A stretch of DNA of 64,000 nt from Narcine bancroftii (lineage: Eukaryota). Positions within the stretch are counted from its first letter, which is position 1, and each line of letters begins with the position of its first letter. The stretch is taken from contig NC_091473.1 of the NCBI RefSeq assembly GCF_036971445.1, positions 205,592,001 to 205,656,000 of the forward strand, written 5' to 3'. This document shows, in pieces, positions 1 through 64,000 of the stretch. A program made the position numbers and the translations under genes. The notes beneath the pieces are model-generated. The model saw only the letters and a program-made list of their open reading frames with translations. It searched no databases and had not been told where the DNA came from.

Positions 1-13769: not shown

Positions 13770-16426
13770 TTAGGTCACATGATGACATTATTTCGGGATA
13801 CCAGGTTACAATTTATATTGGATTGGAGAATATGCTGAAATTGTGATGAAATAATGAAGGAAACAGGACACACAGGCATGATAAATCTTTTACAAAGGAA
13901 TGAGGAGGAAGAAACAGCTTTAACACCATTAAGCATGAATTACAGTTATCTCCAGTCCTAGCCTTTCCTATTTCCGAGAAGAATTTTCATCTACATATAT
14001 TCAACAGGCAGGAAGGCTGTGCTGCCGCAGTGCTAATGCAGGAAATGTGGATAAGGAAAGCAAAACAGCAAATAGCATACTACAGTACAAAATTGGATGA
14101 GGTGGCTTAGGTATACCCGCCCTGCTACCAGGCACTAGTTACATTACACGATGTGTATGAAAAAAGCATCTGTGGCCGTGGACATCCCTTGATCCTGTAC
14201 ACAAACCATAAGAAAACAGAGCTGGTGGACAAGGGAAAGTGTGTGCTGACACCAGCCAGGATAGCAGAATTTCAAATTTATTGACATTTCCAGATATAAC
14301 TATGCAGCAGGAGTAGCAATGCTGATAATTTCCCGTTTGCTTATGAGGGAGAACCCCACGATTGTGTTGGAGAACAATGGTATTTGCTAAATTAAGAGAG
14401 GAGTTACAGTCTCAACCCCTGGATGATGAAGACAAGAATGTCTTGTTTATCGTCGGCTCTTGTTATAGGGATCACAGTGGAAATGAATGCCGGGTTTGCA
14501 GTGGTAGAACAGGATCAGTCGGACTTTAATGTAATCAAATTAGGAGCTTTCCTGCAAGCTTGCTCAACGAAATTTGCAGAAACTAAATCTCGGACAGCAG
14601 CATGAGAAATGATGGAAGGTGGAAATGTTTGTGGCGGCCGTGTAGAGGGCTTTGCGGGTGCACAGGGCGGCAACGCGAACAGCAGAACCATAATACGGAC
14701 ACTGCATACTCCCCTAATGATCCGCATGTGAGAGATTCCGAATGCTGAGGAGGGGCAGGTTGAGCTATTGAGTTTCCCGCCGGAAGGCGCGGGGCACTTA
14801 ACAAGGTTAAATTTCAACCTGCCGATCCCATGGATCAGGCGCAATCTCATCGTGAGTTCTCGCCTTGTCCCACGGAGCCCGGGATATGCAGTATATAAAA
14901 GAAGCCTGTGAACCATGAATAAACCAGTCTTCAGTTGACGAGACTGGCGTGTGGTTTTTTTTGTATTACTTTTCAGTAGCTCTATCGTAGTGGCTGCTAA
15001 AGTTTGATATTTACACAGATTAAGCACTTGTCCATTGGTTATCGTGTTTGTTGTTTGGGACAGTGCGGGTTCAAGAAGAGTAACGGAGACCACATACAGC
15101 AGTATCAAAAAATTTCAGATTTGATTAAAGCATTAACGAATCTCGAGTACTGGCCGTCATTAAATGCCAACCACATAAGAAAGGAAATGACATGATAACA
15201 AAGGGATTTCAGGCTGCGGCAATGCAGACAGGAAAGTTTCCCCATGTGAGTTAGCTGTTATTGCATTTCAGGTAAGCCTGGATCTAGAACCCACAAAGGA
15301 GAACACAATCGTAATGCAGGAATGATAGTGACATTTTTGACAAATGAAGTAATTCCAAGATTTGTTAAACCTACAGAGATCAGATCGGACACCGCCTCCA
15401 AAAAGTAGTTAAACTGGTATTACAAACTCTGAGAATAAATCAGAGGTTTGGAAGTGTGTATCACGGTGTATGGTGGAAAGAATTAATGGGACTCTGACAG
15501 CTAAATGGAACAAGAACTGTGTGAGCACTAGGCCGCTGGCATTGATGAGTTAACGAATGCTGAATAATCGTATGACACATATGATACCACAAGAAATGCT
15601 TACTGATAGGCCGAAATGGATGGCCTCGTATAAAGGGCCAAGTTTGGAACTGCTGGACATGTAACTCAAACAGTACATGCAACAGCTAATTATGATACAT
15701 AAGTCTATCCATACACAGGAAAAACAAAAGGTGCTGAGACTGACCAGGAGGAAGTACCTATTATTATGGAGGTCAGGTTTATGTACGGGATTTCCGCAGG
15801 AAGTTGAATGAGCCGAGAAGGGAAGGGCCATTCACGGTAATCAAGGCATCACCTACTGCTGGCCAAGTACTTGGTGGAGCTACATGGTGCCATCTCAATC
15901 ACGAGTGCAACCTGACACTGAGCCTGAATTAAGTGAGACAGAAGAAGGGACGACAGAGGAAGAACAGGAGGATCTGACAAGTGATACCTCCCTGCAAGGG
16001 TTCGATTAAAGTCGTAACTGAGGTTTCAGAGCCATCGATGAACCTGTCAAAGTCAGTCCTTCTCATGCTAGTTGGGGCAAATGTCGTTTGGGGACAACCA
16101 ATGACACACCCCACAATGAAAACATACCTCCCCACACATGTGCAGATTTGGAAACCATCAATTTGGCAGACATGGCCTGGTATTATGCCACAGAAATCGA
16201 AAGAAATAATCCGGGAGGCAAGGAGCATCGTCTCTTACTCATTGCCATGGTCGCACGCACGTATCAACCATTGATTTAAGTGGGCAAACTTTACCACAAA
16301 GACAATGTCTCGACAGAACTGTTATTACTTTTCAAATATAACACCAGTACAATATATAGTACCCATGCCATATAATGTCTCAGCATGTACTGCATGCCAC
16401 CTTAAAAGATTGGCACAATGTGGGGG
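13770..16426 (+). mobile_element. Degenerate endogenous retrovirus: pol (RT end, tether, RNase H, integrase) and env-like start
   Basis: IAYYSTKLDEVA*VYPPCYQAL; EGEPHDC; LFIVGSCY..AGFAVV; DIYTD; FLTNEVIPRFVKPTEIRSD; signal-like MNLSKSVLLMLVGANVVWG at ~16038. Confidence 0.8.
14630..15001 (+). mobile_element. Solo LTR nested in the ERV RNase H
   Basis: TGTGGCGGCC...GGCTGCTAAA imperfect inverted termini; TATATAAAA and AATAAA inside; the pol frame resumes after it (GNV|DIYTD). Confidence 0.7.
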
Positions 16427-17678
16427 TGTGATAGTACAGATCTCTCACCAATGTATATAATGTATATAGTTACTCTATCGAGACTGTGCTTACAGCAATT
16501 GGCTGAGAGCTAAGCCACACCTATTGTCTGGGCCTTAAAGCATTTTGTCCCTAGCCAGGTCGGATCATTCCGGACTGGTCGGCCACCTGTGAAGAGCTCC
16601 TGTCTTTTGCTAATAAAAGCCTTGGTTTAGATCGTCTTTGATTCTTTCAACGAGCTTTACAATTTTTTTTAGCAAAAATTATTTATTTTGAAAGGGATGG
16701 AGCATTTAACTCGGCCAGAAAAACTTGATATCGACCCACAGTCTGCTACAGCCTTCAAAACCTTTAACGTCTGGCTGCCGAACTTTGAAAACTTCCTGAG
16801 ATTCATAGAGGTGGAGGAGGATAACCAGCGTCTAACAGCATTGCTGTCTATGGTGTCCTTGAGAGTCTACAAGAACATCCAGGATGAGACCACTTACACC
16901 GCAGCAATAAAGGTACTGAAAGAACTGTATAATCAACCAGTGAACAGAGTTCATGCCCGGCTCGTGCTTTCTTCGAGTAAGCAACAGCCCGGCGAGTTCA
17001 GCAGGGCATATTTACAAGTATTAAAAGTGTTGGGCAAGGACTGTAACTGTGTGGATAAAACTGCTGCCGAGATCGCAAACGATCTCGTCCGGGATGCCTA
17101 GGTGGCCGGGCTCCGATCGAATGAAGTGAGGCTGTGCTTGCTCGAGCAAGGGGTAGAAAAACTAGAGGACGTGGCCCGGATTGCAATCACAATGGAGGAT
17201 GCAGCCTTAAAGTCCACCGAGCTCTTTAGGGACTGGACCTCTCGTTCTGATGAGTAGAGTGCCCTTCTACCCTACCACCCCCCGATATACTGACGGCCTG
17301 TCGGCTGCTGCTATTCTGCCCCGTGCGAACCCAAAATGTAATTTCTGCGGCAGGGACAAGCACAGCAGGTCCCAGTGCCCAGCAAGAAAAGCCAGGTTCC
17401 AGAAGAGCCTTAAAAAGGGCCACTTTGCTGCAGTCTTTAGGTCTAAAATGGCCGCCAGCAAACACAGTGGCTCGTGTGAAGCCCAATCGCCACTATCCCA
17501 TTCAAACTCTTCTTCCCCAGAGCTCTCGTCCAATGAGAGCGAGGGCACCCCTGCACGGCAACGCCTGACGTCACGGAGACGCCGAACCCAGAAGGGGCAG
17601 CCCACCCTGGCAACCATGGTGTTGGCCCGCCTCTCGCCCCCGTGCGGAACACTCGACCCGGCCTCGGTCCCGACTGTG

Positions 17679-17860
17679 GCTACCGCTGCTGCTGCCGCCG
17701 CCACAGACACGCCCGGGGCCGACGCTACCGCTGCTGCTACCGCTGCTGCTGCCGCCGCCACAGACACCCCCGGGGTCGACGCTACCGGTGCTGCTACCGC
17801 CGCCACAGACACCCCGGGGCCGACGCTACCGCTGCTCCTGCCGCCGCCACAGCCACCCCT
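17679..17860 (+). repeat. GC-rich minisatellite inside the Gypsy gag-pro spacer
   Basis: 3-4 units of GCTACCGCTGCTGCTGCCGCCGCCACAGACAC(G/C)CCCGGGG(C/T)CGAC; explains the Ala-rich ORFs. Confidence 0.85.
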
Positions 17861-18039
17861 GCGGCCAACCAGGTACTCACCCTAGCGTCCATCGCTGACG
17901 ACCGCCGGAGTCCGAGCGCCGCGACCGACGACCTACCCACCGCCAACCGCAAGCAACTACAAACCCCACTACTTACCTTTCATCCGCCGACGCAGTCACA
18001 ACATCACTTCAGGGTGTTCCTCCAACCTGCTCCTCCAGC

Positions 18040-18110
18040 GTTGACTACGTCATCCCGTTGAGTCACGTCATTCCGTTGTGTGACGTCATCCCGTTGAGTG
18101 ACGTCATCAC
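18040..18110 (+). repeat. 4x 17-18-bp tandem repeat containing CRE palindromes
   Basis: GTTGAGTGACGTCATCCC-like units; perfect TGACGTCA at 18081 and 18099. Confidence 0.9.
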
Positions 18111-19811
18111 GCGAAACTCCCCTGTCAACTGCTTCAATAACACTAAACCAACAATGCTCTCATCCCCTCACCAGATCAATGGAACTGATTAAAGTGCATG
18201 GACACTACACCAATTGATTATTTGTCTCTGGGTCAACTGACAGCTTTATCCAGCCAGATCTGGCGCTCCGTTGGGGACTTGACATTATCCCCACTACCCA
18301 GAGTATCTCATTAGCAATGAGGTCGCACTCGACTGGGATAAAGGGGTATTGCATCGCCATGCTAGAAGTACAGGGGGTAATGGTCACCCACTTCAAATTA
18401 TTCGTCCTTCCCCAATTATCCTATTTGCATAATTTTTCTCCATGATATGTGATTTAACGGAAGGCATTGCAACAATCTCATGCTGCAGGATTAACCCCGT
18501 TCAGGAATACAGATCGCCGTTATCCCCTTGTCAATTTAAGTGGCTCATGCCATACTGACACATTTGTGCAGTTTCTGTAACGAAGTGCAAAAAATGCAAT
18601 TAATTAGCCTGCGAATTGAGGACAAGGAGAGAAGTGCACCTCTTAAAGTGAGATATTGTTTCCGACTCTGCCAAGTATCTCCTTGGAATGAGATCCGCTG
18701 TGTTGCAGAGAAGCAGAAGTTCCAAACAAAAAACAACCAGTGCAGTTTCAGCGAACGCTCACAAGAGGGCGGAGGCCACATAGTAAAGGAAAATTATCCG
18801 AAACTAAAATATTCTCGAAGGTTTCAACAAATGCTCTGTCAACATTCCTGAATTTGAAGTAAAATGACCACAATGCTCCCAATGTTATCCATGCTCTTTC
18901 TTCTGTAAATCACACACTCCGACCCTGTCAATATTAGTACCTTTTAAACTAGTCATCTACAAGAATATATATTTTCCACCTTGATATCGAGGTAAATGTT
19001 TATAAATTTTGTACTGAGTTGTAGAAACTCTTGATATGATTAGAATTTTTTATTTGATATTCCGCATCGAGGAATTTTAGCGATTCACCAGAAACCGCAA
19101 GTTTCAGCAATTATTTTGATTTTTGCTGTTTTCAGTTCCCGATGTAGTGTGAGCACCGTGCCTAAGCTAGTGGAATTTAAATTTTAATGAAACTCAAAAG
19201 ATAGCTGTTATTCCAGACTTTGGTATTTCATTCTGAGAAATGCAAATTTTGGAAATATGAGCTCTATTTTCCTGCGCGGTTAAATAAAGTTCATTCTTGT
19301 TCCTTGCATGTGAAGTGATTGCTCGTGTATGTGCCTCCAGTGATTGTACCGTATCCCATCGCAGACCCCAAAGTGCATGGGCCTCTGTGCGATAATGTAA
19401 ACATTAAATTGCCTTAAGTACTATCTGATTCTCTGAAAGGATTGACGTGGTGCAGAACATTGAAAAGTTCGTTTGGAGCAAATTGGTATATTTATTTAAA
19501 AATGTATTGTTCAATGTGGATCTCTGAGAAAGGTCACACTGAGCCAACGTCTATTACATAAATTCATACACTTAAATACACAGAATAGTGTCTCAGCAAC
19601 AGGAGCCAGACGACTTGAGCAATTTTGGCGTTTAGCGTCAGAGTTCCCTCCTGTTTCTCCAACGTCTTTCCAACAAGAGTATTCTCGGCAGTTCATGGGA
19701 AATGTTTTTCCATTAAGAGCGCTGGAGATTGAAGCACTAAATTTATTGTGAAGGAGATCTTAGAGACTGAGAAATAGTGAGAAACAGGGAGAGTCTGAAA
19801 GAAAGAAAGAA

Positions 19812-19846
<35 letters not shown>

Positions 19847-20919
19847 AGGAATCTGAAACAGATGCATTTATGGACAAGGACAGAGGGAGAATACATGTTT
19901 TAGAATTACTCCTGGACAATTATTATAACAGCGATCGAGAGTTGCAAAATGAGGTTTCGTTCGAGAAATCGTGGGATAACGAGAGAAGTAGACAGATATC
20001 GAGGAAGAACAGTGGGTGAGAGCTTGCGTGGATGAGACCGAGACATATAAACAGACGGACAGACGGAGGCGGAAAAACATTAACACATAAATAAAGAAGA
20101 CATAGTGAGTGGTAGAACATTGAAATATTCCCTGTGCCAACTTGCTCACACGGATAAAAATGGTCCCACTTACTGTAATCCCACCTGTCTGTATTTCGCC
20201 GACATCTTTCTAATCATGCCGATTTATCCATCGATACGTCTTCAATATTCCAATAACCACCTATTTCCTTTCCCTTTTCCACACATCCACCAGACTTTGT
20301 TACCCATTAAGTATATGTTAATTCTCTTTTCCTCTACTCTGAGCAAAATACTGCGTTCTCCTGACGAATTCTTCTCATTACTATGTGTAACTACTATCCA
20401 CTATCTCGGTCTTAACCAGGCGAGAACTTTCAAATATAACACCTAACATTGCTGAAATACATTCCAAACACCATTCAGCGACCCAACCACTCTAGATCTT
20501 ACTGAAAAGTTTGGCAGATGTCTTCACAATGTAAAATACCAGACACATCAGCGTCACTCGGAAATTTCATAATCCTGCAACGTCCAATTTTATACAAATC
20601 AATGCTACAGATGACAAACAGCAATGGACACATCACGGGAGTCAATGTACGAATTACGTCACTCGAGAGGAATGAGGCAATCACATACTGCAGGAAAACA
20701 CTTTGCAGAACGAGAAAATTGCCTGTTTTCTGAATTTCCTCTGGCTAAACAAATAAAATATATTCGCGTCTACCATATTTGGTCGGGAGGTAAATACCGT
20801 TACAAGCCTTTTGTCTAACAGATAATTTCAATGCTTCCCGTTGAGTTTTTCCTTAAATGATTCCCGCGGGAAACATCGTTTCATTCACTGCAGGACCATA
20901 TAAAATGTCTGCGCTGACG

Positions 20920-21542
20920 CTGAAATGAAAATGAGCCGGAACAATGAAATACAGCTAACCGGCAGCATTCAGTGACGACATTGTCATTACATCCAGTGAG
21001 CGGAGGAATATTCGAAATATATAATCTGAAGATGTTCAGGACTAGATCGGGAGAGCGATCTCAACATTCTCCAGAATGGTTTTCTGCCGTTTGTCATAAG
21101 AACATTTGGCTGGATCCTTCAATTATCTCCGTGAATCTTGTCCTTGAGGCCGGAGTGTTAACAACAGGAGAGGTGATGGACATTGCCCCTCAGCGTACGG
21201 ACAGCAGAAACAATCAGGACAAGTTTCCCTAACCATCCACATCAGCGGAAGGCTATTACAAAATATGCACTGGTCTTGTCTGTAAGCCCAACCCAAAATA
21301 CCAGGACTAAACTGGGTTGAATGTAAAGAGTTTAAATGTATATATTATTGCACTAGTAGAAGGTATATATATTCACTGTTACATGTCAGGGACATAGGCA
21401 GCTGCTGTCATCAGTTTCTCTGCACCCACTTTCACCAGTACGCAATAACAAACCGTCGCCTAAGTCCCCTGCCACAAAACACGAAAATTGAGACCATGAA
21501 ACTCACACTGAGGCGGAATATCAACGGACCTTTATAAAGATC
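20920..21542 (+). pseudogene. Degenerate TCR V pseudogene interrupted at the YxC motif by a ~340-bp retroelement fragment
   Basis: LKMFRTRSGERSQHSPEWFSAVCHK...LVLEAGV, then the insert, then CCATGAAACT; CACACTG-23-ATAAAGATC at 21504-21542; CRE motif upstream at 20654. Confidence 0.72.
21158..21495 (+). repeat. Inverted copy of the Gypsy 3' segment at 22377-22695
   Basis: Reverse-complement match with scattered substitutions; both copies encode VMDIAPQxTDSRNNQD. Confidence 0.9.
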
Positions 21543-22014
21543 AATATCTGGCCTCTCTAGCGAGCTCTCACAAAGTGAACATTTAATCCGATAAACGGAA
21601 GTAATCATATGAAGATAGACTTACTATTTATGACCAAACGTTCTTTGTTTCAAGGACATAAGTCTTAATCCCTTCAATTTTCGCCACAAGCGATACATTC
21701 ACACCAATTCCACACCGAGCACAACATGATCAACGCATTTCCTCTGCTTTGCAATCAGGATGAGCACCGAATTGCATCGCCCTGCATGTCCTGTTTGTTT
21801 TGCGATCAGGAAAAAAATCTCCTTGATTTTTCTAATCAAGTTGTCTTGTTGATAAACTAATCACAATGTAACAAATATTTTGGGGTGCAACATTGTTTGT
21901 GCCTGCTGTAAATTGTTGAGAAAATGTCTTGCATACATTGGAAGAGAATTACAAACATTTCACACACGCGGATCATAGAGAGCAAGTGGGGGTTGGGGTG
22001 TGGGGAGGGAGAGA

Positions 22015-22018
<4 letters not shown>

Positions 22019-22063
<45 letters not shown>
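22019..22063. repeat. (GA)n microsatellite; similar tracts at ~7432-7490, 19800-19846, 48364-48394 and 51143-51215
   Basis: Directly visible. Confidence 0.95.
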
Positions 22064-22066
<3 letters not shown>

Positions 22067-22376
22067 TATGATCTGGGATTGAGCACGCGGGAACGTGAAT
22101 CGTATATCAGAAATTTGCTCATTTGTAAGTGGAAGCAAATCAGAAACAGATCCACTCATATCCTCGAGTCAAGCAAAGAACCTGCGCCTGATGAGTGTCG
22201 CATTAGAAATACCAAATCCACAGCAGACACACAGTGAAACCTATTCGCTCTTCCCCATTTGTTTCGAAATCGCTCAATCCTCTCTGGTTGACGCTGAAAA
22301 TGTCATCTGTGTTTCCCGGTGGGACCCTTTTTCAATGGATCTTCCGTGCACTATGCCTACAGTTCAATTCCCAGCT

Positions 22377-24625
22377 GATCTCAATTATCGTGTTTTGTGG
22401 CAGGGGACTTTGGCGACGGTTTGTTATTGCGTACTGGTGATAGTGGGTGCACAGATCTGATGATAGCGGCTGCCTACGTCCTTGATATGTCACAGTGAAT
22501 ATGTATGCCTTGTACTAGTGCAATAATATATACATTCAACCTATTTTATTCCTGGTATTTTAGGTTGGGCTTACAGACAAGACCAGCGTATATTTTGTAA
22601 TAGCCTTCCGCTGATGTGGATGGTTAGGGCAACGTCCTGATTGTTTCTGCTGTCCGTAGGCTGAGGGGCAATGTCCATCACCACTCCTGTTGTTAGGTGG
22701 TGGGGTGGGGGTGGTGGAGGTCGGGGGGGGGGGCTCTTGTCTATCCAGGGCTCATGTTCCAACTCCAAACGTGACGATTTGTCTTGGTTGTTTTGAGATG
22801 GAGTGACTCGCCTACTGGGTGGATACTTCGTCTGTTCTTCCTGTATATTCGCCTCCGAACAAACCAGGTATATCCTGGGTTTCTTCTAGTTTATTTCCGC
22901 TATACCCGGGTGGTTGTAACCTTGTGAACGATTTGCCCTTTTGTCAATGACACGAGCGGCCACCTAGTTTAATAGTAACCTTTATTTGTGCTCCCCTTCT
23001 GTTTATCAGCTGGACCTTGATGTCTTGCGGGTCCTTTGTTGGGATCCCAGAAGTCTCCTTGACACTGGTAGAGTAGTCCTGGTCTGCCTGGACATTAACT
23101 AGTGCGCTGGCGAGCCCAGGGTGGTGGCGCCGGTATGTTACTTAAGTTTAGTAGGGTGAGGAAAATGTCTGCCTTCTCTCTGTGGAAATTTTCCATTAGC
23201 TGCTTGGCACTGCTCACAGCACTTCGAGCCAGCCAATCTGATTGTATGTACTCTAGGCTGCTGGTGATGATGTTGAAGACTCATTCCCTCGCCAAACTGC
23301 GGAACCTCTATCATGTGAACTGTCCACCATTGTCCGAGAGAAGTGTGTAAGCTGCACCGTGTACCAAAAAAAATCCATTTTGATTTGACGATGACAACCA
23401 CAGAGATTGCGATCTGGAGCAGGTCTATATCAAACCAGCATTAGTATGAGTCTATTAGTATTAGGTACTGTTGCCTCCGCCATTCAAAGATGTCGGTATC
23501 ATCGGTCGCCCAGGGAAGTTGGGGAACCGGGTGTAACTGCAATGGCTCTTCCTGCTGATATGGCTTGGTACCGTTGAACACCGAGCAGGACTATATCTCT
23601 TCATCTATATTGTCTGCCATACCTGGCCAGAAGTAAATGTCGCTTATCCTGCATTTCATTTCTTCTTCGCCAGGTTGCCCGCTGTGCAGGATCTCCACAT
23701 TCTGCAGTGTTCTGGGGATGCCTACCCTATGTCCCTTCAGGATTACCCCTTCATCAATAAGCGGTTAATTGATGTAAGGATTGAAAGGTTACACAGCTGG
23801 TGGCCGGCTGCGATGCTTGGCCGGCCAGCTGCCCTTAATGAAGATGCCCATTGTAGTAAGGGTTCCATTTTCTGCCGTGTGCTTTCTTAGTTCATCCAGC
23901 CGGGCTGAGGAAAGATGGGTTTGGTCATCACATGGCAACTGTCCTCTTCCACGACCAGATGGACCATTCATTTTCAAAGTGCCCGTGATAAAGGATCGGT
24001 TAATTGCATTTATTGCAGCATTTGTGTATTAGGGTAATAGGGTATTTCTTGAGCCTGTGAATCGTATCCTGGTGTCTCTCCGGCACTGTGTGAATTAGCT
24101 TGATTATTGTGGTCATCAGAGGTAAGTGGTTGGTTTCTGTGGTGACTGGCCTGCCAGTCACATAATACTTCATTTTCGAGCAGGCGAAAACTATCGCCAG
24201 TAGCTCTTTGTAAAGTGAGCATATCTCGTTTCCATGTCTGTAAGTGGCCGAGAAGAGTACTACTGGTTTTCCGTCCTGCATTCCGCCTTCCCTAGGCAGT
24301 ACTGTGAGGCAACGCAGGTCAGCATCACCAGTCTACGTATGCCATGTTAGGATAGGGCTGTTGGGAACCACATGTGTTTCTTTAAGGCATCGAAGGCATT
24401 TTGTTGTTGTCGTGCCAGGTCCATTCAACGTCTGTATAGGTCAACTGTTAAAGCGGGGCTGTAAGTTCACTGAAGTTGGACATGAACTTTCCCAAGTCGT
24501 CATCATGCCCAGGAACAGTTGCACTGCATTCATGTTCGTTGGCACCGTAATGTCACTGAAAGCTCTTGTTTTGGGAGGGTCCGCCTTCAGGTCATTGCTG
24601 GTGAACATGTTGCCCAGGTAGTTGT
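22377..24625 (-). mobile_element. Degenerate Gypsy pol (RT end, RNase H, integrase) and 3' region
   Basis: QDGKPVV...KELLAIVFACSK...GRPVTTETNHLPL; YFWPGM-like segment near 23620; integrase remnants. Confidence 0.85.
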
Positions 24626-24894
24626 GTTGATTTCTACATATTGTGTATGAACAGAGGGACCTTGTAGTCCAAATACACTCCCAGGGTCATTGCACAGGTT
24701 TATAGGATAGTTAGGAATGCCAATGGGATGTTTCTCTTCATTAATATGGGTCTAAGGTCAGGATTCCAGATGTCAAACTTGGAGTATTATGTCCAGTTCT
24801 GATAACTTCTTTGTAGGAAGGATGTGGAATCTATGGAGGAGATGGAGAGGAGATTTATCAGCATGTTGCCTGGATTGGCAAATAAGTGTTATGA

Positions 24895-26765
24895 CACAGA
24901 GTCTCGACGTGTAATCTCGACCTCTCTGGCCAGACTTTTAAGTACCCTTTTTTAACCCTTTGTTTTCAAGTTTAAACTTTTAAAATTTTAGTTTAAAGTA
25001 TTGAGGAACTATTATGGCCATTAATGGTAAAAGGATTAAACCTCAAGTGCAGAAAAAGTTACATTTTCGAAGTGGTGAAGATTTGTGGCCTAAACGACTT
25101 GTTACAGCTTCAGGTTTAATTTCTTCAGTGCATAAACCACAAAGACTGTCTATGGCAGCTAAAATAAATGTCTCCTACTCACTCAGTGAAGGATTGCGCT
25201 GGAATTACCCGTTCTCTGGAGGAAGGTGCATGTTCCCAAGCAGTGGATCCAGATTCTGAAAGCCTTTCGATTTTAACGGAGGGAGCATGCAGGAAGACGA
25301 CTCCATTGTTTGAAATGCATCAGGATGCATTTCAACCTGATGATATGGATTTCCCCCGTGATTTTGCGAAACAAAAAAACAACAAGCTGAGGGAGAAGAC
25401 CAGCGGCGATCCCCTGGGGAAGTCAGGGTGCCGTCGCTGGGAGTCCAGACCCGCAGTCACTTTTAAAATGCCTTTCGTTGAGTTGCAGCAGGAGCTGCAG
25501 TTACCTGATTCTGCCACTACGTCAGAGAAAGCAGGGCTGACCTTTTCTGAGTTTCAATGTATGCAGTTAAATGCTGTCATTCAACCTTTAATGAATGAGA
25601 TGGCTCAAATGAATGTTAGTATAATTTCAAAATTATACTCATGAAGATTAAAAAATCTTGAAGATTAAAAAAAAATTCAGTCTGCTTTTTTGGAATGTAA
25701 ACAGCAAGTGATTTCTAACACTGAAAAAGTGTTGAAGGTTGAAAAATCATTCATAGAATTGGGAGAACGTGAAGGAGTTAGAGAGGAAAATAGACTACTT
25801 GGAGAATCAAAGTAGAAGGAATAATGTGAAAATCTTTGGTTTGCCAGAAGGTATAGAAGGACAAGATCCTATTCGTTTTTTTAAACACTGGATCCCACAA
25901 ATATTAGGGCAAGAATTTTTTTCTGGAGGCTTGGTATTGGAAAGAGCTCATAGAGCTTGAAGAAGAACACCTTTACCTGGTCAACCACCGAGACCGATAA
26001 TAATTCGATGTTTGAATTATCTGGACAGAGAAGCAATACTTCGACTACCAGTGCAAAATGCGAGGCAACGACAAACTCAGTTATTGATTCAGAATAGTAG
26101 AGTTTATTTTATCCTGACTTGAGTGAGGAGGTCATTCAACGCCGACGTCGATTTAACCGAGTTAAAGAAGCTTTGTGGCATAAAGGTTATAAGTCTACTT
26201 TTCACTATCCGGCAGTGTAGAAGGTGCTTTATGGAGATCATCAATTTCGGTTTTTGAGAATGATCGTGAAGCAATCGTTTTTGCTGATTCATTGGCTGAT
26301 ATAAGAAGACAATGACGTAGTCCACCATTGTCTCCTAAAGAAAAATCTGGTTGTTCTGGAAACGGAAGAAATGGCAGATAGGGGAAAAACGGGAATGGAA
26401 AGAGTCCAACTTTTTCTGAAATTGGATCTCCAAGATTGGAATCTCTTGGATGAATAGAAGAATTTTCTTATTCTTATTCTACTTCTTTTTGGTTATTACG
26501 ATATTTTGATGTTATTCATTGTTTGGCTGGGGAGGGAGAGATTTGCTGTAAGTTCTTTACTCGTCATCACCCACACCCAATTTTTGTTTAGGGATTACTA
26601 TTTTTGGTAGTTATTTTTTTTTTGGGGGGGGGAGTTCCTAAATTAAAAAAAATTCATTCTAGTTAGCTTTTAATTTGTGATTTTTTTCCTCCTTCTGGAG
26701 GGTCTATATACGTTGATTTGTGTTTTAATATAAAGATATTATTGGTATTTAGTAACAATAGGAAT
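24895..26765 (+). mobile_element. L1 with 5' UTR and ORF1 only, inserted in a CR1-like fragment, flanked by a 13-bp TSD-like repeat
   Basis: ORF1 MAINGKRIKPQVQKK...LENQSRRNNVKIFGLPE; ATAAGTGTTATGA (24882-24894) and ATAAGTATTATGA (26766-26778). Confidence 0.88.
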
Positions 26766-26778
26766 ATAAGTATTATGA

Positions 26779-27215
26779 GGCAAAATTAGCAGATCTGTTA
26801 CTCTTCGCTTTGGAGCATTGAAGAATGAGAGGTGTCAATAGAGGTCTACAAGAATATGAGAACCATAGAACTATAGATAAGGTGGACAGCCACAACCCTT
26901 TCCCTAGGACAGGAATAGCAAGCACCAGAGGACATATGTTCATCGTGAACGGAGACAAGTTTAACGAAATCATCTGACGTTTTTTGAACACAGAGAGTTG
27001 TGGGTGCGTGGATATCCTTTCTCGGGTTCGTGGTGAAGTCGGAAACATTAGGTGCAATTAGGAGATTCTTAAACAGGCACATGGATGAAAGAAATATAGG
27101 TTATGAGGTGGTGGTGGTGTGGTGTTCGTAGCTTTTTAAATAATGAATACAGGCGTCAGTACAATATCGAGGTTCTAATTGCCTGTACTGTGCAGTACTA
27201 TTCAATGTTCTATTG
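26779..27215 (+). mobile_element. CR1-like LINE 3' fragment (continues 24720-24894)
   Basis: Remnant resembling the CR1 ORF2 C-terminus (IEVYK...TRGH...F*TQRVV). Confidence 0.7.
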
Positions 27216-27339
27216 TCCACTCCCACTGGCGCGTTAGTATTTAGTTTTAAAGAATATATGGGGTGGCAAACATCGAGGGTCGGAGAGCCTGTATTATGCT
27301 GTCATGTTATATGTTCTGTTCTATAGTATTCTGCTGTCA

Positions 27340-27478
27340 TGTTTTATGCCGTTTACGATTCAAATAATTTGCGTATCCCTTCAACTCTCTCAGTGACCCA
27401 TGTGATTAATTCTGGAATATTTCTGTTTGTCACGAGACACATACTGGAGCGGTGGAGCAGCGGATCCTAATATAGACC
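27340..27478 (+). pseudogene. 3' fragment of a TCR V with degenerate 23-RSS
   Basis: FYAVYDSNNLRIPSTLSVTHVINSGIF, then CATACTG-23-ATATAGACC (27440-27478); the 5' part is replaced by CR1-like sequence. Confidence 0.68.
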
Positions 27479-28048
27479 ATGGATAGTTCAATCGGGCTCT
27501 CACCAAAGGGGGCACTTGCTCCGTTAAACGTGTGTTCATATGAAGATCATTTTGATAGGAATGAGCATAAAAGTTGTAACTGTTTTTATATTCAAGTCCT
27601 TCAATATTCCCAACAAGCTAAATACCTGGACCTAATGAACACCACCTGCTTCCATTCTGACCACCAGAGTGATCATGGGGAGAAACACATAAGTTTGGAG
27701 GCACTGTAACTGTAGTAAATACACACTGCTTATTTTGAATATTCCTTGAATAAGGGCTCGCAAATATATCTTTTTATTTTATGAATGCTGAAAAGCTCGG
27801 CTGAGTTCCGAGATAATTTTAATGTACCTTCACCAGAAGGATCAACAATGTCCATCTGCCATCTATACTTGGAAGATGATTGAATGGCATCGTTCTACTG
27901 ATCGAATTTCTTTCTCAATCAGGAGAAGAGATTCCACAATCCTCTCCTTTAAACGATAATCGATTCATAATGCATCAGATATTTGGGGTACAACGTATCT
28001 TTTGCTTTTTGTGAATTTCTGAGGAAGGGTAATGCAGAAATTGAGAGA

Positions 28049-28383
28049 NNNNNNNNNNNNNNNNNNNNNNNNNNNNNNNNNNNNNNNNNNNNNNNNNNNN
28101 NNNNNNNNNNNNNNNNNNNNNNNNNNNNNNNNNNNNNNNNNNNNNNNNNNNNNNNNNNNNNNNNNNNNNNNNNNNNNNNNNNNNNNNNNNNNNNNNNNNN
28201 NNNNNNNNNNNNNNNNNNNNNNNNNNNNNNNNNNNNNNNNNNNNNNNNNNNNNNNNNNNNNNNNNNNNNNNNNNNNNNNNNNNNNNNNNNNNNNNNNNNN
28301 NNNNNNNNNNNNNNNNNNNNNNNNNNNNNNNNNNNNNNNNNNNNNNNNNNNNNNNNNNNNNNNNNNNNNNNNNNNNNNNNNNN
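28049..28383. other. Assembly gap
   Basis: N run. Confidence 1.
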
Positions 28384-28652
28384 CTTCTGTGTAATCCTCC
28401 TCCTTAGTGAGTCTTGAAGAAAGGAATCTGCCTCATATCTGTATTTTTTCCAAATTCATCGATCTGCTGCATGAACACTGTGAATGTATTTTGCTGTTTA
28501 TTTTACATTTGGAAACAGCGAACATGTCTTTTCTCTTGTCCACTCCGTTCATACTCTTCATATTTCACAGTTAAAATTTGATTGAATGTTGGTTTCAGTC
28601 CCTGTTTCGACTCTCGTGCAGACTAATCACACTCAAAATGCTTTATTTCTGG

Positions 28653-29125
28653 AGTCTCTGGCGTTGATTCAATTCCACAATATTTGTCTGAGATAATGGT
28701 GGTAAACGGAGGAGCTGCACATCCGAACAGCTTACACCATGTTGTCCTGCATTATACGATGATTATGGACCACCCTGGAACATCCGCAGCACCAGAACAT
28801 TCCCCAAACCGCCATTTTGACCCAAGTCTCCGTGCCTCCCAATTTACACCCCATTATCTGACACCCCTAGTACGAATTTTGAACAGTGGTAGAAATCCCG
28901 ATCTCCCGGAGCAAACCCACATAGATATGTGGAGAATGTACAAACTGCCGACAGATTGCGCGGGACTCGAACCTCGCCCGGTCTTGATGGCTGTCGCTGT
29001 AAAGGCATTGCACTAACAGCAATGCAACAGTGACATGCTTCGCAGAAAACATTTGGTATGGTTCGCTCACTATTTCTGGAATTTGCTACCACCATCTCAA
29101 CCGTGTACTACGACGCTATGTTTCC
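28653..29125 (+). pseudogene. Highly degenerate TCR V pseudogene interrupted by a SINE
   Basis: VSGVDSIPQYLSEIMVVNGGAAHPNS...DHPGTS before the SINE; LTISGI...STVYYDAM after it. Confidence 0.55.
28795..29030 (-). mobile_element. tRNA-derived SINE, same family as 6920-7178
   Basis: B box GGTTCGAGTCCC on the minus strand; body similar to the 6920 copy. Confidence 0.7.
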
Positions 29126-30271
29126 GCATTGCTGCAGATGCACCACAAAACACGTTGTGCTTCTGAACAATCACCAGTGGGAGCTGTATCCAGTTGGAAA
29201 AGAACAGAGAAAGGCGAATTAACAAGGCACTACAGATGCTATTCTACATAGAAAGGAAGGAGAGAAAGAGAAAGATAGGGAGAAAAAGAAAGATAAATAG
29301 ATTGGTAGGTGGATAGATGGAGAAAGAGAGAGAGAGAAGGAAAAAGTGGAATGGTTGTGGATGGAAATGGTTTAGGGACTATGCCAAGTTGAAATCTGCG
29401 ACAGGGATATCGGGCCAGATAAACCCATAAAAGAAAATGATCATGTCCGAGCAGGAGACGAATCAAGCTGGCAGGGGGATGACATGTAATTTGATCATGT
29501 CCGGTGAGTAGCAGGGAAACAGCCAATGACGTATCAGGTGAATGCCACAAAGTCAGATCTCCCTTTCGGGAGAAGAAATGCAGCCTTTCTAAAGATATCG
29601 ACATTGGAAATATCATTTCCTCAGTAAATCCCCTGGCCTAATCTGTCATATTATTTCATGATCAGAAAATTTCTCTTCGTTGCTTATACTCAAATCACCA
29701 AAGTTGTTCCTAGTTCTAGACGGAATGTTCTCTTGCAATGAGTAAAAGGTTCCAATTTTTAATTTTTCTACCTTGATGGTAGTCGATTCCCAATATGACA
29801 CATTTTCTAGCGACAGCATTGCTTGTTTGTTTTCTCAATTCCCGAGGGAGGGTGAGCATCGCGGTACTTCAGTCAGCTTTGGCATACTGGAATAAATCTT
29901 CGACCTGTTGAACACAGTCTAAAGTATCGCATCATTATGCATGTATCCACGGATTGCAGTATAACAAATATAGAAATAATGAAACTAGCAACAGCTGTTG
30001 AGGCACATTCCACTTTCGTATGTAGGTTTGATCCTTCTTCCCGTTGTCACATATGTTTCGACCAGTTCCCAAAGATGCCACAGATGTGAGGGGCTGTGTT
30101 GTTCAGCAAATGACACATTAGCAGAGGGAGATTGGGAAATATCGAGTCTGAAAGAGACTGAGGCATAGACATCGAGAATGAGAGAAGCGAGATGCAAAAA
30201 GTGGAACCGGAATATTGGGGAGAATTCAAATGGATAAATGAAGGAGGTACACGCATCTTGCATGTTACCTA

Positions 30272-30302
30272 CCAATGGGAAGGATCACGATCACGTCATG
30301 TG
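30272..30302 (+). promoter_or_regulatory. Candidate V promoter: CCAAT plus CRE-like TCACGTCA overlapping E-box CATGTG
   Basis: About 120-150 bp upstream of the leader ATG at 30419; the same composite occurs at 1174, 4979, 20654 and 36910. CRE elements are established features of TCR V promoters. Confidence 0.6.
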
Positions 30303-30418
30303 TGATGGAAACGCCCCTTCGACTTGCCAAAACAAAATCGAGCTACTGATCTTCCTTCCTGTCACTTATTTGATCCGACACACAGCACATGGTTCAAGTT
30401 GTTGCTTTACCAGGTACC

Positions 30419-30855
30419 ATGATCTCGATCTGGGCCACATTAATGATATTGTTTGAATTCACCGGTGAGTCTTTATTCAAATGACTATTGTGACGACCGT
30501 GACTTCCATATCAGGCAGGTCATCTACATTTTATGTTTTTTGTTCCAGACGTCTATGGCGATGCTTCAATGTTGCAGTTTCCGCGTGATCTGGTGGCCGA
30601 AGAAGGAGAAACTGTTAAACTAAATTGAAGTTATCTGGCATCATACAATGCTTACACCGCGATCTGGTACACTCAGAATCCCGGGAAAGCACCAAATTAC
30701 CTACTGAAGATATCGACCTCGAACAATATAGATCGGTCCCATGGAATCTCATTGAGGTTTTCTGCTGACTATCAAAAAGAAACTCGGTCGATTCCTTTAA
30801 CAATCACAGACGTTCGTGTGTCTGATTCAGCCCTGTATCTCTGTGCCATGATCCC
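30419..30855 (+). pseudogene. TCR V segment, intact except TGA at Cys23 (leader 30419-30464, V exon 30549-30855)
   Basis: Leader MISIWATLMILFEFT-G followed by gtgagt; 84-nt intron. Exon VYGDASMLQFPRDLVAEEGETVKLN*SY...IWYTQNPGKAPNYLLKI...SDSALYLCAMI, with TGA at 30626-30628. Confidence 0.9.
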
Positions 30856-30894
30856 CACACTGCGACAACAAAGCAGCAGATCCGAACAGAAACA
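30856..30894 (+). promoter_or_regulatory. 23-spacer RSS
   Basis: CACACTG + 23 nt + ACAGAAACA. Confidence 0.88.
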
Positions 30895-31369
30895 TACCAT
30901 GGAAGTTCAAGCGCATCCAACAGAGGGAGCAGTCGCACCGGAATGCAGAGGAGGTCCAATTCAGAAATTAGTAAAGGCATGTTCTGTAAACATTTCCAAT
31001 TCCAAATCAAAGATGTGAAGATACGACTAATATATTTGAAGTACTATTTCATGCTATCGACAAGAATAATTCTCTTCAGCAATTGTTCTATACGAACAAT
31101 AGCTCTTAGTGCGCCTCAATGATCCTGTTTGATTCTTTCCTTCCTGGATGGTAATCTATTCACAATGTACCAGCTTCTTTTAGATAGTCTTTCTCTTGCT
31201 GCTGTTCAATAACTGAGCCAGTGTAATGGACACACCTTCTCACAACCACTGGTCTGCTAGGGAGTAAGTGAGATCACTTTTGGACATGCTGGGAGAGGTA
31301 GAGAAGATGCTCTTCCTCCCTTTTATTCTCCAGTTTCATTTTCACACTCGAATTTATGAGACGGGTTGG

Positions 31370-34300
31370 TTGGGTGTGGCGGCAGCGCGGAGCCTAATGG
31401 CGTAATGATGGTGGACTCATGACCCTCCTGGGGGATTCATGTATAAAATCCGAAATAAATGACTATTTAAAAATATATAAGTATATTATAACCTTCCAAA
31501 ACGTACTGGTATACTTTTGGATATGGCAACTAGAGGAAGGAAAATGGCAAGAGTCAAAAGAAATTGTGAGTAAAGATACAAAGAAAATCGAAGAAAAACA
31601 ACCATGCTTGAATGTGCAGCCAGAACCTCAGATTCCTAAGCCTCTGCGAGTGACACGCGTCTTCTTTCATCTGAAGGCAGCGACACCTGCTGAGACAAAC
31701 AGGGAGGGAAGTTTGCACCCGGTCTCTCCAGAAACTTGCAGAAGTTTATCCCCGCGCATGCACGAAAGAGACGCTCGACAGTGCCTTTCCAATTTGTGTT
31801 CGAATTATGGAACTGCAATCTGACATAGAAGAGCTGCCAGGAACCCCTGTTGCTTTGACAGCTGGTAATCAATGGAAAAAGGAAGATCAAGAAGAATCGG
31901 ATGAAGATGAATAAGATGATGAAGAGGAAGTGCTGAATGCTTCGGAATACGAAGCCCCAAATATGAGTCAATATCAAGTTATAAGGGCTTATGTTAGAAA
32001 TGTCAGATCTGACACGAAGAACGTTAAATGTGAAATGTTTAAACATGCTTCACAATTTAATCAAGATAAAGGAACACTTCAAAGAGTTGAACTGAATGGG
32101 AATATTGTTAAAATGATATGGATATCTGCATGGCTAGAATTGACAGTGTCCGATTTTCTGATTCTCTTTGGGAAAAGCAGAGAAAAGAAATGATGGAAAA
32201 TATGGATATGTTGGAAAATCAAAGTAGACGAAACAAACTTAAGTTTGTTGGTCTTAAAAAAGATTTTGAAGGAACTGAAAATCCTGTGGAACGTTTTTGA
32301 AAAGTGGAATCCCAGCATTAATGAAGAGTATTTTCCATTTAAAATTGAATTGGAAAGAACTCATAGAGCTTTACGGAGGAAGCCACAGATAAATCAATCA
32401 TTTAGAGCTATATTAATTAAGTGTATGCGATACCAGGGTAATGAAAAGATCTTATTACTCGCAGTTCAAAAAACAAGACAAAATATACGTCCAATGGTTA
32501 TTGATGGAAATAAAATTTAAATAAGCTGGTGGTGGATAGGATAAATGAATTTAATCCAGCGACAGCGATTTTTAGGAAGAAGGGATTTTAGTTTACTTTC
32601 AGACATCCAGCTACTTTAAAGATGTTTTTGGGTAATGAAAGATCCAAGTTTGTTTGTGGATGAGGAGGTAGCGCGAACTAGAATCACTTCCTACATTTAA
32701 AGAAGAGCAGCAGAAATTGTTGAGTTTTAAACGAGAAATACAAAGAGAAGTGATGAAAATACAAATCACCCTGAAGATGGCTGACCCGAAACAGATTGTG
32801 CTGTCAATAAGAGTTGCAATTGCCTCCGGAAACTCAGACTGAAAGAAATGTAATTGATGATGATCGTGAAGTAGTGGAANNNNNNNNNNNNNNNNNNNNN
32901 NNNNNNNNNNNNNNNNNNNNNNNNNNNNNNNNNNNNNNNNNNNNNNNNNNNNNNNNNNNNNNNNNNNNNNNNNNNNNNNNNNNNNNNNNNNNNNNNNNNN
33001 NNNNNNNNNNNNNNNNNNNNNNNNNNNNNNNNNNNNNNNNGGTTTGATGTTTTTCTTACTTCCTTGATGCGTTATCTTCCATATTGCACACTTTGAGTGG
33101 GATTTATTTTATATGTTTATATAATTTGTTGATTAATTATAAATTATTTTCTTTTGAAAATTCTTTATTTTTCTCCAACGATACGGAGACGAACAGGAAC
33201 TGGTTAGAATTGATGAAGGAGAACGGGATTGGAAGAGATTTGAATCTAAGACAATGGATGAAAAGAATATACTAAATCCTCTTAGTTTTAATGTTAATGG
33301 CTGAATAATAAAATTTAAAGAAAATGAACATGAAATCGTATGAAAAATACGAAATAGATATTGGATTATTACGAGAAACCAATTTGATAGAGAAGTTGAA
33401 AATTAAAAAAAAAGAAGATATGGTCGACCAATTGGTAGCTTTTTCTTTTAATTCGAAGACAAGAGGAGTAGCAATATTTATTCAAAAACATTACTGATCA
33501 AAATTGTAGAAACTATAATGGATTCTGGAGGAAGAAATGTTTTGATAAATTGTCAAATTTATTTTGAAATGTGGGCACATATGAGCATTTTGCACCAAAT
33601 GTCATTGATGAAGAATTTATAAGGCATACTATTTTTTTTAATTTTCGGCTCAATCTCAGGAAAAGGTTTTAAAATGAGGTGATATTTCATTGTTGACGTT
33701 GAATTATTGGATAAATCAGTTAAAACAATAAGGCGTGCTAAAGTGGGTAAGACTAATTTAAGTTTAATGAAGCAATTAAATGTAATTGAAACATGGAGAA
33801 AGATGAATCCTAAAGAGAAAGATTATTCTTATTATTCTCATAGACCTATTTATATTCGATAATAGTATTTTTATATTTTGGAACAGTTGCAAGAAAGAAT
33901 TAATAATATTGAATATAAAACGAGAATATTATCTGATCTATTTCTACTTTTATTGACATTTTCAATTCTTGAGGGAAAGGTGTGCTGTATAGTTAATGGT
34001 TTAATATGGCATTATTAAAAAGTGTGTATTTTTGTTATTTTAGAAGAAAATAATTTCAATTATTTTTTTAGAAATTAATTCTAATTCAGTAAACAATAAA
34101 TTTTATATTTGGCATGCATCCAAATCGTATTTACGAGGTCATATAATGTCATTCGAATAAAATTAAAAAAAGAATATATAAAATAATCAAATCAATAAAA
34201 CAACATAGTGGTAAATTAGAAAAGAAATGTACAAAATAATCCTTCTGAATTAAAAAACATAAAAAACATATAATTAATAAATATGAAATCTCCAATATCA

Positions 34301-36150
34301 TATTATTCATAAAAACAGAACTGGAAGTTTATTTCAAAGCACCAAACAGAGATATTAAGAATTAGGTTAAAGGGTTCATAAACGTTAAACATTGCAATTG
34401 AAAGCAGAACAGACATCTGGAATGATTAATACAGTTAAAAAATTCGGGACTTCTTACATGTAGACAACAAGAAATTCATTATGTATTTGAGGAGTTTGAT
34501 TCTGAATTATATCACTCAGAATAATAGCATAATGAAACTAGGATTAATGCGTTTTTTAAATAAAAGTCAAGTTACCTAGTTTAAATAATTAAGAACAAAA
34601 TTATTTGACTTTAGTATTGAGTTCATTACAAAATAATAAATCGTCAGGAGAAGATGGATCTCTTGTAGAGTTTTATAAGATATTTATGGATCTTTTAATG
34701 AGTTCATTTATGAAGGTGCTAAATCAACCAATATAGGTACATTCTCTACCAGTACTTTTCAACAGAAATAATTACAGTAGCATCAAAGAAAGATAGAGAT
34801 TTAATGTGACCAATTTCATCATTAAATATTTTTATAAAATAATAGATAAAAAGTTGGGAAATAGATTGGTTAAGTATTTGTCGAAGTTAATACACATAGA
34901 TCAAAATCGATTTGTTAAATATTAGAAAACTGCAGATACTTTGTTTGATTATTTTAATAACAAAGATTGATTTGCTTAATACATGTAGTTCAAATGATGG
35001 GAAATCTGAGTGTTGCAGTGCCTTTAAATGCTGAGAATGAATTTGATAAATTAGAATGAGATTTCCTCTTTAAATGTTTGGAGAAATGTTAATTAGGATC
35101 AATGTGTATAGATTAGGCTAAAATGATAAAAAAAAAGAAACCTAGTTCGAAGGCAGTGACTAATTGTCAGATTTGAACATCTTTTGATTTAACTAGATCA
35201 AGTAGGGATGGTTGCCCACTGTCACCAGCTTTATTCGTTTTAGCAATAGAATAATAGGCTGAATTAATAAGTCAGGATTCCAAGATTGTGGGTATTAAGA
35301 TAGATCAGGAAGAACTTTAAAATAAATTTATTTGCAGATGATGTTTTGATTTATTGAACAGATCCTTTAAATTCTATACAACAACATAAATTCAGAATAA
35401 AATTAAAGAGGATTTGATAAGATGGAATATGTTACCTTTTACTTTAAAAGGTAGAGTAAATTGTGTTAAGATAAATGTTTGACCTCGGATACAATTTTTA
35501 TTTCAATCAATTCCAAATGAAATTAATCAAAACAAATATAAGAAATTAAACATCTATTATAGAATGTTTTCATGGAAAAGAAAAATGGAAACAGTTTCTT
35601 TGTAAAATGTGATGTGAAAATATGATTTAGCAGGTTTACAGCTCCTCAATGTTATGAAATATTATATATCTGGCCAGTTGATATTTATTAATGTAATGTA
35701 TGGTTTCAATAAAGTTCCAACATGGATGAATATAGAAATGAATTACATTGGGGAAATAAATCCAGAAGAATTCATTTATAAATGGAATACAAGATTGTTA
35801 ATAGCGAATAGAGAAACATCCATACTGAAATATTAAATTAAGCTTTGGAATAAAGTTGATAAAGAGATTGGAGGTGAAGGGTTAATTTCAAGAAGAACAC
35901 CGTAATTTAAAAATAATTTATTCCAATTTCTATGGGAAATCAATTTTTAAATATTTGGAAAAATTATGGCATTAAAAAAATTAAAGGTTGTTTTGAAGCT
36001 GGGATATTGATTACTTTTAGTAGAATGAAGAAACAATTTAAGGTATTTGAATATACTCGATTATGTTTTTATCAAATTAAAGATTTTTATGTGAAAGTGT
36101 TGGTCAAGGTTCAATATTACCAGCAGAAAGAAGGGTAGAATTGTTATTAT
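31370..36150 (+). mobile_element. Old degenerate L1 of a second family: ORF1 and ORF2 (EN, RT)
   Basis: LENQSRRNKLKFVGL; LERTHRALR; GCPLSPALF; LFADDVLIY; many stops; spans an assembly gap. Confidence 0.88.
32880..33040. other. Assembly gap
   Basis: N run. Confidence 1.
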
Positions 36151-36909
36151 TTCAAGTATGCATGATTCATTTTCCCTTACATCGATTCCTACACTTTGGT
36201 CTGCCCTACGTATCTAGTTTCAATGCACATGTGCTTCTTTAGCAAACTTTCGTTCAAGAATATTTGTGCTCCTCCAGTTCAGATTGAATATGTCCCGTTG
36301 GAAAAGGTCCCGCCTTCCCTGGAAAACAGCCCGATTATCAAATAATCAGAAACCCTCTCTTCTGTAGCTTACCTTCTGTACTTTTCTTAAATGCACATGC
36401 ACGTGGCATTGGTAGCTACCCTGAGATTGCTATCCTGTAGGTCCTGCCCTTTAACATATCTCCTAATGAGCTAACACACCTTCCAGACCCTCCTCACCCT
36501 TCCTGTTCCCACGTGGACCATGACATCCCTCCCTCCTGAGTATCAGTAGAATGCGATCCGATGCAGGCCAATGTGCGGAGAGCCTCGTGACTAGCATATA
36601 TACCAATGTGAATATACTCTGTACATTTATTCCTCTGTATTAGAATACATCTCAGATTCGGTTTCTTGACTGTACTTCCGGATTACGTGTCACCTCCCAA
36701 ATATACACCTCATATTCTGAATTAAACTTCATCTACTTTTTAACTGCCCACCAGCAGATGAAATCTTTTGCAAAGGTCCTCACAATCTAAAATTACAGAC
36801 ACTTCAGTTTCATCCAGAAATTTGATAATACCGCCACGTACAGTTTCAATTTAATGATTGACGTAGATGATAAACAAAAATGGGCCGTGCACAATAGCAA
36901 ATGTACAAA

Positions 36910-36921
36910 TTACGTCACCTG
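36910..36921 (+). promoter_or_regulatory. CRE-like/E-box composite upstream of a V pseudogene
   Basis: TTACGTCACCTG. Confidence 0.5.
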
Positions 36922-37176
36922 TGAGCTATTAGCTAATTACATACTGGAGAAACACCATTTCGCAGAAAGAGAAAATTGCTCAGACATATCAGGGACTGGA
37001 ACATATTACAAAGAATCACGTCTCTCCCATTGGGTCTGGTGGTAAACATCGTGCTGAGACTGTGATCCTTACTAATAATGTCAAGGCTCCACATTGGTTT
37101 TCTCCAAAAATGCCTCCTGTGGTAACTTTAGTTTTCATTCACTTCTGGATATGGAAATATCTGCAATTTGTTGCAC

Positions 37177-37508
37177 AAGCATATGGAGATAACTCGTTGT
37201 CGCAAAATCATTTAAGCTGATGCTAGAAGAATAATGAAATGTAAGAATTAACTACAGTTACCCATCAGTATTTAATGACAACACTGTTATATGGTACATT
37301 TGGTGAACTGAAGAATAGTCAAAATATCTTCTTCATGTATTGAGTAATGGATTGGAAGCGTGATCACGATTCTCTAGTCCTGAGTTCAGCTGATTATCAT
37401 AAGAGTTTCAGTTTATTCCTTAAGCCATCTCTGTGATCATTGTATTTGATGCTGAAGTGTTTGTGTGTGTGCCATGACGCAGGGATGCAGCGGATCCAAA
37501 CATAGACC
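37177..37508 (+). pseudogene. Degenerate TCR V pseudogene; heptamer deleted, nonamer remnant kept
   Basis: AYGDNSLSQ...NYSYPSVFNDNTVIWYIW*TEE*SKYLLHVLSNG...DAEVF..CAM; nonamer ACATAGACC at 37500-37508; CRE at 36910. Confidence 0.78.
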
Positions 37509-37626
37509 AATACCCGGTAGTTCAAGCGAGCAGCCACCAAAAATGACACTTCCTGGGCTAAAGACTAGTGATGAGACGCAGAGCAATTTTCTTCTGTTTA
37601 TACCTGAATGAACATGGAATTTCATC

Positions 37627-40018
37627 ATGGCTAGAGTCAAGACGTGTAATCTCAACCTCTCTGGCTGGACTTTTATGTCCCAGTTTTTAACTCGTTGTTT
37701 TCAAGTTTAAACTTTTAAAGTTTTTTTAGCTTAAAGTATTGAGGAACTATTATGGCCATTAATGGTAAAAATATTAAACCTCAAGTGCAGAAGAAGTTAC
37801 ATTTTCGAAGTGGTGAAGATTTGGGGCCTAAACGACTTGTTACAGCTTCAGGTTTAATTTCCTCAGTGTCTAAACCACAAATACTGCCTGCGAGAGCTGA
37901 TAAAAAGTCTAGTACTCACCAAGTGAAGGATGGCTCTGGAATTACCCGTTCTCTGGAAGAAGGTGCGTGTTCCCAAGAAGTAGATCCCGATTCTGGAAGC
38001 TTTTCGATTTTAACAGAGGGAGTATGCAGGAAGACGACTCTATTGTTTGAAATACATCAGGAAGCATTTCAACCTGAAGATATCGCTTTCTTCCATGCTT
38101 TTGCGCTAAAACAACCAGCTGTGGCGAAAGTCCAGCGGCGACCCACTGAGGAAGTCGGGGTGTCGTCGCTCGGTGTTCAGACCCGCAGTAAAACCTCTAA
38201 AATGCCTTTTGTTGAGTTGCAGCAGGAGCTGCAGTTACCTGGTTCTGCCACTACGTCAGGGAAAGAAAATTCTAATTCTGTTCAAAGTAAGTTTGTATTA
38301 TGGGATGCTATGAAATCTTATTTGAGAGGACAAATAATTAGCTATAATTAGTTATACATCTAAAATAAAAAAGAATCGATTAAATTCGAGTCTTGAATTA
38401 GAGAAAAAGATCGAAGCGTTAGGAAAGGAATTTTAGAAAGATGCTACAGAAAATCAGAAAATAGAATTATCTAGGTTGAAATTGGAATATTATACTTTGC
38501 AATCTTATCAATTTGAATGTGTGATTAAATGGACTAAACAACGGTATTATGAATGGGGAGAGAAAACACATAAGGTATTGGCGTGGCATTTAAAGAAATA
38601 ACAGGATTCGAGGACCTTTATCACTTATAAACCTCGTGTGTTTAATGATGAATTTTGTTCATTTTATAAAAAGTTATATACATCTGAAGAAAAACAAGAA
38701 ACTGGATCGATTGATCTTGTTTTTTTTCACAGTTGAATTTACTGATACATCAATTTTTGTTTAGATGGAATATAAATTTGTTACAGCAACATAATGTGCC
38801 TATACTAAAACATTTATTGAATTTATGGATAAAGAAATATAAAATGATAGGCTCCACAGGTGTATTATCGGCTTTGACTCCGTTGTATATTAATCAACTT
38901 TTTCTTTTTCAATATACAATCGGTTTATTGCATTGGAGATTTAAAGGTGTGGAAAACTTGGAGATTGTTTTAAAGAGGGTAACTTTTTATCTTTTAATCA
39001 GATGAGGGACAGTTTTGGTATTTATAAGAACTCTGTTTCTTTATTATCAAATTCGTTTTTTGGTAAAACGTACGTTTAGTAGAGATATGATTGTATCTGA
39101 AATGACTAAATTTGAGAGTTTTCTTATGAAGATACCGGAGAAGGGTTATATTTCATCTATGTATCAAATATTACAGGATGCTATGGATAAAATGGGTTGG
39201 GATAGATCTAAAAGAAAATGTGAAGCGGATATTGGTTTTATTTTTTCCGAGTATGATTGGTTAGATATCTGTTAAGATAGTGTAACTAGATTGATAAATG
39301 CACGTTATGCAATGATTAACTATAATTTTCTACATCAATTATATTTAACAACTGAAAAATTTAAAAAGTATGGTTTTCCTGAATCAGATTTGTGTTTTAG
39401 ATGTGGTAATTCTGTTTGAACTTTTTTCATTCTGTTTGGTCATGTATACATATACAATCTATTTGGAAGAATATTCAATTGTTTTTAGAATACCTGTAAA
39501 AGATTAAAATACCTTTAGATCCGACAGTATTTTTATTGGGTAGTTTGCAACCTCTGAAAGGTTTGGGATTAGATAAGTTTCAACTTACTTTTGTATATTT
39601 AGCTTTATCTGTAGCGAAAATAATGTATTGCTAGTACGTGGAAAGATACAAATATGATTGATATTAATAGATGCCATAATGAGATTAAATATTGTTTAAT
39701 AACGGAAAAAATTACACATGTTTCACGTGATAATTATAGGTATTTTTATTAATAAGTGATTGTTATTCTCAGAGTATTTACATTTCAATTTATATTGATT
39801 AGATCTCAATATGTATGTTGAATTTTTCTTTAATATGTTTTCTTTTTTCTTTCTTTATGGGTCTCCTTAGGAGAGTTGGGTGATTGGCGGGGGTGGGGGG
39901 GGGGGGTTCTTTTCTTTTTTTTTTCTATATATAAAAAATAGCGTTCAAGTCTATGGTAAATTGTTGTGTATGTTATGTAGTATTTGTTTTTGAATGGATA
40001 AGTAAAGTTAAAAAAACA
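37627..40018 (+). mobile_element. Internally deleted L1 with both termini and a 10-bp TSD
   Basis: TSD GAATTTCATC at 37617-37626 and 40019-40028; empty paralogous site near 8638; ORF1 fused to mid-ORF2 at ~38258; RT removed at ~38740. Confidence 0.9.
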
Positions 40019-41687
40019 GAATTTCATCGTTTTTCACGTCCGCTTGGTTTCAAAATCAGGAGAAGATATTCTTTAATTCAATCAATCCTATTCTGTAGCT
40101 GGTAAATGATTGACAATGCAAGAGATATTTTGGAATACGACGGATATTGTACCTATTGTGCATTACGGAGGAGGTGTTAGTGTTCGGTGCGTGAGCTGAC
40201 AGGAATGAAGAAAAGATAAAAGTGGAGTGAATGTCCCATCGAGATCTAAACGTGACAGATTAAATCCAGAGATCTTTTATTTCAGATTATATACAATTCT
40301 TTTCCTCTTGCCCATTTGGATTATAATGCACGTTTTACGTGGTGAGTTCATGTTTCGATGGCGTTGTTTTGATTAACTTCCTGAGTGCTCAGAGTTTAAG
40401 AATAATTATAATAGATTTATTGTCATTCATATTATACAATGTACAAATGGAGCAGTTTAGTGAACAACAGTTTGCGTTAAATTATGAATAAATATGAAAG
40501 ATATGTTTATAAAAATATTCATAATTACCATCGTGCAAAAAGATAACTGCATTACATTAGTTTCTGAGAAATGTTGTTGACGTCTTTGGCGATCATTCAA
40601 TGTATCAGTATCACTTCAGTTGAAATCCGAAACAGGACAAAGTGTAACATTGTATTGCCGTTTTATGGTAGGTCCAGTATCCGGGAGAATCAACCAAACA
40701 TCGACTATGGATATTCTGCAGAGCTGTCAGCTGATCTCATAGCCAGGTATGCTTTTTATTATCTTCATAATTCCTGTCTCCGACTTAGCCAAGCATCATT
40801 CAGTGTCTTTGAATGGCCTCTATTTTTCATTCCTTTCTTTTATTGTTAGATGGCCGGGCAATGCTCATCCTGACACTGTATGTGGCTTTCGGGAGTCGAA
40901 AGCTGGAGTTTTTCCACATTTTTAACGTGGTATCACGTGAAAATAAGGATAACATTTGAAACCAATACTGTGGCAGATCAATCATCGTTTGGAACAAATT
41001 TCAACATCAAGACAGGCCACCGAGAGACTAACGCTTACTTGATAAGCAAAAGTACCTGCCTTTCTGCGGCAAGTAATAATTTCCGTGCACTAATTAGTTG
41101 AACATTGCAGATAACAATGAATGCACTATCACTAGCTTTTATCAAGTATATTTGTGAAACAACAAAAGCTGTTACTCATAGTTTCCACATTTTTATGCCC
41201 CTTCTTTAACATGTCCAGAACTCACTCTTGCGACATTTGAAAACATAGAATTTTCATGAGCAATTACCTAATTGGCATTCTTATCTGGGTAACTACGTCG
41301 TTATAGATTCCAGCTCGAGGAATGACCTTTGTGCTGAGAAGGCGACTCTCCTTGATTCTAGCTTCCGCAGAGGGAATCATCACAGGCAAAGGATAAAGGT
41401 TCGTGCTCAAATTAATCCGGTTATGAGATACCAGATAATAATAGTCCTTTAGCTTCTATTTATAAACGCCTTTAGCTTCCTCGGGAGAAGAGCATAGATG
41501 TTATCTTCATTTCCTCACAGCAACATGATACGATTCATGTTTGATTCCAAATCTAGCATCAAATCCTCCATCTGATACATACTGATTGAAATATCCATGT
41601 ACTTCCATCAACATTTGACATAAAGTCTCCTATGCCTACCTTGACATACGTCCACATCGCTCAAAATTTCTGTGTTTTTTTTTGCAG

Positions 41688-41975
41688 GTGTCAATGGCGC
41701 CGATTCAAAGGACCGATATCCATCTGATCTGAAAGCTGAAGAATAACAAAATATAACTGAACAACAGTTACCATGCAGCACTATCTGCTTTAAGGATCTT
41801 CTGATACCCGCAGTATCCCGGAGAAACACTCGTCTATCTAGTGAAGATTTTGTCTACTGCATACAGAGGCCGGTCACCTTAATTCACAGTTAGGTGTTTT
41901 GCTGTGTATCAGAACTAAACACTATTGATACATTTTCCAAATTGCTCCGTCGTGATCTCAGCATTGTATGTGTAT
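41688..41975 (+). pseudogene. TCR V pseudogene, 3' end truncated by L1
   Basis: Acceptor tttgcag, then GVNGADSKDRYPSDLKAEE*...IF*YPQYPGETLVYLVKILST...SALYVY, running into the 3' tail of a minus-strand L1. Confidence 0.75.
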
Positions 41976-44710
41976 CTTTAAAAAAAACAACTTTATTTAA
42001 TATATTGAAAACAAAAACTTTAACAAATTGCATAATATAAAAATCAAAATTGCAAGACTTCGCAACCCATTCCACTCATCCTCAGGAAACCCCACAAGTG
42101 AAGCATTAAGAAAATAAAATAATACATACAGCAGTTTAAGATAATACTAAATTCATACATTTCAAATAAGGCGACAACATCTGAACAAAAATGTAATAAT
42201 TAGCATTCAAATTAGATGTTATTTTCTCCGTATAAATACAGGTCCTCAACTCGTTATGCCAGCGATTTACATTTATCTCAACTTCGTCTTTCGAAAAAAA
42301 TCGCAACACATTTACATGCTACAGCCAATGCTAAATATAGAAAATGCTGTCTCATATTTATCTGACCCAAAATCCAAAAATGGAGCAGGATAACCCAACA
42401 AAATATATTTTGGATCTTATAAAAGTTGGATTTTATACAAATGTTGAAGAAATTCCTTCATTATCCGCCAAAATGATTGAATTTTATCACAAAGCCAAAC
42501 GCAATGTAAGCATGTTCCTCCACATAATCCACATCTAAAACATGACTCTGAATTACTAAATCCATAACATTTTAAATTTCGCAGGGGTTAGATATAACTA
42601 ATGCACAAAATATAATTAATTATACTATATTTTACATGAAACAATTTAGTTACACCATCAAAACACATCAACTCCCAATCGACCGGATTAATATCACAAC
42701 TTAAATAATTTTTCCATTTAATCCTATATTTATCGAAATTTATTTTATCCACCTTCTCTTGTAACAACGCATTCATCTCAGAAATAAAATACTTATTTGA
42801 AAAATGAGAAATAATAAACTCAAATTTAGTTAACTGAGGAATTTTCATTTTCCTTCCAAAATTATGTTTCACTTACAGCTATGCCTTTGGCTTGGCTTCG
42901 TGGACGAAGTTTTATGGAGGGGTAATGTCCACGTCAGCTGCAGGCCTATTTGTGGCTGACAAGTCTGATGTGGGACAGGCAGACACGGTTGCAGCGGTTG
43001 CAAGGGAAAATTGGTTGGTTGGGGTTGGGTGTTGGGTTTTTCCTCCTTTGTCTTTCGAAAGTGAGGTGGGCTCTGCGGTCTTCTTTAAAGGAGGTTGCTG
43101 CCCGCCGAACCGTGAGGCGCCAAGATGCACGGTTTGAGGCAATATCAGCCCACTGGCGATGGCCAATGTGGCAGGCACCAAGAACTTTCTTTAGGCAGTC
43201 CTTGTACCTCTTCTTTGGTGCACCTCTCTCTCGGTGGCCAGTGGAGAGCTCGACATATAACACGATCTTGGGAAGGCGATGGTCCTCCATTCTGGAGACG
43301 TGACCCACCCAGCGCAGTTTGATCTTCAGCAGCGTGGATTTGATGCTGTTGGCCTCTGCCATCTCGAGTACTTCGATGTTGGAGATGAAGTCGCTCCAAT
43401 GAATGTTGAGGATGGAGTGGAGACAACGCTTGTGGAAGCGTTCTAGCGTTCACTAACGGTATAATTTGATAATAAATAAACAAAGAATTCACTGAAATTC
43501 CACATTTCTCTCTAAGCTGATTAAATGATAAAAGTTTATCCTCTTCAAAACAATCCTGCATCGAGTTTATTTTTTTTTAGTCTGCCATTCTCTTAGAAAT
43601 CTATTATTCAATGAAAAAGGAATCAATTTATTTTGGTACATTGGGGCTTGATCCGATATTTTAACTTTCGAGCCTATTAATAAATTCCTTTTAGTCCAAA
43701 TCTCTAAAAAATATTTTAAAATCGGTACGTTATATCTCCATAATAAAACAGAATTCCACTTAAATACAAATTGATGTGAATAAGGTTCCCACATACCAGG
43801 CAGTTCTACCATGGCCCAACTGGGGGTGGGGGGCACGAAACATCCAGCTTATGGTTAATAAATGTTAATTGAGCAGCTTCAAAATAATTTTGAAAATGAA
43901 TTAATTGTAAATCTCCCAAAGCATATTTAGAAGTCAATTTATGTATCACAACTCTGGCTAATTTCCCATTCCATAAAAACTCTCGAACTACTTTATTTAA
44001 ATCCTGAAAAAAAAAAATTTTTGGAACTAAACAAGGAATCGACACGAATAGATGCTGAATTCGCGGAAATATATTCATCTTAATACAAATTACTCGATCT
44101 ATTAATGAGAAAGTTAAATCCTTCCATTTAATAAAATCTGCTTTAATCTTTCTCATTAATGGTACATAGTTTAAATTATACAATGATTGAAGATTTACAT
44201 CAATCATTGTGCTTCATGACTTAATTTGATCAGTCCAACTTAGTTTAGTAATTTGTTTACACTGGTCATAATTTCGCTCTGAAATTGGTAATATTTCACT
44301 TTTTATCCCAATTCACTTTATATCCTGATAATTTATCATATTGTTCTAAACATTCTTGCAGTAAATTAAAGATAGTTCGAGATTAGTTAAATATATCAAA
44401 TCGTCATCAGGAAATAAATTAATTAATCTTCTGTTACCCTTAGAACTCTGATATTCTCATTCTGCCTAATAGCTTGAGCAAATGGTTCGATGACCAACGC
44501 AAATAGAACTGGCGACAAAGGACAATCTTGACGAGTTGAATGAGATAATTTAAAGAAAGAAGAGGTTTGACCATTTTTCGACACCCTAGCAACGGGATGA
44601 TTATATAATGCCATCATCAAACCAATAAAAAAGTGTACAAAAATATATTTTCCAAATCATTAAATAAAATATTGCATTCGACGCTTTCAAAAGCCTTTTC
44701 AGCATCTAGA
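41976..44710 (-). mobile_element. 5'-truncated L1 ORF2 (RT to 3' end) with a nested RTE
   Basis: LDAEKAF; TRQDCPLSPVLFALVIEPFA; KMNIFPRI. Confidence 0.9.
42880..43446 (-). mobile_element. RTE-clade LINE 3' fragment nested in L1
   Basis: KLRWVGHVSRMEDHRLPKIVLY...FPCNRCNRVCLSHIRLVSH; same family as 11047. Confidence 0.9.
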
Positions 44711-44988
44711 CGCCTCGGAATTGGTCGTCTATGAAAGGCAGATCGTATCACTGAGCTGCAGTTACTCGATGAGCCTGACGGCATGTTTTTGGTACATTCA
44801 TCAACCTGGTGAATCTCCCAAATATTTGCTGAACATCTACAAGTCAGGAAAGGCGATTATCCGGAGAAGATATCGGGTACATTGGAGAAAATGAGCCTGA
44901 AATCCCACCTTAACATCTCTAAAAGGCTTGTGGAGGATTCCGCCGTGTATTTCTGCGCACCGGACAGTGGCAGAATCGTTCAAAAATC
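44711..44988 (+). pseudogene. TCR V pseudogene (family of the intact V): 5'-truncated, frameshifted, heptamer deleted
   Basis: LVVYERQIVSLSCSYSMSLTACFWYIHQPGESPKYLLNIYKSG, frameshift, DYPEKISGTLEK...EDSAVYFCA; nonamer-like TCAAAAATC at 44980. Confidence 0.88.
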
Positions 44989-45744
44989 GTAGCACACGAA
45001 ATTCAACCTGACGCATTGGCTCGGGGGCGCCCTCGATAACGGAATGGAAGCGGCAGCGCGATCTTCCTGGAGAGTCTGCAGCAACGCGGAGTTGCTAGAG
45101 TTCTGCCGTCCTATCATCGTTTCTCTCTCTCTGCGTGCTCTGTGTCTGGGGGTGGGAGGTTGTACGTCATGAAGAAATAGACAGCTATTTTCTCGTATTT
45201 TGTACTTAAACGAAGGAGTGTTGGTTAGATAGAAGGAAGGGAGAGATTAGCACTACTCTCGGAAGGTTAAAAAAAATGTAAAAGGGAGTCGCGTCTAAAC
45301 ACAACGGGAGAAGCGGCGAGGGGGCCCAGGAAAATAAGAGAAGGTGATATGAAGGGATCAGCAAGTGTGAAGAAGATAAAGACGTGGGCAGTGTAAATGT
45401 AGACGTAGAAATACGAGCGGAAATGACTGAGAATGAGAAGAGCCAACATTAATACCCAGATTTCATTGGTCCAGGAACGGCGCCCTCTTGAGCCGATGTG
45501 CGATGTGGGCGCCCTCCTGTGTGTCCTTGAGGATGGATCGCCACTGACGCGACCCTACACTCTTATATCGGGTAAAATGTTGAATTAATCGCTGTTTATC
45601 TTCATCCTGGCTTCATCCCCATTCATTTGTTTGCTGATTCTGTGGGCCGTTCGATTTGGCGAGCCTCTGACCTATTAGTCAGGGCGTGTCCCTACCGGCT
45701 CAGCGCAATTCCTTGCATATCCTGTACTGCCTGCTACGTTCCAG

Positions 45745-46063
45745 AAACAAATGGGGAAATGTAGTAATACACGGAAATGGCTGCGGGAAGCCAAGCAGTG
45801 TCACTGACACTAGTTACTCGACAAGTGTTACCTTATAATATTGGGACGTTAAAATTCCCGTGGATCGTGAAATCTTGGATATAACATCCTATTCGATGTG
45901 GTTCGTTCTCACGATCGCCCCGATAGGATGACGGTTACTTTGGAGAAAAAGGTCCAGATATTACACCTCAATATCTCGAAAACTCTTGAAACGAATTGGC
46001 CTTGTTTCTCTGCGCGGTGGGCCTCACACTGTTCTTTGGAAATTGCGGAGAGGCACAAAAGCT
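45745..46063 (+). pseudogene. Degenerate TCR V pseudogene (type B) with well-formed 23-RSS
   Basis: Acceptor ttccag; DVVRSHDRPDRMTVTLEKKVQILHLNIS...LFLCAVG; CACACTG-23-ACAAAAGCT at 46025-46063; leader remnant ~45615-45660. Confidence 0.82.
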
Positions 46064-46469
46064 GATTCTGAAATCGGATGTGGTTTGAAACAAAAGGGGA
46101 GAAAGAGGGCGGGATCTCCCGTTAGGCAATGCAAAAGGCTGAGCATGTGTAAATGTTAGATAGAACGAGCTAGAGGAATAGAATGAAAGAAGGGGAGAGA
46201 GGGAGCGAGGGAGGAGATAAAAAGACGGAAGACACGGGGGAGTGTACAAATAGAGGAAGAAACCATGAAAGAAGGCCAGCGCGTTGCAGACTGCCTTCAC
46301 AACTCTCTGATTTGTTCACGAATTATATCATCAACCAATCCTTTGTGAAGGAAACTCATTCATATCTGCCCCAGGTTGTTCGTTCACTCATAACATCGAC
46401 CGACCCGTATTTCTCTGTATTCAGCTGTCATACAGGAAAATCTTCACTTTTGACCTTAATCCGCATATC

Positions 46470-47266
46470 ATGAGTGTTTTGTGTTGTTTGCCGATTCTTT
46501 GGGTTGTTTTGACTGGTAAGCCTGTCCCATTGGTCACCGAACTCTGTCCATTCCTCGTACTCGACGTGTCTTTAACTTTAACATAAGTAAAGTTAGATGA
46601 TTTCCCCCAAGAATCACACTCCTTAGCTGTCCCTCCGTTTACTCGTTCACTGTCTACTTACTGATCTACATCGCGCGTCCCCTACCCCCTTTCTCTCTAT
46701 CCATATCGCTCCTCGCCGCTCTAATGAGAGAGAAACAAACCCGGTCTCCAATAGAGGTTTTTCAGCATCCAACGTTAGCTTGCGACCTTGTGTCGGGTGA
46801 GCATTTGGAAAATTTCTTTCTTCCGAATTGAGGCCGGAAATCATGTTCCTCCTGAAGATCTGGCAGATTGTAAGGGCCGTTCACCCAACTGAGACAGATT
46901 CGTCAACAAGTGCCGTGCGGGTTCAGTGCCGTCTAACGGCGTTCACTCATTCTGCTTTGTTCCAGGGGCGAGTGCGAATGATTCAGTAACCCAAAGACCG
47001 CCGCAAATAATCGTTGATGAAGGGCAGATTGTGGAACTGAACTGTAGTTACTCGATGAGCCCCTATGCTTATTTTTGGTACATTCAACATCCCGGAGAAT
47101 CACCAAAATATTTGCTGAAAATCCAGACGTCAGGACAGGTGGTTCCTTCTCGCGATTGCCCTGAGAGGATATCGGGTTCCTTAGAGAAAACGAGCCAGAG
47201 ATTTCACCTCAATATCTCACAAATCCGCGTGGAGGATTCCGCCGTGTATCTCTGTGCCGTGGAGCT
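46470..47266 (+). CDS. TRAV: Intact TCR V gene segment (alpha/delta-type): leader exon 46470-46515, intron 46516-46965, V exon 46966-47266
   Basis: Leader MSVLCCLPILWVVLT-G followed by gtaag. Phase-1 acceptor ttccag. Open V exon ASANDSVTQ...ELNCSY...YFWYIQHPGESPKYLLKI...EDSAVYLCAVE with Cys23, Trp41 and Cys104, then a 23-RSS. TRAV vs TRDV cannot be settled without J/C. Confidence 0.9.
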
Positions 47267-47305
47267 CACGCTGTTCCAGGGCGGTGGGGGTTCTGTACAA
47301 AAACT
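47267..47305 (+). promoter_or_regulatory. 23-spacer recombination signal sequence of the intact V
   Basis: CACGCTG + 23 nt (ttccagggcggtgggggttctgt) + ACAAAAACT. Confidence 0.92.
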
Positions 47306-47439
47306 CACCTCGTGATTTTTCATCGCTCGCGGTGGCTTGGGGGCGCTCTCGGTCTCCGGAATACAGTTCTGTCATTCAGATTAATTGAAGGGTGAAGTTA
47401 ACGCCGAGGTGCTGGAGATTTTCCCTCCTCTTGCGTTTC

Positions 47440-48010
47440 TTTTTCACTTCTTCCGTTTCGTGTCTTTGAGTTTGAAGGTAGGAGAAAAAGTGAATAGCTG
47501 TTTCCGAGAATATAGTGGGAAAAGGGAAGTTGTGTTTTTGTGATGGAAATTTAGAGATTGATAAAGACGGCGTGGGTAGGGCAGGAGCGTGGCCCCACAT
47601 TCATGAGTGCACATGGGATAGAGTAGGGGACAAAGCAGGCATTGATGCGTGTTTCTGATCATCGTAGAGGAGATGATGTTGCCGATCAGCACTGTTGGGT
47701 CTTCCAATGAGGAAGTCACAGATCAAGTCACAGAAGGCTGGACAAAGTCCCGGATCCTTTAGATTGGTAATCGGCTTTGCAAGTGTGAGGGTGTTGAACG
47801 CCGAACATTAGTCCATGAACAGCAAAGCCACCAAGGTGCTTCGGCGGTCTAGGTCATTTAATGCGTAGTGGACTGTCAACGATAGTGGGGTCGTCAGTTG
47901 TGGCGACGTGCGATGGGCGAATTGAAGTGCGTCCAGGTCCTTCCCGTGATTTGTGGTAATGCGCTCGATATGCAACCGGCCAAAAAATTTCCTCCAAGTC
48001 ATTTACCTTG
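47440..48010 (-). mobile_element. Rex1/Babar-like LINE RT fragment
   Basis: LDALQFAHR...SLTVHYALNDLD...VALLFMD. Confidence 0.75.
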
Positions 48011-48362
48011 CTCCTATTGGACAAGACAAGGAGAGAGCACAGTGGAAGCAAAAGTTCACAGAAATGCTGGAGCAACACAGCCGGTGTCGCAGATCCCAAA
48101 AGGAGTGAAAAATACCTAACCGATGTTTCGGGTCTGAGCCCTTCTTCAATCAATAACAGAATCTCAAGAAGGTGTTAAAATAAATACTGCAGACTGACCG
48201 GGTTTGGGGGGAAGGGTAGTCCAGAACGACAGTTGCTAATTGGATATGGAAGGTAAAGAGGTGAAAGTTGATTTCTTTCTGTCAAGGGAGACGGGGAAAT
48301 TCGCACAGACAGAGACACAGAACGAGAGACACGGATATATAGATGAGGGAGAGATTTTGAGT

Positions 48363-48398
<36 letters not shown>

Positions 48399-48613
48399 AA
48401 TAGCGGGTGAGAGAGACCCGCGGGGAAGTGCAACAGGAGGAAGAATTACCTGTTTAACTTTATCCTGACTTCCTCCTCTTTCAGTTGTTTTCTGATTCTG
48501 TGGACCCTCCTACTTGGCGAACCTCTGACTGATTGGTCAGCTCGTGTCCCCCCCCCCCCCCCCCGTCTCAGCGCAATTTCTCGCATATTTCATACACTGC
48601 GAGTTTCGTTCAG

Positions 48614-48832
48614 GCACAAATTGAAATATCGTGGCCCATATATTATATGGTTAAAATTAATAACCTAGACGATGTGGTTCCACCTCAAATTGTCCGGACA
48701 AGATGACTTTGGAGAAAAGGTGCCGGATATTTCACCTGAATACCTTGAAAACTGTTGAAGCGGACTTGGCCGTGTCCGTCAGCGCGGTGTGTCTCACGCT
48801 GTTCTTTGGAAATTGCGGGACGCACAAAAAAC
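48614..48832 (+). pseudogene. Internally deleted type-B V pseudogene with RSS
   Basis: Paralogous to 45745-46063; CACGCTG-22-ACAAAAAAC at 48795-48832. Confidence 0.78.
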
Positions 48833-49222
48833 GATTCTGAAATCGGATATGGTTTGAAATTAAACCCGAGAAAGAAGATGCAAGAGCACGGTAGGGATTG
48901 CTTAATATTAAACAGGAGAAAATGTGAGACAGAGTTAGCGTTAAGAATAGAACGAAAGAAGGAGAGAGGGGGCGAGGGAGGAGATAAAAAAGGGTAGATG
49001 CGGGGAGTGTACGGGTAGAGGATTCGTGAAGCGAGGGGAATGCGATGCAAAGTGTCTTCACTAACACGATCTTTTTGGTTGAATAATGACCACACCAACC
49101 AATCCTGTATGAAGGAAACACTCGCATATCTGTTCGAACTGTTAGACCGCTCATAACATCGCCCACCAATTGTAGTACGGTAACATCAGGAAATCTTCGC
49201 TGATGATCTTAATCCACATACC

Positions 49223-50038
49223 ATATTCTTCCTGAGTGGTTTGGTGATTCTTTGGGCCGTTCTAACTGGTGAGCCTGTCTGACTAGTCAGTGAACTCTGC
49301 CACTGCTCTTTTTCTACGAATCTCTAGCTTTAACCTAATTAAAGACAGACAATTTCCCAAATCCTTTCGCTATCCCTTGCACGTTCTTCCTCCGCTTACT
49401 AATTTACCCACTCTTTGTGTTTACTGAACTTCCTCGCAGTTTCACTGTTGCTCTCCATCACCCCTCTCTCGCTCTTCGCCGTTTTCGTGCGAGGGTAACC
49501 GCGACACAAAGAGAGTTTCTGTTGCTTCCGACGTTGGTATGGTCGAGGATTTGTAAAATATCCTTCTTCCGAATTTAGACTGGCCATCATGTTACTACTG
49601 ATTTGATGGCCGATTCTATGCACCGTTCCGCATGTTGAGACTAATTGGTCAACTAGTGCCGCGCGGGTTCAGTGCCATCCAGCCACGTTCACTTATTTTG
49701 TTTCGGTCCAGGGGCGAGGTCGAAGGATTTAGTGACACAAAGCCCGCCGCAAATGATAGTGGATGAAGGACAGATCGTATCAATGAGCTGTAGTTACTTG
49801 ATTAGCACCGACACTAATTTGTGGTACATTCAACATCCCGGAGAAACTCCTAATTATTTGCTGACAATCTACACGTCCCAAGTCGTCGTTCAGGCTCACG
49901 ATTGTCCTGAGAGAATATCGCGGTGTTGGGTGAAAAAGAAAATGAAATCCCACCTCAATATCTCAGAAAGCCTTGTGCAGGATTCCGTAGTGTATCTCAC
50001 GCAGCTGCACGGCAGTGGCCGATCCACACACAAAAAAA
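49223..50038 (+). pseudogene. TCR V pseudogene: leader start ATG>ATA (49223-49268); V exon from 49712 lacks Cys104
   Basis: KDLVTQSPPQMIVDEGQIVSMSCSY...LWYIQHPGETPNYLLTI...QDSVVY runs directly into CACGCAG (49998); 15-nt deletion relative to the intact paralogue. Confidence 0.9.
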
Positions 50039-50102
50039 CGAACCTCATGTAATTTAATCAGCGCAATTCTTCACATATATTAAACTGCGTTCTTCTTTCA
50101 AG

Positions 50103-50390
50103 GAACAAATGGGGAAATGTAGTGTCACATGGACATGGCCGCGGGAAGGAAAGCAGTGTGACTGACTTTAGTGACCCAACAAATGGTACCTTATATTTTT
50201 GGTACCTTAAAATGCCCGTTGACCGTTAAAAAATGGGTATAACATCCTAGTTGTCCGGACAGGATGACGGTTACTTTGGAGAAAAGGGGCAGGATATTCC
50301 ACCTCAAAGATCTTGAACTGGCTTGGCCGTGTACCTCTGCACGATGCGGCTAACACTGTTCTTTGGAAAATGCGGTGACGCATGAAAGCT
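50103..50390 (+). pseudogene. Type-B V pseudogene with dead RSS
   Basis: YFWYLKMP...AVYLCTMR; AACACTG-23-ATGAAAGCT at 50352-50390. Confidence 0.78.
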
Positions 50391-50787
50391 GATTCTGAAA
50401 TCGGATTTGGGTGGAATCAAAACCGGAGACAGAGGACGCGAGAGGGGGTTAGGGACTTCTTATGACCGAGCAGCTGAAAATATTAGATACAATGAGCTAG
50501 AGGAATAGAATGAAAAAAGGGGAGAGAGGGAACGGGGAAGGAGATATAAAAGAGGTAAGACTCAGGGATGTAGAGGTAGAAAAAGAAACCTTGGTGAAAG
50601 AAGGAGAACGCGATGCAGACTGTCTACTCAACGCCATCTGATTGGTTGATGAATGATATGATCAAGCAATGCTGTGTGAAGGAAACATTCATATCTTCCC
50701 CAGGTGTTCGTCGCTCATGACATCTTCGCAACATTTGTACTGCGGTAAAATAAAGAAATCTTTGCTGATGATCTTAATTAACATACC

Positions 50788-50833
50788 ATGATCTTCCTGA
50801 GTGGTTTGGTGGTTCTGTGGGCCGTTCTGACTT
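50788..50833 (+). pseudogene. Orphan intact V leader exon
   Basis: MIFLSGLVVLWAVLT followed by gtgagt. Intron homology to 49269+ stops at the CT tract ~50930 and no cognate V exon follows. Confidence 0.8.
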
Positions 50834-51166
50834 GTGAGTCTGTCTGACTGGTCAGCGACATTTGCCATTGTACTTTCTCTACCTCTCGAGCTTTAACCTA
50901 ATTAAAGACAGACATTTTCCCCAAACTCTCTCTCTCTCTCTCCCTCTCCCTCCCTCCTTGCTCAAGCGCTGTATAACTGCATGAAGCTAATTTTCTTGAA
51001 TTTTAAATATGTTGGGAAAACAGGAAAAACAATGAACTGTAAATCTCTTTGAGAAATAGGTAACACATTAAATAGTTTGCAGGTGGCTGTATTTGGAGAG
51101 TTGGGTATGGGAGAGGTGGAGAGCTGGAGAGGGAGAGGTGGGGAGAGAGAGAAAGAGAGAGAGAGC

Positions 51167-51216
<50 letters not shown>

Positions 51217-53424
51217 TATGGAAGTAAAAAATGTCAGTCTCTCGGATGTCTCATCATCCGCTATTGTTCTATTAATTTGTTTGTTCCATGTCATGTGGCT
51301 AAAAAAGTATTATCAGTCCCGTATTGCTGAGATTCGCGATCAGGAACAGCCGTGACACATCTTAATGTTGACTTTACGTTCGATTGCATCACTGATCCTG
51401 TTATGTTCTTACACTTCAAATGAGAATGCTATCCGATGTTTGCCGATATATTGTTATATCCAATCCAATCGTTCTCAGTTGGTGGCACAGCAGAGTAGTG
51501 GGTTCATTGTTTGGCATTTGTATTGTTGCCTCGAGTTTGGCGGACCTTCATTATATTCACACACGAAGCATTATATAGTGCCAATTTTAAGAATACTCCA
51601 GCTCCTCAGATAACTTTCCATTTCAATATTGTCACCTGTAAGCAGGAATTGGAAAATGGAAATTATTACAAATATTAACGATAAAGAAGAAAATGTCTGC
51701 AATATTGCTTTTGTGAAAAGGCGCCGCCAGGACATGACCGGAGTATAGGGTGAAACAGCATTGGTAGTCGGGTTTCTGTGCGTGCACATCTTCAGTTACA
51801 CATATTCGGGTTAATGATACGAGATAAGAAGTTACCGATGTACGATATTATGGTCATGTACGGAGTTACAGGCCTTGCTCAGGCTGAAAACCATAAATTT
51901 GCTGGCAATGTTTTTTTTTACATTAGTGGTCCTGCGAAGGGAGTTTAATGAATGCCAAGGAGGTGGGCAGTTAAACGCACAATTATAGTAATCAGCACTG
52001 CTGCATTTTCTAACATTGAGTTTAAATTAGATGTTGTATTGTTCTTTGGCGAAGAGTTCCTTGCAATATGCTTTTTAGAAGATCGCTGCAGAAGTCAAAG
52101 TCTAATAAAATGAACTTGCTGCATAAATGATTTCAGTACATGAAATAATAACGTTTTTCATCACATCATCTGTTTGCTCTGCATTCTTTATCATTGAAGC
52201 CAACCACGAAAGTAACATTGAAAATATTATGTTGTATTGCCAGAGGGCCCTCATGTCGAAGCAACCTGCGAGCAGAATGTTTCCTCGCATACTCAGACTG
52301 GTCGGCAACCTATACCTATTTTTACTACATATCTTCACAAATCAATGCAATCTAAACCCGGGCTTCCTCACCACCTACCATAAGGACATTTAAACCGAGA
52401 CATAAAGGCCACGGGCTAAGGTGAATAACCTGATGATTAGTGATTCGGTGATCAATTTACTTGATGAGAACATGGAAACGCTACCGGCATAGGACGTATA
52501 TTTGCAAAATAAATAAAAAAAACCCACAGCTGTTCCAACGAGGAACCGAAAAAACCCCACGGTCATTGGTATTTTCAGTGTAGAAATAGAAGAGGGAGAC
52601 CCAACCAATCAGGAAGAATCCATGGACATAAATTATCATTAAACGTTTCACATCAGAACCCTTGACTCGATTTTTGGTTCCGATCAATAATTTTCACTGC
52701 ATATTTCTTTCCACTGATGATTCCCGTCCGTTTAGCGGTGTCATTTCAATCCAGAGTACCCATAACCTCCCAATAGAAGGCGCTCTCTTTCTCAGAGACG
52801 CAAGGGAGAGATAGGCAGTGTAGAATACAGACATCGTCATTCACACATGCGAGTATTGGAAAGTTTTCACTCTCTATCACATTCTGTTTCATTAGTTGTT
52901 TGGAGGAAATAATCTATCTCGAGTCTTGGTCCAACTGGAACTGCATGAAATGCAAATAAAAAAAAAGCTTTGAATTGATTGGTGAAATCGAAGAACAAAT
53001 GAGAAATACGACTATAGGAGATAATGAGGAATAGATTAAATTGCGGTTGGTGTGATCGGAGAGGGTGAGAGCATTGTGCTGAGCGGCTGTCACTCTGCCA
53101 ACCACGAGAGAGACCAGACTTCACAGGTCTATTTGTACCTCCGATTACAAACTATTTTTGAATCATGTCGATTCAGCTCAAATTCATCCTCGGCGCCTTG
53201 CAACTCTGTATTCTCTTTCAACTTATTGGCTTCTTACATCATTTCGTCTCAACACCGGTAGGTTGACTGCGTTTCAGTCCACTTAATCAGTACATTTCAT
53301 GTATGAATGCCATATTGTCTACCGAAAACCGGAAGTGAAACCAAGATCCTGGATCTAGCTCTTTGACGAGCAATGCCCGATAGGTTCAGGGGAATTTCCA
53401 GGTCAAATTTCGCGATCCCATGGA

Positions 53425-54001
53425 ATGGCCTCACTGTTAATACACACGCTCCTTCCCCGCGGTTATCCTCCACTTAGTAAGGCTTGGTCAAAGGGAAGAT
53501 AAGGACGTCAAGACTTGAATATTCGCTACCTTATCTTGGAGAGTCATTTCATTTCTAGTTATTATTTTTTAGCTTATACGAGTTTCAGGAAGAGTGTCAA
53601 TTCTGGGAAATGTGTGCTGTTGGTTGATTCATATTCTATTCTGTATATGTCAGGACATTGTCGAGGCAACGCCGTTTCGCAGACACCAAGTGTGATCACA
53701 GTGACAGAAGGAGAAGATGCTCAACTGAATTGTAACAATACAACAACAAGCATAAGTACTCGAAGATTAATCTGGCACCGTATGTATCGTGGCCGGTTAC
53801 TGGATGTTTTGATGGTCAGAACGCAAAATAACGGCAAAATAAATTAAAAAAAATCCCCGAAAACTCTTCTCGACAGTGCTTGATATTTCGAAGCGCACGG
53901 TTCCACTGAATGTTCCTGCAACACAGCTGGGAGATGCGGCCATGTATTATTGTGGTCTGAGCCCCACAGAGGTACGGAAATGGGGTGAGACTACAAACGT
54001 A
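53425..54001 (+). pseudogene. TCR V pseudogene of a distinct family (candidate leader 53425-53476; V exon 53654-53964)
   Basis: GNAVSQTPSVITVTEGEDAQLNCNNTTTSISTRRLIWHR...; stop at 53845 plus a poly-A frameshift; LGDAAMYYCGLS; CACAGAG at 53965 with a degenerate nonamer about 21 nt away. Confidence 0.87.
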
Positions 54002-54499
54002 ACAGGTAATCTCATCGCCTGAACAAAGCTTTGAACAATTGTGTGCTTCTCCGTACATGCATCACAACCCAAATGGATGACTGGCAATGATTATCCAATT
54101 TTATGATACTGATAAGATAATTTTATCAGATTAAGTACAATTTATTGTCATGTAATAAAACAGAAATAACATGTTATTATGTAATAGCATTTAATCTGTC
54201 ATTAGGTGTAAAAAAAGATTGAGGATTATCATTGCCCGGAACCCCTGTCAGTGAGAGAAAGAGATGCAAACGAAAGTCCCCCCAGATTCACGGAGTTTCA
54301 CCCTTATCACAGCCGAAGTCTCTGAAGCAGCACAAGCGTCAAGTTCAGAGGCAATCCCAGCCTTGAGCTAAACTTCCGAATCTACAAGGAGGCCTTTGTA
54401 AGCCTGTAGGTAGCCGTCGAACTAGGACTGGCCAATAGGACACCAGGCGGGAGTGCTGTGTCTTCGTTCCCCGCGGGTGAGCAGAGGCAGCGATGCCAT

Positions 54500-56590
54500 T
54501 ACAGCAGCTTCGCTAGTGTCGCCATTATTTCTAAATCTGCGCCCACAGTCAATTGACAAACCAATTCCAGGTCAGAGTTGTGATTTTGAACAATGAGACA
54601 GAACTCTCGCTTTGCATCCTTCCTTTTCTGATCCAAGGGTATACTCTGGTTCCGAGCCCTTGACAATAGGAATAATTTTCCCTTTAAATTTAAGCCATTG
54701 CCGTGTTGGTAAAATACGCCTCAAAATTTTGAAAATCCATTATACCCTGCTTGCCCTGTTTCAGGAAGTTATTACCCTTTCAAATTAACATCCCGATTTC
54801 ACATATTCTAACTTAATATTCCTGATTTAATTTAACGTGTCTGTGATAACACAACATCCGTGGGAGGTACGAGATATACAGCCAGAGCTGGCAGTGCAAG
54901 AGACCTCAAACACAGGTGACGAGTGGTTGGCTGCAATGGTACTGGAAGCACGTGAATATGAATCAACACCACATACTGATTTGGTGAATGGAGGAGACGG
55001 GAAACAAACTTTTCAGGGCTCAGTTTTAGACATTCTAGATATACATTTAGCATCGTATTTCAACAGGCGTTGGCAAATCCTTCTCATTCTCCATGCTGTT
55101 ATACTTTGTGTGCTCATTTCATTTGGAAGAAAAAAAGCAGTACCCCTTTTAGAAGAGGAGAATTATTTATCTAATCTGTCTACATTCTGAACCGCATTTC
55201 TGCTGTTTCTGTTCATGCTATTCCATCTCTCACTGTCTCCAGAATTGTCCAAGTCTCCACCTACCTCTGCTTCGGGGAAGATCCCAACATCTGTAAAGAT
55301 CCATTCCAAACCGGTCACACTCTTCCCCCACCCCTCGTTTGACAGAATATTGAAAACAGGAATACACAATTCAGCTTTTCCGGTCAGATGTTTGAATGGA
55401 CGTCTTGTCAGGTCAGCGTCCGTGGCTTGCTCAGGTTCAACTCAATTATCTCCATAGCCTACATCTTCTATTTGTAATACAGCCAACGTTTCAGTTTGAA
55501 GAAAGTGTGACATTTGTCCACAGCACTTCGGTTTTATTGTTGCATTATATGTTCTACATATTGTATGTTAATGTCCCTGTATTTCAGAAAAGAGAATGCT
55601 ATTTACTACGTATCAACAGAAATGGCCACGAAAAACTCAATGTCGTTTTCTGATTTAATTTATGTTATCTGCCATTTGAGAGGCAGGAGAATAATATAAA
55701 TGAAAATGCACCAGCAATCATGCTTGAACACCTTTGAATATGTGGTATTCTGATTGAATTGAGTCTGGCCTAATATTAGAAAGATCAGTTTAATTACAGT
55801 AGATGCTTCAGAAACTTCCATCGATTTAAAGGTCTCTGGATCGACACATTAATCTGCAGCGAAAATCAAATATGCTGGAAAAAATGTATTTAATTTATTT
55901 TGGCTTCCTACTCCGTGTTCTATTATGTGCTACGTTCTCGAATGCACAGTGCTCAAATCCGAACAGCAAAGAATCCAAGTATCAAGTGAATAAACACACC
56001 TTTAAAAGATCGATAGCGTGATTCATTGGGAAGCTTATATTATTTAACGTGATCCTAGGATTATATCATTAACATTATATGAGACACGATCAAGTCAGGT
56101 GAAAATAAATTGGCCATATTTGATTTAACCACCATGTTCACCAAGCATAAAAGGTGAAATAAATGTAATGAGGCCAGTTCGGGTGAATATAATGGCAACG
56201 GTATTTGTAAAACCATTAACAAAAACTAGAATAAACCGGAGAGTAATGGGTGAAAGAATGACAAGGAGGTGTAAAACTATAAATGGAGCTGTTATTTCTG
56301 ATGGGTAAACTTCCATCGAAAGAGTGAAAAATGCGTTTGCAGTGGATAATGATATATAGACTATCCACTTCAAAAGCGCCAGTGTGAGATGAAGAATGAC
56401 CGGGCTAACTATTCGAAGGCCTATTTAATATTAAACGGCGGATTAACGTAAATAATCCGAGACATGCAAAATACACAGGAACTAAAGGATGAGCCGTTGG
56501 CATGCTGTTCCATATAGTTATGCTGGTCACATCTGCCATAATATCGACTACAGGGCCTCAGTGGGGCAAGAGAGCAGCGAGCGAGAGGCT
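54500..56590 (+). repeat. Older segmental paralogue of ~9580-12400
   Basis: Colinear diverged blocks, e.g. CTGCGCCCACAGT and ATGCGTTTGCAGTGGA; the first copy carries the RTE. Confidence 0.8.
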
Positions 56591-57174
56591 TGAGTGTGTT
56601 TGGGGATGAGGAGTATGACAAAAGTGCAACTTCAGATAAATTGTGCGAATCGACTTTTAGCATCTTTGCTACTGAGACACACATGCATCTTGATGACATC
56701 AGTTAACTTTTGCATATTACTCTCGACCTATCCCTATTTTAGGGATAAGAGAACAGCTTGATCCAAAAGAGATCATGAATCGAAAACATCTATTTCCAGA
56801 TTTATGGGTTGGTCAATGATATGCCATTCCCGAACAGTACCTAAAGGTATGCACCGATGGATCGCCATTTTCCCGTTATTCGAGCCAATGATTAGGCTTT
56901 TATATTATTCCAGTTATTCAAGTAATGCACACACTATATTTCCTAAATGTGATACAAATTTCACATATCCATGTGCTGAAATACTGAAGACTTCAGAGAA
57001 TAAGAACTGAGCCCTTGACATCTCGAAATTTTCAGACAGCATTGAAAGGTGGGGAGAACCAAAGTTTGTATTTGTTTATGCTGTTGCCAGTTGAATCGCA
57101 CGCCGCATGACGGGGCTTACGTAAGTTTTTAGAATCGCAAGAGAGAAACGACTCCGACGGTTATGACTTATTTT

Positions 57175-60135
57175 TGTTGATATTTTATTTAGATAATTTA
57201 AGGCCAAACATGCAACCAACAGGAAAAAAAACATAACATCTCAAATAAAGAAAAGAGCGAGTAATCCATGATACATAATGACTATAATCCCTCATCCAAC
57301 CCGCCCCACGCTCACAAAGAAATAACAAGAGAGAATTAGTAAAGAAAGAAGAAATCTCGATGACAAAATAAAGAAAAAAAATTAAAATAAAGATAAATAA
57401 GTAAGAAAAAAAAGAAGGGAGGATTGTCGTGAATCCGTAGTCTCCTACAGAGCTTTCAAATTTTCAAAACTTACCGAGGTCTCTAGGGGACTTCGACGTC
57501 GGTCTCGAGGGCGATCAGGGATGGGGGCGGCCGTGGGGTGAGCACAGCTAAAGATTGACACCCATAGTTTGTATATATGGCTCTCATATGTTTAAAAATA
57601 GCATCCCATATTATTTCTTAGGTTATAGATAATCTTCTCAAGGGAAGGACAACTGTGCATTTCCACATTCCAACGAGTTATACCTCCATGGGCATCAAAC
57701 TTCGAAGGAACCATATATATTGCTTGGCCACTGGCAATGCTTCTTGACAAATTCTATTTGATATTTGAGCAGCCTGATCTTTGGTCTTACTCCCACAATA
57801 TTCCCAATTAAAAACAGGATTTTTTGGAATTTGAAGCCAAATAATTTTCTCTCGGAAACTCCCTTGACCCACCCAGAAGTGTCTCACCTTTGGACATGAC
57901 CAGGCTGAATGTAAAAGGGTTCCTATCTCCTCGCCTCATCTCAAGAATTGTTCCGAAAAATCTGATTGTAATTTATTTAATTTATTTCGGCGTGATATAT
58001 AACTGGTGCAAAAAGATTATTCTACACCCGTCTGGATCTTACATTTATTGTGTTTGTCCTACTGACCGAAATAAATCGGACCATTTTTATCTATGAATTG
58101 TTATATTTAAGTCTAGACTTATCTAACCCCACCCACCCCGTTAAGGAGTTTTAGTATGAAGTAAGAGATACGTTCTGATGCATGTTTCTTTGTGCTTTCG
58201 TTTTGATTCAGACTGCTCTGATCACTGCACCTTGGTAGAATCATTGTTAGGCCCAATTTGTCCCTTAAGTAAGCTCTGAACTGAAAATAGTAGAAGATTG
58301 ATTCATTCACATTACCGTACTTAGTTTCTCATTGATCAAAGGACATTAGTTGACTCTGCTCATAACAGCCCTCGATATACCTGGTCCATTTTGTGTATCG
58401 GTATTCAAAACGTTACTATTGGTTGTTTAAGATATGAACATATCCAGATTCACGGGTGTTTTCGGAGATAGTGTAACCTCAACCCTGCACAGACCCAATC
58501 TGATAATTTATTGCGTACCAAATACTTTTTATATGGAGACTCGAGTCATCTTACATTTGCAATGAAAAATTCTGACATATTTATTTAAATCCTTAAACAA
58601 ATCTGAGGCAACGTTTTGGGCAGCGTCTGAAACAGATATTGTACTCTTGTAAATATATTCATTTTTACTCAATTGACTCTATAGCTAATAATAATGGTAT
58701 TCAAATCCTCTTCAAATATTTTAAGCAACCGGAGATAACTTAACGTGCATAAATTCTGTAAATTGTCTCTTCTAGTCCCTACGTATTGTATCCAATTCAG
58801 CGTCCACGTACATTGAGCTTTTCTTTGTCACCTCTAAACGGCTTAATTTCGCATTTATCCTAATTTATTTTATAACCTGGGTTGTTCCAGATAGTCTTCC
58901 AGTTCTGAGTACAATTTGTGTAATGAAATTGTTGATTCTGTCAAATATATCTGCAAATATATTCGTCCGATATATTAGAACAGTGGTTCCCAACATTTTT
59001 CTGTTCACTCACATACGACCTTAAGCAATTCCTTATTAGTCATAGAGCAGCTACAGCATAGGGAATACTTAAAGTGGTATGTGAGTGGATACAAAAAGAT
59101 TGAGGCCATTGTATTAGAATATCTTTTATGTAATTTCTGAGGGGTAAGATATAGCTGAAACAAAGAAATTACATTGCATCACTATATCTTACATTTTTGT
59201 GTATTGGGCATGCATTCCTATCATAAATAGGACCAGTTCGTATCACCAATATTTATATTCAAGCCTATTCCATTCTTTGTTTTGATTTATATAACTTCCG
59301 CAACTGAAGTAAGGAATACATTGCAGATGTAAACTTCCCGAGTTCCCCTTTCAAATCAGCATTTCCATTTCACTGTACTCTTGGAACATCATGGCCGATT
59401 CTAATTCATCTCCAAAAACTATTAAGATTGTATTATTAAGAATATTTTTTTTACAGTTCAAATGATATTAATTGCCTTTGTTTATAGGAATGTTCCTCAT
59501 ACCTGATGTCTTTATGGAACCATGTATGCAGAATGTTATTATGCATTGTTAAAGCTATTTATGTATTTTGAGTCAAAGTCCTCTTGAAGATCTTTTTTAC
59601 CTTGGTTATAATTAAGTTATTCAATTTATACTAAATATTCATAATATGCTTTGTTATAGGTGTTTCCTTTCCACCAGAAATAGATTAAATATTCCATGCA
59701 TATATGAGATCATCTGATACGCTCTCACCGACTTCGTGCATTTCAATTTCTATCCATGAAGGCTCGTCTCCTCCATCAAAGAGGGAAGTGACAAATTTCA
59801 TCTGGGCCGCTCAGTAATATGTAAAAGTTTGGAATTCAAACCCCACCCCCCTCCACATATAATATTTCCAAAATAAGTTTTCTGTGGAAACTCCGGCTAA
59901 CTTACTTTTCCAAAGAAACTTCCTAACTTATTAATAATTTTAAAAATCTTTCTTGGTAATGGCACTGCAAGAGTCTGAAAGATTCACTGTATAAACGGGA
60001 ATATATTTATTTTCATACAATTAACTCTTCCAAAGTTATTGGAAAAATCGAATATTCATTTAAATCTTCTTCAACCTTTTTAAACAAGGGGATGTCGTTC
60101 ATCTTCCACAAAATCTTCAAGTCATTATCTGTTTT
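57175..60135 (-). mobile_element. Degenerate L1 ORF2 3' fragments
   Basis: FYYFQFRAYLRDKLG and other ORF2 C-terminal remnants; A-rich 3' UTR on the + strand; probably interrupted. Confidence 0.7.
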
Positions 60136-61934
60136 TAATCCCAAAATACATAATCCCGTTCTTCAGTTGGCTGTGATGATTTCTTGTTGATGTACAGGTG
60201 CTTGTAATTCCTACCATTGGGAACTACAAAGTTGAAGGAAAGAAAAAGATGAAAATCAATCTTCCAATGAGAGGAAGAAGTAAAGAATAAATGGACAGAG
60301 TAAAAGAGGACATGATCCTTGAGCCACAGCACACTCTCGACGAAACCATTTAGCTCGACATTCCTTCGACTTAATGTTGTTTGTTGCCAGAGTTGCAAAG
60401 TGGAAGGTCTCCATGTCACACCTCATTTGCAGCCTCGGTGAAGATATTTGCGTTGCACACTGAAAGTAAACGGAGTGAATGTCCCATCGAGATCTAAACG
60501 TGACAGATTAAATCCAGAGATCTTTTATTTCAGATTATATACAATTCTTTTCCTCTTGCCCATTTGGATTATAATGCACGTTTTACGTGGTGAGTTCATG
60601 TTTCGATGGCGTTGTTTTGATTAACTTCCTGAGTGCTCAGAGTTTAAGAATAATTATAATAGATTTATTGTCATTCATATTATACAATGTACAAATGGAG
60701 CAGTTTAGTGAACAACAGTATGCGTTAAATTATGAATAAATATGAAAGATATGTTTATAAAATATTCATAATTACCATCGTGCAAAAAGATAACTGCATT
60801 ACATTAGTTTCTGAGAAATGTTGTTGACGTCTTTGGCGATCATTCAATGTATCAGTATCACTTCAGTTGAAATCCGAAACAGGACAAAGTGTAACATTGT
60901 ATTGCCGTTTTATGGTAGGTCCAGTATCCGGGAGAATCAACCAAACATCGACTATGGATATTCTGCAGAGCTGTCAGCTGATCTCATAGCCAGGTATGCT
61001 TTTTATTATCTTCATAATTCCTGTCTCCGACTTAGCCAAGCATCATTCAGTGTCTTTGAATGGCCTCTATTTTTCATTCCTTTCTTTTATTGTTAGATGG
61101 CCGGGCAATGCTCATCCTGACACTGTATGTGGCTTTCGGGAGTCGAAAGCTGGAGTTTTTCCACATTTTTAACGTGGTATCACGTGAAAATAAGGATAAC
61201 ATTTGAAACCAATACTGTGGCAGATCAATCATCGTTTGGAACAAATTTCAACATCAAGACAGGCCACCGAGAGACTAACGCTTACTTGATAAGCAAAAGT
61301 ACCTGCCTTTCTGCGGCAAGTAATAATTTCCGTGCACTAATTAGTTGAACATTGCAGATAACAATGAATGCACTATCACTAGCTTTTATCAAGTATATTT
61401 GTGAAACAACAAAAGCTGTTACTCATAGTTTCCACATTTTTATGCCCCTTCTTTAACATGTCCAGAACTCACTCTTGCGACATTTGAAAACATAGAATTT
61501 TCATGAGCAATTACCTAATTGGCATTCTTATCTGGGTAACTACGTCGTTATATATTCCAGCTCGAGGAATGACCTTTGTGCTGAGAAGGCGACTCTCCTT
61601 GATTCTAGCTTCCGCAGAGGGAATCATCACAGGCAAAGGATAAAGGTTCGTGCTCAAATTAATCCGGTTATGAGATACCAGATAATAATAGTCCTTTAGC
61701 TTCTATTTATAAACGCCTTTAGCTTCCTCGGGAGAAGAGCATAGATGTTATCTTCATTTCCTCACAGCAACATGATACGATTCATGTTTGATTCCAAATC
61801 TAGCATCAAATCCTCCATCTGATACATACTGATTGAAATATCCATGTACTTCCATCAACATTTGACATAAAGTCTCCTATGCCTACCTTGACATACGTCC
61901 ACATCGCTCAAAATTTCTGTGTTTTTTTTTGCAG

Positions 61935-62222
61935 GTGTCAATGGCGCCGATTCAAAGGACCGATATCCATCTGATCTGAAAGCTGAAGAATAACAAAATA
62001 TAACTGAACAACAGTTACCATGCAGCACTATCTGCTTTAAGGATCTTCTGATACCCGCAGTATCCCGGAGAAACACTCGTCTATCTAGTGAAGATTTTGT
62101 CTACTGCATACAGAGGCCGGTCACCTTAATTCACAGTTAGGTGTTTTGCTGTGTATCAGAACTAAACACTATTGATACATTTTCCACATTGCTCCGTCGT
62201 GATCTCAGCATTGTATGTGTAT
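61935..62222 (+). pseudogene. Duplicate of the V pseudogene at 41688-41975
   Basis: Near-identical sequence at offset 20247. Confidence 0.75.
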
Positions 62223-64000
62223 CTTTAAAAAAAACAACTTTATTTAATATATTGAAAACAAAAACTTTAACAAATTGCATAATATAAAAATCAAAATTGC
62301 AAGACTTCGCAACCCATTCCACTCATCCTCAGGAAACCCCACAAGTGAAGCATTAAGAAAATAAAATAATACATACAGCAGTTTAAGATAATACTAAATT
62401 CATACATTTCAAATATGGCGACAACATCTGAACAAAAATGTAATAATTAGCATTCAAATTATATGTTATTTTCTCCGTATAAATACAGGTCCTCAACTCG
62501 TTATGCCAGCGATTTACATTTATCTCAACTTCGTCTTTCGAAAAAAATCGCAACACATTTACATGCTACAGCCAATGCTAAATATAGAAAATGCTGTCTC
62601 ATATTTATCTGACCCAAAATCCAAAAATGGAGCAGGATAACCCAACAAAATATATTTTGGATCTTATAAAAGTTGGATTTTATACAAATGTTGAAGAAAT
62701 TCCTTCATTATCCGCCAAAATGATTGAATTTTATCACAAAGCCAAACGCAATGTAAGCATGTTCCTCCACATAATCCACATCTAAAACACGACTCTGAAT
62801 TACTAAATCCATAACATTTTAAATTTCGCAGGGGTTAGATATAACTAATGCACAAAATATAATTAATTATACTATATTTTACATGAAACAATTTAGTTAC
62901 ACCATCAAAACACATCAACTCCCAATCGACCGGATTAATATCACAACTTAAATAATTTTTCCATTTAATCCTATATTTATCGAAATTTATTTTATCCACC
63001 TTCTCTTGTAACAACGCATTTATCTCAGAAATAAAATACTTATTTGAAAAATGAGAAATAATAAACTCAAATTTAGTTAACTGAGGAATTTTCATTTTCC
63101 TTCCAAAATTATGTTTCACTTACAGCTATGCCTTTGGCTTGGCTTCGTGGACGAAGTTTTATGGAGGGGTAATGTCCACGTCAGCTGCAGGCTTATTTGT
63201 GGCTGACAAGTCTGATGTGGGACAGGCAGACACGGTTGCAGCGGTTGCAAGGGAAAATTGGTTGGTTGGGGTTGGGTGTTGGGTTTTTCCTCCTTTGTCT
63301 TTCGAAAGTGAGGTGGGCTCTGCGGTCTTCTTTAAAGGAGGTTGCTGCCCGCCGAACCGTGAGGCGCCAAGATGCACGGTTTGAGGCAATATCAGCCCAC
63401 TGGCGATGGCCAATGTGGCAGGCACCAAGAACTTTCTTTAGGCAGTCCTTGTACCTCTTCTTTGGTGCACCTCTCTCTCGGTGGCCAGTGGAGAGCTCGA
63501 CATATAACACGATCTTGGGAAGGCGATGGTCCTCCATTCTGGAGACGTGACCCACCCAGCGCAGTTTGATCTTCAGCAGCGTGGATTTGATGCTGTTGGC
63601 CTCTGCCATCTCGAGTACTTCGATGTTGGAGATGAAGTCGCTCCAATGAATGTTGAGGATGGAGTGGAGACAACGCTTGTGGAAGCGTTCTAGCGTTCAC
63701 TAACGGTATAATTTGATAATAAATAAACAAAGAATTCACTGAAATTCCACATTTCTCTCTAAGCTGATTAAATGATAAAAGTTTATCCTCTTCAAAACAA
63801 TCCTGCATCGAGTTTATTTTTTTTTAGTCTGCCATTCTCTTAGAAATCTATTATTCAATGAAAAAGGAATCAATTTATTTTGGTACATTGGGGCTTGATC
63901 CGATATTTTAACTTTCGAGCCTATTAATAAATTCCTTTTAGTCCAAATCTCTAAAAAATATTTTAAAATCGGTACGTTATATCTCCATAATAAAACAGAA
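62223..64000 (-). mobile_element. Duplicate of the L1 + RTE at 41976-43753 (RTE ~63127-63693)
   Basis: Near-identical ORFs at offset 20247. Confidence 0.9.

What the first reader, a model, noticed from the sequence alone, without database searches (positions are those of the whole stretch)
49985..50038. V-RSS junction scar resembling a germline RAG open-and-shut joint
Seen: the intact paralogue reads TATCTCTGTGCCGTGGAGCT|CACGCTG, whereas this V reads TATCT|CACGCAG. 15 nt of coding end are lost and the heptamer is retained flush (3-nt CTC microhomology). Established: RAG cuts at this border, open-and-shut joints lose coding-end bases, and cartilaginous fish have germline-joined Ig genes attributed to RAG activity in germ cells. 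Inference: this is a fixed germline RAG scar in a TCR V, a possible route of V-gene death.
Basis: partly seen in the sequence, partly recalled or inferred. Interest (0 to 1): 0.72.

Follow-up and report, generated by a model that had tools for sequence, protein, structure and literature searches.

The report
Old deletion at T-cell-receptor cut site
One old 15-base deletion, since copied into 15 dead T-cell-receptor V genes of a cartilaginous fish, ends where the RAG enzyme cuts in lymphocytes; it is most likely an ordinary repair or slippage deletion, but such deletions are about three times too common at that border across the locus, so RAG cutting in germ cells stays possible.

Summary
The 15-nt deletion is real (TATCT|CACGCAG, 49997/49998) and removes the second Ig cysteine. 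It is one ancestral event shared by 15 monophyletic V copies, so it is inherited, and it is their only shared stop, frameshift or splice-type lesion. The 3-nt CTC microhomology depends on the comparator: the nearer sister lineage gives 1 nt.

7 of 38 independent deletions of 5 nt or more touch the cut site (2.2 expected, p=0.005; 6 of 37 without this one, p=0.017). RAG-specific signs are missing. 0 of 82 small indels are flush. 2 of the 7 lie on dead heptamers (2/13 against 5/25 on live ones). None has P/N bases. Flushness given a border hit is not significant (p=0.08-0.19). No signal joint or joined VJ was found. My hairpin and selection explanations for the excess also failed their tests.

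Verdict: ordinary deletion about 0.65; germline RAG break about 0.25. The scan noted similar RSS deletions in another genome (e1-9517522).

The parts
49223..49268 (+). Leader exon of the scarred V; start codon reads ATA in this copy (ATG in most sister copies), GT donor intact
   Evidence: sequence
49712..49997 (+). Scarred V exon (TCR alpha/delta-like V pseudogene), frame open, Cys23 and Trp41 kept, Cys104 and the last codons lost
   Evidence: (V-set E=1.7e-5)
49993..50004 (+). Deletion junction TATCT|CACGCAG; 15 nt missing, no inserted bases, 1 nt (or 3 nt) microhomology
49998..50038 (+). Degenerate 23-spacer RSS (heptamer CACGCAG, 23-25 nt spacer, A-rich nonamer)
46470..47305 (+).
44725..44990 (+). 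Second V pseudogene with an independent 18-nt deletion spanning the cut site (-9..+9), junction at 44958/44959
37469..37482 (+). Junction of an independent 10-12-nt deletion spanning the cut site (8 copies in the locus)
6364..6378 (+). Junction of an independent 19-nt deletion spanning the cut site in a lineage whose heptamer had lost its first C

Best explanation
A single 15-base germline deletion removed the second cysteine of a T-cell-receptor V gene and was then copied into 15 pseudogenes; it most likely arose by ordinary microhomology-assisted repair or replication slippage at a deletion-prone border rather than by RAG. Shown: one event, inherited, local (both sides come from the same lineage), no added bases, 1-3 nt overlap, a size typical for this locus, and a roughly 3-fold excess of such deletions at the V/heptamer border. 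Inferred: the repair route; that this was the killing lesion; that the border excess is RAG-independent. Its cause is unexplained, since the hairpin and selection tests gave no support.
For: Size 15 nt against a median of 13 for non-border deletions; microhomology of 1 nt or more in 17 of 31 non-border deletions. 0 of 82 small (1-4 nt) gap signatures are flush with the cut site. The Cys-to-heptamer distance is 14 nt in 44 of 46 intact V and in 53 of the 58 non-intact V where it could be measured (66 others not measurable). Border hits on CAC-dead comparators 2 of 13 against 5 of 25 on CAC-live ones, Fisher p=1.0; one of the two has no RSS left at all, the other is nested in an AAC/AGC clade. 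Five more deletions have an end within 15 nt of the border but do not touch it, and an 8-nt tandem duplication straddles it in V205805793; a RAG cut at the border explains none of these. An internal site at about -113 collects 3 deletion ends with 2-4 nt microhomology. No signal joint, head-to-head RSS or joined VJ in 1.656 Mb; no signal-joint pattern in the genome search. No P/N bases at any of the 7 border junctions.
Against: The border excess is real at face value: 7 of 38 (blind caller) or 7 of 40 (curated) against 2.2-2.3 expected, p=0.005-0.006; 6 of 37 without the finding, p=0.017. Positions 0 and +1 are the only 2 of 321 sites with coverage 7, and weighting by available microhomology does not remove the excess. 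3 of 5 live-heptamer events have one end compatible with the cut (unconditional p=0.002; 2 of 24 without the finding, p=0.021). With the nearer comparator the overlap is only 1 nt, so slippage has little to work with. The border has the most stable mean DNA hairpin of 32 windows (-4.9 kcal/mol), but non-border deletions do not prefer stable hairpins (mean percentile 0.45, n=29, p=0.44). The dead-heptamer class is small, not itself significantly enriched (p=0.17), and defined by the comparator's present heptamer.
Confidence: 0.65

Rival explanations
1. RAG cut the V/heptamer border in a germ cell or early embryo and the ends were rejoined in place, probably by resection-type end joining rather than lymphocyte-type NHEJ, which would explain 12-19 nt losses with 1-3 nt overlap and no small trims.
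For: Border excess. Right end flush in this event and in V206432018, left end flush in V205241093. Both sides of the scar group with the same lineage, as an open-and-shut joint requires. Germline RAG-type joining without TdT signs is documented for nurse shark IgL (PMC2193156, part 1 of 7 and passages). RAG can open and shut single or 23/23 signals (PMC2213516 passages).
Against: No small flush trims or P bases. Flushness given a border hit p=0.08, or 0.19 without the finding. Dead-heptamer hits. No signal, hybrid or joined products in the stretch read. Published germline joints lose only a few bases. About 10 missed mid-exon deletions would lift the finding-free p above 0.05.
Confidence: 0.25
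2. Selection or calling bias: lesions that silence the RSS of a dead V are kept more often, or deletions are easier to call at the conserved FR3-end/RSS block, and this event is one chance member.
For: 5 of the 7 border events destroy or overlap the heptamer (one of these on an already replaced RSS). Old families align to intact V at only about 65%, so mid-exon events can be missed. Maximum coverage of 7 or more somewhere along the V arises in 28% of simulations.
Against: CAC is not preferentially mutated in 24 young non-intact V (6 of 66 against 614 of 7004 exon sites). The blind caller with fixed 80% flanks returned the same 7 events. The site was named in advance. This event keeps the heptamer.
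Confidence: 0.08
3. Assembly error, a somatic lymphocyte rearrangement captured in the assembly, or a hybrid joint between two V genes.
For: None found; the clade's 5' half does resemble the A1 lineage and its 3' end the A2 lineage.
Against: 15 copies, 80-100% identical to the window copy, share the junction; an X1 contig spans it; the A1/A2 switch lies about 170 nt upstream of the scar and both flanks are nearest A2.
Confidence: 0.02

Closest known systems
Open-and-shut joint of V(D)J recombination (PMC2213516 and PMC2193590 passages; the primary Lewis and Hesse paper was not held)
   Same: Coding end and signal end of one segment lie joined at the heptamer border with coding bases lost.
   Different: Known from lymphocytes, plasmid substrates and in vitro. 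Here the loss is 14-15 nt, there are no P/N bases, there is no population of small trims, and RAG dependence is not shown.
Germline-joined NS4 IgL genes of nurse shark (PMC2193156) and the germline hybrid joint of horn shark IgH (PMC2193153, parts 1-2 of 3 read)
   Same: Inherited change at an RSS border in a cartilaginous fish, without N addition.
   Different: Those remove or swap RSSs between two segments, lose only a few bases and show P nucleotides. Here a TCR V keeps its own RSS and nothing is joined.
Ordinary microhomology-associated germline deletions in V pseudogenes (31 non-border examples in this locus)
   Same: Size, absence of insertion, 0-4 nt overlap as a rule, spread by tandem duplication.
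   Different: Position at the RAG cut site, where deletions are about 3-fold enriched.
Germline rearranged TCR sequences reported in channel catfish (PMC6170632, abstract and outline only)
   Same: A claim of RAG-made TCR sequence in the germline.
   Different: Complete VDJ joins, ascribed to transposition from T cells; not single-site scars.

Membership tests
RAG open-and-shut joint | One end at the heptamer border of a usable RSS | tested here: inconclusive
   Right end at 0 or +1 (A2 comparator) or -2..+1 (A1-type); undeleted relatives have CAC heptamers and a 23-nt spacer.
RAG open-and-shut joint | Coding and signal ends from the same segment (not a hybrid) | tested here: met
   FR3 end, RSS and 3' flank are all nearest the A2 lineage by identity; the 3' tree agrees, the FR3-only tree is unresolved.
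RAG open-and-shut joint | Hairpin-type processing: small coding loss, P or N bases | tested here: not met
   14-15 nt lost, no added bases; 0 of 82 small indels flush in the locus.
RAG open-and-shut joint | Restricted to intact RSS | tested here: inconclusive
   2 of 13 border hits on dead against 5 of 25 on live comparators, p=1.0, small numbers.
RAG open-and-shut joint | RAG1/2 active in the cell where it arose | not testable with these tools
   Needs germ-cell expression and de novo events.
Germline-joined V(D)J gene | RSS excised and V fused to D or J | tested here: not met
   RSS retained; no V followed by a J motif among 202 V-like segments.
Microhomology-associated deletion | Short direct overlap at the junction, no insertion | tested here: met
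   1 nt or 3 nt by comparator; a 1-nt overlap is common by chance (28% of placements).
TCR alpha/delta V pseudogene | V-set exon with leader and 23-RSS in a tandem V array, inactivated | tested here: met
   Cys104 lost.
TCR alpha/delta V pseudogene | Linked J and C-alpha/C-delta exons | tested here: inconclusive
   No J found in the array or in the next 130 kb; the C-alpha family search rang nowhere. The label rests on TCR-alpha chains among the PDB hits and on recalled locus architecture.

The most novel reading that the evidence does not exclude
RAG cuts TCR V recombination signals in the germ line of cartilaginous fish, the breaks are closed by resection-type end joining, and this recurrent mutagen (5 independent events in one locus) is a route by which V genes die.
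Probability: 0.25. Interest if true: 0.72.

Novelty: new member of a known kind. Interest (0 to 1): 0.33.

Why it matters
As an ordinary deletion it is one more V pseudogene clade. The locus-wide excess of deletions at the RAG cut site is the part worth keeping: it is a cheap, genome-only test of the old proposal that RAG still reshapes shark and ray genomes, and it would extend that proposal from Ig joins to single-site damage at TCR genes. My searches (titles and abstract starts seen) listed no paper on germline open-and-shut scars or on deletion clustering at V/RSS borders; the library lacks most subscription papers.

Tried and rejected
Hairpin fragility as the cause: the border window is the most stable on average, but non-border deletions show no preference. 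A quasi-palindrome correction in the sister lineage (my note): the same TAT-to-TGT change occurs in family-B copies without the second arm, so it was dropped. Selection for RSS loss: CAC is not over-mutated. Replicate locus: 150 kb of C5 holds 8 young, near-identical V and no pseudogene set. Dating by a second species: run X5 (organism B) has a contig that runs to 50009 and continues like the L005-type scarred copies, but X5 also holds short pieces identical to the window at depth 2-5, and X6/X7 of the same sample hold none, so cross-species sharing is not established. Expression: no RNA holder was listed; three RNA-guess runs cover the intact V exon and not the scarred one, which is no evidence of silence. 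pN/pS within the scarred clade is 0.43-1.29 on four non-independent pairs, uninformative. Lenient local alignment was too noisy for counting. The curated 'flush-either' p used tied placements and is too liberal; the blind values are the ones used. PMC2118463 and PMC5931798 passages gave no trimming distribution. No supplements were read; junction data there could bear on the trimming argument.

Full report
OBSERVATION. The window is G000:C11:205592001-205656000. The paralogue string lies at 47247-47273 and the short form at 49993-50004. The scarred segment has a leader (49223-49268, ATA for ATG in this copy), an acceptor, an open V-set exon (Pfam V-set E=1.7e-5) that stops at ...DSVVYL, and a degenerate 23-RSS. 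Fifteen nucleotides including Cys104 are missing, with no added bases.

LOCUS. The segment lies in an array of about 200 V-like pieces over 1.6 Mb (202 clusters). 46 are intact by ORF and RSS, all with 22-23-nt spacers. TCR-alpha chains are among the PDB hits and the closest named protein is from little skate, 50% identical; an earlier scan note calls this genome a ray (e1-9242564, unchecked). J and C exons were not reached, so 'TCR alpha/delta' is inferred. The intact paralogue is spliced, and one RNA-guess contig follows it to exactly 47266.

ONE EVENT, INHERITED. 15 of 37 genomic matches share the junction. They form one clade with support 100, a stem of 0.09-0.11 and about 0.1 substitutions per site from its root to the tips. 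A somatic joint or an assembly slip cannot give this. No stop, frameshift or splice lesion is shared by all 15; V205537125 still has an intact leader, donor, acceptor and frame (no leader motif was found for 2 of the 15). Twelve shared amino-acid-changing differences (for example G71R, A93V) also mark the clade, so the deletion is plausibly, not provably, the first lethal hit.

COMPARATOR. Around the scar both flanks are nearest the A2 lineage (...CA|CAC; 3' tree support 96, FR3-only tree unresolved). Against A2 the overlap is 1 nt and the right end is at 0 or +1; against A1 it is 3 nt and -2..+1. The outgroups read CT, so the ancestral state is open. In a RAG cut the CT stays on the coding end, so a 3-nt overlap would favour slippage. 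A 1-nt overlap is neutral (28% of random placements).

Of 202 segments, 168 in lineages with a recognisable border were kept; 34 were dropped because the border is lost or unalignable. A blind caller (4470 pairwise alignments, gaps of 5 nt or more, both 20-nt flanks at least 80% identical, polarised by an intact V) gave 45 calls in -300..+39. Seven were repeats of one event against nested comparators, leaving 38. Seven touch the cut site, 2.21 expected, p=0.005; without the finding 6 of 37, p=0.017. A hand-curated set of 40 gave the same seven (p=0.006; 0.005 when weighted for microhomology), and 12 of 40 had an end within +/-15 bp (5.5 expected, p=0.006). Four of the seven lie in this window (6372, 37478, 44959, 49998). 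Caveats: 10 missed mid-exon events would lift the finding-free p to 0.055, and a peak of 7 somewhere along the V occurs in 28% of simulations, though this site was chosen in advance.

IS THE EXCESS RAG? For: 3 of 5 events on live heptamers have an end compatible with the cut. Germline RAG-type joining without TdT signs is documented in nurse shark IgL (PMC2193156), and a germline hybrid joint in horn shark (PMC2193153). Against: given a border hit, flushness is expected 1.2 times in 5 (p=0.08; 0.19 without the finding). No small trims exist: 0 of 82 gap signatures of 1-4 nt are flush (their polarity is partly unknown), and the Cys-to-heptamer distance stays 14 nt in 44 of 46 intact and 53 of 58 measurable non-intact V. 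Lymphocyte-type repair should make these the majority (established knowledge; human V trimming is modelled from -2 to 14 nt, PMC11963759 passage). Two border events arose where CAC was gone, at a similar rate (2/13 against 5/25). Five deletions end near but not at the border, and a tandem duplication straddles it. No P/N bases, signal joints or joined VJ were seen.

OTHER CAUSES. The border has the most stable mean hairpin, but other deletions do not follow hairpins. CAC is not over-mutated in young pseudogenes. So the excess is not explained by either rival I could test; this is reported as unexplained.

MECHANISM. Most likely (0.65, inferred): a break or polymerase slip in the CA/TG-rich last codons was closed with a 1-3 nt overlap, removed Cys104, and the dead gene was multiplied with its cassette. 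Second (0.25): a germline RAG break closed by resection-type joining. The figures are my judgement, not a computed posterior.

NOVELTY. As an object it is a new V pseudogene clade. It is not filed as an open-and-shut joint, because the processing signature was tested and not met. The scan has noted RSS-border lesions in another genome with a similar verdict (e1-9517522, e1-9327943; AI notes, not checked here, not independent support). The border excess is the result to follow up across species.

Noticed in passing
G000:C11 V205782270 (about 205782270-205782600): An 11-nt spacer deletion (3-nt overlap) turns this pseudogene's 23-RSS into a 12-RSS with a nonamer 2 mismatches from consensus.
   Followed up: partly
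G000:C11 family-B V segments (e.g. V205285433, V205909704, V206189441): Nine members have a nonamer-like 9-mer at 12-nt spacing (2 mismatches) that scores better than the one at 23 nt (3-5 mismatches); a possible dual or misassigned RSS.
   Followed up: no
window 40224-43753 vs 60472-64000; L001/L002: A recent tandem duplication of about 20.25 kb (99.7-100% identical) doubles this V cassette; it may be real or a retained haplotype.
   Followed up: no
G000:C11:206490545-206490823 (-): An inverted intact V has 22 nt between Cys104 and the heptamer, against 14 in 44 of 46; no close relative to compare.
   Followed up: no
G000:C11 V205805793: An 8-nt tandem duplication straddles the V/heptamer border.
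   Followed up: partly
family A, about 113 nt before the heptamer: Three independent deletions (91, 18, 13 nt) end at the same site with 2-4 nt overlap: an internal hotspot.
   Followed up: partly
G000:C11 V205799370: Chimeric V: 5' half like the scarred clade (91-94%), 3' half like the A1 lineage, undeleted.
   Followed up: partly
G000:C11 family 8 (7 copies, e.g. V205633739; window about 41.7-42 kb): V homology stops about 15-20 nt before the heptamer position and is followed by an A/T-rich tail-like sequence, possibly an antisense retroelement end (label recalled).
   Followed up: no
G000:C11:206414295 and 206414850: Two extra copies of a V 3' end with its full RSS follow the intact V206413491 at about 555-bp spacing.
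   Followed up: no
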